From positions 2,019 through 66,018 of the forward strand of contig CANGPW010000002.1 of assembly GCA_947456185.1 (NCBI GenBank): DNA of 64,000 nt, read 5' to 3'. The notes beneath the pieces were generated by a model. That model did no database searches. It was given only the letters and a program-made list of their open reading frames with translations, and was not told where the DNA came from. Shown piece after piece: positions 1 to 64,000 of the stretch (positions within the stretch are counted from its first letter, which is position 1; every line of letters begins with the position of its first letter). A program made the translations under genes and the position numbers. Origin of the DNA: Bacteroidota bacterium (GTDB taxonomy: Bacteria > Bacteroidota > Bacteroidia > UKL13-3).

Positions 1-62
1 TATGAAGTATGAATGTTAAAGTTTGAAAAAAATAAAAAAATTCATAATTCATACTTTATACT
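1..62. repeat. word-repeat hairpin (tatgaagtatgaatg ... A-rich spacer ... ttcataattcatactttatactt)
   Basis: Inverted arms 1-15 and 41-62 of the catacttcat word family. May continue left of the window. Confidence 0.7.
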
Positions 63-86
63 TAATAATTAATAAAAAAAAAAAGT

Positions 87-452
87 ATGAATTATGTAAA
101 TGATAATAAACCAGAACCTATTAAGGAAAGGAGCTTTAGATTTGCAGTTGAAATAGTAAAATTCTGTATCGATTTAAAATTATTAAAACATTTTGAAATT
201 GCCAATCAATTAATAAGAACTGGAACATCGATTGGAGCTAATATTCGAGAAGCAAATAATGGTTTTAGTAAAAAGGATTTTGTTTTTAAAATGAGTATTG
301 CCCAAAAAGAAGCTGATGAAACCATATATTGGTTAGAAATAATCAATGAAATTGAAAACAACAACGACAAAACTACTTATCTAATTAAAGAAGCAAACGA
401 ATTACTTAAAATTATCCGATCCATTTCAATCAATGCAAAGAAAAATCTGTAA
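87..452 (+). CDS. four-helix-bundle protein (23S rRNA intervening-sequence protein / Avd-like family)
   Basis: 121-aa ORF. Motifs FRFAVEIVKF, LIRTGTSIGANIREA and KDFVFKMSIAQKEADETIYWLEI fit the S23 IVS four-helix-bundle family as I remember it. Confidence 0.85.
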   Translation: MNYVNDNKPEPIKERSFRFAVEIVKFCIDLKLLKHFEIANQLIRTGTSIGANIREANNGFSKKDFVFKMSIAQKEADETIYWLEIINEIENNNDKTTYLIKEANELLKIIRSISINAKKNL

Positions 453-462
453 AATATTCTTT

Positions 463-509
463 CATAATTTATACTTCATAATTTATACTTCATAATTTAT
501 ACTTCATAA
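463..509 (+). repeat. tandem repeat, 14-nt unit cataatttatactt x3 plus a partial unit
   Basis: Read directly from the sequence. The array ends 1 nt before the DegT ATG. Confidence 0.9.
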
Positions 510-510
510 A

Positions 511-1770
511 ATGAAAATACAAATGGTAGACCTCAAAGGTCAATATAAGAAAATAAAAGCTGAAGTTGATGCTGGAATCCAAGAAGTAATTGAAAATGTT
601 CAATTCATTAAAGGTCCACAAATAAAAGTATTTGAAGAAAACTTGGCAATATACTTAAATGTAAAACATGTAATAAGTTGTGCCAACGGAACTGATGCAT
701 TGCAAATTGCTATGATGGCATTGGATTTAAAACCTGGCGATGAGGTAATTTTACCTGTTTTTACTTACGTTGCCACAGCAGAAGTAATTGCCTTATTGGG
801 TTTAACTCCAGTAATGGTAGATGTGGATCCTGATACATTTTGCATTGATACAAATTTGATTGAATCAAAAATAACGCACAAAACTAAAGCCATCGTTCCT
901 GTACATTTGTTTGGTCAGTGCGCCAATATGGATGAAATCATGCGAATTGCAGATAAGCATAACCTATTTGTTATAGAAGACACTGCTCAAGCTTTGGGAG
1001 CAATTTATAATTATGAAGTAGAAATTATGAAGTATGAAAAAAAAGAAAATACCTTCATTCATAATTCATCATTCATAACTCATACTTATTCGGCAGGAAC
1101 AATAGGAAACATTGGAACCACTTCATTTTTTCCATCAAAAAATCTTGGTTGTTATGGAGATGGTGGAGCATTAATGACCAATGATGATGAGTTAGCAAAA
1201 AAAATCAGGATGATTTGTAACCATGGACAGTCTGTTCAATATGTGCATGATATAATTGGAGTTAACTCAAGGTTAGACAGCATACAAGCAGCAGTGCTAA
1301 ATGCTAAATTACCTCATTTGAAAAGTTATGAAACAGCCAGAAACGAAGCAGCAAATTTGTACGATGAATTATTGAGTAATCATCCAAATATTATTATTCC
1401 AAAACGCTATGCACAAAGTTCGCATGTTTTTCATCAGTACACAATAAAAATTATAAATGATGAATTATTTAATGAAAATAAAAAAATTCATCCTTCATCA
1501 TTACCCAATGTGTCGGAAATTCATACTTCATTCAGAGATAAAATTCGTAAGCATTTAGCGGAACGTAATATTCCAAGTATGGTTTACTACCCAATTGAAT
1601 TAAACAAACAAAAAGCATTTGAAAAATTCAATAGTAATAATGATCAATTCCCTGTTTCAAAAATGCTTTGTAAATCTGTTTTATCATTACCAATGCATAC
1701 TGAAATGAATAAAGATATGGTAGTATACATTTGCAAAAATTTATTGGAAATTATTGACACAGAATTTTAA
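511..1770 (+). CDS. DegT/DnrJ/EryC1/StrS-family PLP-dependent sugar aminotransferase, with two extra in-frame segments
   Basis: 419-aa ORF. Motifs: MVDLKGQY start, CANGTDALQIA, EDTAQALGA, Schiff-base lysine region TTSFFPSKNLG, NHGQ, GVNSRLDSIQAAVL. About 40-50 aa longer than typical family members because of repeat-derived inserts. Confidence 0.9.
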   Translation: MKIQMVDLKGQYKKIKAEVDAGIQEVIENVQFIKGPQIKVFEENLAIYLNVKHVISCANGTDALQIAMMALDLKPGDEVILPVFTYVATAEVIALLGLTPVMVDVDPDTFCIDTNLIESKITHKTKAIVPVHLFGQCANMDEIMRIADKHNLFVIEDTAQALGAIYNYEVEIMKYEKKENTFIHNSSFITHTYSAGTIGNIGTTSFFPSKNLGCYGDGGALMTNDDELAKKIRMICNHGQSVQYVHDIIGVNSRLDSIQAAVLNAKLPHLKSYETARNEAANLYDELLSNHPNIIIPKRYAQSSHVFHQYTIKIINDELFNENKKIHPSSLPNVSEIHTSFRDKIRKHLAERNIPSMVYYPIELNKQKAFEKFNSNNDQFPVSKMLCKSVLSLPMHTEMNKDMVVYICKNLLEIIDTEF

Positions 1771-1800
1771 TTCAAAATATTCGTAGAGTCTTAAAATTAT

Positions 1801-2109
1801 CTAGCCATTGCAAGCATCCTCGCTAGCAATATATGGTTAGAGACGTTGCATTGCAAGGTCTTTTTTTTGTTTAAAAGTTAGTTTCCTACCCTCATTTCGA
1901 CAAGCTCAATGACCGTTGTAATTTCAGTCATTTCGAGCGTAGTCGAGAAATAACAAACAAGTTCTCGACTAAGCTCGAACTGACATACCTAGCAGGTTTG
2001 GATTTGCAATCCAAATCATTTAGTTGAACTGAGATTGATGAAAACACACAACCTCGGGCAAAGATCCACCCCGTCAGTTAGCCAACTGACAACCCTCAAG
2101 AGAGGAATT
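1801..2109 (+). repeat. multi-hairpin module, copy A (extended form: terminator + core 1886-2109)
   Basis: Near-identical by eye to 3079-3374 and, from 1886 on, to 5236-5458. Contains hairpins H0 (1927-1984) to H5. Confidence 0.9.
1842..1868 (+). terminator. intrinsic terminator after the DegT gene (part of module copy A)
   Basis: gacgttg-cattg-caaggtc hairpin followed by T8. Confidence 0.6.
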
Positions 2110-2385
2110 ACATACTTCATCATTCATAAATCTCATATCACACTTCTCATCTCTCAATTCAAAATTTATACTTCATCAATTATAATTAGATTGCTTTCCC
2201 GCTTAGGCTGGACAGGCAGTGCCTCGCAATGACGGGTAAATTTAAATCTTTTTTCATACTTCATCATTCATACTTTCCCAATTTGTTGGGACTTTATACT
2301 TCATAATTTTCAATTCATCATTCCCAAAATTTTAGTCCATTATCGTTTATTTAGGTATTTTTATTTTATAGAAGTTTAACTACAT

Positions 2386-3021
2386 TTGTATGTGGGAACC
2401 AATTTAAAATATGAATTACACAATGTCATTTCAGGAAAGAGCCAAGTTAGGCATGGAGGAATTATCCAAACAATTGCCAATTACCTTAACCAAGGCGCGA
2501 GAACAAGCCCAAAAACTGAATATAGCAAGCAATACAAAGCTGAAGAAACAGAGAGGTTAAAGCTATTTATTGAAGGAAATAATCTCTGGGTTGAGATAGA
2601 TTTAAATCAATATGTGAGTGAAGGTGCCGAGCAAAAAGTTTATTTGAAAGACACCGCATCTGTTTATAAGCTGAATGATTCAATATACTATGCCAGTTGG
2701 CATGATTATTTCATTAACTTATTACTACATAATTTTTTTTTCTCGGATACTGCCTATCAATTAATTGGATTTGCAAAAGTGGAAGATGTTTTATTTGCAG
2801 TAGTGGAACAAGCCTTTGTGATCAATACTGAATCAACAGATTTAAATCGGGTAAGGCGCTTTCTGTCAGAAAATGGTTTTCAAAATATAAAGAACAACGA
2901 CTACTACAATCCTAGTTTAGGTATTATTATTGAAGATTTACATGATGAAAACGTATTGACTAAAAACAATATTTTATACTTTATTGATACTGTATTTTAT
3001 ATCACAGAGAATTTTCATTAA
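2386..3021 (+). CDS. hypothetical protein with protein-kinase-like motifs (small atypical kinase fold?)
   Basis: 211-codon ORF with a non-ATG start (TTG 2386 or GTG 2392). Gly-rich SEGAEQKVY followed by VYK, D184-LHDE-N189 (D-x4-N) and D201 in FIDT, spaced like the catalytic loop and metal-binding Asp of protein kinases. Own terminator at 3033-3055. Confidence 0.55.
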   Translation: MYVGTNLKYELHNVISGKSQVRHGGIIQTIANYLNQGARTSPKTEYSKQYKAEETERLKLFIEGNNLWVEIDLNQYVSEGAEQKVYLKDTASVYKLNDSIYYASWHDYFINLLLHNFFFSDTAYQLIGFAKVEDVLFAVVEQAFVINTESTDLNRVRRFLSENGFQNIKNNDYYNPSLGIIIEDLHDENVLTKNNILYFIDTVFYITENFH

Positions 3022-3032
3022 TTAGTTTTTTG

Positions 3033-3055
3033 TCCCAACTCGTTTGGGATTTTTT
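3033..3055 (+). terminator. intrinsic terminator after the kinase-like ORF
   Basis: tcccaa-ctcgt-ttggga hairpin followed by tttttt. Confidence 0.65.
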
Positions 3056-3078
3056 GTATAAAGTAGTGTAGTGATTTT

Positions 3079-3374
3079 CTAGCCATTGCAGGCGTCCTCG
3101 CCAGTAATATTTATAGAGACGTTGGCATTGCAACGTTTTTTTGTTTAAAATTTAGTTTACTACCCTCATTTCGACAAGCTCAATGACAGTTGTAATTTCA
3201 TTCATTTCGAGCGTAGTCGAGAAATAACAAACAAGTTCTCGACTAAGCTCGAACTGACGGTTTGGATTTGCAATCCAAATCATTTATTTGAACTTGAGGT
3301 TGATGAAAACACACAACCTCGGGGAAAGTTCCACCCCGTCAGTTAGCCAACTGACAACCCTCAAGAGAGGAATT
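3079..3374 (+). repeat. multi-hairpin module, copy B (extended form; core 3160-3374)
   Basis: Direct repeat of copy A. Lacks the 10-nt atacctagca segment between H0 and H1. Confidence 0.9.
3119..3142 (+). terminator. second terminator-like hairpin (part of module copy B)
   Basis: acgttg-gcattg-caacgt followed by T7. Confidence 0.55.
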
Positions 3375-3513
3375 ACATACTCCAAAATTTATCATTCATA
3401 CTTCACCTACTTTGAATTTTTGTTACTCCGCATTTCGCACTTTCCTCAAAATTCATCATTCATAATTCATAATTTAGCCCTACATTCGCCCCTTTTAAAA
3501 AAGTAAATAATAA

Positions 3514-5145
<1,632 letters not shown>

Positions 5146-5168
5146 TTTTTTAAATCATCAATATAAAA

Positions 5169-5197
5169 GCCAAATGTGAAAACGTTTGGCTTTTTTT
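5169..5197 (+). terminator. intrinsic terminator after the ABC-F gene
   Basis: gccaaa-tgtgaaaacg-tttggc followed by T7. Confidence 0.75.
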
Positions 5198-5235
5198 GTT
5201 TTATAACCATTCATCTGATATTAGCTATTGGCACA

Positions 5236-5458
5236 CTACCTCATTTCACAAGCTCAATGACCGTTGTAATTTCAGTCATTTCGAGCGTAGTCGAGAAATA
5301 ACAAACAAGTTCTCGACTACACTCGAACTGACATACCTGGCCGGTTTGGATTTGCAATCCAAATCATTTATTTGAACTTGAGGTTGGTGAAAACACACAA
5401 CCTCGGGGAAAGTTTTACCCCGTCAGTTAGCCAACTGACACCCCTCAAGAGGGGAATT
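5236..5458 (+). repeat. multi-hairpin module, copy C (core only)
   Basis: Same order of hairpins H0-H5 as copies A and B, with single-base differences. Confidence 0.9.
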
Positions 5459-5655
5459 TACTTCGAAATACTTTTATACTTTATACTTTCCCGATGTGTC
5501 GGGATTTCATCATTTCTCAGTGCTCATCTCTCATGTCTGGATTCGGCAAGCTCACCAAGACAAAATCTATTCATCTTTACCACTTCATCATTTATACTTC
5601 ATACTTTATAATTCATAATTCATTCTTATCTTGCCAGCCCAATATTTAACATTGA

Positions 5656-6711
5656 ATGGCAGAAAAATTTGAAATAGAAACTACTCAATTAGAAAAAGTT
5701 TCGGTGCATCAAGTAGGGAATAAAACCAATAACGAAGACCTCATTATATCGAAGGATTTGTTGGATTTAAGCGATGGGAAATTGAAAGATTTATTGATGA
5801 AATTTTTCGTTTCATCGTTCAATAATCCTGAGTTTTATAACTTCAGTTTTAGCAATAACGATTTTACTTTGAACCCTATTTATAGTTATGCTTTGCAAAT
5901 GTTTGAACATGGCAGTGCTTTTCATATCAATAGCATCCATATTGCAAAACATTTATTTGAACTTTCTACTCATCCACAAATAAAAAGTGGTGATTTGTTT
6001 ATTGCTTATTTTGCCAATATTCAAGTGGAAGATGAAGACGTGGAAGCCATTGGAATTTTTAAATCGGAAAACAAATACGACTTTTTAAAATTGAACCAAA
6101 GCAATAACGTTTTTGATGTAAGTTATAATGATGGAATTAACATAGATAAGCTGGACAAAGGTTGTTTAATATTTAACACCAATGCCGATCAAGGTTATAA
6201 AGTTTGTATCATTGACAAAGGAAATAAAGGCAACGAAGCACAATATTGGAAAGATAGTTTTTTACAACTAAAACCTTGTAGCAATAATTATAACCACACC
6301 AAAGAGTTTATGAATATTGCCAAAAACTTTGTGACTAAACAATTGAACGAAGAGTTTGAAGTTAGCAAAGCTGACCAAATAGATTACTTGAACCGCTCAG
6401 TAGATTATTTTAAAACCAACGATACTTTTGACAAAAAAGAATTTGAACAAGCTGTGTTTAAAGATGAAGGAGTAATAGAATCGTTCCGCACCTTTGATGA
6501 AGCATACCGAGTGAGCAATGAATTGGATATTTCCGATAGTTTTGATATATCGAGTCAGGCGGTAAAAAAGCAAGCCAGAATTTTTAAAAGCGTGCTTAAA
6601 TTAGATAAGAATTTCCATATTTATATTCACGGAAACCGAAATCTTATTGAACAAGGAGTGGAAGAAGATGGACGTAAGTTTTATAAAATATATTTTAAAG
6701 AAGAGGAGTAA
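5656..6711 (+). CDS. nucleoid-associated protein, NdpA/YejK-like family
   Basis: 351 aa. The N-terminal LEKVSVHQVGNKTNNE motif and overall length are typical of Bacteroidota NdpA-like proteins. Confidence 0.7.
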   Translation: MAEKFEIETTQLEKVSVHQVGNKTNNEDLIISKDLLDLSDGKLKDLLMKFFVSSFNNPEFYNFSFSNNDFTLNPIYSYALQMFEHGSAFHINSIHIAKHLFELSTHPQIKSGDLFIAYFANIQVEDEDVEAIGIFKSENKYDFLKLNQSNNVFDVSYNDGINIDKLDKGCLIFNTNADQGYKVCIIDKGNKGNEAQYWKDSFLQLKPCSNNYNHTKEFMNIAKNFVTKQLNEEFEVSKADQIDYLNRSVDYFKTNDTFDKKEFEQAVFKDEGVIESFRTFDEAYRVSNELDISDSFDISSQAVKKQARIFKSVLKLDKNFHIYIHGNRNLIEQGVEEDGRKFYKIYFKEEE

Positions 6712-6901
6712 ACGTGCTTTGTAAGTTTAAAATGCGAAGTGCGAAGTGACAAAAATGCGAAGTGAATGAAATGCCTGAATTGGCAATGGGCAAATAGCAA
6801 TAAGCAATTGACAATTTTCTTCATTATTAACTTAATCATTTGAATTTTACTTCGCAATCGAAATTCCGCACTTCGCAATCAGAAAATAATTTCGCACTTC
6901 G

Positions 6902-8050
6902 TTAGAACAATTTATTCTTATACGTAGGTGTAAATCCTAAATGTTGGTATGCTTTTTCGGTGGCTTCTCGTCCGCGAGGTGTGCGCATCAAAAATCCTTC
7001 TTGAATTAAATAAGGTTCATAAACTTCTTCTATTGTTCCACCATCTTCACCAATGGCAGTTGCCAAAGTATTTAATCCAACAGGTCCGCCTTTGAACTTT
7101 TCAATCAAGGTTTTTAAAATCCTGGAATCCATTTCATCTAAACCTTCACTGTCTACGTTCAATGCATTTAAGGCAAATTGAGCAATTTCTAAAGTGATTG
7201 TTCCATCGCTTTTTACTTGTGCAAAATCACGGGTTCTTCGCAATAAAGCATTCCCAATTCTGGGCGTTCCTCTACTCCTACGTGCAATTTCCCATGCGGC
7301 CTCTTCATCAATGATGGAATTCATAATGGTAGAGCTACGCTCAATAATGGTTTTCATTAAAGCTTTGTCGTAATACTGCAAACGAGCGTTAATTCCAAAC
7401 CTAGCACGCAAAGGAGAAGTTAATAATCCGGAACGAGTGGTTGCACCAATTAAAGTAAATGGTTCTATTTCTAACTGAATACTGCGCGCATTTGGCCCGC
7501 TATCAATCATAATATCTATTTTATAATCTTCCATAGCCGAATATAAAAACTCTTCCACTACCGGACTTAAACGATGTATTTCATCAATAAAAAGTACATC
7601 GCCTTTTTCTAAATTAGTTAATAAACCTGCTAAGTCACCCGCTTTTTCTAAAACAGGGCCACTTGTTGTTTTTATATTTGCGCCTAACTCGTTGGCTATA
7701 ATTATACTTAAAGTAGTTTTTCCCAATCCAGGAGGGCCATGCAAAAGCACATGATCCAATGATTCGCCACGTTGTTTGGCAGCTTGAACAAATATTTTTA
7801 AATTCTCAATGGTTTTTTCCTGACCTGTAAAATCATCAAATAATCGTGGACGTAACACACGCTCCAATTCTTTGTCAACATTGGTTAAATTACTTTCTTC
7901 AGGATCTAAATTTGGATTTCTCACAAGGGCGAATATAGTATTTTTTTCTTTTTGGTGAAAAGGATGATGAGTTGATGGAGTTGTTGATGTGTTGAGGTGT
8001 TGAGGTGTTTGAGTGTTGAGGTGTTTATGTGTTGAGGTGCTTATTGCCAA
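6902..8050 (-). CDS. ruvB: Holliday junction branch migration DNA helicase RuvB (true start probably GTG at 7924)
   Basis: [13 protein letters not shown], Walker [10 protein letters not shown], Walker [22 protein letters not shown]. The first 42 codons of the ORF are encoded by tandem word repeats. Confidence 0.95.
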
Positions 8051-8055
8051 TTAAT

Positions 8056-8646
8056 TTAAGTCAACTGATCAAGCGGAATCCTTGGCTTAATTGGTAATGC
8101 TTTGTATTCACTTACCGAATAAGTTGTAATTTGTTTGAACTGATTACTTAAATATTGCACGCTGCTATAACCCATTTGATAAGAAATTTCACTCAATGTC
8201 ATTTCATTATAACTAAGCAATTCTTTTACTCTTTCAATTTTTACAAGAATAATATATTTTTCTAATGTTAAATGTGTTTTATCACTGAACAGTTTACTTA
8301 AAAAAGTATAGGAATGTGCTAATTTATCACTCAAATAATCTGAATTTCTAATCAACGAATTTAAATTATTTCCATAATAAATCATTTCTAAAACAGCAAC
8401 TTTTATTGCTTCTAGCAATGCAGCATCTTTATCGTAAATTAAATCAAAACCTTTTTCTTGTAATTTTTTCTGTAATACAATTAAATCAATACTTCCTTCA
8501 TTGATTTGAATTTGCGCAGCACCCAAATATACTTTATCAATACTTATGTTAGAGGCGCTTTCCAAAATATTTTGCACCTGTGCAATACACCTTGAACTTA
8601 CCATGTTCCTTATTTGTAAAATAATATTTTTATTATCGCTACTCAT
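8056..8646 (-). CDS. AraC-family transcriptional regulator
   Basis: C-terminal HTH_18-like region (LSEISYQMGYSSVQYLSNQFKQITTYSVSEYK). The N-terminal ~70 aa look like a ferredoxin-like/HMA-like domain without CxxC. Confidence 0.8.
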   Translation of the reverse strand: MSSDNKNIILQIRNMVSSRCIAQVQNILESASNISIDKVYLGAAQIQINEGSIDLIVLQKKLQEKGFDLIYDKDAALLEAIKVAVLEMIYYGNNLNSLIRNSDYLSDKLAHSYTFLSKLFSDKTHLTLEKYIILVKIERVKELLSYNEMTLSEISYQMGYSSVQYLSNQFKQITTYSVSEYKALPIKPRIPLDQLT

Positions 8647-8890
8647 TTACCCTTTGCAATTAAATCATAAAAAATGAAAAAAATAAACTATTGTAAATTG
8701 TTACCTAAATTATACAATTTGTAATATAAAACACCGTTTCATTGTGGTTAAAGATAGTATTCAAATGATGATTTATTTGTCAATAAATCTTCACTTTTCT
8801 ATCAACTAAAAAAAATGTGAGTTTTCTGTTCAATAAAATCACAAAAGGTTTAAATGTATTTTACTAATTTGCGAACTTTGAATAATTATA

Positions 8891-10429
8891 ATGAATAAAC
8901 GTAAACAATTACAAGAATTACGCGACCAATCACTTTTAGGTGGTGGAGTTGACCGCATTGCTTCACAACATAAAAAAGGAAAATTAACTGCAAGAGAACG
9001 CATTCACTTTTTATTTGATGAAGGGAGTTTTGAAGAAATTGGTGCTTTTGTAACACATCGTTCTAAAGATTTCGGAATGGAAAAACAACAGTTTTTAGGT
9101 GATGGCGTAATTACAGGATATGGAAATATAAATGGTAAATTAGTATATGCTTTTTCTCAAGACTTTACAGTATTTGGAGGTTCACTTTCAGAAACACATG
9201 CGGAAAAAATTTGTAAATTAATGGACTTAGCTATGAAAAATGGTGCGCCATTAATTGGCTTAAATGATAGTGGTGGCGCACGTATTCAAGAAGGGGTAGT
9301 TTCATTGGGCGGTTATGCAGATATTTTTTATAAAAATACCATGGCAAGTGGCGTTATTCCACAAATTTCGGCCATCATGGGACCATGTGCTGGTGGAGCA
9401 GTATATAGTCCTGCCATTACCGATTTTATAATGATGGTAGAAAATACAAGCTATATGTTTGTAACCGGACCAAACGTAGTAAAAACAGTAACACACGAAG
9501 AAGTTTCAAGTGAAGATTTAGGAGGCGCTTCGGTTCATTCAACTAAAAGTGGTGTAGCTCATTTTACCGCTGCCAATGAAATTGATTGCATCAATCAATT
9601 GAAAAAATTAATCAGTTATATTCCTGAAAATTGTGAAGAAAAAACTCCTGATTACACCTATGAATTGGCAGATGAAATGAGACCTAAATTAGCAGATATT
9701 ATTCCTGCAAACGCCAATCAACCTTATGACATTAGAGAAGTAATTAGTGAAGTAATAGATGAAGAAAGTTTTTATGAAGTTCATAAAAATTATGCTGAAA
9801 ACATTGTGGTTGGATTTGCTCGTTTGGCAGGAAGAAGTATTGGAATTGTAGCTAATCAACCAGCATATCTAGCGGGAGTTTTGGATATTCATTCATCGCA
9901 AAAAGCAGCACGTTTTGTTCGTTTCTGCGATTGTTTTAATATTCCACTTTTAGTGTTTGAAGATGTTCCAGGATTTTTGCCAGGAACGGATCAAGAATGG
10001 AATGCAATTATTACCAATGGTGCAAAACTATTATACGCATTTTGCGAAGCAACAGTTCCTAGAGTTACCGTTATTACCCGTAAAGCATATGGTGGCGCTT
10101 ATGATGTAATGAATTCAAAACATATTGGTGCTGATATGAATTTTGCTTGGCCTACAGCCGAAATAGCAGTGATGGGTGCAAAAGGTGCTGCTGAAATTAT
10201 TTTCAAAAAAGACATTGACAAAGCCGATGACCAAGTTGCTGCATTAGCTGCAAAGGAAAAAGAGTATGCCGATATTTTTGCAAATCCATACCGTGCCGCA
10301 GAACGTGGATTCATTGATGAAGTTATTTTTCCGGAAGAGACACGAAAAAAGCTCATCAAAGCGTTTAAGATGTTAGAAAATAAAATGGTGAATTTACCAA
10401 GAAAAAAACACGGAAATATTCCGCTATAA
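8891..10429 (+). CDS. acyl-CoA carboxylase carboxyltransferase (beta) subunit, propionyl-CoA carboxylase / methylmalonyl-CoA carboxyltransferase type
   Basis: 512 aa. Motifs: [42 protein letters not shown]. Confidence 0.9.
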
Positions 10430-10473
10430 ATTTTGAATGTTAGATGTTGAATGTTGAATTAGTTTTAAAAATG

Positions 10474-10519
10474 CATTTCGACATGCTCAATGTCCGCGGT
10501 CGTTGAGCTTGTCGAAACG
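10474..10519. repeat. 46-nt palindromic element (catttcgacatgctcaatg-tccgcggt-cgttgagcttgtcgaaacg)
   Basis: Imperfect hairpin. The reverse complement matches 60385-60430 at all but 2 positions by my count. Confidence 0.85.
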
Positions 10520-10780
10520 AATATAGTTTATGCGTCAATAAATTTCGGGCGTTAATGGCAAATACTCTTTTAAGTTAAGAAGATGCTTACAGCATGACTT
10601 CATTTTAGGTTTTAACTTCTGTTAACTTTTAAAACTGTTTTTTAGTAAACTATGAAAAATATAAAAAAAGAAAATATTGTGCAAACTGTTAATACTAATA
10701 AATTAACTGTTACTAAAAAACTAAGTCTTGCTGAAGGCAAAGAATTGGCATTTCAAATAATTGATAAATTAGATAAAAAT

Positions 10781-12439
10781 ATGAAAAAAACAAAATCAAT
10801 AACATTCTTTTTAGCACTAGCTATTTCATTCAATTTAACAGCGCAGAACGGTGGCGTTTACGATGATTTTATTTATAACAACACCAAACCAATTGAGCGC
10901 AAAGTGAATAATGTGGTAAGCCATGTAACTGTGTTTAACAGTCAAGCACAAGTTACTAGAACGGCAAAAATAAACTTGGAAGCAAGTGGTGTTTTCAATA
11001 TTGTTTTTGATAAACTTTCGCCATACATTAACATGAATAGTTTGGAGGTAAAAGCCAATGAACATTTAACTATTTTGTCGGTAAGCAGTAGAAATGATTT
11101 ATTGAATAAAAACGAAAAGCCAGCTGATATTATTTTGTTAGAAGATTCGTTGGAAAATATCATTGCGGCTCTTGCAGATTTTAAAGCTGACAAGGAAACC
11201 ATTGTTCATCAAAAAGATTTGATGTTGGCCAACAAAAATGTAGGCAGTAATCAATCTGGTGTGAAGTATGATGAGTTGGAAGATTTGATGAATTTATACC
11301 ATAAAAAATTAGATGATTTTAAAGTAAACTGGTTTCGATTAAACAATATGGAAACTAAATATAATAATTATAAAAACGCGGTTGAGCAACAATTAGCAGC
11401 TTATAATAATGGAAAATTGACTTTGAATAATGAAGTTATATTAACCGTAAAATCGGATAATAAAGTTCAAGATGCACAAATAGATTTAAGTTACTTGGTT
11501 GGAAACGTAAGCTGGCAGCCATTTTACGACATAAGAATAAAAGACAATAAAAGCAATGTTCAGTTTTTTTTGAAAGCCAATATTACCCAAAGCACTGGCG
11601 AAGATTGGAACAATGTAAGCTTAAAACTAACAACAGCAAATCCTGCTGAAGGAGGCATCAAACCTGAATTACAAACCAATTGGTTGGGATTTCAAAATAA
11701 TAGTAACAACAGAAATATTAGCTTACAAGAAGTTGTTATAAGTTCAAGAGCCCAGTTAATAGATGAAGATGGTTTTGATAAAATACAAAGCACTTCAAAA
11801 TCAAATTTTTCAAAACCTACTATTTCACAAAACATGTTCAATACAGAATTTGAAACCAACATTGCTTATACCATTCCCAGCGACAATCAAAACCATCAAG
11901 TTGACTTAACTAGCTTTGCGCAAAGTGCTATTTTTGGATATGCAGTGGTGCCAAAATTAAACAAAGAAGTGTTTGTAACAGCTCAAGTTTTAGCCAACGA
12001 TTTAATCAATCAAATTAGCGGAGAAGCCAATGTTTATTTTGATGGAACATTTACGGGAAAAACAATAGTAAGTCCAACTGCTAACGATACGTTATTACTT
12101 ACTTTAGGAAAAGATAAACGCATACAAGTAGACAGAATTAAGTTAAAAGATTTTAGTTCGAAATCGTTTTTTGGAAACACTAAAAAGGAACAAACTACAT
12201 ACGAAATAAAGGTAAAAAACACGCAAAAAGACAATATTGTTTTAAGCATAGAAGATCAAATTCCAGTATCGAATAACAGTGAAATAGAAATAAAATTATT
12301 GGAATATGAAGGTGCTACATACGATGCAAATACTGGAAAGTTAACTTGGAGATTGGAATTGAAAGCTGATGAAAGTAAATCGGTGAAATTTGGTTTTGAA
12401 GTGAAGCATCCTAAGGACAAAACTTTGACAGGATATTAG
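10781..12439 (+). CDS. DUF4139/DUF4140 (mucoidy-inhibitor MuiA-like) secreted protein
   Basis: A signal peptide MKKTKSITFFLALAISFNLTAQ begins at the ATG at 10781; the ORF track starts earlier, at 10652. VTVFNSQAQVTRTAKINL...LSPYINMNSLEVKA and W-PFYDIR motifs. Confidence 0.8.
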   Translation: MKKTKSITFFLALAISFNLTAQNGGVYDDFIYNNTKPIERKVNNVVSHVTVFNSQAQVTRTAKINLEASGVFNIVFDKLSPYINMNSLEVKANEHLTILSVSSRNDLLNKNEKPADIILLEDSLENIIAALADFKADKETIVHQKDLMLANKNVGSNQSGVKYDELEDLMNLYHKKLDDFKVNWFRLNNMETKYNNYKNAVEQQLAAYNNGKLTLNNEVILTVKSDNKVQDAQIDLSYLVGNVSWQPFYDIRIKDNKSNVQFFLKANITQSTGEDWNNVSLKLTTANPAEGGIKPELQTNWLGFQNNSNNRNISLQEVVISSRAQLIDEDGFDKIQSTSKSNFSKPTISQNMFNTEFETNIAYTIPSDNQNHQVDLTSFAQSAIFGYAVVPKLNKEVFVTAQVLANDLINQISGEANVYFDGTFTGKTIVSPTANDTLLLTLGKDKRIQVDRIKLKDFSSKSFFGNTKKEQTTYEIKVKNTQKDNIVLSIEDQIPVSNNSEIEIKLLEYEGATYDANTGKLTWRLELKADESKSVKFGFEVKHPKDKTLTGY

Positions 12440-12556
12440 CATTTGGCTGCTAGCAGCTAGCAAAATGGATAAGTAAAAAATATTTTATATAAAACTGAAC
12501 CACATAGAAATATAGTTTTTAAATTGTAAACAATCTTTGTTATATAAGTAATCTGT

Positions 12557-12703
12557 GAAAAAAGTTGTTGGTCAGGAGACACAACAACGGACGTCTGCGT
12601 TTATCTGATCCCAACTAATCGGGATGCGGGAAAAAAGTTGTTGGTTAGGAGACACAACAACGGACATCTGCGTTTATCTGCTCCCAACTAATTGAGATGC
12701 GAG
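12557..12703 (-). repeat. tandem duplication, 2 x 73 nt, each unit ending (on the minus strand) in a hairpin plus T-run
   Basis: Units 12557-12629 and 12630-12703 are near-identical. Minus-strand hairpins are gttgttg-11 nt-caacaac followed by tttttt. Confidence 0.85.
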
Positions 12704-12718
12704 AAACTTGGAACAAAA

Positions 12719-13678
12719 CTATCTCAACTTAATTCTTCGGCCTCGTTTGATTTTTGCTTTTCTCGAAATATTATTTAAACGTGCCAAGCGTTTAACAGAA
12801 ACACCATATTCTCTAGCAATTTTATACAAAGTATCGCCTTTGCGGGCTTTTACAAACTTAGGAATTTTTAGTTTTAACTTAGCCGATTTTACTTCAAATA
12901 AATGTTTAAAACAACTTTTATCTATTTGTAATGAATCAGACAAAAGTGAGCCCGTAGGAAAATAAACTAATTTGTTTGGATTAATTTTTTCACCTTTAAA
13001 CCTTACTTCAAAATGTAAATGTGGACCAGTAGAACGACCTGTACTTCCCGCCAAACCTATAATATCGCCTGCAGTTACATGTTGACCAATATAACAAAGC
13101 AATTGCGAAAAATGAGCATACAAAGTTTCTAAACCATTGTCATGTCTGATTAAAACCATGTAACCATAATCAGCACTTTTTTTAGCAATTCTAACTACAC
13201 CAGTAAAAGCAGCATATACAGGATCACCAATATCCATTCTTACATCAACCCCGAAATGAAACTTTGCTCTTCTCCCCCATCGCCTGAAACCAAATGTAGA
13301 ACTTAAATCGCCAATTGCAGGTGGATGAAATCCACATCCATCAGTAACTAAAGATAACACAACAGTATCGTTCATTACTTTTAAGTCAGATTTGTATGGA
13401 TTTATAACTACAGTATCCCAAAAATTATAATACCAATTTGCAGGTGCATTATTGGTATCAAATGTAAAATCACGAGGACGTAAAAAATCCCAATAAGGAC
13501 CATTTGTTTCCACAATAATACTATCAAATTCAATGGACTCTTCATCTACTTCATCTTCTTCATCAGAATCTATTACCTCGTTACTATCGGGTGAAATAAT
13601 TTGAACTTGGCTAAATGCGTTGTTTGAAACAAAAAAAACAAAACAAAGAATAAAAAAAAAGGTAACTTTCTTTAACAT
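12719..13678 (-). CDS. M23 family metallopeptidase with C-terminal LysM domain
   Basis: HFGVDVRMDIGDPV and GSTGRSTGPHLHFEV (M23). C-terminal KGDTLYKIAREYGVSVKRLARLNNI (LysM). N-terminal signal peptide. Confidence 0.9.
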   Translation of the reverse strand: MLKKVTFFFILCFVFFVSNNAFSQVQIISPDSNEVIDSDEEDEVDEESIEFDSIIVETNGPYWDFLRPRDFTFDTNNAPANWYYNFWDTVVINPYKSDLKVMNDTVVLSLVTDGCGFHPPAIGDLSSTFGFRRWGRRAKFHFGVDVRMDIGDPVYAAFTGVVRIAKKSADYGYMVLIRHDNGLETLYAHFSQLLCYIGQHVTAGDIIGLAGSTGRSTGPHLHFEVRFKGEKINPNKLVYFPTGSLLSDSLQIDKSCFKHLFEVKSAKLKLKIPKFVKARKGDTLYKIAREYGVSVKRLARLNNISRKAKIKRGRRIKLR

Positions 13679-13834
13679 TTATATAAAATAAAAACAGTAA
13701 TAAATTACTGAATAGGTAAAACAATTATTGAATAAAATATTATTTCTATAAAAACAGAAAACATATTTTGGTTTTCAAAAATAATATAAAAAAGAGGATA
13801 AAATATTGGTGGTATAACTTGTGAGTATAATTAA

Positions 13835-14449
13835 TTATTCGTTTATAATTCCTTTACCCTCTCTTACTAAAACAATTTCTTCAGAACTACAATCTAATAT
13901 TGTAGATGGAATATTTCCACCATTACCACCATCAATTACAGCATCTACTAAGTTTTCAAATTTATCATGAATATCTTCAGGATCGGTCATATATTCTATA
14001 ATATTGTCATCATGATGAATAGATGTTACTAATAAAGGACTTCCAATTTCTTCTACTAATAATTGTGCTATCACATTATCAGGAACACGAATTCCAATTG
14101 TTTTTTTATTACCTTCAAAATATTTTGTTAAACTATTATTTGCTTTTAAAATAAAAGTAAATGGACCAGGTAAATTATTTTTCATTAGCCTGAATACACT
14201 TTTATCAAGAGAAGAAGTATAATCACTTAAATGACTAAGGCTAGCACATAACAAAGAAAAATTAACTTTATCAGGTTTCTTGCCAACAATTTTACACATT
14301 CGTTCAATGGCTTTTTTGTTATCGAGTTTACATGCTAATGCATATATAGTATCTGTTGGTATAATTACAACACCATTATTGTTTAAAATATCAACAGCTT
14401 TTTTCAAGTCTCTTGTATTTGGATTTTTTGGATGTAATGAAATAATCAT
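13835..14449 (-). CDS. tsaC: L-threonylcarbamoyladenylate synthase (YrdC/TsaC type)
   Basis: 204 aa. IIPTDTIYALACK, LPGPFTFIL and IGIRVPDN motifs of the YrdC/Sua5 fold. Confidence 0.88.
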   Translation of the reverse strand: MIISLHPKNPNTRDLKKAVDILNNNGVVIIPTDTIYALACKLDNKKAIERMCKIVGKKPDKVNFSLLCASLSHLSDYTSSLDKSVFRLMKNNLPGPFTFILKANNSLTKYFEGNKKTIGIRVPDNVIAQLLVEEIGSPLLVTSIHHDDNIIEYMTDPEDIHDKFENLVDAVIDGGNGGNIPSTILDCSSEEIVLVREGKGIINE

Positions 14450-14536
14450 AATTAATTGTTAAACAAAAATAAGGCTTATAAACAAAAAAGCCTCATCAAA
14501 TAATTTGACAAGGCTTTTTTATAAAAAAAGTAAAAA

Positions 14537-14869
14537 CTATTTCTTTTTACCAGCTGCTTTCTTAGGAGCTGCTTTCTTAGGAGCTGCTTTCTTAGGAGCT
14601 GCTTTCTTAGGAGCTGCTTTCTTAGCAGGAGCTGCTTTCTTAGCAGGAGCTGCTTTCTTAGGAGCTGCTTTCTTAGGAGCTGCTTTTTTTGGAGCTGCTT
14701 TCTTAGGAGCTGCTTTCTTAGGAGCTGCTTTCTTAGGAGCTGCTTTCTTAGGAGCTGCTTTTTTTGGAGCTGCTTTTTTTGCTGGAGCTGCTTTCTTAGC
14801 TGCTACTTTTTTTGCTGGTGCTGCACTTTTTGTAGGTGCTGCTTTTTTTGTTTTTTTAGCTGTTGCCAT
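14537..14869 (-). CDS. histone H1-like lysine/alanine-rich DNA-binding protein
   Basis: 110 aa, almost entirely KKAAP/AKKAAP repeats encoded by an 18-nt tandem DNA repeat. The AAFLG ORF on the + strand is its mirror image. Confidence 0.7.
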   Translation of the reverse strand: MATAKKTKKAAPTKSAAPAKKVAAKKAAPAKKAAPKKAAPKKAAPKKAAPKKAAPKKAAPKKAAPKKAAPKKAAPAKKAAPAKKAAPKKAAPKKAAPKKAAPKKAAGKKK

Positions 14870-15411
14870 AATTATTTAATTATTTAATTTGATTACGAAA
14901 ACAAAGTTATGATAGTACATTATAAAGTCAAGCATTTGAATTTATAATTTATGATTTTTATAAAAAAAATAAAAATATATCTGTTAATAAGTGAAAAACA
15001 AAAGCATGAAGATATCAGTATTTACTAACAACTATGAAAATATTTTTTTTATAAAAAACTGTTATTAACTATTGAAAAAATTATGAACTTATTATAAACA
15101 AATCTATAAGCTATAAAGTATTTTTATTAATATAGTTATATATCAATACCTGTTAACTACTGTTTTCAAAAGCCCTCACAAAGATTGATATAAAAAATTT
15201 TAATGAAAATAAAAAATAAAAAAATAAAATGTATTTCAAACTTTATATAAAATTTAAAACAATTTTATATAAAATAAGTAGTATAAATTATACATATTGA
15301 TAATAAAATAATAAAAATAAATTATAAAATGTAACATGAATATAAAATAAATTATTTGTAATGTTGAACCAAGATAATTATAAGAGCGTAATTATATATT
15401 TATAACAAATT

Positions 15412-16647
15412 ATGAAAGCAGAGATAATAACAATAGGTGATGAATTATTAATTGGTCAAGTAATAGATACAAATAGTGCTTGGCTAGGTCAACAGTTGAG
15501 TTTATTGGGCATTAGCTTGTACCAACGTACAGCTTGTGGCGATAGTAAAGAACAAATATTAGCATGCATACATGATGCTGAATTACGTAGTGATATAATA
15601 ATTATTACCGGTGGATTAGGTCCAACAAAAGATGACATAACAAAGAAAACATTGTGTGAATACTTCAATACGAATTTAGTACCTGATGAAAAAGTATTAG
15701 CATGGGTTACTCGTATTTTCCAAATGAGAAAAATGCCAATGCTTGATATCAATTTACAACAAGCATTGGTACCATCAAATAGTAAAACATTATGGAATAG
15801 AAGTGGTACTGCTCCAGGAATGTGGTTTGATGTAAATAATAAAATATTTATTTCATTGCCTGGTGTTCCATTCGAAATGAAAGTAATTTTTGATGAAGAA
15901 GTTATTCCTTTATTGAAACAAAAATTTGATCTTCCTACTATCTATCATAGAACATTGCAAACATGTTCAATAGGTGAAAGTTTTTTAGCTGAAAAAATAA
16001 AAGATATTGAGAACAATTTACCAAGTTATATAAAACTAGCATACTTGCCATCAGTTGGCACTGTAAGGCTTCGACTTAGTGCATACGGAAACAATAAAGA
16101 ACATTTAATTCATGAAGTTAATCAAATATGTAATCAGTTATATGAAAAAATTGATGAATATATATATGGTGAAGGTGATGATAATTTAAGTCAAGTAGTT
16201 GGAACATTATTAAAAGAAAAAAGCAAAACTTTAGCAACTGCAGAAAGTTGTACAGGAGGATTTATAGCACATCAAATAACATCTATAGCAGGTAGTTCAT
16301 CATATTATAAAGGTAGTATTGTTAGTTATGATAATAAAATAAAAACACTTGAATTAAATGTTAGTGTTGAAATTTTAAAAAATGATGGAGCAGTTAGCGA
16401 AGCATGTGTTAAACAAATGGCGCAAACTATTCTTAAAAAATTTAACGTAGATTATGCTATTGCAACTAGCGGAATTGCCGGACCTGGTGGAGGCTCAGAA
16501 GAAAAACCAGTTGGTACAGTATGGATTGCTATAGCAAATAAAAATGAAGTAATAGCTAAGAAATATAATATGGGAGACAACAGGGAAAGAACCATTTTAA
16601 GAACTAGTTTAATGGCATTTGATATGTTAAGGAAAATGATTTTGTAA
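15412..16647 (+). CDS. cinA: competence/damage-inducible protein CinA (MoCF-like domain + PncC nicotinamide-nucleotide amidase domain)
   Basis: MKAEIITIGDELLIGQVIDTNSAWL N-terminus and TAESCTGG C-terminal domain. Confidence 0.9.
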   Translation: MKAEIITIGDELLIGQVIDTNSAWLGQQLSLLGISLYQRTACGDSKEQILACIHDAELRSDIIIITGGLGPTKDDITKKTLCEYFNTNLVPDEKVLAWVTRIFQMRKMPMLDINLQQALVPSNSKTLWNRSGTAPGMWFDVNNKIFISLPGVPFEMKVIFDEEVIPLLKQKFDLPTIYHRTLQTCSIGESFLAEKIKDIENNLPSYIKLAYLPSVGTVRLRLSAYGNNKEHLIHEVNQICNQLYEKIDEYIYGEGDDNLSQVVGTLLKEKSKTLATAESCTGGFIAHQITSIAGSSSYYKGSIVSYDNKIKTLELNVSVEILKNDGAVSEACVKQMAQTILKKFNVDYAIATSGIAGPGGGSEEKPVGTVWIAIANKNEVIAKKYNMGDNRERTILRTSLMAFDMLRKMIL

Positions 16648-16751
16648 AGTATAAAGTCCCGACACATCAGGAAAATATAAAGTATAAAGTTTTATGTAAA
16701 TAGAAACAGCCAGTTGCTAGATGTAAAAAAAAATATTGAATGTTAAATGAT

Positions 16752-17405
16752 TTATAAATCTAACATTTGTTCATTTGTTATTATTTGAGTTCCTGTTTTA
16801 TTATTTGTAACGGCTAAATAATACATTGCTTTTGCTACTTGTTTACTTTCAATAGCTGCATATTTTTTCATGCTACCTTCCATTAGTTTTGAAAATGGTT
16901 TCATAATCATTTTCATTATTTTTTCGCCTAATCTAAATTCAATTCTATAACCTAATAATAAAGATGGACGAAAAATATAACATGAATTGAATCCAATATT
17001 TTGAATGGCATTTTCCAATTTTCCTTTTACACTGTTATAAAAAACTTTTGAATTTGAGTTAGCACCTAATGCTGTTACTAAATAAAAATTACTCGCCCCA
17101 TTTTTATGTGTTTCAATTGCTAAGTTTAAACAATACTGAAAATCTACTTTATAAAATTCAGCTTGTGAACCAGCTTTTTTTATGGTTGTTCCCAAACAAC
17201 AAAATACATCATCGCATTTTAAATAATCATTTATTAATTGTAGCTTATTAAAATCAACTATAACTTGTTTGAGTTTTGGCGAATTAATAGGAATTTCTTT
17301 TCTAACCAATGCTATAATTTTATCATATTGATTACTTTCTAATAAATTTTTTAATAATTGGCTTCCAATTAAACCTGTTGAACCTGCTATAATTGCCGTT
17401 TTCAT
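16752..17405 (-). CDS. NAD(P)H-binding (atypical SDR-like) oxidoreductase
   Basis: N-terminal Rossmann motif IIAGSTGLIGSQLL; 217 aa. Confidence 0.7.
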   Translation of the reverse strand: MKTAIIAGSTGLIGSQLLKNLLESNQYDKIIALVRKEIPINSPKLKQVIVDFNKLQLINDYLKCDDVFCCLGTTIKKAGSQAEFYKVDFQYCLNLAIETHKNGASNFYLVTALGANSNSKVFYNSVKGKLENAIQNIGFNSCYIFRPSLLLGYRIEFRLGEKIMKMIMKPFSKLMEGSMKKYAAIESKQVAKAMYYLAVTNNKTGTQIITNEQMLDL

Positions 17406-17529
17406 TTTATTTTATCCTTTTAAATATATTTACAAATAAAAGTAAAAATATTAGTACAAAATTATAACATTTATGAAATGATAATTTTATTATTGTACCA
17501 TCAATAAATAAATAAATAAATAATTAATT

Positions 17530-18321
17530 ATGGCATATAATCACGAAATAGACTACCGTATTTTTGGTAGTGAAATGCAATGTGTAGAAATTGAATTAGA
17601 CCCCAACGAAACAGTAATGGCTGAGCCTGGAAGTTTTATGATGATGAATGATGACATTCAAATGCAAACCATTTTTGGAGATGGAAGTGAACAAACAGGT
17701 GGTGTTTTGGGAAAAATATTTAGTGCGGGCAAACGTCTTTTAACTGGCGAAAGTTTATTCATGACTGCCTATACCAATATTGGTCAAGGAAAAAAGCAAG
17801 TTACTTTTGCAGCTCCATATCCAGGTAAAATTATTCCATTAGATTTATTGCGTTTAGGTGGGAGAGTTACTTGTCAAAAAGATTCTTTTTTATGCGCTGC
17901 AAAAGGAGTTCAAGTTGGCATTGAATTTCAGAAAAAACTAGGAACTGGATTATTTGGTGGAGAAGGATTTATTATGCAGAAATTGGAAGGTGATGGCCTT
18001 TGTTTTGTTCATGCTGGCGGACATGTAGAAGAACGTGAATTACAGCCTGGAGAAATGCTTAAAATTGATACTGGATGTATTGTTGCTTTTACAAAAGATA
18101 TAGATTACGATATCCAATTTATTGGCGGAATTAAAAACACTTTATTTGGTGGAGAAGGTGTATTTTTTGCAACTTTAAGAGGACCAGGTAAAGTTTGGAT
18201 TCAAACTTTACCCATAAGTCGATTAGCTGGAAGAATATTACAATATGGTTCACGTGGTGGAAAAGAGCAAGGAAGTATTTTAGGTGGACTTGGAAATTTA
18301 TTAGATGGAGATGGTTATTAA
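17530..18321 (+). CDS. TIGR00266/AIM24-family protein
   Basis: 263 aa. [24 protein letters not shown] start and glycine-rich tail resemble the TIGR00266 family from memory. Confidence 0.7.
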
Positions 18322-18339
18322 AATTTAAGGCAAAAAAAA

Positions 18340-18370
18340 GCGATTTGAAACTCAAATCGCCTTTTTTTTT
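18340..18370. terminator. bidirectional terminator between convergent TIGR00266-family gene and sucB
   Basis: A-run, gcgatttga-aac-tcaaatcgc hairpin, T-run. Confidence 0.75.
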
Positions 18371-18378
18371 ATATAATA

Positions 18379-19587
18379 CTACAATCCTAAAATCATTTTA
18401 TTAGGATCATTTCCTTCCGTTAAAAGCAAAGTTGGATTTTCTAAACATTGTTTTACTTTTACTAAAAATCCAACTGATTCGCGTCCATCAATAATTCTAT
18501 GGTCGTAACTTAAGGCCAAATACATCATTGGTCTGGCTACAATTAGTCCATCTTTAACAACGGGACGTTCTATAATATTGTGCATTCCTAAAATAGCTGA
18601 TTGCGGAGCATTAATAATAGGTGTACTCATCATGCTACCAAAAACACCACCATTAGTAATGGTAAATGTACCACCAGTCATTTCATCTATGCTTAATTTA
18701 TTATCGCGGGCTTTACCTGCTAAACGAACTACTTCACTTTCAATTTCTGCTAAACTCATGCTTTCAGCATTTCTAATAACGGGAACTACTAAACCTTTTG
18801 GAGCAGAAACAGCAATTGAAATATCACAAAAATCGTGGAAAATAATTTCTTCGCCATTTAAGTATGCATTTACTGCTGGAAATTGTTTTAATGCAACAGT
18901 AACTGCTTTTGTAAAAAAGCTCATGAAACCTAAATTTACACCATGTTTTTCTTTAAACTGAGTTTTAAATTGGTTTCTTAAATCCATTATTGGTTTCATG
19001 TCAACTTCGTTAAATGTAGTTAACATGGCCGTTTCATTTTTAACAGCTACTAATCTTTTAGAAACAACTTTACGCAATGAAGTCATTTTTTCAACGCGCT
19101 CACTCCTGGTTTTTGTTTCGTTAGTTGTAACTTTTAATTCAGTATTTAAAGCATCACCTTTAGTAATTCTTCCGTCCTTACCTGTTCCGATTACATTTTT
19201 TACGTCAACTCCTTTTTCTGCCAATATTTTGGTAGCAGCAACACTTGGAAATGGTTTATTTGCCTCTGGCTTTAGGTTGCTAAGTGTTGGTTTATTCGTT
19301 TCTGTTTTTACTTTCGGTTTTTCAATTTCTATCTTTGAACCCTCAGGTTTAGCAAAGGTTTCATCGATTAAACAAATAGTATCACCAACCTTAATGGTAT
19401 CACCTTCATTTCCTTTGGTAGTTAAAATACCTGCTTTTTCTGCGTTTAACTCAAAAGTAGCTTTATCGCTTTCTAACTCACAAAGTAATTCATCCATTGC
19501 TACATAATCACCCGTTTTTTTATTCCAACGAGCAATTACAACTTCGCTGATTGATTCTCCAACTGTTGGTACTTTTATATCAAGCAT
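18379..19587 (-). CDS. sucB: 2-oxoglutarate dehydrogenase E2 component (dihydrolipoyllysine-residue succinyltransferase)
   Basis: Lipoyl domain [12 protein letters not shown]3-binding segment, catalytic [17 protein letters not shown]. Confidence 0.9.
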
Positions 19588-19688
19588 ATTTTTTTATTAA
19601 TAATTTTAAATAGATGCGCAAATTAGTATTTTGATCGCTTAAATAATAAAAAGGTTTACTAATTTATTTTAGGTGTTTACAATTAGCA

Positions 19689-19725
19689 ATAAAAAAACGA
19701 CTTCTTAATAAATTAAAAAGCCGTT
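19689..19725 (-). terminator. terminator-like hairpin after rnpB
   Basis: On the minus strand: aacggcttttt-aatttatt-aagaagtcgtt with two G-U pairs that only form on this strand, followed by a T-run. Confidence 0.55.
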
Positions 19726-19730
19726 TTTTT

Positions 19731-20122
19731 TGCAAAACTATAAGCCGGGTTCTGTTTTATTTCAACTTTCGAAGAAACAAATTCTATCATTTATCTTGCC
19801 ATGTTATCACTAACATAATCTATTGCAGTCTACCCATTGTACATCAAAGCGAGCAACTTTGTGAGCCTAAACTCGGTACAACCTATTTGACCTTGCAACG
19901 CATAAGGTTTACCTTGCAATAAATGTTACCATTTACCCGGTGGTCTCTTACACCACCTTTTCACCTTTTCCTAAATTTTTAAAAAAACTCAGGTAGTTTA
20001 ATTTTCTTTAGCACTGTCTGTCAATTAATATTTACAATAATTGCCTACCCGTTAGGTAGTATGCCGCTCTGTGTTGCCCAGACTTTCCTCATTACATTAG
20101 TAACGCGATAGAACATTTTGCA
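19731..20122 (-). ncRNA. rnpB: RNase P RNA, bacterial type A
   Basis: The reverse complement contains GAGGAAAGTCTGGGC (P4 5' strand), GGTGAAAAGGTGGTGTAAGAGACCACCGGG, GCAAGGTCAAATAGG and ACAGAACCCGGCTTA (P4 3' strand). P1 pairing is tgcaaaa/ttttgca, followed by a terminator. Confidence 0.95.
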
Positions 20123-20236
20123 TGGCAAATGTAATTTATTTATAGTTTGAAATATTAAAAATTATGTAAAGTACTAAAATAGTGTTTTTAAATTTGTCAA
20201 AATGTTATAAATTGCCTTACTAATTAAATCCAAAAT

Positions 20237-21850
20237 ATGAGAAAATTACTCACTTCTATTTGCCTACTAATAAGCAGTTTGAGCTTTGCTCAAATCAGTA
20301 TTTTAAGTACTGATATTCCAAGAGTTAATGATACCATGAGATATAGTGAAACTACCCTTGGCATTACTGCTGCTAAAGCAGCAAAAACAGGAATTGATAC
20401 CATTTGGGATTTTACTAATTTAATAGCTGTTACACAAGATATTGAAAAATTTTATGCGCCTACAGCTACCCCTTATGTATTACAATTTGGCTTATTAAAT
20501 GCCGCAACTTATGGTATAAAAGATGATGCTTTAAATGCTTTGGCAGGATTTGGAAGTTTTTCGGGAATAAAAATTGAAAACGTTTATGGTTTTTATAAAA
20601 ATTCAAGTTCAGCAAATGTTTTAATGGGACGAGGTATCACAGTATCAGGAATTCCCTTGGCCTTAAATTTTAGTCCAAGAGATACCGTTTATAAATTTCC
20701 ATTAAATTTTGGTGATATTGATACAACATATTTTAAAGGTACAGCTTCTATACCTTCTGTTGGTGGACTTTCACAACAAGGTAGAAGAATTACAAAAGTA
20801 GATGGTTGGGGTTTAATAAAAACACCTTATGGACAGTTTAATTGCATTAGAATTAGAACTGATATTACTGAAACTGATTCTATTGAAATTACTACTTTTA
20901 AAATACCAATTCCTAATAATAGAACTATTTATACATGGTATGCTAAAAACGAACATTATCCGATTTTAGAAATTACCCAAACTATTGGATTAGCAGCTGC
21001 TTTGACTATAAGGTATAAAGATATTTACAGACCAGAAGTATTTTATAGCGCAGCTAAATTTAATGCAAGTAGAACTACTGCATCAGTTTTAGATACAGTA
21101 AATTTAACAAGTACAAGCACAGGAAGTCCAAAATCATACCAATGGACAATTACACCAAATACCGTTTCTTTTGTGGGAGGAACCAATTCTACAACAAATA
21201 ACCCAAGAGTTATATTTAATGCAGGTGGCGTTTATACCATTAAATTAAAAGTAATATATGAAGGCGGACAAGATGATACCACTAGAACAGATTATGTAAC
21301 TATAAATGCTGCTCCCGTTGTTAACTTTAGTGCTGATAAAACCAATGCCTCAGTTGGAGAAAATGTTACATTTACCGATAATAGTTCAGGAACTCCAACT
21401 ACTTACAAATGGGCATTTACACCAAATACCGTTACTTTCGTAACAGGTACAAGTGCTAGTAAAAATCCGGTGGTTAAATTTAATGCTTCAGGAAGTTATT
21501 CAGTTTCTTTAACTGCTAGTTATTTAACAACACCTGTTACTGTTACAAAATCAGGATATATTAATGTTCAAAATGTAAGTGTTGCTGATTTTAAAAATTT
21601 TGCAAAAACAATTGAAATTTATCCCAATCCGGCTAAAACAAATATATTCATTGCTTCAAATTTCGATATAAGTAAATCTGATATTGCTATATATGATATT
21701 TTAGGAAAAAAAATAAATGTTGAGGATATCAACTATATAAATAAATCAAATATTCAGTTGAATATATCTACATTGAATAAGGGCATTTATTTTATAAAAA
21801 TTTATAGTGAAAATAATACTCATTCAACCCATAAAATTATTGTAGAATAA
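20237..21850 (+). CDS. T9SS-secreted protein with two PKD-like domains and a Por C-terminal sorting domain
   Basis: Signal peptide. Two repeats of the type Y(Q/K)W(T/A)(I/F)TPNTV(S/T)FV. C-terminus IYPNPAKTNIFI...GIYFIKI. Confidence 0.8.
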   Translation: MRKLLTSICLLISSLSFAQISILSTDIPRVNDTMRYSETTLGITAAKAAKTGIDTIWDFTNLIAVTQDIEKFYAPTATPYVLQFGLLNAATYGIKDDALNALAGFGSFSGIKIENVYGFYKNSSSANVLMGRGITVSGIPLALNFSPRDTVYKFPLNFGDIDTTYFKGTASIPSVGGLSQQGRRITKVDGWGLIKTPYGQFNCIRIRTDITETDSIEITTFKIPIPNNRTIYTWYAKNEHYPILEITQTIGLAAALTIRYKDIYRPEVFYSAAKFNASRTTASVLDTVNLTSTSTGSPKSYQWTITPNTVSFVGGTNSTTNNPRVIFNAGGVYTIKLKVIYEGGQDDTTRTDYVTINAAPVVNFSADKTNASVGENVTFTDNSSGTPTTYKWAFTPNTVTFVTGTSASKNPVVKFNASGSYSVSLTASYLTTPVTVTKSGYINVQNVSVADFKNFAKTIEIYPNPAKTNIFIASNFDISKSDIAIYDILGKKINVEDINYINKSNIQLNISTLNKGIYFIKIYSENNTHSTHKIIVE

Positions 21851-21992
21851 AATATAATATTTGATAAATACATACGTTTTTTTAGTACATAGAATTAGAC
21901 AATCAACATAAAATACTAATTTATTATTGGTTTGTTTGCATCAGTATTATAATTTATTCGGTTTATATTTGAAGGTATTAATTTAATCATCC

Positions 21993-22778
21993 ATGAAATC
22001 AATAAAAATTTTATCCAATAGCTTTATAGCATTTGTGTTTTTGGCATTAGTTTTTTTACTAATTTCATATCCTCCGGCCAAAGCAGTTTGTAATACTATT
22101 ACCAACCGATTAGGAATTACTTCACCAAGTTACCCTGGTTTTGGAATAAATTTACCTGGAAATTATGAAATTCATGGAATAGATGTTAGTCGCCATCAAC
22201 GCGATATTGATTGGGAGGCTGTGTCAAATATGTTTGACGACCAAATTGGTGTTTCGTTTGCATTTATTAAAGCTACAGAAGGCAGAACTGTTGGCGATGA
22301 TTATTTTGATTATAATTGGAAACAATGTAAAAAAAATAGCATTTTAAGAGGTGCTTATCATTTTTTTAGACCGCATTTAACAGCAGAAGAACAAGCCAAT
22401 TTTTTCTTTAGTAAAGTAAAGTTAGATAGAGAAGATTTACCCCCAGTTTTAGACATTGAAATAAAAGGAAGTGCAAGTCCGGCAGTTTTAAAATCAAAAG
22501 TAAAACGTTGGTTGGTATTAACGGAAAGACATTATGGAATTACTCCAATTATTTATACCAATTATTTTTTCTATAAAAATTATTTTTCAGGTAAAGAATT
22601 TGAAAAATATCCTTTCTGGATTGCTCACTACCAAACATTAGATTTAAACGAAAAAACTACTACTTGGAACTTTTGGCAACACAATGAAAAAGGAAAAGTT
22701 AATGGTATAAGAGGTGGCGTTGACTTTAACGTATTTAAAGGAAACTACGATGATTTATTAGGTCTTTGTAAAAAGTAA
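21993..22778 (+). CDS. glycoside hydrolase family 25 lysozyme (muramidase), membrane-anchored
   Basis: N-terminal TM segment, then GIDVSRHQRDIDWEAV and FAFIKATEG motifs of GH25. Confidence 0.85.
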   Translation: MKSIKILSNSFIAFVFLALVFLLISYPPAKAVCNTITNRLGITSPSYPGFGINLPGNYEIHGIDVSRHQRDIDWEAVSNMFDDQIGVSFAFIKATEGRTVGDDYFDYNWKQCKKNSILRGAYHFFRPHLTAEEQANFFFSKVKLDREDLPPVLDIEIKGSASPAVLKSKVKRWLVLTERHYGITPIIYTNYFFYKNYFSGKEFEKYPFWIAHYQTLDLNEKTTTWNFWQHNEKGKVNGIRGGVDFNVFKGNYDDLLGLCKK

Positions 22779-22783
22779 AAAAA

Positions 22784-22813
22784 ACACCAATTGAAAAATT
22801 GGTGTTTTTTTTT
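22784..22813. terminator. bidirectional terminator between the GH25 gene and the convergent small membrane protein gene
   Basis: A-run, acaccaatt-gaaa-aattggtgt hairpin, T9. Confidence 0.8.
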
Positions 22814-22823
22814 GCGTTAAATA

Positions 22824-23078
22824 TTACTTCTTTTCTTTGGCGGTAAAAGCTGTGTATCCAAATACAAATGCTCCTAAAACTAACATGATAACAACGAAAG
22901 TTTTATCTTGTTTATACATATCATAAGCTATGTACCCAATGGCACACCAAGCAACGGCAGTTTTTAAATATGCATTTCCATATTTACCTAAATTAAGTTT
23001 AGGCAACAAAAAATAAACTATTACTACTATTAGTAATATGAGCGATACAATTAGTATTAAGTTGGAAGGTAATGTCAT
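22824..23078 (-). CDS. small membrane protein (3 predicted TM helices)
   Basis: 84-aa hydrophobic ORF with no recognisable family. Confidence 0.4.
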   Translation of the reverse strand: MTLPSNLILIVSLILLIVVIVYFLLPKLNLGKYGNAYLKTAVAWCAIGYIAYDMYKQDKTFVVIMLVLGAFVFGYTAFTAKEKK

Positions 23079-23085
23079 AAGGTTT

Positions 23086-23571
23086 TTAATTATAATAATC
23101 GTTTAGCCATTTTAAATATATTTGACTTCTTTGCGCTGCAAAATAATTGGCAGTTATTACAATGAGTGATTGAATAAATAGCCCAATTCCTAAGCCTTGT
23201 AAAAACAAGGTATTGTTAAAAATAAAAATGAAAAGTACAGCAAGTACATTTAAAAACAAGAATGTGTTTATCATTTTCTTCTGAAACAATATTTCATTGT
23301 GAATAAATGGTATTTCAATATTTACCATCAATGATTGATTTTCCTTCACAAAACCTTGAACCATTAAAAGATGTTTTGGTGATTTTTTAAATATATTTAT
23401 ACCAAAATAAACTTGTAAAATTCCTATAATAGAAAGTGGTATTGTTAATCCATTCGAAAAAATATTATTTACATTAATCACTAAAATTAAAGATATATTG
23501 ATAGCAATAAAACCAATAATTATAAACAATAACCCTTGCGCTTTTTGCGCTTTATAGAACTTAAATATCAT
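23086..23571 (-). CDS. membrane protein, unknown function
   Basis: 161-aa ORF with about 4 hydrophobic helices. Confidence 0.4.
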   Translation of the reverse strand: MIFKFYKAQKAQGLLFIIIGFIAINISLILVINVNNIFSNGLTIPLSIIGILQVYFGINIFKKSPKHLLMVQGFVKENQSLMVNIEIPFIHNEILFQKKMINTFLFLNVLAVLFIFIFNNTLFLQGLGIGLFIQSLIVITANYFAAQRSQIYLKWLNDYYN

Positions 23572-23580
23572 TGGTAAAGT

Positions 23581-24180
23581 TTATAAGAAATTAGATTTGA
23601 AAATTTTTACTGCAATGGAAATAAGAATAACTCCAAAAAACTTACGAATTAAACCAAGTCCTGCTTTACCTAATATTCTTTCTAAAAAAGTAGTGGACTT
23701 TAAAACAGCATACACTAAAACCAAGTTCAATAAAATGGCAATTAAAATATTTTGAAACTCATACACAGCTTTCATGGAAATAATGGTTGTTAGCGTTCCT
23801 GAACCTGCAATGATTGGGAAAGCAATAGGAATAATACTACCATTAGAATCGTTTGGATCTTGCCTAAAAATATCAATTCCCAAAATCATTTCTAAACCTA
23901 AAATAAAAATTACGATGGAACCTGCTACCGCAAATGATGGTAAATCAACGCCTATAATATTTAGTAATTTATCACCAACTATAAGGAATAAAATCATTAA
24001 GGCTCCAGCGGCAAGTGTAGCTTTTCCGCTATCTAAATGTTGCTGTTTGTTTTTAATAGTAATAATTAGCGGCAATGCTCCTACCACATCAATGATGGCA
24101 AAAAGCGTTAAACTAATGGTGGTAATATCGGAAAAAGAAAAAATCATAAGCACTTCATGATAAGTTGGCAAATATATCAA
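23581..24180 (-). CDS. MarC-family (UPF0056) integral membrane protein
   Basis: 199 aa, six hydrophobic segments. IDVVGALPLI and PIAFPIIAGSGTLTT motifs. Confidence 0.8.
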   Translation of the reverse strand: MIYLPTYHEVLMIFSFSDITTISLTLFAIIDVVGALPLIITIKNKQQHLDSGKATLAAGALMILFLIVGDKLLNIIGVDLPSFAVAGSIVIFILGLEMILGIDIFRQDPNDSNGSIIPIAFPIIAGSGTLTTIISMKAVYEFQNILIAILLNLVLVYAVLKSTTFLERILGKAGLGLIRKFFGVILISIAVKIFKSNFL

Positions 24181-24207
24181 ATGTTTACTTAAACATGTTC
24201 CTAAACT

Positions 24208-25632
24208 TTAAAGCAATTGATTTGCCAAATTAGCTAATTCACTTCTTTCGCCTTTTTCTAAAGTAATATGTGCATACATCGGATTGTCTTTTACGCGATC
24301 CATTAAATAGGAAAGACCATTCGATTGAGCATCCAAATAAGGAGTATCTATTTGATGAATATCACCAGTAAAAACTATTTTTGTACCTTCTCCTGCCCTA
24401 GTAATAATGGTTCTAACTTCAAGAGGTGTTAAGTTTTGAGCTTCATCTATGATGAAAAGAATATTAGACAAACTTCTACCCCTAATATAAGCCAAAGCCG
24501 AAATCATGATTTTTTCATTGCTTACCATATCGGTAATTTTTTGAAATTCTTTATCAGTTTCTTTCCATTGATTTTGTATCATTTTTAAATTATCCCAAAG
24601 CGGTTCCATGTAGGGATTAATTTTAGAATTGATATCACCAGGTAAAAAACCAATATCGCGGTTATTTAAAGGAATAATTGGCCTTGCCAAATATATTTGT
24701 CTATAATCTGAACGTTGGTGTAACGCACCAGCTAAAGCAATTAAAGTTTTACCTGTACCAGCCATACCCTGAATTGTAACCAAACTTACTTTAGGATTTA
24801 ACACAGCATTTAATGCAAATGCTTGTTCTGCATTTCTAGGTTTTATTCCATGTCCATTTTGTTTATCAACTTTCCGCAAACTTTCAGTGTCTGCTTCATA
24901 ATAACACAACACAGAATTTCTTTCATTTTTCAAAATAAAATAATGGTTTGCATTGGGTTTCTTTTTCATTACAAATTCGTAATTGATGAATCCTTTTGCA
25001 TAAATTTCATCAATAATACTCGACTTTACTTTTTCAATGATAGAATTACCGCTATATAATCCATCAATGTTTTTTATTTTACCAGTTTCATAATCTTCAG
25101 CATATAAATTCAATGACTTTGCCTTTAAACGAAGGTTCACATCTTTGGTAATTAGCACCACTTTGCAATCAGGATTTTCTTCCTTCATAACTGTTGCCGC
25201 ATTAATAATTTTATGATCTGCCTTGCGTTCACCAAATACAATTTGTGCATCAATCCCTTTTGGCTTTTCATTCATGATCACTTTAAATTGACCACGTTTT
25301 GCACCATTGATTGGCATCCAATTTTGAATGGTATACTCACCCGAAAGTTGATCTAAATACCTAATAAATTCACGGGCTTCAAAGTTAATGGTGTCATTAC
25401 CTTTTTTAAAATTATCCAATTCTTCCAATACTGTAATTGGAATGGCTACATTATGTTCTTGAAAGTTTTTAATGGCATTGTGGTCAAACAAAATTACAGA
25501 AGTATCCAAAACAAATATTTTCTTTTGGGAAACTACTTTTTTTATAGGATTTATTTTTTTTATTGGTATATTTTTTTTTGTTGAAATTACCTTTTTTACT
25601 GCTACTTTTTTTACTACAATTTTCTTGGCCAT
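24208..25632 (-). CDS. PIN-domain + PhoH-like ATPase (YlaK-like) with a lysine-rich N-terminal tail
   Basis: IFVLDTSVILFD (PIN), Walker A GMAGTGKT, DEAQNLTP, GDIHQID. Residues 1-38 are KK-rich repeats. Confidence 0.9.
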   Translation of the reverse strand: MAKKIVVKKVAVKKVISTKKNIPIKKINPIKKVVSQKKIFVLDTSVILFDHNAIKNFQEHNVAIPITVLEELDNFKKGNDTINFEAREFIRYLDQLSGEYTIQNWMPINGAKRGQFKVIMNEKPKGIDAQIVFGERKADHKIINAATVMKEENPDCKVVLITKDVNLRLKAKSLNLYAEDYETGKIKNIDGLYSGNSIIEKVKSSIIDEIYAKGFINYEFVMKKKPNANHYFILKNERNSVLCYYEADTESLRKVDKQNGHGIKPRNAEQAFALNAVLNPKVSLVTIQGMAGTGKTLIALAGALHQRSDYRQIYLARPIIPLNNRDIGFLPGDINSKINPYMEPLWDNLKMIQNQWKETDKEFQKITDMVSNEKIMISALAYIRGRSLSNILFIIDEAQNLTPLEVRTIITRAGEGTKIVFTGDIHQIDTPYLDAQSNGLSYLMDRVKDNPMYAHITLEKGERSELANLANQLL

Positions 25633-25813
25633 AATTTATCGTTTGTTAGAATTGCTTTTGTCAAAAATGAACCTTATGAAATTATATTTAGCAATAAACT
25701 TTTAAACACCTGTGAATTTAATAAATTTGAACTTTGAAATATTGATTCAGTCAATCATTGTTCATTGAACGATTATGTTTGGTCAAATATTTTAAAGTAA
25801 ATAAAAACCGTGA

Positions 25814-26767
25814 ATGAAATTACAATTAGATTATCCAGTAACACCATCCAAAAACCTAATCAATACTAGCAGTTCCATTATTTCAATTGGTTCATGTTTT
25901 GCTGAAAATATAGCTCAAAAATTATTGACATATCAGTTTAAAACATTGCTAAATCCGAATGGAATTGTGTTTAATCCGCTTGCCATAATTAACCAATTAA
26001 ATCACTATTTGCTTAACAATAAAATAACAGCAAATGAATTAATTTCAAATGATGGTTTATGGCACAGTTTGCTACACCATGGTAGTTTTTCTGGTGGTGA
26101 TAAAGAACAAGTGATTGAACAAATTAATCAATCAACTTTATTGGCACACGAAACTTTAAAAAATGCTGATCATTTAATGATAACCTTCGGTTCTGCTTGG
26201 GTTTACAAATATTTACCAACACAAACTTTTGTTTCAAATAACCATAAATTAGATGGCAAATTATTTGAAAAATCGTTATTAAATGTAAGCGATTTAAAAA
26301 ATGAATTTGATTTATTTTACCAAAAACTAAAACAAGTAAATCCAAAAATTAAACTTGTTTTTACGGTTAGTCCTGTTAGGTATATTCGCGATGGATTATA
26401 TGAAAATAATTTAAGTAAAGCCATTTTGCATCAGTTAGTTTATAATATTGTAAAGCAAAACAGTGCAGATTGTTATTATTTTCCAGCTTATGAAATAGTA
26501 ATAGATGAGCTGCGGGACTACCGTTTTTATAAGCAAGATATGGTTCATCCAAACCACTTGGCCGTTGAATATGTTTGGCATAAATTCATGGACGCTTGCA
26601 TGGATGAAAATACAAAAAAATTTATTGTTGATTTTGAAAAATATTTATTGTTAGTAAACCACAAGCCTTTACATACCGAAAGTTTAAGTTATCAAAAATA
26701 TTTAGATCAAATAGTTAATTTGCAACAGCAACTCAATACAAAATATTCATTTATAAATTTAAAATAA
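25814..26767 (+). CDS. GSCFA-domain protein
   Basis: Contains the eponymous IGSCFAENI motif; 317 aa. Confidence 0.8.
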   Translation: MKLQLDYPVTPSKNLINTSSSIISIGSCFAENIAQKLLTYQFKTLLNPNGIVFNPLAIINQLNHYLLNNKITANELISNDGLWHSLLHHGSFSGGDKEQVIEQINQSTLLAHETLKNADHLMITFGSAWVYKYLPTQTFVSNNHKLDGKLFEKSLLNVSDLKNEFDLFYQKLKQVNPKIKLVFTVSPVRYIRDGLYENNLSKAILHQLVYNIVKQNSADCYYFPAYEIVIDELRDYRFYKQDMVHPNHLAVEYVWHKFMDACMDENTKKFIVDFEKYLLLVNHKPLHTESLSYQKYLDQIVNLQQQLNTKYSFINLK

Positions 26768-26770
26768 AAT

Positions 26771-27175
26771 ATGTTAAAAGATATCATAGAACCAGCATTT
26801 GATGGAGTGGGCGTGGCGGTAATTCATGAAGAAGGTGAAGAAAATGAAATGGTTTGGAATGTATATTTAATTAACTTTAACAATGCTTTGATTGATGGCG
26901 TTTTAATAAGCAGTAAAGGTTATGGAACTATCAATAACGAAGAAGTAAAAACCAGTGTTTTGCGCCACATGTTGCAAGAAATTGATGCATTAGATTATGG
27001 AAAAATAGAACCTTTACACGAAGATTTATTAACCATCAATAATGAGTATTGGGTTAGCTTTTACTTAGATGGAAAAATATATGACCGTAAGTTTGTTTTT
27101 GTTGAAAATAGCATTGATAAAAACCGCTTATCTCATATCAATATAATAGACAAAAAAGGAATTTTGATTATGTAA
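26771..27175 (+). CDS. hypothetical protein
   Basis: 134-aa ORF starting 4 nt after the GSCFA gene, with normal amino-acid composition. No family recognised. Confidence 0.45.
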   Translation: MLKDIIEPAFDGVGVAVIHEEGEENEMVWNVYLINFNNALIDGVLISSKGYGTINNEEVKTSVLRHMLQEIDALDYGKIEPLHEDLLTINNEYWVSFYLDGKIYDRKFVFVENSIDKNRLSHINIIDKKGILIM

Positions 27176-27335
27176 AAAAAATGCGAAATGTTGAGGTTTT
27201 TAAGTTTTGAAGATCTTTTTGCATATTGCTTCACGCCCTGCGTGACAAGTATTGCTAATTGCATCCTTCGACAAGCTCAGGATGACATATTTCCTATTGC
27301 CCATTTCCCATTGCATATTGCTAATTGCATATTGC

Positions 27336-27731
27336 TTATTTCAATCCTTCAAATAGTTTATCTAGCTTTTGCTTTTCAATAATTTTTTGACCTTGTTCGC
27401 CTTCGGCAATGATTCTATCGCCAACTTTGGCTATAAAAGTGCAAATAATTTCATTTTTCTGAATGCTTTTAACAGTTGTAGTAAATTCAACAATGGATCC
27501 TAACAAAGCAGGACTTTTGTGGCTAATTTTTAAAAAAGTGCCAATACCTTCTTCTTGGTCTTCTTTCATTTCCAACACAAATAATCGGCAAGCCCATTCT
27601 GCGTCTCTTCCTAGTGCAAAGGTGGCATAAACGGGATGAACCAAACCGTCATTAAATGAAGCGCAGTCGGCTTTTTCCACTAATTTACTAAAGTATTTTT
27701 GGCTGCCTATTTCAAACAAATCAATAATCAT
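27336..27731 (-). CDS. hotdog-fold thioesterase (FlK-like)
   Basis: 131 aa. The VHPVYATFALGRDAEWACR and IGTFLKISHKSPALLGS pattern resembles fluoroacetyl-CoA-thioesterase-type hotdog proteins. Confidence 0.65.
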   Translation of the reverse strand: MIIDLFEIGSQKYFSKLVEKADCASFNDGLVHPVYATFALGRDAEWACRLFVLEMKEDQEEGIGTFLKISHKSPALLGSIVEFTTTVKSIQKNEIICTFIAKVGDRIIAEGEQGQKIIEKQKLDKLFEGLK

Positions 27732-28723
27732 TCGGGTTTAATTGTATCATCAAGGTAAGTAATAATATTTTTCTTTTTGGCCAAATAAGCACTTTGTTTT
27801 CTATAATGTTCATTAGCCAAATCAAGGGCTACATTTAATTCATAACCAAGTAATAAAATAAAAGTATTGATGTAAATAAGCATCATTATTACAATTAAAA
27901 CACCAATGGAACCATACACTTTATTGTAAGCATCAAAATGATTTACATAAAAAGAAAAGCCTGTGGTAGTAATTAATATAATAGCACAACTAAATAAAGC
28001 ACCAACGGAAAAGAATTTCCATTTTCTGGCTTTTGCGGGAGCATAATAAAAAATAGCAGAAACAATACTTAAACAAATTCCCGCAGCTACTAAATAATTT
28101 AAGGACTGCAGCCCAAACTTAGCAATGGAATGTGCAATAATATCTTTCTTATCAAGCCATTTAATACCAAAACTAGCACCAGTTATTAAAACTACAGAAA
28201 CTAAAATAAGTATAGATATAAAAAATGCCATGCCAATGGCTACCATTCTTTGTTTCCAAAAAGGCCTAGTTTCAGTAATATGACTGTATTTGTTCAACGA
28301 AGCCATTAATGAATGAAATCCGTTAGTAGAGAAATAAATAGCTGATAAGAATCCAAATGATAATAAATCGCCACGTTGATTTTTTAAAATATCTTCCAAA
28401 GTATCTTTAATGGTTTCATAAGCACTTTTAGGTATTAAGGTAGAAATGAAAATTAGAATCTTGTCATGGTCTTGTTTTACGGGTAAATAAGCTATGACTG
28501 TAAAAAAGAAAATAACAGTAGGAAATAAAGCCAAAAAGAAAGTAAAAGACAAAGCAGAACTGCGCATTTGAATGTCTTTTTTCGAAACAGAACGTACAAA
28601 AAACTCTAAAACAGCATATAACGATATGTTTTTGTTACCAGGAAATGAGGTCCGCTGTGTTATTCTGTAAAGCCATTTGATGGGTTTTGTTTCTAAAAAT
28701 TTATTCCTTTTCATGTTTGGCAA
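27728..28723 (-). CDS. YihY/BrkB-family membrane protein
   Basis: 331 aa. SSALSFTFFLALFP and YGSIGVLIVIMMLIY motifs, six TM helices. 4-nt overlap with the thioesterase gene. Confidence 0.85.
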   Translation of the reverse strand: MPNMKRNKFLETKPIKWLYRITQRTSFPGNKNISLYAVLEFFVRSVSKKDIQMRSSALSFTFFLALFPTVIFFFTVIAYLPVKQDHDKILIFISTLIPKSAYETIKDTLEDILKNQRGDLLSFGFLSAIYFSTNGFHSLMASLNKYSHITETRPFWKQRMVAIGMAFFISILILVSVVLITGASFGIKWLDKKDIIAHSIAKFGLQSLNYLVAAGICLSIVSAIFYYAPAKARKWKFFSVGALFSCAIILITTTGFSFYVNHFDAYNKVYGSIGVLIVIMMLIYINTFILLLGYELNVALDLANEHYRKQSAYLAKKKNIITYLDDTIKPE

Positions 28724-28924
28724 ATATACATTTCAGTTAATTAATTGAGCAAAAGATTTTTCAATTAAATAAAAAACAATTTTCTTAAAAACATAAATCT
28801 AAAATTTAAAATCAATTTTCGGTGATAATTTGTGGAAAAACTTAGTCGTTTTAATGGCGTTTTGTTTAGGTAAATAATTCACATAAGCATATATTTACAA
28901 ACTATTTAAATCAAAATATTTTAA

Positions 28925-30877
<1,953 letters not shown>

Positions 30878-30910
30878 TTTTTAATAAGCCGTTAGCAAAT
30901 AACATAAAAA

Positions 30911-30942
30911 AGCCGTTTCATTCACTTGAAACGGCTTTTTTG
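30911..30942 (+). terminator. intrinsic terminator after gyrB
   Basis: agccgtttca-ttcact-tgaaacggct hairpin followed by ttttttg. Confidence 0.8.
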
Positions 30943-30960
30943 TTTTAGTTATATTTTTGA

Positions 30961-31254
30961 TTATTTAGATAATAAGTAAATAACCAAAATTAATCCAATA
31001 ATAGCACCAATAATTATACTGAGAATAGTTACAGTTTGAGAAGAAAACATTTTACCAATTAATTTTAAAATCAATAATTGAAAACCAAAAATTGGAATGA
31101 TATAAAATACAAAAGCAAACCAATTTGATAATTGCAACATCCATTTAAAATTGTAATATCCTTCATCTATATAAAACAAAAATAAGGTAATAATTACTGA
31201 ACTCGCCAATAAAATATATGCTTGTTTGTTTGATTTTGTTTGAATGGAATTCAT
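30961..31254 (-). CDS. small membrane protein
   Basis: 97-aa ORF with three hydrophobic helices. Confidence 0.4.
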   Translation of the reverse strand: MNSIQTKSNKQAYILLASSVIITLFLFYIDEGYYNFKWMLQLSNWFAFVFYIIPIFGFQLLILKLIGKMFSSQTVTILSIIIGAIIGLILVIYLLSK

Positions 31255-31317
31255 AAATATATTTTAAGATTTTATAATTCAAACCTGACAGATTTTTAAA
31301 ACCTGTCAGGTTTAAAT

Positions 31318-34170
31318 TTACTTCAACTTCGCTTTCAAATATGGAGCAGTATAACTCTTTTTATTATTTATTAAATCTTCGGGTAAGCCAGCAAAAACAA
31401 GGTATCCACCTTCATCGCCAGCTTGCGGACCAAGGTCAACAATATAATCGGCACACTTAGCCACATCCATATTATGTTCAATTACTATAATGGTATGCCC
31501 TTGGTCAATTAATGCGTTAAACGAAGTCAATAATTTATTGATATCGTTAAAATGTAAACCAGTAGTTGGCTCATCAAAGATGAATAATACGTGTTCTGAA
31601 CTTGCACGTTTACCGAGGAACGAAGCCAGCTTTACTCGTTGTGCTTCTCCCCCACTTAATGTGTTGCTACTTTGCCCTAATTTTATATAACCCAAACCAA
31701 CATCGCTTAATGGTCTAATTTTATTGGCAATGGTGGTTTCATCATGAAAAAACTCCAAGGCTTCATCTACACTCATTTTAAGCAATTCACTGATGTTTTT
31801 ATCGTTGTGTTTTGCATCCAAAACTTCCTCTTTAAACCTTTGCCCATGGCAATCCTCGCATAACAAATGAATATCGGCCATGAACTGCATTTCAATGGTT
31901 ACTTCGCCTTCACCTTGGCAAGTTTCGCAGCGACCACCTTCTACGTTAAAACTAAAATGTTGGGGTTTGAATCCGCGTGCTTTTGAAATGGGTAATTGCG
32001 AGTATAAATCTCTGATAGCATCGTATGCTTTAATATAAGTAATGGGATTACTTCTGCTCGATTTTCCAATTGGATTTTGATCCACCATTTCTATTTGAGT
32101 AATGGTTTTTATATCGCCACTGATGCTTTCATGCGCACCTGTTTTTTCGCCACTGTAATTACCCAAATGTTTTTGAATAGCAGGGTATAAAATCTTTTTT
32201 ATTAAAGTAGTTTTTCCACTTCCCGAAACACCTGTAACCACCGTAAATGCATGCAAAGGGAATTTTACATCAAAGCCTTTTAAGTTATGTTGTCTTGCAC
32301 CTTTTATTTCTATAAAATCTTTCCACTTTCTGCGCTTGCTTGGTACTTCTATTTTTTTAACACCAGAAAGAAATTTACCAGTTAAACTATTGGTATCATT
32401 TTTTATAAAATCAATATTTCCTTGCGAAACTTTTTCGCCACCATGAATTCCCGCCAAGGGACCAATGTCAATGATTTCATCGGCTGTTTGCATAATTTCT
32501 TCATCGTGCTCCACAACTACCACCGTATTACCAATATCTCGTAATTTTTGTAGTACCTTTATTAAATTTTCTGTATCGCGTGGATGTAAACCAATGCTTG
32601 GTTCATCTAAAATATACAAGGAACCTACCAAACTTGAACCCAATGATGTAGCCAAATTAATGCGTTGCGTTTCGCCTCCACTTAAGGTATTTGAAAGTCT
32701 GTTTAACGACAAATAACCCAAACCTACATTTTGTAAAAAGTTTAAGCGATTGCTTATTTCAAGCAAAATTCGATTGGCAATTTTCTGATGTGTTTCTGAT
32801 AATTTTAAATTTTTAAAATAATCTACACAATCGTCAATGCTCATTAACAAAAGCACCGAAAGACAAGCAGATTTGCTTTCACCTTGAAAATAATATATTT
32901 GTTTAGTTTTATTTTCATTCACCAATTTAACAAAATTAGCATCGCTGCGCAATCTTGTTCCTTTACAATCAGGGCAAGTAGTTTTACCACGGTAACGCGC
33001 TAACATTACACGGTATTGAATTTTATACGTTTGTTTTTCTAAGTCTTTAAAAAAACCATCTAATCCCAACCAATCTTTTCCACCATGCCATAGAAAATCT
33101 TTTTGCGATTCATTCAATTCAAAATAAGGCCTATGAATTGGGAAATCATTTTTCCTGGAAATCTGTACAAACTGATGTTTCCATTCTTGCATTTTCTCGC
33201 CTTTCCATGGTACAATGGCATCTTCAAATATGGATAAACCTTTATCAGGCACTACCAAATCTTCATCTATTCCAATTACATTTCCCAAACCTTCGCATGT
33301 TTTACAAGCTCCAAAAGGATTATTGAAACTAAATAAATTGACACTTGGCTCTTCAAATTTTTGTCCGTCTAATTCGAAACGATTGTTAAATAAAAAATCT
33401 TTTTTGTTTTCATTTTCATCAATGGTATGCAAAGTACATTCACCCGAACCTTCAAAAAAAGCAGTTTGAATAGAATCAGAAATGCGGTTTAAAAAGTCTT
33501 CATCATTTTGTTGCACCGCAAAACGGTCAATCACTAAAAACAATTTTGTTTTTGATTTTACGGTCTTTTTTAATAAGTCATCATCATTCAAAAAGTCTTC
33601 AATGTCGAGCATTTTTTCATTTAAAAACAAGCGATTGAATCCTGTTTGTAAAAACACTTCTAATTGTTTTCTTAATTCATTTTCCTTGTCAATAATTGCT
33701 ACCAATAAATAGGCTTTGGTGTTTTGGGGCAATGCTAAAATATGTTGCACCACATCGTCAATGGAATGGCGTTTTACCATATTGCCACTGATGGGTGAAA
33801 ATGTTACGCCAATTCTTGCAAAAAGAAGTTTTAAATAATCGTAAATTTCGGTAGAAGTAGCAACAGTTGATCGCGCATTTCGGGTATTAACTTTCTGTTC
33901 AATGGCAATGGAAGGCGAAATACCATGAATATAATCTACATCAGGTTTATTCATTTTACCCAAAAATTGCCTTGCGTAAGCCGATAAACTTTCTACGTAC
34001 CTACGTTGTCCTTCAGCGTAAAGCGTATCAAAAACCAAACTCGATTTGCCTGAACCTGAAACCCCTGTAACTACTGTTAATTTATTTCGCTTAATCTTTA
34101 CATCAATATTTTTAAGATTGTGTGCACGTGCGCCTTTGATGATAATTTCCTTGTTGTTTGTCTGACTCAT
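31318..34170 (-). CDS. uvrA: excinuclease ABC subunit A
   Basis: 950 aa. [10 protein letters not shown] twice, zinc modules [16 protein letters not shown] and [13 protein letters not shown] signatures. Confidence 0.97.
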
Positions 34171-34442
34171 TTATATAAAACCAACACAAAATTACTCAAA
34201 AAGTTCAGAAGATTTTGTAATATTTTTGGAGGGCAGCTAACGGCTGGCTTCTAGAAGCTAGCATTGGTAATTATTCGTTAAATTTCGCACTAGATAATTG
34301 GGTTAAATAAATGTAAAAAAGTTTAAATAATACAATATGATAGAAAACTATACATTTCACTTTTCAAATGTTGTTTTATGTGGTAAACATTTTTAAAATA
34401 ACACTTATATTCATATAATTTCGCAGTAATAATTATATAAAA

Positions 34443-35750
34443 ATGGCATCATTTAAAGTAAAAGGTGGAAACCAATTAAGAGGTGAATTAATTCCTCAAG
34501 GAGCTAAAAACGAAGCATTGCAAATTATAAGTGCGGTGCTTATTACTGAAGAAAAAGTAATCATTGAAAATATTCCCAATATTAGAGATGTAATTAAATT
34601 AATAGAACTACTGGCTGATATGGGCGTGGTAGTAGAAAAAATAAATGAGGATACTTATTCTTTCATTGCCAAAAATGTAAATTTGGAATATCTTTTAAGT
34701 GATGAATTTAAAAAGAAAGGCGCAAGTTTACGTGGTTCTGTGATGATTATTGGACCGCTTTTAGGTCGCTTTGGAAAAGCATTTATTCCTGAACCAGGTG
34801 GCGATAAAATTGGTCGCAGACATTTAGACACTCACTTCCGTGGATTTGAAGCTTTGGGCGCTCGTTTTGATTATAACCACGATGAAAAGTTTTATAGCAT
34901 TGATGCAAAAAACTTATTAGGAAACTACATGGTTTTGGATGAAGCCTCAGTTACTGGAACTGCCAATATTTTAATGGCGGCAGTGTTATCCAAAGGTAAA
35001 ACTACCATATACAATGCTGCCTGCGAACCTTATTTGCAACAGCTTTGCAAAATGCTAAATAGCATGGGTGCAAAAATTACCGGTGTTGGTTCTAATTTAT
35101 TAGTAATTGAAGGCGTAAATAGTTTGGGTGGCTGCACTCACCGAATGTTACCCGACATGATAGAAATAGGAAGCTTTATTGGTTTAGCAGCTGCCACCAA
35201 TTCTGAAATTACTATTAAAAATTGTTCTATTCCATCACTTGGAAACATTCCTAAAATATTTGGACGAATGGGTATTCAAATGGAATTTAGAGGCGATGAT
35301 ATTTTTATTCCACAACAAGATTCTTACAAAATTGAAAGCCTTATTAATGGTTCTATGTTAACCATTAGAGATGGCATTTGGCCAGCCTTTACCCCCGACT
35401 TAATTTCAATTGCATTGGTTACAGCAAGCCAAGCTAAAGGTTCCGTTTTAATTCATCAATGGATGTTTGAAAGCCGCCTTTTCTTTGTAGATAATTTGAT
35501 AGACATGGGTGCTAAAATTATTTTATGCGATCCACACAGAGCAGTGGTAATTGGTAGTAACAGGGAACAAAAATTACGTGGCATTACCATGAGCAGCCCC
35601 GATATTAGGGCTGGAGTAGCTATGCTTATTGCGGCTTTAGCAGCCGAAGGAACTTCTACCATTAATAATATAGAACAAATAGACAGAGGATATCAATTTA
35701 TTGATACGCGTTTAAATACCATTGGTGCTGACATTACCCGAATTGATTAA
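34443..35750 (+). CDS. murA: UDP-N-acetylglucosamine 1-carboxyvinyltransferase (Asp at the fosfomycin-target position)
   Basis: 435 aa. FKVKGGNQLRGEL, GAKNEAL, and an active-site loop PGGDKIGRRHLD. Confidence 0.95.
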   Translation: MASFKVKGGNQLRGELIPQGAKNEALQIISAVLITEEKVIIENIPNIRDVIKLIELLADMGVVVEKINEDTYSFIAKNVNLEYLLSDEFKKKGASLRGSVMIIGPLLGRFGKAFIPEPGGDKIGRRHLDTHFRGFEALGARFDYNHDEKFYSIDAKNLLGNYMVLDEASVTGTANILMAAVLSKGKTTIYNAACEPYLQQLCKMLNSMGAKITGVGSNLLVIEGVNSLGGCTHRMLPDMIEIGSFIGLAAATNSEITIKNCSIPSLGNIPKIFGRMGIQMEFRGDDIFIPQQDSYKIESLINGSMLTIRDGIWPAFTPDLISIALVTASQAKGSVLIHQWMFESRLFFVDNLIDMGAKIILCDPHRAVVIGSNREQKLRGITMSSPDIRAGVAMLIAALAAEGTSTINNIEQIDRGYQFIDTRLNTIGADITRID

Positions 35751-36264
35751 AAATAAAATTACATATGGAATTGTATTAGGTTTTGCTATGATTAGTTTAA
35801 ACTTTTTAATAGATAAAGAACCTGAAATTGGAAGCCAGTGTCCTGATTTTTCGGGTAAATTATATAACAACAAAGATTTTAATATTAAGCAATTAAAAGG
35901 CAGTTATACACTCATTCAGTTTTGGGCTAGTTGGGACTTACCTTCTTTAACGAACAATTTGGATTTAACAACTACCTATTTAAAGTACAAAGACAATAAG
36001 TTTATTGATGGTAAAAAATTCAATATTGTAAGCATAAGCATTGACCAAAAACAAGAAACTTACCATGTGGTAATGGCTCGCGAAGTGTATCCTTGGCCTT
36101 ATTTTATTTGTGACTTCAATGGATGGAAAAGTACCTTGATTGATTCGTTCCAAGTTGAATTGATTCCCACCAATTTTTTACTCAACCCCAAAGGAGAAAT
36201 CATTGCTAAAAATCTTTATAAAGATGATTTAGAAACTGAGTTGAAGAAGTATTTGAATAAGTAG
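35722..36264 (+). CDS. membrane-anchored thioredoxin-fold (TlpA/AhpC-TSA-like) protein lacking the CxxC motif
   Basis: LIQFWASWDLPSL occupies the place of the usual FWASWCxPC. N-terminal TM helix. Start is uncertain because the ORF overlaps the murA 3' end by 29 nt. Confidence 0.6.
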   Translation: MVLTLPELIKNKITYGIVLGFAMISLNFLIDKEPEIGSQCPDFSGKLYNNKDFNIKQLKGSYTLIQFWASWDLPSLTNNLDLTTTYLKYKDNKFIDGKKFNIVSISIDQKQETYHVVMAREVYPWPYFICDFNGWKSTLIDSFQVELIPTNFLLNPKGEIIAKNLYKDDLETELKKYLNK

Positions 36265-36489
36265 TTGTCAGATGATGGTTTTCAGTTGATAGACCATAGT
36301 TTGTATTTTAAAAAAAATCAAGCCCTTTTGATGAATTGGAAATTTAAAATAATAAAATACATTTGTTAAAATAAGTATTACAAAACACATTCTTATCTCT
36401 ACAATATGGATAGATAAGGATTAAAATGGATCCTTATAAACAAGTTAGCGGTCAGTTTGCGATAATTTAATAAAAAAATTCTATAAGAA

Positions 36490-36960
36490 ATGAAAAAAAT
36501 AATTTCGCTAATTATATTTGGTTGTATAATAACATCAATACAAGCACAACAAACAACTGCTTCAGCAGGTGGTAATGCTTCAGGTATCGGAGGAACATTT
36601 TCATATAGCATAGGACAAGTTATTTATACTTATATTTATAGTTCAGATGTTATAGTAGCACAAGGTGTTCAACACCCATTCGAAATCTCAACATTAGGTT
36701 TTGATAACTACCAAATAAATCTTGTTATGCAGACATATCCCAATCCAACAAAAGATTATTTGTTACTAAATGTACATTCCATTGATTTGTCAAATATAAT
36801 ATTTCAACTTTATGATTTAAATGGAAGACTAATTGAAACAAGAACTATTTTTAACCCAATAGAAACGATCTGTATGGTGAATTTACCGAGTTCTGTTTAT
36901 TTTTTAAAAGTAACAAACAACAACAAAGAAGTAAAGTCATTTAAAATCATTAAAAACTAA
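36490..36960 (+). CDS. small T9SS-secreted protein (Por C-terminal sorting domain)
   Basis: Signal peptide. C-terminus YPNPTKDYLLLNV...YDLNGRLI...VYFLKV. Confidence 0.7.
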   Translation: MKKIISLIIFGCIITSIQAQQTTASAGGNASGIGGTFSYSIGQVIYTYIYSSDVIVAQGVQHPFEISTLGFDNYQINLVMQTYPNPTKDYLLLNVHSIDLSNIIFQLYDLNGRLIETRTIFNPIETICMVNLPSSVYFLKVTNNNKEVKSFKIIKN

Positions 36961-36966
36961 AATACC

Positions 36967-37836
36967 ATGAAAAAAATTTATTCAATAATACTAGGAATTT
37001 TATTAACAGCGAGTGTATTTGCCCAAGCACCACAAAAAATGAGTTATCAGGCCGTTGTTCGTAACAGTAGCAATGCACTAATTGTATCAACTCCAATAGG
37101 AATGAAAATAAGTGTAATTCAAGGCAGTGTAAATGGCACAATAACTTATAGCGAAACTCAATTACAAAACACTAACATAAACGGTTTAGTGAGTATAGAA
37201 ATTGGGACGGGAACTCCAGTTACAGGAACATTTCCGAATATTAATTGGGCAAATGGACCTTATTTTATTAAATTAGAAATTGATCCAAGCGGGAGTACAA
37301 ATTACTCCGTACAAGGTATAACAGAGCTAATTAGTGTTCCATATGCATTGTATAGCGGAAACGCACAAGTTAGTGGCTTTAGTCACTACATTGGAGAAGC
37401 ATTTAATGGTGGAGTAATTTATTATCTATACAAAGGAAGTGATGGATTAGAACATGGTCTAATAGTTTCAACTACAGAAAGCTTAGCTCAATGGCAAAGC
37501 ACCTCAACTTTAGTTAACGCAAACCGAAGTTGGGATGGTGCTTATAACACTTCTTTAATGACATTAAGCCCTGCTGCAAATTACATTGCATCGCTAGGTC
37601 CAAATTGGTATTTGCCTAGTCTTGATGAACTAATATTATTGCATCATAGTCGCTTCGAAGTAAACAAAGCACTGTTTAATAACAGCCAAACTTTATTATC
37701 ACTGTCGCTCTATTATTATAGTAGCACTGAGTACTCCAATAACGAAGCTTTTGGATTCGATTTCATGACTGGTTACTCAACTAATATTCCAAAGTCTTCT
37801 CTAAACTATGGTGTTCGTGGTGTTAAATCATTTTAG
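36967..37836 (+). CDS. secreted protein with a DUF1566-like (Lcl C-terminal) domain
   Basis: Signal peptide. An N-terminal domain (QKMSYQAVVRN...GPYFIKLEIDP...SVPYALYS) common in Bacteroidota surface proteins. C-terminal GGVIYY...WYLPSLDEL motif. Confidence 0.55.
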   Translation: MKKIYSIILGILLTASVFAQAPQKMSYQAVVRNSSNALIVSTPIGMKISVIQGSVNGTITYSETQLQNTNINGLVSIEIGTGTPVTGTFPNINWANGPYFIKLEIDPSGSTNYSVQGITELISVPYALYSGNAQVSGFSHYIGEAFNGGVIYYLYKGSDGLEHGLIVSTTESLAQWQSTSTLVNANRSWDGAYNTSLMTLSPAANYIASLGPNWYLPSLDELILLHHSRFEVNKALFNNSQTLLSLSLYYYSSTEYSNNEAFGFDFMTGYSTNIPKSSLNYGVRGVKSF

Positions 37837-38166
37837 TCAATTCGCAGTAATCTGAAAAAGTAACAATAAACCTTCTATCCTTAGTCTTAAGCCAAGCTTT
37901 GCGAGTAGCGACTATGGATTTAAAATGAGTAGAAAGTTTCCAGACTCCTTTTGATAGCCCGTGTCAGAGACACTACATTCATTAACTATCCGTATAGCGC
38001 TGCGCTAACTATAAAGATATTGGCAAAAGAGGCGGTTCAGTTCTCCGCAAAAACATTTGTAGTTTATGGAAATTTAGTTCACTGCAACTATATTTGTGGT
38101 GGCAGTCACCAACATCTTGTAGTTGCCAAAAGTTATAAATATATAATAGCTATTTAAACTTAAAAT

Positions 38167-38739
38167 ATGAAAAATATGAAACAGATTATTCTATCAATCG
38201 CAATTATTCTAGTAATTACATCTTGTAAAAAAGATAGTATTTTAACAACATCACAAACAAATAATGTACTGATGTTGAAAGTTGATTATCTCACCAATAA
38301 TTTTGAGGGCGGAAAAGAATTTAGTTATTCCAATAATTCTAGTACTTTTACTATCACAAAGGAATATAAAGCACCTGGAGACTTTGGTAATATTAAATTA
38401 ATTTATCAAGAATTGAATGAAACAATATTTGATGGAAGTATTATTTGGATGGGCACAGGTAAGATTTCAGTACCTCAAAACATTTTAAATGCAAATCAAT
38501 TTAATTTTGTTAATACAAATGATACAATTATCCCTGTTGCAGGATTTGAAAATGTTTTTAATATTGGAAATCAAACATATGATTACAGTTTAGTTTGGAA
38601 CTCAGTACAAAAATTGATCAAAGTAAGAGACTACTTAAATTCAAATCCAAATGGCCAAGTAAAATTATTCCTTTATACACCAAGTGTAGGTGTTGGAAAT
38701 CCTGCTGATTGGGACTGGATTATCTATTTAAAGAATTAG
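38167..38739 (+). CDS. lipoprotein, unknown function
   Basis: Lipobox ILVITSC after a signal peptide; 190 aa. Confidence 0.5.
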   Translation: MKNMKQIILSIAIILVITSCKKDSILTTSQTNNVLMLKVDYLTNNFEGGKEFSYSNNSSTFTITKEYKAPGDFGNIKLIYQELNETIFDGSIIWMGTGKISVPQNILNANQFNFVNTNDTIIPVAGFENVFNIGNQTYDYSLVWNSVQKLIKVRDYLNSNPNGQVKLFLYTPSVGVGNPADWDWIIYLKN

Positions 38740-39177
38740 TAAAATACTTCTGCCAATATGTGGGTTTTACAAAATTGGCGGTTCATTGCAACACATCAAC
38801 ATTTAAGATCAAATATTTGATAAATTTTTTTAACCGTCTGACGCCTTGCCACGCATTTCCGCTGCGCAATCGTCTGACGTTAGTTGAGTGACAGGTTATT
38901 TTAAATATACCTTTTATAAGAAAAACAATATTCTGACAATGGTATCTCCCCTGTTTTCAGTATGGTTCGGCAGGCTCACCATGACACAAAACAATGGTTT
39001 CTCATCTCTCGAACTCTCATCTCTCGAACTCTCGAACTCTCATCTCTCAACACCCACTTTTCATCTTTCACTTCTCAAAATTCATACTTCATAATTTATA
39101 CTTCAAAATTTCTTTGTCACCCTGAGTGGAGTCGAAGGGCAACATCCAAAATTCAACATTCAAAATTCAACATTACT

Positions 39178-39948
39178 TTAGTCTTCATAATCATCCACGT
39201 TAAATTGTTCAGTGGTTTTACTCGAGGTTGCTACCATTTTCATAATACCATCTAACTCTTGCGCAGTAAAGTCGCGCCATTCGCCCAATTTTAAATTTTT
39301 AAGACCAATGTTCATGATCCTAACTCGTTTTAGTTTTCGCACTTCATAACCACAAAAACTACACATTCTGCGTATTTGTCGGTTCAAACCTTGGGTCAAA
39401 ATAATTTTGAAAACAAAAGTACTCAGCATTTCTACTTGACATTTATGGGTAACAGTTCCAAGCATTGGAATGCCATTACTCATGCGTTCCAAAAACTTTT
39501 CGTTAATGGGCTTATCTACCGTAACTATGTATTCTTTCTCGTGGTTATTACCAGCTCTTAGAATTTTATTGACAATATTTCCATCATTGGTCAAAAAAAT
39601 CAAACCTTCGCTTTCCTTGTCTAAACGGCCAATGGGAAACATGCGTTTGGGATGATTGATGTATTGAATGATGTTATTTTTTATTTTTAATTCAGTAGTA
39701 CAAATTATACCAACTGGTTTATTAAATACAATGTATATATCGTTGGCAACTGTTTTTAATTTTTCACCATCAACTTTTACTACATCACCGGGATTTACTC
39801 TATTGCCAAGCTTAGCAATTTTATTATTAATGGTTACGCGTTCTTCTACAATGTATTTTTCAGCTACTCGCCTCGAACACATACCTGTATCGCTAATGAA
39901 TTTATTAATGTTTATTCCAGTTTGATTTGTGTTATCCATCCGTTTCAA
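39178..39948 (-). CDS. rluF: RsuA/RluF-type rRNA pseudouridine synthase with S4 domain
   Basis: INKFISDTGMCSRRVAEKYI (S4) and catalytic GRLDKESEGL. RluF versus RluB/E assignment is tentative. Confidence 0.8.
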   Translation of the reverse strand: MKRMDNTNQTGININKFISDTGMCSRRVAEKYIVEERVTINNKIAKLGNRVNPGDVVKVDGEKLKTVANDIYIVFNKPVGIICTTELKIKNNIIQYINHPKRMFPIGRLDKESEGLIFLTNDGNIVNKILRAGNNHEKEYIVTVDKPINEKFLERMSNGIPMLGTVTHKCQVEMLSTFVFKIILTQGLNRQIRRMCSFCGYEVRKLKRVRIMNIGLKNLKLGEWRDFTAQELDGIMKMVATSSKTTEQFNVDDYED

Positions 39949-40036
39949 AAATAATTATTCTATCAAATTATTTAGCCATTTAAAAAGTATTTTTTATATT
40001 GATACTGTTTATCTTATTTTTGGTGATATATATTAC

Positions 40037-41389
40037 ATGAAAAAACTTTTATTATTTCTGTGCTTACTTCAATTAATGGCTTGCGACAGCTCTTTAAAGT
40101 TTGTTCAAATTGCCGATAAACAAGCAACAGAAGCTAATTACAGCGATGCTGCCGATAATTATTATACCGCATTTTTTATCAATCCCAAAAATACCAAAGC
40201 TAAATTGGGCTTACAAAAGAGTGCACAAATGGTGCTTGACGCAAAGTTCAGTGCATTTGCCAAACATGTAGTTTCGGTTGATAATGAAGATGCTTTAAGA
40301 CAATATAATTACTGTAAAGATTATTTCAATCATTTAAAAAACATTGGCATTGAACTGAATTGGCAAACACTTTACGACCAACTTTACGAGGAAACCAAGC
40401 AAGAATTTATTGGCAAACAATATGATATTGGACTTGACCTAATAAAGGAAAACAAATTTGACAAAGCAGAATTAGCTTTTGATAGAATTTTAGAATTTGA
40501 TAGCAGTTATAAAAATGTGTCTGTGTTACGTATTCAAAGTGTGGTAGAACCTTTATACAATCAAGGGGTAAAATACTTAGAGGTAAAAAATTACAAATCT
40601 GCCTACAAAGTTTTTAATCAGGTTTCAAGTTTTGATAAAACTTATAAGCAAACTATGCAGTTATTAAATGAATCCTTACAAAAAGCAAGTTTGCCCATTG
40701 CAGCTATTTTAGTGAGCAAAAAAACATTTGTCAATCAAGAAGACAATTCATTTTACCAGCTTTTGATAAAAGGATTAGGCAATTCAAAGAACCCTTTTTT
40801 GAAAATAATAGACCGTAATAATTTAGAAAATCTATTGAAAGAAAAAGCATTTGGAATTACTGAAATTATAGATGCAGAAACAGCTAGCAAAGCTGGAAAA
40901 TTAATTGGTGCAAAGTATTTTTTATTGATAGATGTTAATGAAGTAGTTTTTGATGAAATGAAGCCAACTACCACTGTTGAAACTGCATACGAATCGTTTA
41001 GCCAGCGAGTGGTCAATGAAACAGGCGATGCACAATCGGTGATTAAATTTAAAAAAGTAAATTACAAAGAAACCAAGCAATACCGAAAAGTAGCAGCTAA
41101 GGTTTCTTATCAATTGGTTTCGGTTCAAAGCGGACAAATAGTTTCATCGGAAGTTTTTAGCGATGAAGCATTTGATGTTCATATTTATGCACGTTATGAT
41201 GGCAATAAAGATAATTTATATCCAAACTTACCCGCAGGGAATTTTATGCCAACTGCACCCAAAGAATGGACTGATAAGTTTTATGAATTAAACCGAAGTT
41301 TAGCCAGCCAGCAAACACTAGCCGATAAAACTTACGAAGCCATTAGCCTTAAAATTATTGACGATATTAATTTGTATATGGAACAGTGA
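40037..41389 (+). CDS. lipoprotein with a TPR-like N-terminal half and CsgG-like C-terminal half
   Basis: Lipobox LQLMAC from the ATG at 40037; the ORF track starts at 39929. C-terminal IIDRNNLENLLKEKAFGITEIIDAETASKAGKLIGAKYFLL resembles CsgG-family periplasmic domains. Confidence 0.55.
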   Translation: MKKLLLFLCLLQLMACDSSLKFVQIADKQATEANYSDAADNYYTAFFINPKNTKAKLGLQKSAQMVLDAKFSAFAKHVVSVDNEDALRQYNYCKDYFNHLKNIGIELNWQTLYDQLYEETKQEFIGKQYDIGLDLIKENKFDKAELAFDRILEFDSSYKNVSVLRIQSVVEPLYNQGVKYLEVKNYKSAYKVFNQVSSFDKTYKQTMQLLNESLQKASLPIAAILVSKKTFVNQEDNSFYQLLIKGLGNSKNPFLKIIDRNNLENLLKEKAFGITEIIDAETASKAGKLIGAKYFLLIDVNEVVFDEMKPTTTVETAYESFSQRVVNETGDAQSVIKFKKVNYKETKQYRKVAAKVSYQLVSVQSGQIVSSEVFSDEAFDVHIYARYDGNKDNLYPNLPAGNFMPTAPKEWTDKFYELNRSLASQQTLADKTYEAISLKIIDDINLYMEQ

Positions 41390-41446
41390 TAGTTGATAGT
41401 TGATAAGTGTATGAATCAAATTGATAGGTATAAACTTATGGTAATA

Positions 41447-42427
41447 TTATTCCTTAATAAATTTACTATTTAGTTTAGCATCAAAAGCATCAATTACATG
41501 AATAAAATAAATTCCTGTGTTTAATTCATCTATTGTTATTTCAGTTTCATTTGTTTTAGTGTTTTCTATAATTACTTTTTTAACTAATTTTCCAAATAAA
41601 TCGTAAATATATATTTCTTTAACGGGTGTTTCTGTTAAAATGTTTAGCTTATTAACTGCAGGATTTGGATATAATTTTACATTCAAATTCCTTTCCTTTT
41701 TTGTAAAATTATTAACAGCAGTTTTTGCAAAATGACACTCCTTATCATCATCCCTATAATTAAAAGTGTGTGTTCCTCTCAAACTATCGCTATAGCATAT
41801 TAATCGGTCATATATGCTTCCACCTCCATTTTCATTTCCTTTACAAATTTGATAATTAATTTGAGGAAAAGGACATCGAATTGAACCTATATTTTTTACA
41901 ATAGTTCCTATAAAAAATTTTCTATCCCATGATGTATAATAAACATCAAAAATTACATTTTCAAATGTATCTTTCAATATTTTAGATACTTTTATGGTAT
42001 CTGTTTTAGGATAAGTTGAATCAGACTGGCAAATTTGTCTTGAATTACCTATTACAAATTCATCGTTTAGTTGAGGGTTGAATGAATAAATAAACTTAAA
42101 ATCACTGCTTAGTTTATCAAGCAAAAAAACGCTATCATTTGAGTTATAAAAAAATTCAACTCCTGCTTTTTCTATATATCTAGCGGTTTGTGTTCCTCCT
42201 GGACCTATTATTCTTATAAAACTTACATTTAGTTTCTTCGCATTTTTATTTAAAATCAAAGTGTCTTTTTCATAGCTATATTGTAAATATAAAGATTCCG
42301 TGGCTGTTACCATTTTGTATAACCAAGTAGCACCGGGTGGACACCAAGGTAAAGTATCTTGTACAATTTGCGATTTTACTTGTCCAATAATTGAAAATAA
42401 AACGAGAATGAGAATAATTTTTTTCAT
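41447..42427 (-). CDS. T9SS-secreted protein (Por C-terminal sorting domain)
   Basis: Signal peptide. C-terminus LYPNPAVNKLNI...YDLFGKLV...GIYFIHV. Confidence 0.7.
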   Translation of the reverse strand: MKKIILILVLFSIIGQVKSQIVQDTLPWCPPGATWLYKMVTATESLYLQYSYEKDTLILNKNAKKLNVSFIRIIGPGGTQTARYIEKAGVEFFYNSNDSVFLLDKLSSDFKFIYSFNPQLNDEFVIGNSRQICQSDSTYPKTDTIKVSKILKDTFENVIFDVYYTSWDRKFFIGTIVKNIGSIRCPFPQINYQICKGNENGGGSIYDRLICYSDSLRGTHTFNYRDDDKECHFAKTAVNNFTKKERNLNVKLYPNPAVNKLNILTETPVKEIYIYDLFGKLVKKVIIENTKTNETEITIDELNTGIYFIHVIDAFDAKLNSKFIKE

Positions 42428-42568
42428 AGTCTTGTTAACTTAATAATTTATTTAATTCAAAACTACACTTAATAATTTGAAATAAATTAATAAAAACCAA
42501 CTAATTTTATCATTCAATAATATAACTTTGTAATCTTTAAATATTGTAATTATTTAATCAATCAACTC

Positions 42569-43498
42569 ATGAGATATAGCATCATTTTAGCTTTTACAAG
42601 TTTTGTTTTTTTTGCTTGTGGCAATGACAACGAACCCAAAAAAGCGGTAGAAGATAACAACGGAATTAGTGTAGCGGTAGATGAAAGTTTACGCCCTGTG
42701 ATTGAAGCCGAAGAAATGGTTTTTGAATCAATCAACGATCAAAAAAAAATAGATTTTATATACACTAATCCAACTGAAGCCATGCGCCTAATGCTTGCCG
42801 ACAGCTGTAAATTAGCCATTATTCCTCGCAGGGCCACTGCTGCTGAACAAACAGCAATAGACCAAGAACAATACAAGTTTTCGCAAATAAAAATCGCCAT
42901 TGATGCCTTGGCATTTATTGTAAATAAGGAAAATACTGATACCATTTTTACTGTCAATCAAATCAAACAATTAATGGATGGAACTGCTACCGATTGGAGT
43001 CAAATATTTAGTAAAAATAAACTCGGTAAACTGCAAGTAGTTTTCGATAATCCAGGTTCGGGTGCTACGCAATATTTTAAAGATTCGTTATTGAATGGAA
43101 AAGATTTAGCCAAACATTGTTTTGCGGTAAATACTAATCCGGAAGTGATAGACTATGTAGAAAAAAACAAAAATGCCATTGGAATTATAGGCCTAAATTG
43201 GATAAGTGATAAGGACGATAGCAAAATGAAAGGCTTTTTGAACAGAATAAAAGTGGTAGATATTATTCCAAGAAAAATTACTTATGAATCGTTAACCTAT
43301 AAACCCATTCAGGCCAATGTGGCCATTAGGCAATATCCTTTTTGTAGAGAAATATTTGTAATAGGCAGACAAGCAAGTTTAACTTTGGGTAATGATTTTA
43401 TCAATTACATTGTTGGCGACCAAGGTCAACGCATTATTTTAAAAGCAGGTTTGGTTCCGGCTAAAGCGCCCATTAGAATATTACAAATAACCAAATAG
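42569..43498 (+). CDS. PstS-family (PBP-like 2) substrate-binding lipoprotein
   Basis: Lipobox FFAC. VDESLRPVIEAEEMVFES and GSGATQYFKD patterns. Confidence 0.65.
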   Translation: MRYSIILAFTSFVFFACGNDNEPKKAVEDNNGISVAVDESLRPVIEAEEMVFESINDQKKIDFIYTNPTEAMRLMLADSCKLAIIPRRATAAEQTAIDQEQYKFSQIKIAIDALAFIVNKENTDTIFTVNQIKQLMDGTATDWSQIFSKNKLGKLQVVFDNPGSGATQYFKDSLLNGKDLAKHCFAVNTNPEVIDYVEKNKNAIGIIGLNWISDKDDSKMKGFLNRIKVVDIIPRKITYESLTYKPIQANVAIRQYPFCREIFVIGRQASLTLGNDFINYIVGDQGQRIILKAGLVPAKAPIRILQITK

Positions 43499-43651
43499 TG
43501 TCTACAAGAAACTTCCAATTTCTTCGTTATGCTTGTTATAAAAATGGTCATTTGCGAAAAGCAAACTCCCATTTTTCTACCTTCGCAAGCCTCGAACTTG
43601 AAACTTTCTAATCAGCCACTTTATTTTCGTTTAAAAATTAAAAAATATAAA

Positions 43652-45061
43652 ATGCAAACAGCATCTATTTATAAAACAGTTAATCAAACCGACATTCAGT
43701 TTTTTGAAAGTATAGTTGGCAAAAACTTTGTTTTAGTTCAAAGTGAAGACAAGCAAAATTACACCCACGATTATACTGAGGACCTCAGTTTTATGCCCGA
43801 TGTGGTCATCAAACCAAGTAATGAATTAGAAGTTTCCGCTATTTTAAAATATTGCAATGAGCAACATATCATTGTTACTCCCAGAGGTGCTGGAACTGGA
43901 TTAAGTGGTGGTGCATTAGCAGTTCATGGCGGGGTAATTATAACCATGGAACGATTCAATAAAATTATCAAAATTGATGAGAGAAATTTTCAAGCTACGG
44001 TTGAACCTGGAGTAATCAATGAAGCATTTCAACAAGCAGTTATTGAAAAAGGTTTGTTTTATCCGCCCGATCCTGCCAGCAAAGGAAGTTGTTTTTTGGG
44101 TGGAAACTTAGCGCATAGCAGTGGTGGTCCAAGGGCTTTAAAGTATGGCACTACACGCGATTATGTGTTAAATATTCAAGTGGTTTTGGCCAATGGTGAA
44201 ATTATTTGGACAGGTGCTAATACCTTAAAATATTCAACAGGATATAACCTTACACATTTAATGATTGGCAGCGAAGGAACATTGGGAATTATTACCAAAA
44301 TGGTTTTAAAATTAATTCCATATCCAACTCAAACATTACTGATGTTAGCACCATTTAACTCGCCCGAAAATGCTTGCGAAGCGGTAGGTGCCATATTTAG
44401 AGCAGGCTGCAATCCATCAGTTTGTGAGTTTGTAGAACCCGATGGATTCAAACTTTCGGCTGCTTTGATAAATATTAATTTTGAAATTCCAGCATCGGTT
44501 GGTGCCTATTTATTAATAGAAGTAGATGGCAATAACATGGATGTGATGATGCTAGAATGTGAGGCCATTAGCAATGTACTTTATGCGCATGAAAGTGAGG
44601 AAGTATTATTTGCTGAAAGCTCAGAACAGAAAGAATATTTTTGGAAATTACGCAGAAGTATTGGCGAAGCCACCAAACATAATAATACTTACAAAGAAGA
44701 AGATACCGTAGTTCCAAGAGCTGAATTACCCTTGTTATTTAAAGGAGTAAAGGAAATTGGTGAAAAATATAATTTCAGAACCATCTGTTACGGTCATGCA
44801 GGCGATGGTAACTTACATGTAAACATTTTAAAAGACGATTTGAGTGATGAATATTGGAACAACAATATTGATCCTGGCATTGTTGAAATATTTGAATTGT
44901 GTAAAAAACTAGGCGGAACCATTAGTGGCGAACATGGCATTGGCTATGTTCAAAAAAAGTTTATGCCCATTATGTTTTCCGAAAATCACCTGAACCTAAT
45001 GCGCCAAATCAAACTGGCCTTTGACCCAAATTTGATTTTAAATCCTGGTAAGATTTTTTAG
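43652..45061 (+). CDS. FAD-linked oxidase (GlcD / D-lactate dehydrogenase-like)
   Basis: PRGAGTGLSGGA FAD-binding motif and C-terminal GEHGIG...NPGKIF. Start taken at the ATG at 43652; the upstream part of the ORF is repeat-like sequence. Confidence 0.85.
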   Translation: MQTASIYKTVNQTDIQFFESIVGKNFVLVQSEDKQNYTHDYTEDLSFMPDVVIKPSNELEVSAILKYCNEQHIIVTPRGAGTGLSGGALAVHGGVIITMERFNKIIKIDERNFQATVEPGVINEAFQQAVIEKGLFYPPDPASKGSCFLGGNLAHSSGGPRALKYGTTRDYVLNIQVVLANGEIIWTGANTLKYSTGYNLTHLMIGSEGTLGIITKMVLKLIPYPTQTLLMLAPFNSPENACEAVGAIFRAGCNPSVCEFVEPDGFKLSAALININFEIPASVGAYLLIEVDGNNMDVMMLECEAISNVLYAHESEEVLFAESSEQKEYFWKLRRSIGEATKHNNTYKEEDTVVPRAELPLLFKGVKEIGEKYNFRTICYGHAGDGNLHVNILKDDLSDEYWNNNIDPGIVEIFELCKKLGGTISGEHGIGYVQKKFMPIMFSENHLNLMRQIKLAFDPNLILNPGKIF

Positions 45062-45137
45062 AATTTTAAACTGGCTGCTAGCGGCTATCAAATTAGTTAA
45101 AAAAAATGCTTCTATAAAGACAGCCTCAATAGGTAAT

Positions 45138-45206
45138 GTCACATTGAGCGGAGTCGAAATGTTTTTTAAACGAGTGTATTAATTTCTCGACTCCGCTCCA
45201 AATGAC
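45138..45206. repeat. related palindromic element (gtcacattgagcggagtcgaaatg ... atttctcgactccgctccaaatgac)
   Basis: Two arms of the same gtcat/gagc/gtcga word family separated by 20 nt, downstream of the FAD oxidase gene. Confidence 0.7.
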
Positions 45207-45287
45207 TTCCATTTTAAAACTTTTGAGACAGCCTTTTTTTATTTAATATTCGAATTCCGAATTTATTTTTTCGAATTTATTAATTGA

Positions 45288-46280
45288 CTAATCCTCATTA
45301 ATCATGTTCCAAAGTTTATCTTTTAGTTCATCAATATGAAAGTTTGAAGCAGAACTAATAAATATACTTGGCACTTTTGGCAACGATTTTTTGATTGCTT
45401 TTAATTCTTCAGGACTTACCAAATCGCATTTGGTAATAGCTAACAAACGTTTTTTATCAATTAACTCTTTGTTATATTGCTTCAGCTCGTTGAGCAATAT
45501 TTTATATTCACCTTTAATGTCTTCGCTGGTAGCAGGAACCATAAAAAGCAAAGTTGCATTTCGTTCAATATGGCGAAGGAAACGAGTTCCTAAACCTTTG
45601 CCTTCATGCGCTCCTTCAATAATTCCAGGTATATCGGCTACCACAAAACTTTGGTATTCGCGGTGTTTTACTATTCCTAAATTAGGAACTAAAGTTGTAA
45701 AAGGATAATCAGCAATTTCGGGTTTTGCAGCAGTAATCACTGAAAGTAAAGTAGATTTACCAGCATTTGGAAATCCAACTAAACCAATATCTGCCAATAC
45801 TTTTAACTCTAAAACTTTCCATTCTTCTTTTCCGTCTTCGCCAGGTTGGGCGTATCTTGGATTTTGGTTCACCGAGTTTTTAAAATGATGATTTCCCAAT
45901 CCACCTCTTCCACCTTTTAAAATAACAAATTCTTGTCCAGCTTCAGTAATTTCAGCTAAAACTTCATTAGTTTCAACATCTTTAGCTACTGTTCCAAGTG
46001 GCACTTCTATGTATTCATCTTTTCCCTGTGAGCCGCTTCTTAATCCAGCATCACCGTTTCCACCAGGTTCAGCAATTACGTGCTTACGGTATTTTAAATG
46101 AATTAATGTCCATGCATTGGTGCTTCCCCTTAGAATAATATTTCCTCCACGTCCACCATCACCACCATCAGGTCCACCTTTTGCTGTATGTTTATCACGC
46201 ATAAAATGCATTGCTCCCTTCCCCCCTTTGCCACTTCGGCAACATATTTTTACGTAATCTACAAAATTTGAATCTGACAT
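45288..46280 (-). CDS. obg: GTPase Obg/CgtA
   Basis: FVDYVKI, glycine-rich Obg fold (DGGDGGRGG), G1 [17 protein letters not shown]. Confidence 0.95.
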
Positions 46281-46377
46281 GTTTTAATTATTGAAAAGTT
46301 ATTGAATTACAAAAATTACAAAGTTGTTTGTTTTTTTGTATAGGTTGTTTTTATTTTTCGAATTTAAAAATTCGAAT

Positions 46378-46956
46378 TTATTTAGTTGATAAAGCAATTT
46401 CATTGCATAATAATGCAAAAATCTCTTCTATTTCTCCTAATCCATTAATACCTCTATACTTATTTTGCGCAGCATAAAAATCCTTAACGGGCATGGTTTT
46501 ATTATTGTATTCGTCAATTCTATTTTGAATAATTTCGGGATTTTGATCATCTACTCTGCCGCTTTCTTTTCCTCTTAGAAGTAAACGTTTTTTCAATTCT
46601 TCTTCTTCTACTTCTAACGCTAACATAGAAGTTATAGCGGTATTTTTGCTTTGCAATAAATTATCTAAAGCAGCAGCTTGCGCTTGTGTACGAGGAAAAC
46701 CGTCAAAAATAAAACCTTTTGCATCAGGTGATTTATCTAATTCAGATGCTAACATATTAATAGTTACTTCATCAGGAACTAGTTTGCCTTCATTCATAAA
46801 GCTTTGAGCTAATTTACCCAATTCAGTTTCGCCTTTAATATTTGCTCTAAATATATCGCCAGTCGATAAGTGAACTAAATGATATTTAGCAATTAATTTC
46901 TCAGATTGTGTTCCTTTTCCTGCACCCGGAGGGCCAAATAATACAATATTTAACAT
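46378..46956 (-). CDS. adk: adenylate kinase (short-lid type)
   Basis: MLNIVLFGPPGAGKGTQ from the ATG at 46956, then GFIFDGFPRT. The 11 upstream codons of the ORF are probably not translated. Confidence 0.93.
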   Translation of the reverse strand: MLNIVLFGPPGAGKGTQSEKLIAKYHLVHLSTGDIFRANIKGETELGKLAQSFMNEGKLVPDEVTINMLASELDKSPDAKGFIFDGFPRTQAQAAALDNLLQSKNTAITSMLALEVEEEELKKRLLLRGKESGRVDDQNPEIIQNRIDEYNNKTMPVKDFYAAQNKYRGINGLGEIEEIFALLCNEIALSTK

Positions 46957-47043
46957 AGTAGTTTTTAAATAATTATGGGCGAATTTCAATAAAAGTAAGC
47001 AATGAAACCAATTATATTTATTTTTGATGATAAAAATTTCTAA

Positions 47044-47469
47044 ATGTCAGTGTTCAAAAATTACCAAATAGCCAATGTATCAGCAGTTTCAGCTAAAATA
47101 ATTGATTTGGCAAAAGATTATAAAATATGGACTTTTAAGGGTGAAATGGGTGCTGGAAAAACCACTTTGATAAAATCTATCTGTAAAACCTTGGGTGTAA
47201 TTGACGAAGTTAGCAGTCCTACTTTTTCATTGGTGAATGAATATATAACCCAAAATGGTAAAACTGTTTATCATTTTGACTTTTACAGAATAAAATCAAT
47301 CAACGAAGCATACGACATGGGAATTGAAGAATATTTTGAAAGCGGAAATATTTGTTTAATAGAATGGCCCAATATGGTTGATGAAATTCTATTGAATGAA
47401 AAAACATTCGATTTGTTTATTTCAATAAATGATAATAAAAGAAGTATTCAAATCAAAGAAAAGAATTAG
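47044..47469 (+). CDS. tsaE: tRNA t6A37 biosynthesis ATPase TsaE (YjeE)
   Basis: 141 aa. P-loop GEMGAGKTT, SPTFSLVNEY, HFDFYR. Confidence 0.9.
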   Translation: MSVFKNYQIANVSAVSAKIIDLAKDYKIWTFKGEMGAGKTTLIKSICKTLGVIDEVSSPTFSLVNEYITQNGKTVYHFDFYRIKSINEAYDMGIEEYFESGNICLIEWPNMVDEILLNEKTFDLFISINDNKRSIQIKEKN

Positions 47470-47955
47470 TTAAGGCGTGTGGCTTAATATATTTTCAGCT
47501 TTTACTATTCTGAAAATTTTCCATGTTTCAATTGATATGTTAAACACAGCAAATGCGCTTGGTTTAAATTCAATGATTTCATTTCCACTCATCATAGCAA
47601 CCATCGCAGCAATGGTAGGATTATGCCCAACAATAATAACAGTTTTTACTTTTTCATCATTCAAACTTCTTAACACATGAATGTAAGCATCAGCATTTGC
47701 TTCATAAATTTCATTGATAGACTGAATTTTATTTTTATCAATGTCAAAATTTTCAGCAATAATTTTGGCTGTTTTTAAAGTTCTTTTAGCCGAACTTGTA
47801 ACAATTAAATCAATCTTTTTGATTTTTTTTATGAGTATTTTTGCTGCAATATCAGCATCAGACTTACCCCTATCAGTTAGCTTTCTTTCAAAATCAGAAA
47901 TTTCGAAATTACCTTGTTCAGCTTTTGCATGGCGCATTAAAATAATTGTTTTCAT
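47470..47955 (-). CDS. sixA: SixA-type phosphohistidine phosphatase (histidine phosphatase superfamily)
   Basis: MKTIILMRHAKAE (RHA catalytic motif) from the ATG at 47955, then VGHNP. Confidence 0.8.
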   Translation of the reverse strand: MKTIILMRHAKAEQGNFEISDFERKLTDRGKSDADIAAKILIKKIKKIDLIVTSSAKRTLKTAKIIAENFDIDKNKIQSINEIYEANADAYIHVLRSLNDEKVKTVIIVGHNPTIAAMVAMMSGNEIIEFKPSAFAVFNISIETWKIFRIVKAENILSHTP

Positions 47956-47968
47956 ATTTGATAGCAAT

Positions 47969-48478
47969 TTAATTGTCAATTATTTCTTCAGCAACATTAC
48001 TATCACTTATCAGGTTTTCATTTCTTGATTTTCTATTTTTGTGTTTCTTTTTTTTTATTAATCCAGTACTTTTTTCATCACCTGCTTTAACAAAACCTTT
48101 TGAAATTAAAATTACCCACGCTGAAACAAATAAAACTCCTCCAATTGGTGTTAACGCTCCTAACCATGTATAACTTTCATCTCCCCAAATAGTGCGAGTA
48201 GCCAATAAATAAAGACTTCCAGTAAAAAAAATAATTCCACTTAAAAACAAAAACATGGTTAAATCTAATATGTTCTGATGAAATTTTCTGTTTGATAATG
48301 AAATAAAGGAGATTGCCATAGCATGGTAAAACATATATTTTGTTCCAGTATCAAAAGTAACAATATCAGCAGGCTCAATCATTTCTTTTAAAATATGACT
48401 GGCAAATGCGCCCATAAAAACACAAAAAGCTGCAATACCAAAACCGGTTTTAACATATATGTTGTTGTTCTTATTCAT
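47969..48478 (-). CDS. DUF423-family membrane protein with a basic C-terminal tail
   Basis: Four TM helices typical of DUF423, plus about 40 extra residues (KKKKHKNRKSRNEN...). Confidence 0.7.
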   Translation of the reverse strand: MNKNNNIYVKTGFGIAAFCVFMGAFASHILKEMIEPADIVTFDTGTKYMFYHAMAISFISLSNRKFHQNILDLTMFLFLSGIIFFTGSLYLLATRTIWGDESYTWLGALTPIGGVLFVSAWVILISKGFVKAGDEKSTGLIKKKKHKNRKSRNENLISDSNVAEEIIDN

Positions 48479-48561
48479 TATGGTTATTATTAATTAAATA
48501 TGTGAACAAATAACATCAATAATATTTTAAATACAAATTATTTTTGTTCAATTAAATATTT

Positions 48562-51279
48562 ATGAACAGAAATTTCCTAACAGGTATTATTGTAACAGCT
48601 ATTTTAACCACGGTTTTTTTAGTGGTATTTTATTTTTCAGAAATTAACACAAAGTCAATTCATGCTATCAATGTATTGCCCAAAAATACAGTATTAGCCA
48701 TAGAAATCAATAATATTAATCATCAATTCAAACAATTAAATCAACAACTTTTTTGGCAACAATTAACTAATAACAAAAGCATTGGTGATGCTAATAATAA
48801 CTTATTATATCTTGATAGTATACTTAATTTTGAAAGTAATTTAAAAGACTGGAAAGAAAATGAAAATATGGTTATTTCGTTCCATGCATTTGCCAATAAA
48901 TCGATAGATGAATTGGTTTTAATTGAAACCAAGAAAAAAATTGAAATTACAGAAATTAGTAAATGGATTTATGAATCAAATAAAAGCAGTTTAATGTTAA
49001 GTAAACGCAAATTTGAAAATAATTTGATTTATGATTTTATAGATTTTAAAACTCAAAAGAAATTTAGTATAGCTTATAAAAATAAAATTTTTGCTATATC
49101 AACTAATGGCCAATTAATAGAGGAAACGTTAGACAATATAGGAAATGAAAACGTATATAAAATTTCTTCTTTAGATAAATTAAGTTTCGTAAAAAGTTTG
49201 GGTAACTATAACTTGTTTGTAAATTATAAAAACATTCCGCTTTTTTTAAATTCATTCCTTGATTTATCAAAAATGAAAGCGCTTGAAAAAATTTCAAACA
49301 TGGCTAATTGGTCTGCCTTTGGAGTGAATACAACCAATAATAGTATTCAACTAAAAGGAGTAAGTATTACCGATGAAGTTAAATTTCAGTTCTTTGATTG
49401 TTTTAACAATATGACTGCTCAAGAGCAAACATTTAAGAAATTACTTCCTATTAATACCAGCTATTTCTTAGGAATTAACTATAGTAATGAAAAAATATTT
49501 TCTCAAAACTTAAAAGAATTTTATACAGTAAATAAAATTGATACAAGAAATAATATTAGAGACAGTATCAATAAAGTTAAAGAAAATTTAAATTTATATA
49601 CGCAAATCATTGAAAATTTTGGCAATGAAATAGCACAAGTAAATATAAGCAACCCACAATTAAGTTTTGATAGCTGTGAGGTGCTAGTAATAAAATTAAA
49701 AAATAAAAGTAATTTAATCAATCAACTAAAAGCTATAACAATAATTGATAGCGTTAAGGTTGATAGTTTTATATTAAAAACACCTGATTTATATAAAATT
49801 AATCTGCAAAATTATTTTGATTATACATGGGGAAATATTTTCTTGGGAATTCAGGCTAATTATGCTTTGGTATATAATGACTACCTTCTTCTATGTAATA
49901 ACAGTATTACCTTAAATAACTTTTATAACCAACAAGTCAATGAATTTTTATTGTCGAAAAACATTGATTATATAAATCATGAATTGGAGCTAAAAGGCAA
50001 TTCAAATATGGAGCTATTTATTAATAATAATAATTTAGCACAACAAGGTGAGCAATTAATAAATTCAGAACTTTTAGAATCGTATCAATCAAATATAGGT
50101 TATGTAAAAAAAACAAGGTTTATAAGTATGCAAATGAGTGCTACTAATAACAAAAATTACTTAACCAATGTTCAAATAAGTTTCAACATAAATGCTAATA
50201 ATAATACAGAATTATTATGGGTGTTAAGTCTTGACACAACATTAAACATGAAACCTCAAATTGTATTTAATTCAAGTACCAATCAAAATGCAATACTGGT
50301 TCAAGACATAAAGCATCAAGTTTATTTAATCAATAATGAAAGCAAAATTCTATTTAAAATTCCTGTATTTGGTAAAATTATTGGAAATATAAACCAAGTA
50401 GATGCTTTTAATAATGGTAAAACACAATATTTATTTAACACCAATTCTCAAATTTATTTATTAGATGAAACAGGTAAAAATTTACAAGGATACCCTATTT
50501 GGATTCCTACAGGAACAGAATTCCCTATTCAAGTATCAGATTATTTAAACGATAAAAGTTATCAAATTTTTGCCATTGGCAAATTATATAAAATATGGTG
50601 TTATAATATTCATGCTAGGTTACAAAATGGTTGGAATCCAAAAAATTATTATCCAAATCCTATTCAAAACATACAATCATTTAATTTTAGAAATGAATTG
50701 ATAAACTATTCAATTAATCAAAAAGGTAAGCTTAATTTTTATCAAACAAATGGAAAATCATATTCAAATTTTAGTTTTGATAGCAATATGGTTTACAAGT
50801 ATATGAGACATGAAATTTTGGATACTAACAGCATACGTTTTTATTATATAGATTCAACTAATCAGTTTAAAGTAAAGGAATTCAATACTCAATTACCTAT
50901 TAAAGATAATATAATCAATAATATCAAATCCATTCCTGTTCAAAGTATCTTGTTAAATAATTCATTGTATTTCATAACTAAAAATGGTCAAAATACATCC
51001 GTGTTTAACAATATCGGATCATTATTCTTTTCAAATAATTTTACAGATACATTCAATAATCAATTTGATTTGATTTATAAAAATGGGATTATCTATTTAT
51101 CATATTTGGATAGTTTACAGGGTATGCTTTATTTGCAAAACAAAGAAAATAAACCCATTGATAAATTCCCTTTAAAAGCTAATTATTACTATACTTTTGG
51201 TCAATTAATGAACGATGAAAACTATTTTGTTATTACCGGTAATTTCGACAACAAATTATTTGTTTATCAAGTGAAATAA
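48562..51279 (+). CDS. large N-terminally anchored hypothetical protein
   Basis: 905-aa uninterrupted ORF with one N-terminal TM helix, Asn/Ile/Lys-rich. No family recognised. Confidence 0.55.
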   Translation: MNRNFLTGIIVTAILTTVFLVVFYFSEINTKSIHAINVLPKNTVLAIEINNINHQFKQLNQQLFWQQLTNNKSIGDANNNLLYLDSILNFESNLKDWKENENMVISFHAFANKSIDELVLIETKKKIEITEISKWIYESNKSSLMLSKRKFENNLIYDFIDFKTQKKFSIAYKNKIFAISTNGQLIEETLDNIGNENVYKISSLDKLSFVKSLGNYNLFVNYKNIPLFLNSFLDLSKMKALEKISNMANWSAFGVNTTNNSIQLKGVSITDEVKFQFFDCFNNMTAQEQTFKKLLPINTSYFLGINYSNEKIFSQNLKEFYTVNKIDTRNNIRDSINKVKENLNLYTQIIENFGNEIAQVNISNPQLSFDSCEVLVIKLKNKSNLINQLKAITIIDSVKVDSFILKTPDLYKINLQNYFDYTWGNIFLGIQANYALVYNDYLLLCNNSITLNNFYNQQVNEFLLSKNIDYINHELELKGNSNMELFINNNNLAQQGEQLINSELLESYQSNIGYVKKTRFISMQMSATNNKNYLTNVQISFNINANNNTELLWVLSLDTTLNMKPQIVFNSSTNQNAILVQDIKHQVYLINNESKILFKIPVFGKIIGNINQVDAFNNGKTQYLFNTNSQIYLLDETGKNLQGYPIWIPTGTEFPIQVSDYLNDKSYQIFAIGKLYKIWCYNIHARLQNGWNPKNYYPNPIQNIQSFNFRNELINYSINQKGKLNFYQTNGKSYSNFSFDSNMVYKYMRHEILDTNSIRFYYIDSTNQFKVKEFNTQLPIKDNIINNIKSIPVQSILLNNSLYFITKNGQNTSVFNNIGSLFFSNNFTDTFNNQFDLIYKNGIIYLSYLDSLQGMLYLQNKENKPIDKFPLKANYYYTFGQLMNDENYFVITGNFDNKLFVYQVK

Positions 51280-51281
51280 AA

Positions 51282-52256
51282 ATGTTTAAATCAAAAATAT
51301 TTGTAATTATTCAATACCTATTATTCATCATTGCTAGTGCATGGTTGATAAAATATTGCTTCAATAAAATAGATATCAATTCTTTTTACAATATCCTTAT
51401 TAAAGGTAATTATTGGATGGCATTTTGGGTTTTTTTATTTTCAATACTAGTATACATTTCACGTATTTTACGCTGGCAAATCATATTAAATAAAGTTGAT
51501 GAAAAAATAGGTTTCATGAATAACTTTTCAGCTGTAGCTTTGGGTTATATGGTTAGTTTTATATTTCCAAGAGGCGGTGAATTGGTAAAATGTGCTGTAT
51601 TAAAAAAAACAAATGGTTTATCGCTTCATAAAAGTATCTCAAGTATATTTTTTGAACGATTGGTCGATATATTTTGTCTATTCATTTTAATAGTTTCTTT
51701 AATTTTTGGGGAATCAATTTCAAAAAAATATCTGATGTTAAGTTGGATAAATCCTGAAAAGTTTTTACAAGGAAATAATATTTGGATTTTAATTGCTTTT
51801 GGAATTATTGGAATTTTAGTTTTGGCTTATTTTTATAATAAATTCAAGCATAAAAATAATTGGTTAATTACATTTCTAAACAACATAAAATTATTGCTTG
51901 TATTGTTATCCAACTTAAGATTTTTAGCACATACTATATTTATTTGGGTAAGTTATTTCCTAATGACTTATTTATGGTTTTTTGTCTTTAAACAAACGGC
52001 TAATTTGAGCTTTTTTCAAACTTTTCAAATTATGATGGTTGGAACTATTGCACGATCACTTCCATTACCTGGTGGTGCTGTTGGTGCATATCATCTAGCA
52101 GTAGCTTTTGCATTAACCACCATGAATATTGACAAAGAAACTGCTTTAGGTCTGGCATTTATTATACATGGCTTCCAAACTATTTTTACAATTTTTGCAG
52201 GAATTATTGCAATTATTTGGCTATTTGTGTTCGATAAATCTTATCGCATTAAGTAA
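51282..52256 (+). CDS. UPF0104 / lysylphosphatidylglycerol-synthase-TM-region-like (flippase-like) membrane protein
   Basis: 324 aa, about 8 TM helices. RILRWQI and PLPGGAVGAYH motifs. Start is 3 nt after the preceding gene. Confidence 0.65.
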   Translation: MFKSKIFVIIQYLLFIIASAWLIKYCFNKIDINSFYNILIKGNYWMAFWVFLFSILVYISRILRWQIILNKVDEKIGFMNNFSAVALGYMVSFIFPRGGELVKCAVLKKTNGLSLHKSISSIFFERLVDIFCLFILIVSLIFGESISKKYLMLSWINPEKFLQGNNIWILIAFGIIGILVLAYFYNKFKHKNNWLITFLNNIKLLLVLLSNLRFLAHTIFIWVSYFLMTYLWFFVFKQTANLSFFQTFQIMMVGTIARSLPLPGGAVGAYHLAVAFALTTMNIDKETALGLAFIIHGFQTIFTIFAGIIAIIWLFVFDKSYRIK

Positions 52257-55200
52257 ATTTTTCCTGCACCTTCAGTAAAATATTTATCTGTATTTACTGA
52301 CTTCATATTTTCAATATTTTTTTGATTTATTCGAGTAAAAACTTGGTACAAATAAACTCCATTTGCCAATCTATCGCCATACATATCATTGCCATCCCAA
52401 GCATATTCACTAATATTATTTCCAAACTTAATATTACCAAATTCTTGCTTGGTAATTTCCTTCACAACTTTGCCCGAAATAGTCATAATTCTGATCAATA
52501 AATCATCGGGAGTTTTACTTCCTGTAAGAGTAAACACAAAGCGAATATTGGTGGTTCCTGGGTTTGGATATGGATAAAAGTTACTGATGCTCGATTTATT
52601 GATAATAGTAAATTCTATTTCATATTCATTGTTTCCAGCTTTGTTCCCAACAGCATCTGTAGCTTGAATTTTAATGGCATATTTCCCATCTACTAATTGC
52701 GTTGGTTTGTAAAGTAAAGTAGCTTTATTATTATTGTTAGATGCAGGAATAAATTGTATTTCGTTGGTATTTAAATTCACTCTTTCATAATCAAAATTAT
52801 TCGGTTTTCTAATCATTACATTGAACAATACAGTGTCCTTTTGCATGATATATTTATTGTTATCGGAAGAAGTAATATTGATAATTGGATTGGCCGAAAC
52901 AATGTCTCCATTCATAATTTTTACACCATCAAAAGTCACATCAATATAAGGATTGCTTTTATCGTTTTTAACTAAAAAATTATTTGAAATATAATTATTG
53001 ATATACGTTAATTCATTTATTTTACGATCGTTATTTAATGAAAACTGAAATTGATTATTAGCTTGTAAGCCCAACGTTGGCAGCTTAGTTATCAATTTTG
53101 AATTACTAAAAGCAAGCATAGGATTTAACGTAATATTTGATTCATATTTTACAATTCTTGCATCATCTAGAATTTTTATATTTAAATTACTTGAATCATA
53201 TAAAACTGTGCTAATATTTTCAATTCCAAGTTCTATTTGCAAACTATCGCCTTCTTCAATTGGATTATTTTTAATGTTAAAAGCAATATTGGGCGCTAAT
53301 TTAGCTTCTGCAATGGGTGAAGCAACCAATTGCCAAAATCCAAATTGTTGTGGTGTTCTTTTGGAACTATCTTCCATATTTATTTGTAGTTTTAAATATG
53401 GAAATCTATTGGCATTGATTGCACTTAAATCATAACCAGAATTGGTTATATTTTGATATATTAAAGAATCTTCTCCATTGGTTTTGACACCAATTACAGA
53501 TAAATTAAATTTACTATTTGTCGATATTTCACTTTCCTTAAAATTAAAGTTTAATTGACTCCAAATTTTAGCTGGACCAAAGGCTTTAGATGTTAAACTT
53601 CCTTTATACCATTTGGTTATTAACGCTTTATTAATTGTCAATATTTTATTATCTTCTAAGTTCGGTAAACCTAAAATAATTAATGCGGCCAAAGAATCAT
53701 TGTTTATAGAGTCTTCCGCTGCAAAACCACTTTCAGCGACTTTTTTACTTATAAAAGCCCAAGCAGTATGGTCACTTTTAATTTTATTTATTTTTGTAAC
53801 TCCAAATGTGTTTAAACTATTTAAAGTTGCTGCATCCCAATCTTGAATTCCACTTCCGTATCGCGAAAACATGGCAACATAATATCCTGTTGGAATGCTA
53901 TCAATAAATCTTCTAAATTCATCTCTTCCCGACTGAGTTGTTGTTTGAAAAGGATAATATCTTCTGCTCCTATTTTGTTTATTATTTTGCACAAAAGTGC
54001 AATTAAATGGATAGCCAGGAATTTCGTAAGGAAAGTCAACTTGAAAAGGTTCAAAAACCAAAGCAACTACAGTATTTCCAATGCATGTGCCAACTCCTTC
54101 GTTTAATTGATAAGGCACAATTACACCCATATTGCTGTGGTTAAAACGCCTGTTTTGAATACCTAAAACTAATTCATTATCAATAAAATTAAGCTGTTTT
54201 TTGATAGAATCAAAAACAACTTTATCAGTTTGTGAAGTATTAAATTGGTTGAAATTACTTTGCATAAAACCAAAAAAACTACTATTAATTTTAGTAAATG
54301 ATGCATCAATCCAATTATCGTTCAGTGGATTATTTGAAACTAATTTTGCACGCCAAAAATAAACAACAGAATCTTTATTGCCTAAATTTACTTTCCATTT
54401 TGCCAAATCGTTGGCCTTGAAGATTCCTGAAGTTTGATAAAAAGAAGAAGATGAATTGAATTGGATATTATTGTCAATTTCAAAAATATAATCCATGTCT
54501 TTGGCAAACAAATCATTGTTTTGAATAATTAGTTCTACAGAATCTTTGTTGTGAATGGAATAATTCAATGGATACAATATGTTGATTCCACTTCCTGGAA
54601 TAAATTTACTAAAAACTGCTTGGTTATTGTTTTCATTCGATTCCATTTTAGTATTTACATGATCCACAAATACATTGAATGTATTATTCCCAGCCATTGA
54701 TTTACCTTGACCTTTAAGTTTAACAGTTAAAGTATCTTTATAAAATGGAGACAGTAAAATTAAGCTATCGTAATAAAATTTATTGCCTGTTGAACCAACA
54801 ATATGTTCAATACTCACCAACAAGGAATCGCTAAGGGCTTTGCCTAAATTTTTAACAATGATGTTTATTTCAAAAGAATCAGCTAAGGCAGTTATGTTTT
54901 TATCCTTTATAAAAATATCTGTATTCGTAATTTCGTAATCAGGCATAAAAGGACTCGCTAGTTTTAAAGCAGGATCACCTTGATAAATTAATTGATTACC
55001 GTGCGAAACACTGTATATATCGCCCGATGTAGTTGATTCAGCAATTGACTGCTGAATAATTTTACCAATACTTTTACCATATAAATCTTTACTCAAATTG
55101 GCGTAAAACCGAGTCATTTGGCTATTCAAATTTGCTAAAAGTGTAAGGTTGGAATGCGCTAACCAACCAATTGCGCCTTTATTGGGAGCTACAATAAAAT

Positions 55201-57256
55201 CTTTTCCATAAATATTCCCACTTCCCTGTGGATCGGCATCATTTGCATTGCCAATATTGCAACCATTAAAGTAAAAAAAAGTGTATTTGTTGGTGTTTTG
55301 GATATCATTAATTTTGCCGAAATCAACATCTAAAACCGATAAGGAACCATGTCCAAAAAAGGTCATTAAACTTTTTCCTTTATTGAGCTCCGCTATCAAT
55401 TTTTCTTTAAAACCAACTTCAACTATTTCAGATGAGTTTTTATTGTATGTAGTTACATTAGCTCCAAAAAATGGTTTTATAATTTGAGATTTATTAAAAT
55501 TTAACTGATTGGCTAAACTTACCTGATCATTGATATCACCACCCGAAACATGCAATATTTGTTTACGCCAATCAATATTAAAAATGGTGTCTTTTTCGTA
55601 GCTAATTAACTTGTCTAAATAGTTTTGTGCTTCTTCGTTTGTAGCAGCTGGAATGCGGCCTGTGGCAATAGCTGGTGCATAAGGTTGTAAAGGATTTAAA
55701 CCTGCAGTAAACATATTATCACTCGATGGTTCACCAATGGCAGGAACTAAATTATTGCTGTAAGCGTTTTGATAATTACTTCGGATCAAATTATTTTGAT
55801 AACCTCTACCTAACAATAATAAATAATTAGGCTTTACAGTTTGATTTTGATACAAATATTTCAAAAAATGTTTGACTGCCAATGGATGATCGTAGCCATA
55901 AAAAAACTGATTATACAAATTATTACTGTAAAATATATTTGTTGTATATTGCTGTGAGCGATAGTTTTTATAAGCATTTGCAACAGTTTCTAATTTTTTA
56001 TTTGTTAAAATTATAAACTCAGTATTTAAATTTGAATTGGTAAAAATCATGTCTACCAACTCCAAATTTAATATATTTTTTATATCTGTTTCATCGTAAA
56101 TATAATATTCATTGTTACTGTTAAAATTTTCAACTAATACATTTAAATCATTACCAGTTATGGTACAACTCACTTTTTTAAAGTTGGTTAAATCTAATAA
56201 TTGTGGATTAAACTTTCCATAATTACTAAATTTAAAATAAGTTCTACTCGCAATTTGCTGTGCCAAATGTTTAAAATATAATTGACTTTGATTGTTTAAA
56301 TTGCAAGAACTAGCATACTTAAAAGTTAAATAAGAAAGTGAACTAAAATCGCTGCCAACGCCTAAATCGGATACTGTTTCAAACTTAAAATAAGTACTAT
56401 TACCAATGTTTGAATTGCTTAAATTAATTGCATATTTAGTTTCAGTATAACCGGTATAAGTGGTATCTTTTATAGTCAAAAAATTTAAATTATCATTGGA
56501 AATTCCAATTTTCAAATGATGATTAATTGCTTTAGAAACATCGTTACTCACGCCAAAAACTTTTGCTTCAAGCATTGCATTAGGGCCACTTAATAATAAA
56601 TTAGGTGTATTAATTGAATAAACTCTATAAGATACATCAGCACCAATTTTTAAACTAACCCAACTTTCGCCTTCCAAATATTCAGAATAATAATAAGGAT
56701 CTCCTGCTCCAACTTTATCAAATTTACCACGGTAATATTCTTGAATAGGTGCTGTATCAATTTGATTAATAAAATATGCTTCGGGCGTAAATAAATTATA
56801 ATTTGTTTCATTGAACAAAGCAAAACGTTTTCCTATTTGAATAGCAGAAGGTGAAATAACAGTAAAAAAATAAACTGCAGTATCACTGAATAAACTATTT
56901 AATTGATGCGGTTGATCTGCTGAAGTTTTATATAATTCTGCATCTAAAACTCCATCATTCTTAGTGGCGTAAAATGAAATATAATCATTTGCATTAAATT
57001 CACCATCACTTTCACCCTTTACAAAACAAGCTTGTTCAATCCCATTTTTAAATATTTGAAATTTATTAGGGTGAATGCCCAAAAGATTTACACCAATTTG
57101 TGCCAATTGATTGGAATCAATTTTATAAACACCTTTCTCCCATATTTTTATTTTATAATAGGTTTGATTTGGTCTAATCCACTCATTGCCTATTAATTGA
57201 GCAAAAGTAAATTGCGATATTAAAATTAATATAAAAGTGAAAACTATTTTTTTCAT
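52241..57256 (-). CDS. C25 (gingipain-type) cysteine peptidase family protein, PorU-like T9SS component or cargo
   Basis: 1671 aa. Signal peptide, putative His-Cys dyad in FFGHGS and YFNGCNIGN, C-terminal beta-sandwich sorting-like domain (FYPYPNPGTTNIRFVF...GVYLYQV). Confidence 0.75.
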   Translation of the reverse strand: MKKIVFTFILILISQFTFAQLIGNEWIRPNQTYYKIKIWEKGVYKIDSNQLAQIGVNLLGIHPNKFQIFKNGIEQACFVKGESDGEFNANDYISFYATKNDGVLDAELYKTSADQPHQLNSLFSDTAVYFFTVISPSAIQIGKRFALFNETNYNLFTPEAYFINQIDTAPIQEYYRGKFDKVGAGDPYYYSEYLEGESWVSLKIGADVSYRVYSINTPNLLLSGPNAMLEAKVFGVSNDVSKAINHHLKIGISNDNLNFLTIKDTTYTGYTETKYAINLSNSNIGNSTYFKFETVSDLGVGSDFSSLSYLTFKYASSCNLNNQSQLYFKHLAQQIASRTYFKFSNYGKFNPQLLDLTNFKKVSCTITGNDLNVLVENFNSNNEYYIYDETDIKNILNLELVDMIFTNSNLNTEFIILTNKKLETVANAYKNYRSQQYTTNIFYSNNLYNQFFYGYDHPLAVKHFLKYLYQNQTVKPNYLLLLGRGYQNNLIRSNYQNAYSNNLVPAIGEPSSDNMFTAGLNPLQPYAPAIATGRIPAATNEEAQNYLDKLISYEKDTIFNIDWRKQILHVSGGDINDQVSLANQLNFNKSQIIKPFFGANVTTYNKNSSEIVEVGFKEKLIAELNKGKSLMTFFGHGSLSVLDVDFGKINDIQNTNKYTFFYFNGCNIGNANDADPQGSGNIYGKDFIVAPNKGAIGWLAHSNLTLLANLNSQMTRFYANLSKDLYGKSIGKIIQQSIAESTTSGDIYSVSHGNQLIYQGDPALKLASPFMPDYEITNTDIFIKDKNITALADSFEINIIVKNLGKALSDSLLVSIEHIVGSTGNKFYYDSLILLSPFYKDTLTVKLKGQGKSMAGNNTFNVFVDHVNTKMESNENNNQAVFSKFIPGSGINILYPLNYSIHNKDSVELIIQNNDLFAKDMDYIFEIDNNIQFNSSSSFYQTSGIFKANDLAKWKVNLGNKDSVVYFWRAKLVSNNPLNDNWIDASFTKINSSFFGFMQSNFNQFNTSQTDKVVFDSIKKQLNFIDNELVLGIQNRRFNHSNMGVIVPYQLNEGVGTCIGNTVVALVFEPFQVDFPYEIPGYPFNCTFVQNNKQNRSRRYYPFQTTTQSGRDEFRRFIDSIPTGYYVAMFSRYGSGIQDWDAATLNSLNTFGVTKINKIKSDHTAWAFISKKVAESGFAAEDSINNDSLAALIILGLPNLEDNKILTINKALITKWYKGSLTSKAFGPAKIWSQLNFNFKESEISTNSKFNLSVIGVKTNGEDSLIYQNITNSGYDLSAINANRFPYLKLQINMEDSSKRTPQQFGFWQLVASPIAEAKLAPNIAFNIKNNPIEEGDSLQIELGIENISTVLYDSSNLNIKILDDARIVKYESNITLNPMLAFSNSKLITKLPTLGLQANNQFQFSLNNDRKINELTYINNYISNNFLVKNDKSNPYIDVTFDGVKIMNGDIVSANPIINITSSDNNKYIMQKDTVLFNVMIRKPNNFDYERVNLNTNEIQFIPASNNNNKATLLYKPTQLVDGKYAIKIQATDAVGNKAGNNEYEIEFTIINKSSISNFYPYPNPGTTNIRFVFTLTGSKTPDDLLIRIMTISGKVVKEITKQEFGNIKFGNNISEYAWDGNDMYGDRLANGVYLYQVFTRINQKNIENMKSVNTDKYFTEGAGKIYLMR

Positions 57257-57370
57257 TCAGTAATTCTATCAAACAAATATAACGGCTTCTACTTCAAAAA
57301 AAGTATTTGTTTGCTATTTTTTACATTTTATTAACTTGCTAGCTGAATTTTAAAAATTGAAATCAAGGAA

Positions 57371-58339
57371 TTGAAGACTTCTATAAAATATATTTCTTTT
57401 GGTAAATATGAAACTGGTGGCTACAAACACGAGCTTTTTTTTGCGGAGCAAATGCATGAATTTTTATATAATAAAGGTGATAAAGTGGAACTTAAAATTG
57501 ATAGAATAAATCGTTTTTACACCAATCCTTTTGTTTATTTAAAATTAATATTTTTAGGATTAACAGCTAATGCAAATTACAATATTATTGTAGCCAGAGT
57601 TGCTTTATTTTCTGTGCTTCGCAATGTTTTTACCCAAAACAAAGTTTATATTATTTTACATAATTTTGATGAAAATGATGGAAAATCTTTTTGGCTAAAT
57701 TTATATTATAATGCTTTATTTTTTGTACTGAAAAACACAAAAAATGACAATATTTCAATTGTCACAATTGCCCCATTTTGGGTAAAATTTTTTAAAGAAA
57801 AAGTAAAAAAAAATATACCAGTTTTCTATTTCCCAAACTTTTTCAACAATGAATATTATTCCGATTTTATTGCTACTAAAAAGAAAAAGCAAATTCACTT
57901 AGGACAATGGAGTTTTAAAAACCATACAGATGTTTTTGAAATTGCCAAGCAACTAACAAAACAAGGTTATTTTTGTTATTTCAGTACTAATTTCAGTGAT
58001 TTTGCAAAAGAAACACATGATTACGAAGTAATTTATTTTGAACAATTTGAAAACTATTTAATACAAATGGCTTTGAGTGAATTCACTTTGGCACTTACTG
58101 GAATTAATGAAGGTTGGAATCGAGTAGCACATGAAAGTATTTTAGTGGGAACACCTGTAATAGCTTATGCTAAAGCTGGTTTACTTAATTTAATTAACGA
58201 AAGTAAAAGCATTGCTGCAAACAACATAGAAGAAGTTTTACAAGCCATTGAAAACAAAAATGTGCAAGCAAATCCTAATTTACTTGCACATTATGATATA
58301 AAAAATGCTGCTGATTATTTAAGCAAGATTCTGAATTAA
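57371..58339 (+). CDS. putative glycosyltransferase (GT-B-like)
   Basis: 322-aa ORF with a TTG start. YETGGYKHELFFAE near the N-terminus and C-terminal GWNRVAHESILVGTPVIAY resemble GT4-like folds. Weak assignment. Confidence 0.45.
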   Translation: MKTSIKYISFGKYETGGYKHELFFAEQMHEFLYNKGDKVELKIDRINRFYTNPFVYLKLIFLGLTANANYNIIVARVALFSVLRNVFTQNKVYIILHNFDENDGKSFWLNLYYNALFFVLKNTKNDNISIVTIAPFWVKFFKEKVKKNIPVFYFPNFFNNEYYSDFIATKKKKQIHLGQWSFKNHTDVFEIAKQLTKQGYFCYFSTNFSDFAKETHDYEVIYFEQFENYLIQMALSEFTLALTGINEGWNRVAHESILVGTPVIAYAKAGLLNLINESKSIAANNIEEVLQAIENKNVQANPNLLAHYDIKNAADYLSKILN

Positions 58340-58372
58340 TTCATTGCTAAAATCTGTGAACTGTGGCTCTCT

Positions 58373-59509
58373 TTAGTTAAAAAACTCTCTCATTCTATCA
58401 AAAAAACCTTTGTCATTGGCGTTTGGTTTTGGATGAAAGTTTTCGGCTTCACGTAATTTTTCTAATATTTCTTTTTCTTCATTACTTAACTTTTGAGGTG
58501 TCCAAACATTGATGTGAATCAACTGATCACCTTTAAAATTAGTATTTAGTTCAGGTAATCCTTTGCCACGCAAACGAAGTATTTTTCCAGCTTGTGTACC
58601 AGCATCTATTTTCAATTTTACTTTTCCATCTACGGTTGGCACTTCTACTTGCGTTCCCAAAGCTACATCTGCAAAATTAATGTATAAATCAAAAACGATA
58701 TTGTTACCATCACGTTTTAAAATTAAGTCTTCAGCTTCTTCTATTAATATAATTAAATCCCCAGCAGGACCGCCCATTGGACCAGCATTTCCTTTTCCAC
58801 TCATGCTTAGTTGCATGCCATTGGCTACACCAGCAGGAATATTTACAGAAACTACTTCTTCTTTATTTACCAAACCATCTGCATTAGAACCAGCAGGGCG
58901 TTTGCCCATAATTCTTCCAGTTCCATGGCAAGTAGGACAAGCACTTGTAGTTGCCATTTGACCTAAAAATGTATTGGTAACTCTGCGCACTTGACCGGAA
59001 CCTTTACAAGTTCCGCAAGTTTCAAAACTTAAACCTTCAGCCATTACTAATCGGCCAAATTTTAGTTTCTTTTCTACACCTGTTGCAATTTCTTGCAATG
59101 TTAATTTTACTTTTAAACGAATATTACTACCCCTAACTCCTCTTCCACCTCCACTGCTTCTTCCTCCTCTTCCACCTCCAAAAAACGAATCAAACGGACT
59201 TCCACCATCATTACCAAACACATCACCAAAATTACTAAATATGTCGTCCATGTTCATTCCACCGCCACCATAACCGCCTTGGCCACTGGTTCCAGCATGT
59301 CCGTATTGGTCATAACGCGCTTTTTTATTAGGATCGCTAAGCATTTCATAGGCTTCTGCTGCTTCTTTGAATTTTTCTTCCGCCTTTGCATCACCTGGAT
59401 TTTTATCGGGGTGAAACTTAATTGCCATTTGACGGTAAGCCTTCTTGATTTCAGCCTCACTTGCATTTTTACTTAAACCAAGTACTTCGTAGTAATCTCT
59501 TTTTTTCAT
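58373..59509 (-). CDS. dnaJ: molecular chaperone DnaJ (only two of the usual four CxxCxGxG motifs)
   Basis: J domain DYYEVLG...HPDKNP, G/F-rich region, CGTCKGSG and CPTCHGTG, C-terminal domains. Confidence 0.96.
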
Positions 59510-59645
59510 CTATAATTTTTTATTGAAAGATTGAAAAATTACAAGATTAAAAGATTTTTGATGGCTCTTTATATCTTGTCTTCTTTCTAACTTTGTAATT
59601 TTTGTAATTTTTTAATTTTGCAATCTTTCTAATTTTTGTAATTTG

Positions 59646-60218
59646 TTATTCGCCAACTACCACTTTTGCAAAACGAATCACTCTTTCGTTTAACAAATAG
59701 CCTTTTTCAACGGTATCAACCACTTTTCCTTTTAAATCATCGCTAGGTGCAGGAATATTGGTAATGGCTTCATGGAATTCACTGTCAAAAACTTTGTTGG
59801 TGCTTTCCATTTCTTTTAAGCCTTTTTGCATCAAAATATTTTTCAATTTATGACTTACCAATTCTATTCCTTCTTTAACAGCGCTCACTTCTATAGCTTT
59901 TTCCATGGCTTTTGAAGCACGTTCAAAATCGTCTAAAACGGGAATCAATGAAACCAAAACTTCCTTACTTGCGGTCATCATAAATTCCATTCTTTCCTTT
60001 GCCGATCTGCGTTTATAGTTTTCAAAATCAGAATATAATCGTAAATATTTATCTTTTGCTTCGGCTAATTCTTGTTCCAAGGTAATAGGAATTTCTTCTG
60101 CCTTTTGTTCTTCATTAGTGACAGCATTGTCAGTTTGCTCAGTTTCATTAACTATGTTTTCTCCAGAATTTTCTGTTGTTGAATCATTGGTTAATTCTTT
60201 CTCTTGCTCTTTATTCAT
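59646..60218 (-). CDS. grpE: nucleotide exchange factor GrpE
   Basis: KDKYLRLYSDFENYKRR, LPVLDDFERA, GYLLNERVIRFAKVVV. Confidence 0.95.
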   Translation of the reverse strand: MNKEQEKELTNDSTTENSGENIVNETEQTDNAVTNEEQKAEEIPITLEQELAEAKDKYLRLYSDFENYKRRSAKERMEFMMTASKEVLVSLIPVLDDFERASKAMEKAIEVSAVKEGIELVSHKLKNILMQKGLKEMESTNKVFDSEFHEAITNIPAPSDDLKGKVVDTVEKGYLLNERVIRFAKVVVGE

Positions 60219-60384
60219 TGTATTGTGGTATTATTTGCTAAGTTTTGATTGATTTTAAAAACCTACTCTATCAAAAGTATTGCCATTGGAAAATTTGTCT
60301 GTTTTTTTGTGATTGGTAAGATTACAAGGTTTATTGGCAAATAAAATTCAATATTGATTACTTTAAATTATTTTATCGGTTATT

Positions 60385-60430
60385 CGTTTCGACAAGCTCA
60401 ACGACCGCAGACATTGAGCTTGTCGAAATG
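60385..60430. repeat. 46-nt palindromic element, inverted copy
   Basis: cgtttcgacaagctcaacgaccgcagacattgagcttgtcgaaatg, the reverse-complement twin of 10474-10519. Confidence 0.85.
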
Positions 60431-60475
60431 GCTTCCCATTAATAAACTAAATTGGCTTTAGATTTCAATTTTTCT

Positions 60476-60539
60476 TAATCTTTCAATCTTTCTAATCTTT
60501 CAATCTTTCTAATCTTTCAATCTTTCTAATCTTTCAATT
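60476..60539. repeat. tandem repeat, 17-nt unit taatctttcaatctttc x3 plus a partial unit
   Basis: Read directly from the sequence. Overlaps the mnmH stop codon (60509-60511). Confidence 0.9.
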
Positions 60540-61507
60540 GAATCAACCTTCGTAACCTTCGATTCATCCCTTTTACTTACTCCAAATAAATAAGTTTTAT
60601 CATAGTAAATCAGCATGGCTTTTGCCCAATCGTTAAAATTATTTTCTTCCAATAATTGAACAGCTTCTCGGGTTCGTAAATCGCCCAAACGTTTATGCAA
60701 TTTTTGTGTAGATTGTATCAATATTTCTTTATCAAAATGACCGTAATCTGCTATAATATTTTTTACTCTTTCATCTATATTTATTTCCAAAAAGTAAAGC
60801 TGATTATTGCGAATGGCATCATGAATTTTAGCAGGTACTTTGCAGCGACCAATCATGGAACTTTCATCTTCAATCCAAATTGAAATTTCAGCATTCATTT
60901 GATGAAGTTCAAATGCCAATAAATTTTCAAATTGTTCATTGGTTGGTTGCGGTGGCAATCCAATATTGCCAAAAGCAGAACCCCTGTGATTTGCCAAATT
61001 TTCTAAGTCTAAAACCTGAATATTTTGGGTGGCAAATTGTTTTAAAATAGTCGTTTTTCCACTGCCAGTATAACCACCTAAAACCTTAAAATCATAATCA
61101 GCTTCTAACTTTTCAAGTGTCCAATGTCTATACTTTTTATAGCCACCTTGCAACAAATGAACTTGAAAACCAGCAGAACTTAATAAATTTGCCATGATTC
61201 TGCTTCGCAATCCCCCACGGTAACAATGAATAATTATTTCTCGGTTTCCAAATTGCTTATAAGCTTGTTTTACTAATTTATAAAAGTTAGGCCCCACTAA
61301 TTTATAACCTAAAATAACTGCAGCTTCATGTCCATTTTGTTTGTAACTAGTACCAACTTGTTTGCGTTCTTCATTGTTTAAAATAGGGAAATTAATGGCA
61401 TTAGGAATATGTCCTTGTTCAAATTCTATTGGCGCACGCACATCTATTAATGTAAGCGTTTTCTGAAGTTTAAACAGTTCTTCTATGCTGGCAATTGGCT
61501 TAATCAT
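60509..61507 (-). CDS. mnmH: tRNA 2-selenouridine(34) synthase
   Basis: Rhodanese domain with HCYRGGLRS, then P-loop GGYTGSGKT. The last ~10 codons lie in a 17-nt tandem repeat. Confidence 0.85.
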   Translation of the reverse strand: MIKPIASIEELFKLQKTLTLIDVRAPIEFEQGHIPNAINFPILNNEERKQVGTSYKQNGHEAAVILGYKLVGPNFYKLVKQAYKQFGNREIIIHCYRGGLRSRIMANLLSSAGFQVHLLQGGYKKYRHWTLEKLEADYDFKVLGGYTGSGKTTILKQFATQNIQVLDLENLANHRGSAFGNIGLPPQPTNEQFENLLAFELHQMNAEISIWIEDESSMIGRCKVPAKIHDAIRNNQLYFLEINIDERVKNIIADYGHFDKEILIQSTQKLHKRLGDLRTREAVQLLEENNFNDWAKAMLIYYDKTYLFGVSKRDESKVTKVDSIERLERLKD

Positions 61508-62159
61508 TTAATAAGTAGTTTTTGCTTTGCGGACCTTGATTCATTAATAAATCTAAAATAGATAAATTAGCTTGAAAAGGATATTTTTCGGTAAATACTT
61601 GTAAATATTTCTTCATGTTATCACCTGCTATTACTTCACTATGATTGCGTTTTTTAGCATCAAAATAATTACGCAAATCGATAATATTTTCATATTCCAA
61701 TACGTATTTTTCAGTGTAAGAAATTGGCTTTTCAACTTTCAACAATTTTAAAATAAGTTTCAATAATTCGGTATTGAAATCAAATAAATATTCATGCTTT
61801 TGCTGCAAGTAAAATGGTTCAAAAAAATCTTTGTAATAAAACCAAAAAGAGGAGTTTCCATAAGCCGATTGGAACGCCAGCCAATGTTGCTTTTGCCAGT
61901 TTTCATCGTAGTTAATTTTCACCTCGCCAAAAGTTTGTTTTGAAAAATGTATTTTAAGCGTTGGAATACTCAAAACCTGCACGCCATTTGCCCCCAAAAT
62001 ATGACAACGATTTGCATATGTTTGTTTCAAGTAATTTTGATGCTTTTCAATTAATATTTCATCTGCCAAAAGCAAATGTTTTGTATATACCAAATTAGGT
62101 AAATAGGTGCTTGGGAAAATAGTTTTTGATTCCAGATTTTTAGCAAATTTATAGACCAT
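61500..62159 (-). CDS. WbqC-family protein
   Basis: 219 aa. The YLPNLVYTKHLLLADEILIEKHQNYLKQTYANRCHILGANGVQVLSIP pattern resembles WbqC-like proteins. 8-nt overlap with the mnmH start. Confidence 0.7.
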   Translation of the reverse strand: MVYKFAKNLESKTIFPSTYLPNLVYTKHLLLADEILIEKHQNYLKQTYANRCHILGANGVQVLSIPTLKIHFSKQTFGEVKINYDENWQKQHWLAFQSAYGNSSFWFYYKDFFEPFYLQQKHEYLFDFNTELLKLILKLLKVEKPISYTEKYVLEYENIIDLRNYFDAKKRNHSEVIAGDNMKKYLQVFTEKYPFQANLSILDLLMNQGPQSKNYLLND

Positions 62160-62206
62160 GGTCGATAGACGATAGTCCTATTGAAAGATAATTTATTTTT
62201 TATGGT

Positions 62207-62938
62207 CTATGGTCTATTAACTAGCAACTCTTCCACTTTTTCCCAATTCAAAACGCTCCAAAAAGCTGTTACATAATCGGCACGTTTGTTCTGATATTTC
62301 AAATAATAAGCATGTTCCCAAATATCTAATGCTATGATTGGAGTGCCCAAATCTTTTACAATTCCTGTCATTAACGGGTTATCTTGATTAGGAGTAGAAA
62401 TAATTTTTAATTTACCATCTTGTTGAATTAACCAAACCCAACCGCTTCCAAATATTCCCATGGCAGCTTTGGTAAAAAACGTTTTGAAATTTTCTAAACT
62501 TTCAAAGTTTTCAGTGATTATTTTCAATACTTTTTCACTTGGAGTAGTATTGGTTTTTAACAATGTCCAAAATAACGAATGATTATAATGTCCGCCTGCA
62601 TTATTGCGAATAGTAACTTGTATATCCTCAGGAATATGATTGATATTTACCAGTACATCATTCAGATTTTTATAGTTCCAACCAGCAATTTTTGCTTTGA
62701 CTTCATTCAGTTTATTTACATAAGCTTGATGATGTTTTGTATAATGAATTTCCATGGTTTGCTTATCAATAAATGGTTCTAATGCATCGTAACTATAACT
62801 AAGTGGCGGTATAGCAAAATCGTTTTCCAAACTAAGCAAAGCATCGGTAATTTGAGCTTCTGTTTTTTGAGTATTTAATAGGGTTGAGCCTGCTAATATG
62901 GCTGCTGATTTTACAAAGGTTTTTCTTGATATTTTCAT
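62207..62938 (-). CDS. sod: Fe/Mn superoxide dismutase with an N-terminal export signal
   Basis: MKISRKTFVKSAAILAGSTLL signal from the ATG at 62938, then HYTKHHQAYV and DIWEHAYY metal ligand motifs. The upstream 64 codons of the ORF are repeat sequence. Confidence 0.9.
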   Translation of the reverse strand: MKISRKTFVKSAAILAGSTLLNTQKTEAQITDALLSLENDFAIPPLSYSYDALEPFIDKQTMEIHYTKHHQAYVNKLNEVKAKIAGWNYKNLNDVLVNINHIPEDIQVTIRNNAGGHYNHSLFWTLLKTNTTPSEKVLKIITENFESLENFKTFFTKAAMGIFGSGWVWLIQQDGKLKIISTPNQDNPLMTGIVKDLGTPIIALDIWEHAYYLKYQNKRADYVTAFWSVLNWEKVEELLVNRP

Positions 62939-63062
62939 GATATTAAATAAAAAACAAATGTATTCATTTATGTTTAAGTATGAAGTATAAATTATGAATG
63001 ATGGAATGAGAGGTGAGCGATGAGAGGTAAGAAAGTATGAATGATGAAAGCTAAACCATTTA

Positions 63063-63120
63063 GTCAGTTTGATCAGAGTTGAGAATAGGTTTGTTGTTTC
63101 TCGACTTCGCTCGAAATGAC
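63063..63120 (-). repeat. partial module copy (H0-type 58-nt hairpin only)
   Basis: The reverse complement reads gtcatttcgagcgaagtcgagaaacaacaaacctattctcaactctgatcaaactgac, the same architecture as H0 of copies A-C but with a degenerate 3' arm. Followed by catacttcat and ctcatc words before sod. Confidence 0.7.
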
Positions 63121-63210
63121 CAACAAACATCTACCAACAAACATTAACCACAACCAACAACCCGAAACTCGTAACTCGACAACTATCAACTGACAACTAA
63201 AAAATAAAAA

Positions 63211-64000
63211 CTATCTCAACAAAGAAACTGTTCCATGTAAATGGTATGTTTTTGTACTAATTCCAATGGCATCTATGATATAAAAATAAACGCCTTCAGG
63301 GCAAGTATCACCATCATATGTTCCATCCCAACCAGGATTGATATTATTGGTTTCATATAATAAACTTCCCCAACGGTTATAAATTTGCATATGGTAATTG
63401 TTTATTCCATAAGAACGAATGGTAAAATAATCATTTAAGCCAAGGCCATCTGTGTTTTGAGGAGTAAATACATTTGGTATAAAAATGGTTTCTTTCTTAA
63501 GTACTGTGATGTCTTTAAATATTGAATCGCTACAACCTTCATTGTTGCTTACTTTTAACCATGTTCTATATACATTGACATCAATAAATTCAAATAATGG
63601 ATCTTTTAAATTACTGCTTGAATTTTTCAAATCACCAAAACTCCAATAATACTTAGTTGCATTCGAACCAGTAAAAGTAAAATAAACTGTGTCGTTAATA
63701 TAAGGATTAGCTGGAATAAATGTAAAATTTGCAGTAGGTTTAGGATAAACTAACATGGTTTTAAAACTACTGTCGGAACAGGTTCCATTACTTATTAAAT
63801 ATTTCACTATAAAACTTCCAACAGTAATGGGATTATACTGATTTCCTAACACGTTTGTGCCTGTATACACTCCACCAGCTTCTATTGGCGTAAATATTGC
63901 TTTGGGATCATTTACACAAAAAACAGAATCAGTGGTAGTAAATGTAGCATCTGGCCTTGGTTTTACTGTTATATTTTTACTCAATGAATCAACACAAAGT
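63211..64000 (-). CDS. gliding-motility-associated C-terminal domain (T9SS type B sorting domain) protein, 5'-truncated by the window edge
   Basis: C-terminus IPNVFTPQNTDGLGLNDYF...IYNRWGSLLY...WDGTYDG...GVYFYII...GTVSLLR, preceded by PKD-like repeats. The reading frame stays open to position 64000. Confidence 0.8.
   Translation of the reverse strand, partial: LCVDSLSKNITVKPRPDATFTTTDSVFCVNDPKAIFTPIEAGGVYTGTNVLGNQYNPITVGSFIVKYLISNGTCSDSSFKTMLVYPKPTANFTFIPANPYINDTVYFTFTGSNATKYYWSFGDLKNSSSNLKDPLFEFIDVNVYRTWLKVSNNEGCSDSIFKDITVLKKETIFIPNVFTPQNTDGLGLNDYFTIRSYGINNYHMQIYNRWGSLLYETNNINPGWDGTYDGDTCPEGVYFYIIDAIGISTKTYHLHGTVSLLR

Follow-up and report, generated by a model that had tools for sequence, protein, structure and literature searches.

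Insert 1, a cassette of 28 codons in a WbpE/DegT-type sugar aminotransferase gene of a Bacteroidota bacterium, shares its words and layout with neighbouring intergenic repeats and lies at one of two recurrent hot spots for which empty alleles exist. The stretch analysed, referred to below as the window, comprises 64,000 nt of a metagenome-derived contig (GCA_947456185.1, contig CANGPW010000002.1, forward strand, positions 2,019-66,018). The cassette of the window differs from that of the orthologue L081, in the relative L004 one cassette is present in two genes, only one frame in six is open across insert 1, and its silent sites are conserved above the level of the gene. These observations are shown directly. 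On balance, we lean towards the reading that insert 1 is an ORF-less cassette of heptamer words resembling an intervening sequence (IVS), which yields a disordered extension of the loop when translated and whose maintenance operates at the nucleic-acid level, the mechanism being inferred.

The cassette, its words and its host gene

The features concerned are listed below (R, purine-rich; Y, pyrimidine-rich).

1-62, + strand: word hairpin upstream of the PF05635 gene, with R arm 1-24, A-rich spacer and Y arm 37-60 (24 nt, 79% complementary), truncated by the window start
87-452, + strand: PF05635 gene (23S rRNA intervening-sequence protein, four-helix bundle), type A, Pfam E = 2.3e-21, with arrays of the same words on both sides
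461-509, + strand: perfect tandem Y-word array, TTCATAATTTATAC x 3.5, closing the PF05635 bracket on the 3' side and serving as 5' leader of DegT (TRF score 98, 100% matches)
511-1770, + strand: WbpE/DegT-type PLP sugar aminotransferase gene, 419 aa, containing both inserts (Pfam, PDB, homologues)
1009-1092, + strand: insert 1 cassette, 28 codons (N167-S194) in place of about 9 codons of the native loop (orthologue baseline, L081 swap boundary, frames, silent sites)
1007-1038, + strand: R arm of insert 1, words TATGAAG/TAGAAAT; inverted repeat, 32 nt, 78% complementary
1039-1057, + strand: A-rich spacer (loop) of insert 1, 19 nt, conserved in 8 orthologues
1058-1089, + strand: Y arm of insert 1, 32 nt, words TTCATAA/TTCATCA/TTCATAA/CTCATAC; inverted repeat, nearly invariant in 8 orthologues
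1444-1533, + strand: site-2 segment with insert 2, 30 codons where the baseline is 7; hairpin arms 1449-1473 and 1478-1502, extra Y-words 1520-1533
2116-2306, + strand: further intergenic Y-word runs downstream of DegT
3388-3472, + strand: Y-word runs upstream of an ABC-F gene
5567-5627, + strand: Y-word array upstream of an NA37 gene
39081-39101, + strand: isolated intergenic Y-word run
62978-63048, - strand: intergenic Y-word runs in the leader of a superoxide dismutase (SOD) gene

The heptamer pattern (T/C)T(C/T)AT(A/C/T)(A/C/T) forms 17 runs in the window, compared with 3.0 +/- 1.3 in Markov simulations; the runs include 41-61, 461-509, 1025-1085 and 1451-1533. A period of 7 or 14 was reported by TRF at 461-509, 1012-1038, 1057-1084 and many intergenic sites. 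Both the words and the succession of purine arm, A-rich loop and pyrimidine arm are common to insert 1 and the intergenic elements 1-62 and 461-509, and the latter array is complementary to the R arm of insert 1. The run at 62978-63048 was rejected as a case within a coding sequence, the ORF call at 62207-63130 being over-extended and the true SOD start lying downstream. The PF05635 gene has an R array on one side and a complementary Y array on the other, and such brackets surround all PF05635 genes examined except one (L073). Three types of PF05635 protein pair with three word families; type A was found together with the same words in five genomic contexts (the window and four others), and the length of the arrays is polymorphic in L093-L095.

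In addition to its inverted arms, insert 1 contains internal 14-nt direct repeats (1009-1034 and 1055-1082), and its 19-nt loop lacks the PF05635 ORF. The predicted local RNA hairpin is modest (MFE -12.8 kcal/mol, z = -2.3), with 7 of 200 shuffles folding equally well; across orthologues it is weak (z = -0.7 to -2.1), and the changes are uncompensated. A conserved local RNA structure is therefore not claimed for insert 1, given variation that is too scant and uncompensated and these weak z-scores. An idealised word hairpin has stops in all six frames, against the single open frame of insert 1; degeneration of the second R-arm word, the most variable spot among orthologues, avoids an in-frame TGA.

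No second copy of the whole 84-nt cassette is present in the 64-kb window. An exact 22-mer from insert 1 had one match among JGI metagenome contigs, in another DegT orthologue, in a search of low power, as the known JGI carriers lie outside that collection. The 54-aa concatenation of both insert peptides returned zero matches and missed even the DegT proteins, probably owing to word-index and low-complexity limits. Rfam covariance models applied to positions 1-6000 yielded no family and one sub-threshold chance match, and no rRNA was detected in the window; the host of insert 1 is a protein-coding gene, not helix 25 or 45 of 23S rRNA.

The ORF at 511-1770 matches DegT_DnrJ_EryC1 (PF01041) over its full length (E = 4.5e-110) and the WbpE structure 3NYU (HMMER, E = 1.2e-89) in three aligned pieces, the two inserts forming the breaks. 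Such inserts inflate protein lengths and break alignments, which makes them relevant for annotation. No variation was seen among 45 homologues at the PLP lysine K210, at D157 and Q160, or in the SFFPSKNLG motif around K210, one nearly invariant position of the motif excepted. Purifying selection on the gene is strong, with amino acid identity of about 85-90% and third-position identity of about 0.66. Because the frame is open, the catalytic residues are invariant and purifying selection is strong, the gene is called functional; it is intact and not a pseudogene, a conclusion inferred from sequence alone, and translation of the insert lacks experimental proof.

In the 3NYU alignment, query residues 168-197 remain unaligned opposite chain residues 167-172. 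AlphaFold gave residues 171-188 of insert 1 a pLDDT below 50, between strands 165-170 and 189-194; residues 323-338 of insert 2 form a similar low-confidence excursion (pLDDT < 50). Insert 1 is thus predicted to leave the protein as a low-confidence excursion from a surface beta-hairpin, a structurally tolerant segment located just before the strand that runs to the Schiff-base lysine.

A preceding sequence-only reading had described two inverted arms around an A-rich spacer at 1009-1088; this held, with the cassette defined at codon level as 1009-1092 and the hairpin found to be degenerate. Its statement that the architecture equals that of the element at 1-62 held as well (arms 79% complementary, R arm, A-rich spacer, Y arm), as did the read-through without stop codon or frameshift, since ORF 511-1770 is open. 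The claimed length of about 30 residues against about 10 in normal DegT proteins was also upheld, the spacing between the GA and AG motifs being 30 residues in the window and 11 in insert-free orthologues, with the amendment that about 9 native codons were replaced and the insert is not a pure addition. The surface loop for which it suggested a test is supported by the AlphaFold prediction only.

Orthologous sites and conservation of the cassette

Among the 120 closest DegT clusters surveyed, site 1 holds variable cassettes of 17-74 aa in 97 and 12 or fewer residues in 15, and site 2 is expanded in 40. The solved WbpE structure is also without insert 1, and other lineages carry unrelated site-1 cassettes of 14-74 residues. 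Both hot spots adjoin the most conserved motifs of the enzyme, EDTAQALGA...AGTIG...SFFPSK and STHVFHQYT. Cassettes in other genomes consist of genome-specific heptamers that form strong hairpins (L011 -89.9, L002 -49.2 and L012 -36.1 kcal/mol), whereas the site-1 expansions of L007 and L008 are direct heptamer arrays without an inverted partner. At site 2, close relatives carry at least three small palindromic elements that are unrelated to one another. A PLP aminotransferase can thus take up 20-60 residues of arbitrary low-complexity sequence in a loop of its catalytic core, which is useful for protein engineering.

Over 513-1000 and 1101-1770 the window and L081 share about 99.5% identity, and yet their site-1 cassettes are unrelated, as are their PF05635 cassettes; the difference is clean, with the swap boundary at about 1000-1095. 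L004 has a cassette of about 80 nt twice, in frame each time, once in a WbpB-like gene and once in DegT; the two copies are about 90% identical, loop included. The WbpB gene has a hot spot of its own, common to L004 and L007. These WbpB cases were found by a generic scan of ORFs for hairpins with a purine arm and a pyrimidine arm, which is insensitive to degenerate copies and misses the inserts of the window. The absence of a second copy in the window and the restriction of the JGI 22-mer match to DegT mean that the mobility of this particular cassette is inferred from the relative L004. The same insert 1 cassette was assembled independently in at least nine contigs from different samples. Its variants partly track the gene tree (L086 with L088, L085 with L087), which fits vertical inheritance under constraint better than recent spread; conservation boundaries at the insert are sharp, and identity does not rise in the flanks. 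Natural empty, filled and swapped alleles, one cassette in two genes and many cassettes at two loops of a structurally solved enzyme are features that make the system testable.

At third codon positions, identity is 0.96 in insert 1 and 0.66 in the rest of the gene. The cassette has 21 degenerate codons, of which 19 do not vary, whereas the same codons in the rest of the gene predict 10.1 +/- 2.0 (P about 2e-5); silent sites in the cassette are about twice as conserved as in those codons elsewhere. Composition was rejected as the cause: two-fold codons ending in A or T are generally more conserved, but this explains only about half of the excess. Silent sites that vary less than the coding sequence around them are the sign of a function at the nucleic-acid level or of a homogenising process, as yet not understood.

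The sequence-only reading left open whether insert-free alleles exist; they were found in 15 of the 120 clusters and in solved structures. A segment ancestral across the phylum, which would have refuted that reading, is ruled out by the unrelated cassettes of 14-74 residues that other lineages carry at the same place, and a pseudogene is ruled out by the catalytic residues invariant in 45 homologues, translation not having been shown experimentally. As to the word family in other coding sequences, word hairpins within those of the 64-kb window are confined to inserts 1 and 2 of the same DegT gene. The scope of the earlier description, a single insert, was extended to two hot spots, strain-level swaps, a link to PF05635 and conserved silent sites.

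Proposed origin and rival explanations

In the reading that we favour, insert 1 would be an ORF-less copy of an inverted-repeat family built of tandem 7-nt words in the order R arm, A-rich spacer, Y arm, the same family that in these freshwater Bacteroidota supplies the arrays of gene leaders and the brackets of PF05635 genes. The bracket layout corresponds to the classical IVS layout, an inverted-repeat stem with an ORF in its loop. The cassette would have overwritten the tip of a surface beta-hairpin in a functional WbpE-type aminotransferase and would persist by being translated as a disordered extension of that hairpin. Its arrival is inferred to have involved the copying or exchange of a dispersed element, be it by template switching, illegitimate recombination or site-preferring insertion, and the open frame may then have been selected. 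At the protein level the cassette may be a tolerated passenger, its words being held by the same putative nucleic-acid-level force as the word arrays. This force could be binding by the cognate PF05635 protein, RNA or DNA pairing between arrays, or gene conversion among copies. The insertion mechanism remains inferred, because the window encodes neither a transposase nor a reverse transcriptase nor a RAYT, and the junctions of 10 loci show no target-site duplication. The last result, together with the lack of a transposase in the window, also led to rejection of a MITE model. A REP/REPIN-RAYT system was rejected in view of words without the GTAG/CGTC tag and no Y1_Tnp match among ORFs of at least 110 aa in the 64-kb window. 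Retrohoming of the DGR type was considered because PF05635 is the Avd family, and was rejected: the window encodes no reverse transcriptase, and the substitutions are not adenine-specific.

A less likely rival is a cis-regulatory RNA, in which the R arm within the coding sequence pairs with the Y array of the DegT leader or with other arrays of the operon and controls translation initiation, mRNA processing (e.g. by RNase III, as in rRNA IVSs) or stability, the peptide being a by-product. It is supported by the conserved silent sites and by the predicted duplex of leader and insert, which is far stronger than the local hairpin (-34.5 vs -12.8 kcal/mol). Moreover, leader and insert words switch family jointly between the window and L081, with cognate duplexes of -34.5 and -30.6 kcal/mol and crossed ones of only -9.7 and -11.3 kcal/mol, and a role in post-transcriptional regulation has been suggested for heptamer arrays directly 5' of start codons (PMC4679880). 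However, the family-A insert follows a family-B leader in L086 and L087 and stands without any word leader in L082 and L088, and in all four the insert is equally conserved; the differing patches of the window and L081 lie only 490 nt apart, so within-species linkage can explain the joint switch, and many orthologues function without any insert. Homing or cassette exchange, by which trans-acting machinery would recognise DNA beside the conserved DegT motifs, install or swap hairpins and spread them horizontally into the same site of diverged orthologues, appears unlikely. In its favour are the position of both hot spots beside the most conserved motifs, which is typical of inteins and homing introns, the sharp conservation boundaries without a rise in flank identity, the clean swap between the window and L081, and the varied occupation of site 2, where close relatives carry at least three unrelated palindromes. 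The dipeptide YT (TAT-ACY) also occurs once or twice per insert-free orthologue (six proteins), only at the two DegT sites, both sites having it in five of the six. Against homing stand the lack of a candidate enzyme nearby, insert variants that partly follow the gene tree and an adjacent PF05635 gene that diverges at an ordinary rate, while a filter for insertion-tolerant loops, with a local supply of arrays, can explain the recurrence without targeting. The YT motif is absent at the WbpB hot spots, and as a target motif it is striking but post hoc; it is retained only as a lead.

A third explanation, an ordinary lineage-specific low-complexity loop arising by local replication slippage and unrelated to dispersed repeats, is very improbable. 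The low-complexity character of the segment, its internal 14-nt direct repeats and the L007 and L008 expansions, which are direct arrays without an inverted partner, would agree with it. It does not account for insert words that are those of the intergenic arrays, the palindromic layout, the different family at the same site in L081, where DegT is 99.5% identical outside the cassettes, or one cassette in two genes of L004, and a 7-nt period is not expected from in-frame slippage. Finally, an assembly artefact or a decaying gene can be excluded almost entirely. The contig derives from a metagenome, and repeats are prone to misassembly, but the at least nine independent contigs from different samples speak against an artefact, and the intact frame, invariant catalytic residues and strong purifying selection against artefact and decay alike.

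Beyond the preferred reading of a tolerated, IVS-like cassette, a bolder one can be offered only as a possibility. PF05635 proteins and their flanking heptamer arrays may form a protein-specific repeat system, each type cognate to its own words, with ORF-less cassettes actively installed, exchanged or maintained at defined loops beside the catalytic motifs of conserved enzymes. If this is true, it would define an unrecognised class of selfish or regulatory elements in rRNA and protein genes, and the S23p/four-helix-bundle family would gain a function in binding or mobilising heptamer words. The bracketing of PF05635 genes by cognate heptamer arrays in itself links 23S rRNA IVSs, orphan 'four helix bundle' genes and heptamer repeat arrays.

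Comparison with known systems

The 23S rRNA IVSs of Coxiella, Leptospira and Salmonella (PMC4990558) resemble the elements described here in having an inverted-repeat stem that encloses either a PF05635 ORF or a short loop, few hot spots in conserved genes, sporadic and variable occupancy and suspected horizontal transfer. In Coxiella, the IVS combines a terminal stem, an S23p ORF and a variable number of purine heptamer repeats (PMC4990558), and variable heptamers adjoining stem or ORF are likewise found at the elements of the window. Classical IVSs, however, occupy helices 25 and 45 of the rRNA, and RNase III cuts them out without religation, whereas the ORF-bearing unit of the window (1-509) sits between protein genes of an operon, and the ORF-less insert 1, located within a coding sequence, is inferred to require translation instead of excision.

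The heptamer arrays of Cyanobacteria, Beggiatoaceae and some Bacteroidetes (STRR; TAACTGA repeats, MacGregor 2015) are mostly intergenic and often placed just 5' of start codons (PMC4679880). They share with the present family the tandem 7-nt words, the mainly intergenic location, a strain-variable copy number and an occasional presence in ORFs. They differ in being described as direct arrays, with in-ORF cases at protein termini or in hypothetical proteins (PMC4679880); paired inverted arrays, in-frame enzyme hot spots and an association with PF05635 are not described in that work. REP/REPIN-RAYT systems and MITEs (PMC3116915, PMC3733652) also consist of non-coding palindromes that are short and abundant; a dedicated protein is believed to mobilise them in trans, and it co-varies with the repeat family. 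The words of the window differ from them in being heptamers without the GTAG/CGTC tag, without a Y1 transposase in the window and without terminal inverted repeats plus target-site duplication, and the PF05635 protein associated with them, a four-helix bundle, is not known to have catalytic activity. Inteins and homing introns are similar in their sites beside the most conserved enzyme motifs, their sporadic distribution and an evolution unlike that of the host gene; insert 1 differs from them in having neither splicing domain nor endonuclease, in comprising only 28 codons and, as is inferred, in staying in the mature protein.

The closest parallel is offered by the Rickettsia palindromic elements (RPEs), which are reported to be short palindromes inserted in frame in conserved protein genes, translated and surface-exposed, and present also between genes (Ogata et al. 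2000; Claverie and Ogata 2003). RPEs form families of about 100-150 bp with a defined consensus in an obligate intracellular alphaproteobacterium. Insert 1 is likewise a palindrome that keeps the frame of a conserved protein gene and is read through, and it lies in a segment that AlphaFold alone predicts to be surface-exposed and tolerant. It differs in its length of about 84 nt, its tandem 7-nt words, the strict purine/pyrimidine polarity of its arms and its free-living Bacteroidota host, and the Bacteroidota cassettes recur at two loops, in many word families, with strain-level swaps and a link to PF05635. No description of in-frame colonisation by palindromic repeats in Bacteroidota was found in the literature searched, in agreement with the sequence-only reading, which knew of no such precedent. 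In-frame palindromic colonisation has essentially one textbook case, that of Rickettsia, and in the favoured reading insert 1 is a new variant of this Rickettsia-type colonisation, in free-living Bacteroidota and recurrent in related members of the phylum.

Anatomy of the host gene and insert 1

The G+C content of the window is 31%, and three features follow one another from its start:

87-452: PF05635 gene ("23S rRNA intervening-sequence protein"), 121 aa
461-509: perfect tandem array of TTCATAATTTATAC, 3.5 copies
511-1770: 419-aa ORF, DegT/DnrJ/EryC1 aminotransferase (E = 4.5e-110)

Among solved structures, the ORF is closest to that of Pseudomonas aeruginosa WbpE (3NYU, E = 1.2e-89). The HMMER alignment with WbpE was possible in three pieces only, and query residues 168-197 and ~321-341 are without counterpart in the solved structure. 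These two stretches correspond to insert 1 and to a second insert (site 2). The sequence-only reading had described an inverted word-repeat at 1009-1088 with the layout of the element at 1-62, and this observation was confirmed. The inverted repeat at 1007-1089 comprises 32-nt arms (78% complementarity) made up of runs of 7-nt words around a 19-nt A-rich spacer, and it shares its layout with element 1-62. The single hairpin is modestly above chance (-12.8 kcal/mol, z = -2.3), and runs of the word family are strongly enriched in the window (17 observed vs about 3 expected). In terms of codons, the cassette occupies 1009-1092 (N167-S194), where about nine native codons have been replaced, not supplemented.

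Across 45 homologues there is no variation at the catalytic lysine K210 (in SFFPSKNLG), at D157 or at Q160. The amino acid identity of DegT (~85-90%), along with a third-position identity of ~0.66, indicates purifying selection, and the possibility that the gene is a pseudogene was therefore not borne out, its expression being inferred. Insert 1 is open in one frame out of six, whereas a hairpin of canonical words has stops in 6/6 frames. An in-frame TGA would arise from the canonical word precisely at the second purine word, which is degenerate in insert 1 (TAGAAAT or TAGAAAG, not TATGAAG) and varies more between orthologues than any other position. In the AlphaFold model (mean pLDDT 75, pTM 0.80), residues 165-170 and 189-194 are predicted as strands lengthening a beta-hairpin, while pLDDT falls below 50 at the tip of insert 1 (171-188) and at insert 2 (323-338); the proposed surface loop thus held in the prediction. 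The intact selected gene, the open frame and the model together strongly support translation of the insert, which is very likely but inferred, not shown experimentally.

Hot spots, inferred exchange and silent-site conservation of the cassettes

The comparison covered the 120 orthologue clusters nearest to the window gene (65-100% identity). Insert-free alleles, whose existence had been left to be checked, do occur: their GA-to-AG segment has 11 residues (xYTFSDGTVKK) vs 30 in the window. Site 1 is 17-74 residues long in 97/120 clusters, and site 2, with a baseline of 7 residues, is expanded in 40/120. Both fractions are upper-biased, because the ranking favours insert-sharing relatives. The insert sequences are unrelated from lineage to lineage at the same site, so an ancestral segment, which would have refuted the insertion, is not supported. 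At the DNA level, nearly all inserts consist of genome-specific heptamers, arranged as a purine-rich arm, a spacer and a pyrimidine-rich arm, and some form very stable hairpins (-89.9, -49.2 and -36.1 kcal/mol in the related contigs L011, L002 and L012). A few inserts (L007, L008) consist of heptamers repeated directly, with no inverted counterpart, and at least three distinct small palindromic elements are found at site 2 in close relatives. The Tyr-Thr dipeptide (TAT-ACY) occurs exactly twice in each of the insert-free orthologues P0094, P0106, P0078, P0114 and P0116 (~376 aa), both copies marking the left edges of the two hot spots, and its codons are similar to the family-A word TATAC. The link is post hoc and fails at the WbpB hot spots.

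The DegT gene of contig L081 is ~99.5% identical to that of the window over 513-1000 and 1101-1770, yet its site-1 cassette is entirely different, belonging to word family B (GAAATGAG / CTCATCTC) rather than family A (TATGAAG / TTCATAC). The PF05635 gene upstream in L081 has 23% identity to that of the window and is flanked by family-B arrays. Two patches, 490 nt apart, therefore switch word family together. This joint switch is reflected in the predicted leader-to-insert duplexes, at -34.5 and -30.6 kcal/mol for the cognate pairs (window, L081) and -9.7 and -11.3 kcal/mol for the crossed pairs. The coupling is not absolute: in L086 and L087 the family-A insert is accompanied by a family-B leader.

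Heptamer-word hairpins were also found in frame within other coding sequences, the WbpB-like oxidoreductase genes:

L004 383-471
L004 959-1041
L007 699-793

One ~80-nt cassette of L004 lies in frame in both the WbpB-like gene and DegT site 2; the copies are ~90% identical, spacer included, without similarity outside the cassette. This is direct evidence that the cassettes are dispersed elements colonising several genes. L004 and L007 share a WbpB hot spot, after IEFEDSGV, with different cassettes in each. No second copy of the window's own cassette was found within the 64 kb, and among JGI contigs an exact 22-mer matched only another DegT gene.

Eight orthologues sharing the window-type insert 1 were used to assess silent sites. 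Outside the insert, their DNA is ~84% identical, with a third-position identity of 0.66; inside, the two values are 95% and 96%, respectively. No other part of the gene is as well conserved as insert 1, and conservation drops sharply at its boundaries. Of the degenerate codons whose amino acid is invariant, 19/21 in the insert show no difference among the eight sequences, vs 71/253 elsewhere (Fisher P = 1.8e-8), and four-fold sites are invariant at 6/6 vs 12/89. A codon-identity control gave 10.1 +/- 2.0 expected against the 19 observed (P about 2e-5). The few changes in the insert are mostly non-synonymous, uncompensated in the hairpin, and track the gene tree in part; the adjacent PF05635 gene shows ordinary-gene divergence. 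Insert 1 is thus not evolving as coding sequence, and its words may be either constrained at the nucleic-acid level or homogenised.

Other repeats and features of the window

A composite repeat of ~210 nt occurs in three successive intergenic regions (1900-2109, 3174-3374, 5248-5458), each copy holding the hairpin GTCATTTCGAGCGTAGTCGAGAA / TTCTCGACTAAGCTCGAACTGAC (1927-1984, 3202-3257, 5275-5332) and followed by pyrimidine-word heptamer arrays. Further, related copies are found at 10471-10522 and 45138-45206. The related TTCGACAAGCTCAATGAC repeat is seen at 10471-10522, and a peptide echo of it (RQAQGD/RQAQDD) fills DegT site 1 or 2 of other orthologues. This genome is generally rich in heptamer arrays. 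The remaining features are:

2386-3021: Kinase-PolyVal domain protein (PF18762, E = 6.5e-63)
6733-6774, 10429-10459, 27289-27340, 39000-39174, 63119-63213: period-7 or -14 intergenic arrays of other word families
7978-8039, 59584-59644, 60463-60538: period-8 or -9 tandem arrays GAGGTGTT, TTTGTAATT, TTTCAATC
12557-12706: intergenic 73-nt tandem repeat, 2.1 copies, 92% identical
14537-14869 (-): lysine/alanine-rich (AAPKK)n protein, 110 aa; 15-nt tandem repeat x16 (14552-14799)
19725-20124 (-): bacterial RNase P RNA class A (Rfam, 227.6 bits), the only above-threshold Rfam match in the window

The Kinase-PolyVal gene is directly downstream of DegT, with repeat-filled intergenic regions on both sides, and no further polysaccharide genes follow DegT at this locus. 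The array at 7978-8039 lies within the 65 aa that the ruvB ORF call adds N-terminally to the RuvB_N domain; this extension is probably non-coding. The (AAPKK)n protein has a histone-H1-like appearance, and the opposite-strand ORF 14505-14879 over this region (that ORF only) had no Pfam match.

PF05635 units and the probable origin of the cassette

About 19 PF05635 genes in 7 genomic contexts could be examined. All except that of L073 are preceded by a purine-word array and followed by a complementary pyrimidine-word array, and three protein types pair with three word families:

Type A (at least 59% identity): GTATGAR / YTCATAC words
Type B: TGAGA / TCTCAT words
Type C (L090): TACGAG / CTCGTAA words

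Type-A genes are spread over five contexts (wbpD-wbpE, wbpB-wbpD, kinase-mutase, hypothetical-beta-lactamase and the window). Within 1-509 of the window, the gene lies between the word hairpin/purine arm 1-62 and the perfect pyrimidine-word array 461-509. In L081 and L086, the orthologous slot contains another PF05635 type, 23% identical, whose word family is different; in L082 and L088 it contains no gene. Word-array lengths are strain-variable: in L093, L094 and L095 (2885-3250) the PF05635 gene is identical, the length of the downstream pyrimidine-word array differs by sample, and in two of them a GC-rich palindromic insertion is nested inside that array. In L090, a PF05635 unit occupies both gaps separating wbpB, wbpD and DegT/wbpE:

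L090 1774-2139: type-A PF05635 gene, between wbpD and wbpE
L090 2949-3326 (-): third PF05635 type, in the wbpB-wbpD gap, with TACGAG / CTCGTAAC words on either side

The interpretation of the sequence-only reading, an in-frame repeat insertion into DegT, held. A dispersed heptamer-word inverted-repeat cassette, kin to IVS-type units (IVS, intervening sequence), would have overwritten a permissive surface hairpin. Selection would have kept it open, with translation into a disordered loop, and its constancy would be due to the same process, whatever that is, which preserves the word arrays. A regulatory role of the cassette by pairing with the leader is one possibility. The account of an overwriting cassette is the favoured and likely reading; the route of insertion or exchange has not been identified. 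No transposase, reverse transcriptase or RAYT is encoded in the window, and the cassette has no target-site duplications. That a new protein-plus-repeat system is involved is credible, but only as an unlikely, minority reading.

In the literature searched, heptamer arrays outside rRNA were nowhere linked to PF05635 genes, and in-frame hairpins were not described for Bacteroidota. Heptamer direct repeats are known from some Bacteroidetes, Cyanobacteria and Beggiatoaceae (PMC4679880). The in-frame colonisation of genes is like that of Rickettsia palindromic elements, and the array-bracketed PF05635 genes match the architecture of the classical 23S rRNA IVS. The Coxiella IVS comprises a terminal stem, an S23p ORF and, beside it, variable-number purine heptamer repeats (GACAGAT) (PMC4990558). 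By analogy, insert 1 would be an ORF-less unit of this kind. However, the rRNA IVS is cut out, whereas insert 1, lying within coding sequence, must be translated instead.

Follow-up and report, generated by a model that had tools for sequence, protein, structure and literature searches.

The window, i.e. the whole 64,000-nt stretch of DNA that was analysed (C2:2019-66018), is part of a 2.61-Mb draft genome with a GC content of 31%, and all relatives with which it was compared are metagenome assemblies. Its left end (1..509, + strand) is occupied by a gene for a 23S rRNA IVS protein (PF05635, hereafter also IVP; 87-452; Pfam E 2.3e-21), which lies within inverted TTCATAC-type arrays at 1-62 and 463-509. 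Immediately downstream, the ORF at 511..1770 (+ strand) encodes a putative WbpE/DegT-type PLP-dependent sugar aminotransferase of 419 aa, with orthologues in 40 of the 41 related genomes. The ORF matched PF01041 in one stretch (E 4.5e-110, Pfam; profile positions 3-359 of 360). Its alignment with WbpE (3nyu; E 1.2e-89) was interrupted twice, at query residues 168-197 and 320-341, which left three aligned stretches; the aminotransferase therefore contains two extra segments. Insert 1 lies at 1009..1092 (+ strand), and has the better preserved palindrome of the two (RNA fold z -2.1). Insert 2, the subject of this study, is built from the same word family. As translated, it comprises codons I315-F341 (INDELFNENKKIHPSSLPNVSEIHTSF; 1453..1533, + strand), as delimited by orthologue alignments and an AlphaFold2 model. 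Its peptide includes IHPSSLPNVSEIHTSF.

The stretch that separates T311 from R342 is 30 residues long, as against 7 in most orthologues (e.g. LQLKGID). Insert 2 takes the place of a loop of about 4 residues, and the net gain of 23 aa agrees well with the roughly 22 extra residues reported in the first-pass annotation of this DNA. The AlphaFold2 model of the aminotransferase was based on 87 sequences (mean pLDDT 80.7, pTM 0.83) and places insert 2 in a putatively permissive loop of the C-terminal domain that links a beta strand to a helix. Residues 324-337 have a pLDDT of about 46, i.e. below 50, and are flanked by a confidently predicted strand (310-314) and helix (341-351). Such values are compatible with a tolerated loop, but do not prove a disordered surface loop. 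Insert 2 is confirmed as a real repeat-derived segment inside the aminotransferase ORF; that it is in frame and free of stop codons argues that it is translated.

Repeat anatomy of insert 2 and its relatives in the genome

At the DNA level, insert 2 measures about 80 nt and consists of a weak TTCATAC-type heptamer palindrome, a nested 16-nt hairpin and two further heptamers, all read here on the + strand. The left arm (1455..1476; aaatgatgaattatttaatgaa) is made of reverse-complement-type words (aaatgatgaa...aatgaa) and pairs with 1487-1502 in the minimum-energy fold. The A-rich loop aataaaaaaa (1477..1486) resembles the intergenic cassette at window 29-45, and insert positions 26-42 are a 17-nt exact match to that segment. 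The right arm (1487..1502; ttcatccttcatcatt) contains two TTCATAC-type heptamers (ttcatcc ttcatca tt), as delimited by an ungapped alignment with 12 intergenic modules. The nested mini-hairpin (1503..1518; acccaatgtgtcggaa, ACCCAATGTGTCGGAA) matches the consensus TCCCGATGTGTCGGGA at 13 of 16 positions. The three substitutions (T1A, G5A, G15A) hit separate stem pairs, which breaks three of the six pairs and leaves the loop intact. The trailing heptamers (1519..1533; attcatacttcattc, i.e. a ttcatac ttcattc) are like the right flank of the intergenic modules, (c/t)TTCATACTTCAT. The first-pass annotation had parsed the DNA of the insert correctly to the base, and its description of a decayed copy of a spacer hairpin holds as well. 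We searched the window for the 16-mer TCCCGATGTGTCGGGA with at most three mismatches, and found five matches against 0.01 expected by chance; they include an intact copy at 5489-5504 and the copy at 16657-16672 that had been cited earlier.

An array of (TTCATAC)n reads TTC ATA CTT CAT ACT TCA TAC and is stop-free in all forward frames. Conversely, the reverse word contains TGA, because of which the left arm is more irregular than the right arm.

The predicted fold of insert 2 was no better than that of its shuffled versions (z -0.16), which argues against a functional RNA hairpin at this site. For comparison, the intergenic cassette at window 1-66, beside the PF05635 gene, gave z -4.7, and the version of insert 2 in the orthologue L103 gave z -1.8. 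With Rfam gathering thresholds, RNase P was the only family recovered from the window, and insert 2 stayed unmatched. These z-scores are consistent with decay of insert 2.

Similarity to the rest of the genome was quantified by search scores. The best score of insert 2 was 32, whereas 60 dinucleotide shuffles averaged 21.4 and reached 26 at most, and 61 matches scored at least 18 against a shuffle mean of 15. Random 80-mers from the same genome reached a score of 30 at the 95th percentile. The best matches were ungapped and extended over 45-64 nt with 75-80% identity. Twelve intergenic modules were aligned with insert 2, giving the consensus TTCATACTTCATACTT-tCCCGATGTGTCGGGa-(c/t)TTCATACTTCAT. 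This set includes a reverse copy near 16657 and two paralogues on the + strand: one at 2253..2310, in which words surround TCCCAATTTGTTGGGA (2276-2291) and which is identical to insert 2 at 48 of 80 positions without gaps, and one at 5466..5530, which contains the intact TCCCGATGTGTCGGGA (5489-5504) that folds as a hairpin. The proposed membership of insert 2 in the word family of insert 1, and its derivation from repeats, are borne out by these scores and alignments. The alternative that had been named alongside it, a conserved loop with nothing but AT-richness in common with the intergenic copies, does not fit ungapped matches of this kind. Hence, the alignments support the view that insert 2 belongs to the intergenic repeat DNA of this genome, beyond AT-richness.

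Two repeat families can be distinguished in the genome. The word family consists of tandem heptamers with the consensus TTCATAC; it is among the frequent 14-mers of the genome and forms 57 strict array loci. The GC palindrome CCCGA-N2-6-TCGGG is present intact at 37 loci, none of which is inside a long ORF, and is flanked by varied words (catactt, caacattcaa, cctattgcc, gttgaagt). Furthermore, TCCCGATNNATCGGGA occurred in 2-34 copies in 12 of the 15 genomes of the same genus and in 0-2 copies in nine other genera, while a reversed control pattern gave no matches. The GC palindrome tCCCGATnnATCGGGa (also written TCCCGATnnATCGGGA) is, as judged from this distribution, a separate genus-wide family.

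No heptamer arrays were found in other bona fide genes of the genome. At a threshold of at least 18 of 21 positions to three heptamers, only insert 1 of the DegT gene was detected, apart from two matches that are N-terminal spacer read-through, i.e. ORF sequence upstream of start codons. Lowering the threshold to 16 of 21 added only array matches that are single chance heptamer pairs. In this genome, word arrays in genes are confined to the two loops of one gene family.

Word arrays also stand next to PF05635 genes. The genome contains eight such genes; inverted word arrays bracket all of them, and the word differs from gene to gene. Word stems of this kind are found in spacers without any gene as well. 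Of the 7-mers in insert 2, 35% were also found in the flanks of the neighbouring PF05635 gene, with a range of 35-51% across both DegT inserts. The PF05635 cassette at 1..509 is likely a member of the source family of the insert words, and the palindromic word cassettes look like gene-less versions of PF05635 stems.

States of the insertion site among orthologues

The orthologues provide a series of states at the same codon position. In L105 and L034, the same word cassette (...ttcatcatt) is present while the hairpin is absent; the sequence runs ...aaaaaaattcatacttcatcatt, cata, cttcatacttctttc and agg gat. In L103, ...ttcatcatt is followed by TCCCGATATGTCGGGA, attcttacttctttt and aga gat, with an intact hairpin (tcccgatatgtcggga) at the same spot that codes for FPDMSGI. 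In the window and in strain L104, ...ttcatcatt is followed by ACCCAATGTGTCGGAA, attcatacttcattc and aga gat, with the hairpin in its decayed form. The hairpin swaps in for 4 nt with a net gain of 12 nt, and therefore the frame is kept. With the hairpin in place, the layout becomes word-hairpin-word, exactly as in the intergenic modules. In lineages with the AAATTCG word, a hairpin (tcccgaataatcggga) between the words is likewise present or absent. Hairpin-plus and hairpin-minus alleles are thus known in two word contexts. The hairpin is evidently a second, nested layer, the presence of which varies among orthologues.

The right flank 'aga gat aaN' is common to the window and L103, whereas 'agg gat gaN' is found in genes that lack the hairpin. 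The common flank points to a single acquisition of the hairpin in these two lineages, with independent hits as the other possibility. On a gene tree from which the loops were masked, the hairpin-bearing lineages were not sisters, so that a single acquisition would require intragenic recombination.

Between the lineages that share the cassette, the cores of the gene were about 82% identical at the DNA level, and third codon positions were 63-66% identical. Insert 2 itself was 82-90% identical over 51 nt, i.e. above the third codon positions of the core. The cassette is thus not obviously freer to vary than the gene around it. This conservation could mean some constraint or recent exchange instead of pure neutrality; the 51-78 nt available for a rate test are too short to decide.

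Strain L104, from another sample, was about 99% identical in this gene outside a swapped insert-1 cassette, and 94.9% identical over 1615 nt when this cassette was included (blastn). Its insert 1 is a wholly different cassette made of tctcatctccc words; these words recur at its upstream PF05635 gene, of which L104 has another allele. About 490 nt between the IVP cassette and insert 1 are nearly identical in the window and L104, while the cassettes on either side of this stretch differ. In contrast, insert 2 differs by only 1 nt. Hence, strain-level turnover occurs in the aminotransferase gene but not at insert 2, and the polymorphism between strains that the first reading had proposed to test for the inserts is found at insert 1. 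Since insert 2 is common to L104 and to lineages with only about 82% core identity, it is old rather than a recent strain-level insertion. The earlier claim of active or recent spread into coding DNA is not supported for insert 2; moreover, no other bona fide gene of the genome contains multi-heptamer arrays or the hairpin.

Across relatives, both loops are highly variable. Among 120 related proteins, they hold at least 10 unrelated cassette types, and well over half of the sampled orthologues keep cassettes in these loops. The states of site 2 among relatives include INDELL...IHTSSF, LRQAQGD, IRNSKKEIRN with or without the IPNNRD hairpin, QNPESRIQ, MRYELGGMSEE...HNSYLIP, VKSEELRIKS...LNSSLL and no insert at all. 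On a tree of 87 sequences that was calculated without both loops, the state of site 2 changed at least 25 times; this tree came from a quick search and is blurred by recombination. Such a number implies frequent replacement, intragenic recombination, or both. The variety of cassettes shows that two apparently permissive loops of one gene family have been repeatedly occupied and overwritten by differing cassettes across lineages. As a consequence for annotation, length variation of the DegT family in these lineages would be repeat-derived and is no sign of a different function.

Origin of insert 2

We interpret insert 2 as a translated, decaying, two-layer passenger copy of the intergenic repeat DNA of the genus, a reading to which we assign a probability of roughly 0.78. 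In a first step, a TTCATAC-type palindromic cassette would have settled in the permissive loop before several species-level lineages diverged. Later, the 16-nt GC palindrome would have replaced 4 nt in the right arm, with the net gain of 12 nt. Recombination with an intergenic module, or gene conversion by it, may have brought the palindrome in, as may some other route of insertion. Selection would have acted on the reading frame and against stop codons, such that the frame-preserving outcome alone survived. Thereafter the hairpin would have eroded towards A/T, as suggested by the changes to A that account for all three lost stem pairs. That insert 2 no longer folds above shuffles fits a passenger that selection has held open-reading rather than structured. 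Its persistence would be due to the stop-free forward reading of (TTCATAC)n, a length that is a multiple of three, and a loop that tolerates very different sequences, presumably at little cost to the enzyme.

The word composition of the cassettes relates to a second reading. In this case, the two loops would serve as standing landing pads, where word-array palindromes are replaced again and again through a templating mechanism linked to the adjacent PF05635 (Avd-like four-helix-bundle) cassette, whose word they take; the 16-nt GC palindrome, for its part, would represent a mobile module of its own, of very small size, with word arrays as its nesting place. The word class of the site-1 cassette was that of the adjacent IVP flank in six of the seven loci, and the site-2 cassette of L024 specifically matched its own IVP flanks. 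The joint difference of the window and L104 at the IVP cassette and at insert 1, with a nearly identical stretch in the middle, and the hairpin-plus and hairpin-minus alleles in two word contexts fit this reading as well. We regard this reading as possible though doubtful. If it were true, the aminotransferase inserts would take on the word of the PF05635 cassette next door.

Rather than being a passenger, insert 2 might also have been retained for a function, either as a peptide that modifies the enzyme through an oligomer contact or regulation, or as an RNA or DNA palindrome that tunes expression of a polysaccharide operon. Conservation above the third codon positions, the persistence of cassettes in these two loops in most sampled orthologues and the measurable hairpin potential retained by insert 1 and the L103 version are in line with such a role. 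However, close relatives carry any of at least 10 unrelated cassette types or no insert at the same loop, the GC hairpin of insert 2 is broken and its fold is at the level of shuffles, and model confidence for the segment is low. A selected function is therefore unlikely.

A recent and active insertion, in which insert 2 would be a young, independent transposition of a mobile mosaic element and such events would still be ongoing in the genome, appears distinctly unlikely. The swap of insert 1 between strains with a 99%-identical gene attests to turnover at strain level, hairpin presence varies among orthologues in two word contexts, and the genome has two Y1 transposase genes. Yet insert 2 is nearly unchanged in the near-identical strain and common to lineages with about 18% core divergence, its hairpin and palindrome have decayed, and no other bona fide gene contains arrays or hairpins. 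Target-site duplication was rejected, as the sole direct repeat on the two sides of insert 2 (ataaaaatt / ataaaatt) is part of native codons and missing from L103 and L105, and the Y1 genes are not flanked by CCCGA..TCGGG hairpins. Insert 2 does have inverted arms, but without a target-site duplication it does not qualify as a MITE. Among near-identical proteins and their contigs, we found neither a transposase link nor a strain-level pair of empty and filled sites for insert 2.

Finally, growth of a lineage-specific loop in situ by slippage under AT pressure, with a purely compositional likeness to spacers, is highly improbable: the AT-richness of the region, the ability of heptamer arrays to grow by slippage and the scores of random 80-mers of this genome, which come close to the best score of insert 2, speak for it, but composition does not account for a GC-rich palindrome matched at 13 of 16 positions in the exact word context of the intergenic modules, for 45-64-nt alignments that beat all shuffles, or for the intact hairpin at the same spot in L103.

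Insert 2 belongs to a rare natural series in which the hairpin is absent, intact or decayed at one codon position. The series offers a handle on the entry and erosion of very small palindromes, and on the tolerance of enzyme loops for foreign sequence.

Comparison with known systems

A literature search did not find any published description of such an in-gene repeat cassette in Bacteroidota. Insert 2 was compared with repeat systems from other bacteria. In the way it works, it is similar to the Rickettsia palindromic elements and to intragenic REPs.

The Rickettsia palindromic elements (RPE; Ogata et al. 2000/2002; Claverie and Ogata 2003; as cited in PMC3733652; reviewed in PMC10969869) resemble it in several respects. 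They are a palindromic family with copies in spacers and in frame in enzyme genes, where they are read through as a loop peptide; two inserts are possible in one gene, and copies decay in place. Like these elements, insert 2 has homologous intergenic copies, is in frame and stop-free, and is absent from orthologues. Its palindrome is less clear-cut, with arms that are recognisable but a fold that does not exceed shuffles. In contrast to RPE of about 100-150 nt, insert 2 has only about 80 nt and is built of tandem 7-nt words that vary between lineages. Furthermore, a single gene is affected here instead of dozens, relatives have unrelated cassettes in these loops, and a second small palindrome is nested within the first. 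Judged by phylum and by the word arrays at 31% GC, membership of insert 2 in RPE-1 to RPE-10 is implausible.

Intragenic REP sequences are short GC-rich palindromes in tens of copies, mostly intergenic, some of which lie in ORFs and encode 20-30 aa (Di Nocera et al. 2013, PMC3733652), and REP-BIME are associated with RAYT transposases (Bertels and Rainey 2011, PMC3116915). The GC palindrome of the present genome likewise occurs in tens of copies, almost all of them intergenic, and in mosaic association with other motifs, but comprises only 16 nt. The flanks of the 37 hairpins (T...A, then variable words) did not contain a GTAG/CGTC tag at the palindrome end, and about 500 nt on each side of the two Y1 (PF01797) genes were free of CCCGA..TCGGG palindromes. 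The missing tag and the unflanked Y1 genes speak against a REP/RAYT link of the GC palindrome.

Among the two-layer features of insert 2, tandem 7-nt words and a small hairpin nested in other repeats are also shared with cyanobacterial STRR. These heptamer arrays consist of tandem 7-nt words in spacers, and small dispersed repeats in the same group include hairpin modules of about 20 nt that are nested precisely inside other repeats. The phylum and the sequences are different, however, and the nested pair of the present study lies in an ORF; sequence cannot serve to define membership.

Closest in architecture to insert 2 are IVS-type stems, whether or not they hold a PF05635 gene. The intervening sequences of 23S rRNA with an S23p/PF05635 ORF (Coxiella IVS, PMC4990558) have a long complementary stem around a small four-helix-bundle gene, which may also have been lost. 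Insert 2 has the same arm-loop-arm arrangement, with the word type of the neighbouring IVP gene; the TTCATAC words of this gene beside DegT recur in both inserts. In contrast to the IVS, which is excised from rRNA by RNase III, insert 2 is located in a protein-coding gene and predicted to be translated, has no ORF in its loop, and has a decayed stem. Insert 2 would extend the phenomenon of selfish repeats read as protein, best known in Rickettsia, to free-living freshwater Bacteroidota, and tie it to the poorly understood heptamer arrays and PF05635 cassettes.

The GC palindrome and its genomic setting

Copies of the GC palindrome (CCCGA..TCGGG family) were counted in the whole source genome (G000) and in its relatives G001-G033, with the reversed pattern as a control. 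The palindrome TCCCGATNNATCGGGA is restricted to the genus, with 20 copies in G000, 2-34 copies in 12 of the 15 genomes of the genus and 0-2 copies in nine other genera. The reversed pattern of TCCCGATNNATCGGGA was absent from every genome counted. Two Y1 transposases of the IS200/RAYT type, each ~155 aa long, are encoded by stand-alone genes in G000 (C5:26341-26682 and C59:5710-6054), and CCCGA..TCGGG palindromes did not adjoin either gene.

All eight PF05635 (23S rRNA IVS protein, IVP) genes of G000 were bracketed by inverted arrays of short words (C8:44286-44603, C70:10849-11166, C5:53530-53844, C43:14900-15187, C8:43477-43788, C2:2141-2437, i.e. window 87-452, C28:10684-10959 and C39:1726-2019). 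The array word differed per gene, and included gttgtcagttgata, aactaagtactaaaa, cctattgcc, caatcaac, gattacaa and gcggagtgcgaa. The same words bordered GC palindromes at other loci in G000.

DegT cassettes and the adjacent PF05635 gene

Cassettes, the word-repeat inserts in DegT loops, were compared with the flanks of the adjacent IVP gene in the window (1-1092) and in six loci with an IVP gene directly upstream of DegT (L022, L023, L024, L025, L032 and L104). In 6 of the 7 loci, the insert-1 cassette had the same word class as these flanks. Furthermore, the site-2 cassette of L024, with atgaggtatgag words, specifically matched L024's own IVP flanks. Because there are few independent contrasts, this match between cassette and neighbouring flanks is suggestive only.

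The window (1-1100) was also compared with the near-identical strain L104 (2400-3600). The DegT genes were 99% identical, yet L104 had both a different upstream PF05635 allele and a different insert-1 cassette, which each contained tctcatctccc-type words. Only 2-3 positions differed in the ~490 nt separating allele and cassette. SNPs became denser immediately next to the cassette, a pattern suggestive of short recombination tracts.

Further cassettes and the hairpin at site 2

Additional insertions were observed in other DegT orthologues. At site 1, the motifs FDFAQDD and AGPAYAKASA look like more spacer repeats translated as protein. One orthologue (L031) had ~75 extra residues in this loop; in its insert, inverted word arrays (agaagcgagaggcgag / ctcgattctcgcctctcg) enclosed a pair of GC hairpins, ggaggccgacggcctcc and ctcccgaattgctcgggac. 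A third insertion site, between the NxP and IPxR motifs, was found in one family-level relative (L014, G022:C13), where NGNGEGPVTLSRLSVGLSRCQ added ~22 residues.

A further site-2 cassette type, LRQAQGD(K/R)NW, occurred in L021/L002 and in proteins P0007, P0009, P0012, P0016 and others. It was coded by cttcgacaggctgagggtgaca, a member of the genome-wide TTCGACAAGCTCA word family, the 14-mer of which has 28 copies in G000.

In lineages with AAATTCG words (L026 site 2, caaattcgaaatgtgaTCCCGAATAATCGGGAcgaaattcgaaat; L019), an intact GC palindrome was located between two word copies in the same DegT loop, at the position where relatives without the hairpin have tcaaaaaaa (compare L023). Hairpin-bearing and hairpin-less versions of this site differed by 12 nt, the same as the net gain at insert 2 of the window (1453-1533).

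Follow-up and report, generated by a model that had tools for sequence, protein, structure and literature searches.

Organization of the DegT-ABC-F region

The window, a 64,000-nucleotide stretch of one contig from a MAG of 127 contigs, carries a gene for a DegT/WbpE-type sugar aminotransferase and a housekeeping gene for an ABC-F ATPase, and between them, on the same strand, lies a small ORF encoding a predicted protein kinase (Table 1). The kinase ORF is bracketed by two copies (A and B) of a structured repeat, and a third copy (C) is present in the spacer between the ABC-F gene and NA37. The kinase is the only ORF longer than 60 aa lying wholly inside the A-B interval; an unsupported 65-aa frame (2035-2232) overlaps the end of copy A. 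Searches with Pfam, NCBIfam and PADLOC gave no recombinase match between A and B, and no integrase-like ORF was found within positions 1-8000 of the window.

Table 1. Features of the region from DegT to repeat copy C (positions within the window)
Feature	Position (nt)	Strand	Basis
DegT/WbpE-type sugar aminotransferase, native left flank	511..1770	+	Pfam PF01041, E 4.5e-110
Copy A, left part (extension), with a first hairpin followed by the DegT terminator hairpin and its T-run	1796..1885	+	90% to 3074-3159
Copy A, right part: composite module of five or six small hairpins	1886..2116	+	96.7% to 3160-3381
Leader of the proposed cassette: heptamer word repeats, small hairpins 2196-2237 and 2276-2291, conserved region proximal to the kinase start	2117..2385	+	
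Kinase-PolyVal ORF, 211 aa from TTG 2386	2386..3021	+	Pfam PF18762, E 6.5e-63
Trailer of the proposed cassette; terminator-like hairpin belonging to the ORF (3032-3050), followed by a T-run	3022..3073	+	Terminator scan
Copy B, probable duplicated target: extension 3074-3159 and module 3160-3381	3074..3381	+	Alignment; contig L119 99.8%
Native ABC-F leader and promoter region, right flank of the proposed insertion site	3382..3513	+	DNA homology with relatives
ABC-F ATPase (housekeeping), between module copies B and C	3514..5145	+	Pfam ABC_tran x2 plus ABC_tran_Xtn
Module copy C, without extension, in the ABC-F/NA37 spacer	5236..5458	+	Alignment

DegT orthologues occur in 12 genus genomes and at metagenome locus L158 (71-87% amino acid identity), and the hairpin AGAGACGTTGCA..TGCAA.GTCT, followed by T8-9, stands at the same position after DegT in G016, G010, L158 and L161. 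The terminator is therefore native to the left flank. On the other side, the ABC-F protein is 91-99% identical across the genus and in all 16 genus relatives DNA homology begins at 3381-3497; in the closest relatives it starts directly after copy B (at 3381 in G016 and at 3384 in G002).

Between the repeats, the leader has only 2300-2385 in common with the corresponding cassette of G010 (86% nucleotide identity). A TAnnTTTG box (2381-2388) abuts the kinase start codon, as it does in other cassettes. The terminator scan placed a terminator-like hairpin where the first-pass annotation had the ORF's own terminator, and the same trailer hairpin is found downstream of an 80%-identical kinase in L120.

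Copies A, B and C of the repeat

A MAFFT alignment confirmed that the ORF lies between co-oriented direct repeats with a period of 1278 nt, start to start, as the first-pass annotation had it; the repeats are about 310-320 nt long and their limits needed correction, copy A running from 1796 (not 1801) to 2116 and copy B from 3074 to 3381. A and B are ~95% identical at aligned bases, with 15 substitutions and three indels in total. The left extension of about 85 nt, described earlier as belonging to A and B and not to C, behaves as described: A 1796-1885 and B 3074-3159 align with 72 matches, 8 mismatches and 6 gap columns (90%), and at copy C there is no counterpart, the 44-48% identity there being noise. 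In the module that all three copies share (compared over A 1886-2116, B 3160-3381 and C about 5236-5458), A and B are 96.7% identical (7 mismatches, a 10-nt indel and a 1-nt indel), B and C 93.5%, and A and C 91.5%. A and B are thus the closest pair, and A remains more like B than like C once the copies are properly aligned. In the second half of the module B is nearly as similar to C (95.7%) as to A (96.5%), which could reflect gene conversion, and a cluster of five private changes within 43 nt of copy A looks like a conversion patch.

When the whole 2.61-Mb assembly was searched by BLAST (A/B match, E 7e-121), the full composite was found in these three places only, and the ~310-nt unit of extension plus module was present at A and B only and absent elsewhere in the genome or genus. 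Contig C55 carries a partial, older copy (extension 14950-15024, second half of the module 16490-16606, 82-85% identity), so that four module copies or part-copies (C55 16490-16606, then A, B and C) fall within about 12 kb. Since there are a third copy, C, and this partial fourth, the module also multiplies locally, by events unconnected to the kinase. Every module hairpin is a member of a repeat family dispersed across the genus, and the sub-hairpins are reshuffled among relatives. In G002 the module is represented in the ABC-F/NA37 spacer by no more than its outer 45 nt and some 40 nt besides; the site of copy C is at least partly ancestral. With its site partly ancestral and without the extension, copy C also does not fit the proposal that terminator, module, word repeats and ORF form a general repeating unit.

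These observations admit a reading in which extension and module had already been copied locally, through segmental duplication or gene conversion among hairpin arrays, and the kinase merely landed or remained between two of the copies. The crowding of module copies, the dispersed and reshuffled sub-hairpins and the conversion-like patch in A all speak for it, as does the fact that a housekeeping gene, ABC-F, is likewise bracketed (by B and C). We nonetheless consider it unlikely, because A and B are the most similar pair, because an incoming gene would not be expected to be followed by the DegT terminator region common to A and B if that region had not been duplicated, and because duplications flank the kinase family at unrelated loci poor in repeats, much more frequently than they flank random genes (see below).

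The kinase gene and its product

The ORF product matches Pfam family PF18762 (Kinase-PolyVal) at 211.9 bits, against a gathering cut-off of 27, over profile positions 1-159 of 160. Translation probably starts at a conserved GTG at 2392, giving a protein of 209 aa. An AlphaFold2 model (pLDDT 85.7, pTM 0.85) was compared with the PDB by Foldseek, and all top matches were protein kinases, yet weak ones (E about 3e-3, probability 0.97-1.0, TM about 0.35). The catalytic-loop D..N and the downstream metal-binding D are present; D182, H184, D185 and N187 are invariant in 34 homologues and D199 is nearly so (at least 90%). Taken together, the profile match and the model point to an intact, strongly conserved, minimal protein kinase. 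Searches of NCBIfam, PADLOC and PDB sequences with the protein returned no match, and it contains no recognisable nuclease domain.

The gene is single-copy in this genome and was found in five of the 19 genus genomes. Across the class it occurs in 37 of 401 genomes, always as a single copy and in differing contexts. It is most likely a selfish or conflict-related gene. A literature search found nothing on the mobility of the family, and a single publication was found to mention the Pfam family by name.

Synteny and independent contigs

DegT, one module copy and ABC-F were not found contiguous in 18 genus relatives or at 80 metagenome DegT loci. In 16 genus relatives neither DegT nor the kinase lies within 5 kb upstream of ABC-F, and the DNA downstream of DegT in 12 relatives and the 80 metagenome loci holds neither ABC-F nor the kinase. 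In most species synteny breaks at ABC-F, whose neighbours form several synteny groups; its likely ancestral upstream neighbour is lpxB, which is now on contig C13 with no module adjoining. Nor did any relative have the ORF at this position but without the modules, an arrangement that would have spoken against repeat-associated gain. The 1.8-kb contig carrying the G010 kinase has two repeat elements in common with the region downstream of G010 DegT, and that kinase may be located there; the contigs do not join.

Metagenome contig L119, from another sample, matches positions 2405-3500 of the window at 99.8%, a match that spans the kinase, copy B and the ABC-F leader. The right half of the structure is therefore no assembly artefact; this independent support applies to the right-hand junction, the junction of A with the kinase being given by the source assembly alone. 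Left of 2405, L119 has a different 892 nt (a Peptidase_M78 gene, GC 41%) with no match in the 19 genus genomes, and this part may be a chimera or a recombinant. That one repeat copy was traversed twice in assembly, or that strains were joined, might be suspected in a MAG of this many contigs, the more so as contigs of relatives often break near these repeats. Such an artefact is extremely improbable here given the substitutions and indels that separate A from B, the kinase-B-ABC-F arrangement of L119 and the same architecture in independently assembled species.

Flanking repeats and empty sites at other kinase loci

Direct repeats flank kinase homologues elsewhere too, differing from locus to locus and, this locus included, ranging from 32 to ~320 nt. 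Within the genus, the G002 kinase is flanked by a 239-nt repeat that corresponds to the 3' end of the upstream gene, and the repeats are about 80 nt in G001 and about 35 nt in G018. Outside the genus they measure 83 nt in L118, 36 nt in L115 and 32-153 nt at another seven loci, taken from class genomes that were drawn evenly. The ~310-nt duplication described here exceeds the maximum at the other loci (239 nt). When flanking sequences were scored, 11 of 37 other kinase loci exceeded 20 in direct orientation and none of the 37 did so in inverted orientation, the null from mismatched pairs reaching at most 18.5. In this genome 10 of 500 random ORFs scored above 20 (2%), and the difference between kinase loci and random ORFs is significant (Fisher p = 7e-6, unbiased 28 loci). 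These data demonstrate that the kinase gene family inserts with duplicated local sequence at many sites.

The flanking repeat is often the 3' or 5' end of a neighbouring gene, and in G131, G281 and G332 it is found exactly twice per genome. Among 12 kinase cassettes the repeats show no relationship to each other, none of the cassettes encodes a recombinase, and no end motif or microhomology common to the 12 was visible; no donor-recipient pair was recent enough for the joints to be read. With flanking repeats that are locus-specific, often gene ends and present exactly twice per genome, the suggestion that the gene is carried by a repeat element fails. Judged from these comparisons, the repeat is best read as duplicated target and not as vehicle.

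The same evidence bears on whether A and B might bound a mobile element that has the ORF as its cargo, be it an integron-like attC cassette or a transposon of the composite or MITE-pair type. Highly structured repeats around a single promoter-bearing ORF do suggest this, and the predicted RNA fold of 1796-2115 (-96.6 kcal/mol, z -7.0) is far better than that of shuffled sequence. However, the repeats around the kinase are wholly different at each locus and include coding ends of neighbouring genes, the full composite has no further occurrence in genome or genus, no terminal inverted repeats flank the A-kinase-B unit (only direct repeats were found), and Rfam gave no match over the region at gathering thresholds. 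We regard this possibility as very unlikely.

The empty state that the first-pass annotation predicted (left flank, one repeat copy, right flank) was seen at other loci, for kinase cassettes and for a ParE cassette. For the G001 kinase, G005 and G017 hold one repeat copy between the same flanks, and for the G018 kinase one copy is held by contig C5 of G000. In the genome under study, cassettes of ParE and of GIY-YIG likewise have flanking repeats with empty sites, and a DUF559 gene has flanking repeats without a clean empty site.

In another reading, the repeat mediated the gain instead of being its product. A circle with the kinase and a single copy of extension plus module, released in a related strain through recombination between A and B, could have recombined with a resident copy in the manner of a Campbell integration. 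The resulting structure would be identical, and some 310 nt would offer RecA more than enough homology. Divergence between the flanking copies, 5% at this locus and 5-19% at others, is close to that separating species. In G001 the inner copy resembles the orthologous sites of G005 and G017 far more closely than the outer copy does. Faster decay of an unconstrained copy accounts equally well for that asymmetry, and because the outer copy is unconstrained, comparing R1, R2 and the empty site to separate in situ duplication from an incoming homologous copy was uninformative. Moreover, integration of this kind cannot make the first insertion at a new locus, and yet each new kinase locus carries a duplicated target of its own, in some cases of only 33-45 nt. 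We therefore think it distinctly unlikely as the origin of the present structure.

Probable insertion with long target duplication

The cassette reading of this locus is well supported, and on balance it is probable that 2117-3073 is a one-gene mobile cassette that inserted between DegT and ABC-F with duplication of about 310 nt of target. At the locus itself this explanation is favoured by the similarity of A and B, the closest pair, by the extension with DegT's own terminator that only these two share, and by the right edge of B, which falls where the conserved ABC-F leader begins. The view of the ORF as an accessory, mobile cassette is supported, with the repeats marking how it arrived and offering a way for it to be lost.

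In this model a cassette comprising leader, own promoter region, Kinase-PolyVal gene and terminator would have entered the spacer that then separated DegT from ABC-F, duplicating the part of the spacer made up of the DegT terminator region and the multi-hairpin module, so that A now stands before the cassette and B after it. Two joints would have formed at staggered positions in the target and the stretch between them would have been copied twice, either by fill-in of a break with long overhangs or by a replicating strand that switched to the donor and returned upstream of its departure point. We infer that the flanking copies could later recombine by a RecA-type process and delete the cassette; alternatively, the cassette might be released as a circle and re-enter the same site in a relative. 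Retroposition of an mRNA was considered as a source of variable target duplications and rejected, because the cassettes have no tail and keep 74-270 nt of DNA ahead of the start, a stretch that contains the promoter-like TAnnTTTG box.

A stronger claim would be that free-standing Kinase-PolyVal genes are widespread, autonomous, recombinase-free one-gene mobile elements of Bacteroidota that spread by an insertion route in which tens to hundreds of target bases are copied, and whose kinase aids its own establishment, for example by acting on host repair or replication proteins at insertion or through addiction-like retention. We hold this to be a long shot; if it were true, the cargo would itself promote long target duplication, in a system without a nuclease.

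The finding of insertion with target duplication has wider consequences. The same insertion signature recurs across the phylum for a cargo that has no recognisable nuclease domain, with empty sites available for comparison, and in the genome under study the cassettes of ParE, of GIY-YIG and possibly of DUF559 show similar behaviour. The pattern suggests that small accessory or selfish genes have a general route into chromosomes that operates at the level of the host. Thousands of homologues provide a natural data set in which the joints of recent events could reveal the mechanism. Insertion of this kind would also explain why such genes are placed on very short metagenome contigs. Duplicated gene ends at the flanks would be pseudo-fragments, which annotation should not call genes.

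Comparison with known systems

The Kinase-PolyVal domain (Pfam PF18762) was reportedly described by Iyer and colleagues in 2017 in polyvalent proteins of phages and conjugative elements. The protein described here resembles those in its full-length, high-scoring domain match and conserved catalytic-loop residues, but it is free-standing (~210 aa, of which about 60 residues form a helical region at the N-terminus) and is encoded in the chromosome in a cassette of its own, not as one domain of a giant multidomain protein.

As with REP/RAYT and MITE-like repeats, the sub-hairpins of the module are short palindromic intergenic repeats found across the genus. In contrast, the 310-nt A/B unit is not dispersed; it exists whole at this locus only and includes a gene's own terminator. 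RAYT-like genes are present in this genome (NF047646 below cut-off, E about 1e-13) and are flanked by REP-like hairpin doublets. The structure also differs from composite transposons and MITEs in having neither terminal inverted repeats nor a short target duplication of fixed length. The likeness to sedentary chromosomal integrons is that small single ORFs alternate with structured direct repeats (about 100 nt in integrons), and in both the cargo usually falls in the toxin-antitoxin or accessory class. However, attC sites form one family per array and are recognised by IntI, whereas here each locus has a repeat that is specific to it and comes from the target, an array platform is lacking, and the cassettes have their own promoter-like region.

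The closest parallel is the insertion of restriction-modification genes with long target duplication, which Nobusato and co-workers are said to have described in 2000 (in Gene, volume 259, from page 99). To our knowledge, this kind of insertion has been recognised for 25 years, mainly for restriction-modification genes, and is still without a mechanism. It was treated for restriction-modification gene complexes by Furuta, Abe and Kobayashi 2010 (PMC2853133). In those cases the direct repeats exceed 30 bp and vary in length, the inserted unit contains no transposase or integrase, and the repeat is single-copy in the empty site of a related genome, unique to its locus and often spans the start or stop of a neighbouring gene; DNA breakage by the cargo itself was proposed as the common cause (PMC2853133).

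The present locus is alike in its repeats of more than 30 bp (about 310-320 nt, ~95% identical, with about 310 nt lying at the long end) and in the lack of a transposase, integrase or terminal inverted repeats in or beside the insert. A one-copy empty site was seen for homologous kinase cassettes and none was found at this locus, and the left part of the repeat is the DegT terminator while its module part is built of dispersed hairpins, with local copies at C and on C55. The cargo differs: it is a predicted minimal protein kinase and not a restriction enzyme, and, as a kinase without a nuclease domain, it leaves DNA breakage made by the cargo unavailable as the cause here. Relative to the published cases, the novelty lies in the phylum (Bacteroidota) and in how frequent the duplication is across the gene family, with about 30% of loci still showing it. 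The repeated landing of this gene family in Bacteroidota is thus an instance of a known but unexplained kind of gene mobility.

The kinase gene and its neighbourhood

The ORF under study matches the Pfam family Kinase-PolyVal across the entire model (E 6.5e-63). In a 34-sequence alignment D182, H184, D185 and N187 are invariant and D199 nearly so, and the top PDB fold matches of its AlphaFold2 model (pLDDT 85.7) are all protein kinases, with weak scores (E ~3e-3, TM ~0.35). Searches of NCBIfam, PADLOC and PDB sequences with the kinase returned no match. Free-standing homologues of ~210 aa number in the thousands and are ~65-70% identical across orders. Single-copy in this genome, the gene is found in 5/19 genus genomes, 37/401 class genomes and 31/199 class genera, a patchy, accessory distribution. 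Most of the metagenome contigs that carry close homologues in the match table are shorter than 2.5 kb, which fits assembly breaks at duplicated flanks.

The source assembly is metagenome-assembled (2.61 Mb, 127 contigs, 31% G+C), and both its genes and its relatives indicate Bacteroidota. The final 100 nt of contig C55 match positions 26-125 of C2, the contig whose bases 2019-66018 form the window, at 100%, and this unit has no other occurrence; the two contigs are therefore adjacent and the locus extends leftwards. Reading inwards from the far left there follow a Bac_transf sugar transferase, an element resembling the left-hand extension of the repeats described below, an AAA_14/DUF4143 ATPase gene, the second half of the repeats' hairpin-rich module, long ttcataa heptamer word arrays and five ~175-nt tandem units (extension-like element to tandem units within C55:14387-17554 and C2:1-260), a GFO_IDH oxidoreductase, a hexapeptide acetyltransferase, the IVP gene and DegT. 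This neighbourhood is a surface-polysaccharide gene cluster interspersed with small accessory genes. Within DegT itself, word-repeat and hairpin elements are translated in frame at 1009-1088 and 1455-1534, and the DegT gene of the relative G016 has a different insert at the first of these sites. In Salinimicrobium sp. MT39 (JAPJDA010000006.1, 48-6639) Kinase-PolyVal and four-helix-bundle IVP genes also lie in a surface-polysaccharide cluster, with NeuB, an epimerase and a CMP-sugar transferase. The P0003 contig, again from such a cluster, has the order Glycos_transf_4, kinase, GFO_IDH, hexapeptide, IVP, the kinase occupying the slot held here by the DUF4143 ATPase.

Features of the locus and positions of repeat-flanked accessory genes (window positions unless a contig is named)
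Feature	Position	Remark
Four-helix-bundle (23S IVP) gene	87-452	also between direct repeats
DegT-type aminotransferase	511-1770	
Repeat copy A	1796-2116	
Kinase ORF	2386-3021	
Repeat copy B	3074-3381	
ABC-F ATPase	3514-5145	
Module copy C	5236-5458	
NA37 nucleoid protein	5656-6711	
RuvB	beyond NA37, first 8 kb	opposite strand
Accessory gene between direct repeats	C60 14381-15112	
Accessory gene between direct repeats	C62 8795-9442	
Accessory gene between direct repeats	C1 48880-49410	
Accessory gene between direct repeats	C36 20781-21666	
Accessory gene between direct repeats	C93 3338-4039	
Accessory gene between direct repeats	C5 9191-9625	
Accessory gene between direct repeats	C70 10828-11223	

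Direct repeats around the kinase gene

The three repeat copies align cleanly. Across the 85-nt extension on the left of A and B, 72/80 aligned bases are identical, and nothing comparable to it was found in copy C in this alignment, as the first-pass annotation had described. The common module is 96.7% identical between A and B, 91.5% between A and C and 93.5% between B and C; by extension and module alike, A and B are the closest pair. Ten nucleotides present in A and C are absent from B, and five private changes are clustered in A. That direct repeats (period 1278 nt) bracket the ORF, and that A resembles B more than C, is thus borne out. Since A/B similarity exceeds A/C and the ORF was not found at this position in relatives devoid of the module, the repeat observation stands.

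In a whole-genome search the full composite is confined to this locus, and each hairpin in it is a member of a small repeat family represented in all genus genomes. The predicted fold of the unit is far more stable than shuffled sequence would give (z -7.0). The unit carries a terminator-like hairpin with a T-run, the ORF having a separate one of its own; Rfam gave no match in the region at gathering thresholds. Besides A and B there are copy C and a partial copy on C55, so the module was copied locally on more than one occasion. The spacer between ABC-F and NA37 in the relative G002 (C250, locus positions 1560-1690) retains 45 nt from the start and 40 nt from the end of module C, with ~45 unrelated bases in place of three inner hairpins, and copy C is therefore old; hairpin sub-elements turn over there within a fixed frame. 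The ancestor of A and B seems to have been copied from C across ABC-F to its opposite side, where synteny breaks. On one reading, the copies may reflect a nested series of insertions, with the same spacer duplicated each time.

Native flanks and a probably inserted middle

DNA homology in the ABC-F region starts at window 3381-3497 in 16/16 genus relatives examined, and in the closest relatives it starts at the exact right edge of copy B. On the other side, the terminator hairpin of the A extension occupies the same position after DegT in G016, G010 and two metagenome relatives. This terminator is thus native to the left flank, so copy B, 3' of the kinase, contains a duplicate of the DegT terminator region. 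Duplication of the spacer on the cassette's arrival would leave such a copy, which would be hard to explain otherwise. By these comparisons the flanks are native and the middle segment is not. The G010 kinase (85% identical) has only window 2300-3032 in common with ours and lies in another context.

Gene order across the genus breaks at the ABC-F gene, as window 3381-5160 shows when set against loci L006 and L022-L036. All species have in common just ~65-130 nt on its upstream side and a few bases on its downstream side, and its neighbours form four or more groups upstream and four or more downstream. An ENA contig, k141_2014464, matches window 2405-3500 at 99.8%; its left side (1-892, GC 41%) matched none of 19 genus genomes, encodes an ImmA/IrrE-like Peptidase_M78 protein and gives the kinase a different N-terminus. 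The contig may be chimeric through misassembly, or it may represent a recombinant allele.

Kinase cassettes at other loci

Elsewhere in the genus the G002 kinase lies between two copies (92%) of the upstream gene's last 239 nt, both ending at its stop codon. The G001 kinase has flanking repeats of ~80 nt, and G005 and G017 have the same flanks with one repeat copy and no kinase, that is, an empty site. Around the G018 kinase ~35 nt are duplicated, including the downstream gene's first codons, and contig C5 of our genome is the corresponding empty site. A zeta-toxin-like gene (PF06414; G018:C42, locus positions 345-1297) with its own 42-nt direct repeats adjoins the G018 cassette, and our genome has a HEPN-type gene at that spot; the site is thus a cassette hot spot. 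Outside the genus, two unrelated assemblies have kinases flanked by 83-nt and 36-nt repeats, and in locus L120 a 5' end fragment of the downstream oxidoreductase gene lies immediately upstream of an 80%-identical kinase.

At each of 37 loci, of which 28 came from an even draw of 400 class genomes, we aligned the 700 nt left of the ORF locally with the 700 nt right of it and took the best score in direct orientation (threshold score 20). Scores exceeded 20 at 11/37 loci (7/28 in the even draw), and at 0/37 in inverted orientation. The maximum among 300 mismatched flank pairs was 18.5, and 10/500 random ORFs of similar size from this repeat-rich genome scored above 20 (Fisher p = 7e-6 against the 28 evenly drawn loci). 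Three genomes were checked for further copies of the repeat, and each has exactly two, both next to the kinase. No end motif common to the twelve cassettes was found.

Other cassettes in the genome

Comparing the assembly against itself, we found several small genes flanked on both sides by direct repeats (100-230 nt) that are locally unique: ParE, DUF559, GIY-YIG, two RAYT-like genes, GNAT, a HEPN-type (NTase_sub_bind) gene and four-helix-bundle IVP genes, with an acyltransferase operon also listed. The ParE cassette has an exact empty site in G010, where one 130-nt copy forms the upstream gene's 3' end. For the GIY-YIG gene and one RAYT-like gene the insert is absent in relatives; in the RAYT-like case REP-like hairpin arrays are the better reading.

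Mechanism and relation to known insertions

Kinase cassettes insert at the DNA level as units that bear a promoter; the sites are non-specific, and 33 to ~320 nt are duplicated. In cassettes from different orders a Bacteroidota-type TAnnTTTG box abuts the kinase start codon (window 2381-2394; L045 1440-1460; L118 and L115 2985-3003), and each of the twelve cassettes includes 74-270 nt upstream of the start, with the box at its end. The box touching the start codon suggests a leaderless or near-leaderless transcript. An mRNA copy is an unlikely source, since the gene brings its promoter region along. The two joints would be made at staggered target positions: a break with long overhangs could have been filled in, or replication could have switched template to the donor and returned upstream of the departure point. 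Later RecA-type recombination between the copies could delete the cassette or release it as a circle, which could then integrate at this same site in a relative. Campbell-type entry via a resident repeat copy yields the same final structure and may have occurred at this locus, but it is unable to found new loci.

Insertion with long target duplication is known for restriction-modification genes (Furuta et al. 2010, PMC2853133): variable long direct repeats (>30 bp) occur without another mobile element, a relative has the empty site, and the repeats often span a gene start or stop; DNA breakage by the restriction enzyme was tentatively put forward as the mechanism. Since no empty site was found for this particular locus, we infer that it belongs to this class from its anatomy and the behaviour of the family. 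The proposal that the ORF is a cassette gained or losable through its repeats was right in substance, given the family's flanking repeats and empty sites elsewhere; its alternative, a gene carried by a repeat element, was wrong, the repeat probably being the duplicated target and not the carrier. The kinase cassettes have the features described for restriction-modification insertions, but their cargo is non-nuclease. The phenomenon is already known; the non-nuclease cargo is new, and the comparative support is unusually good.
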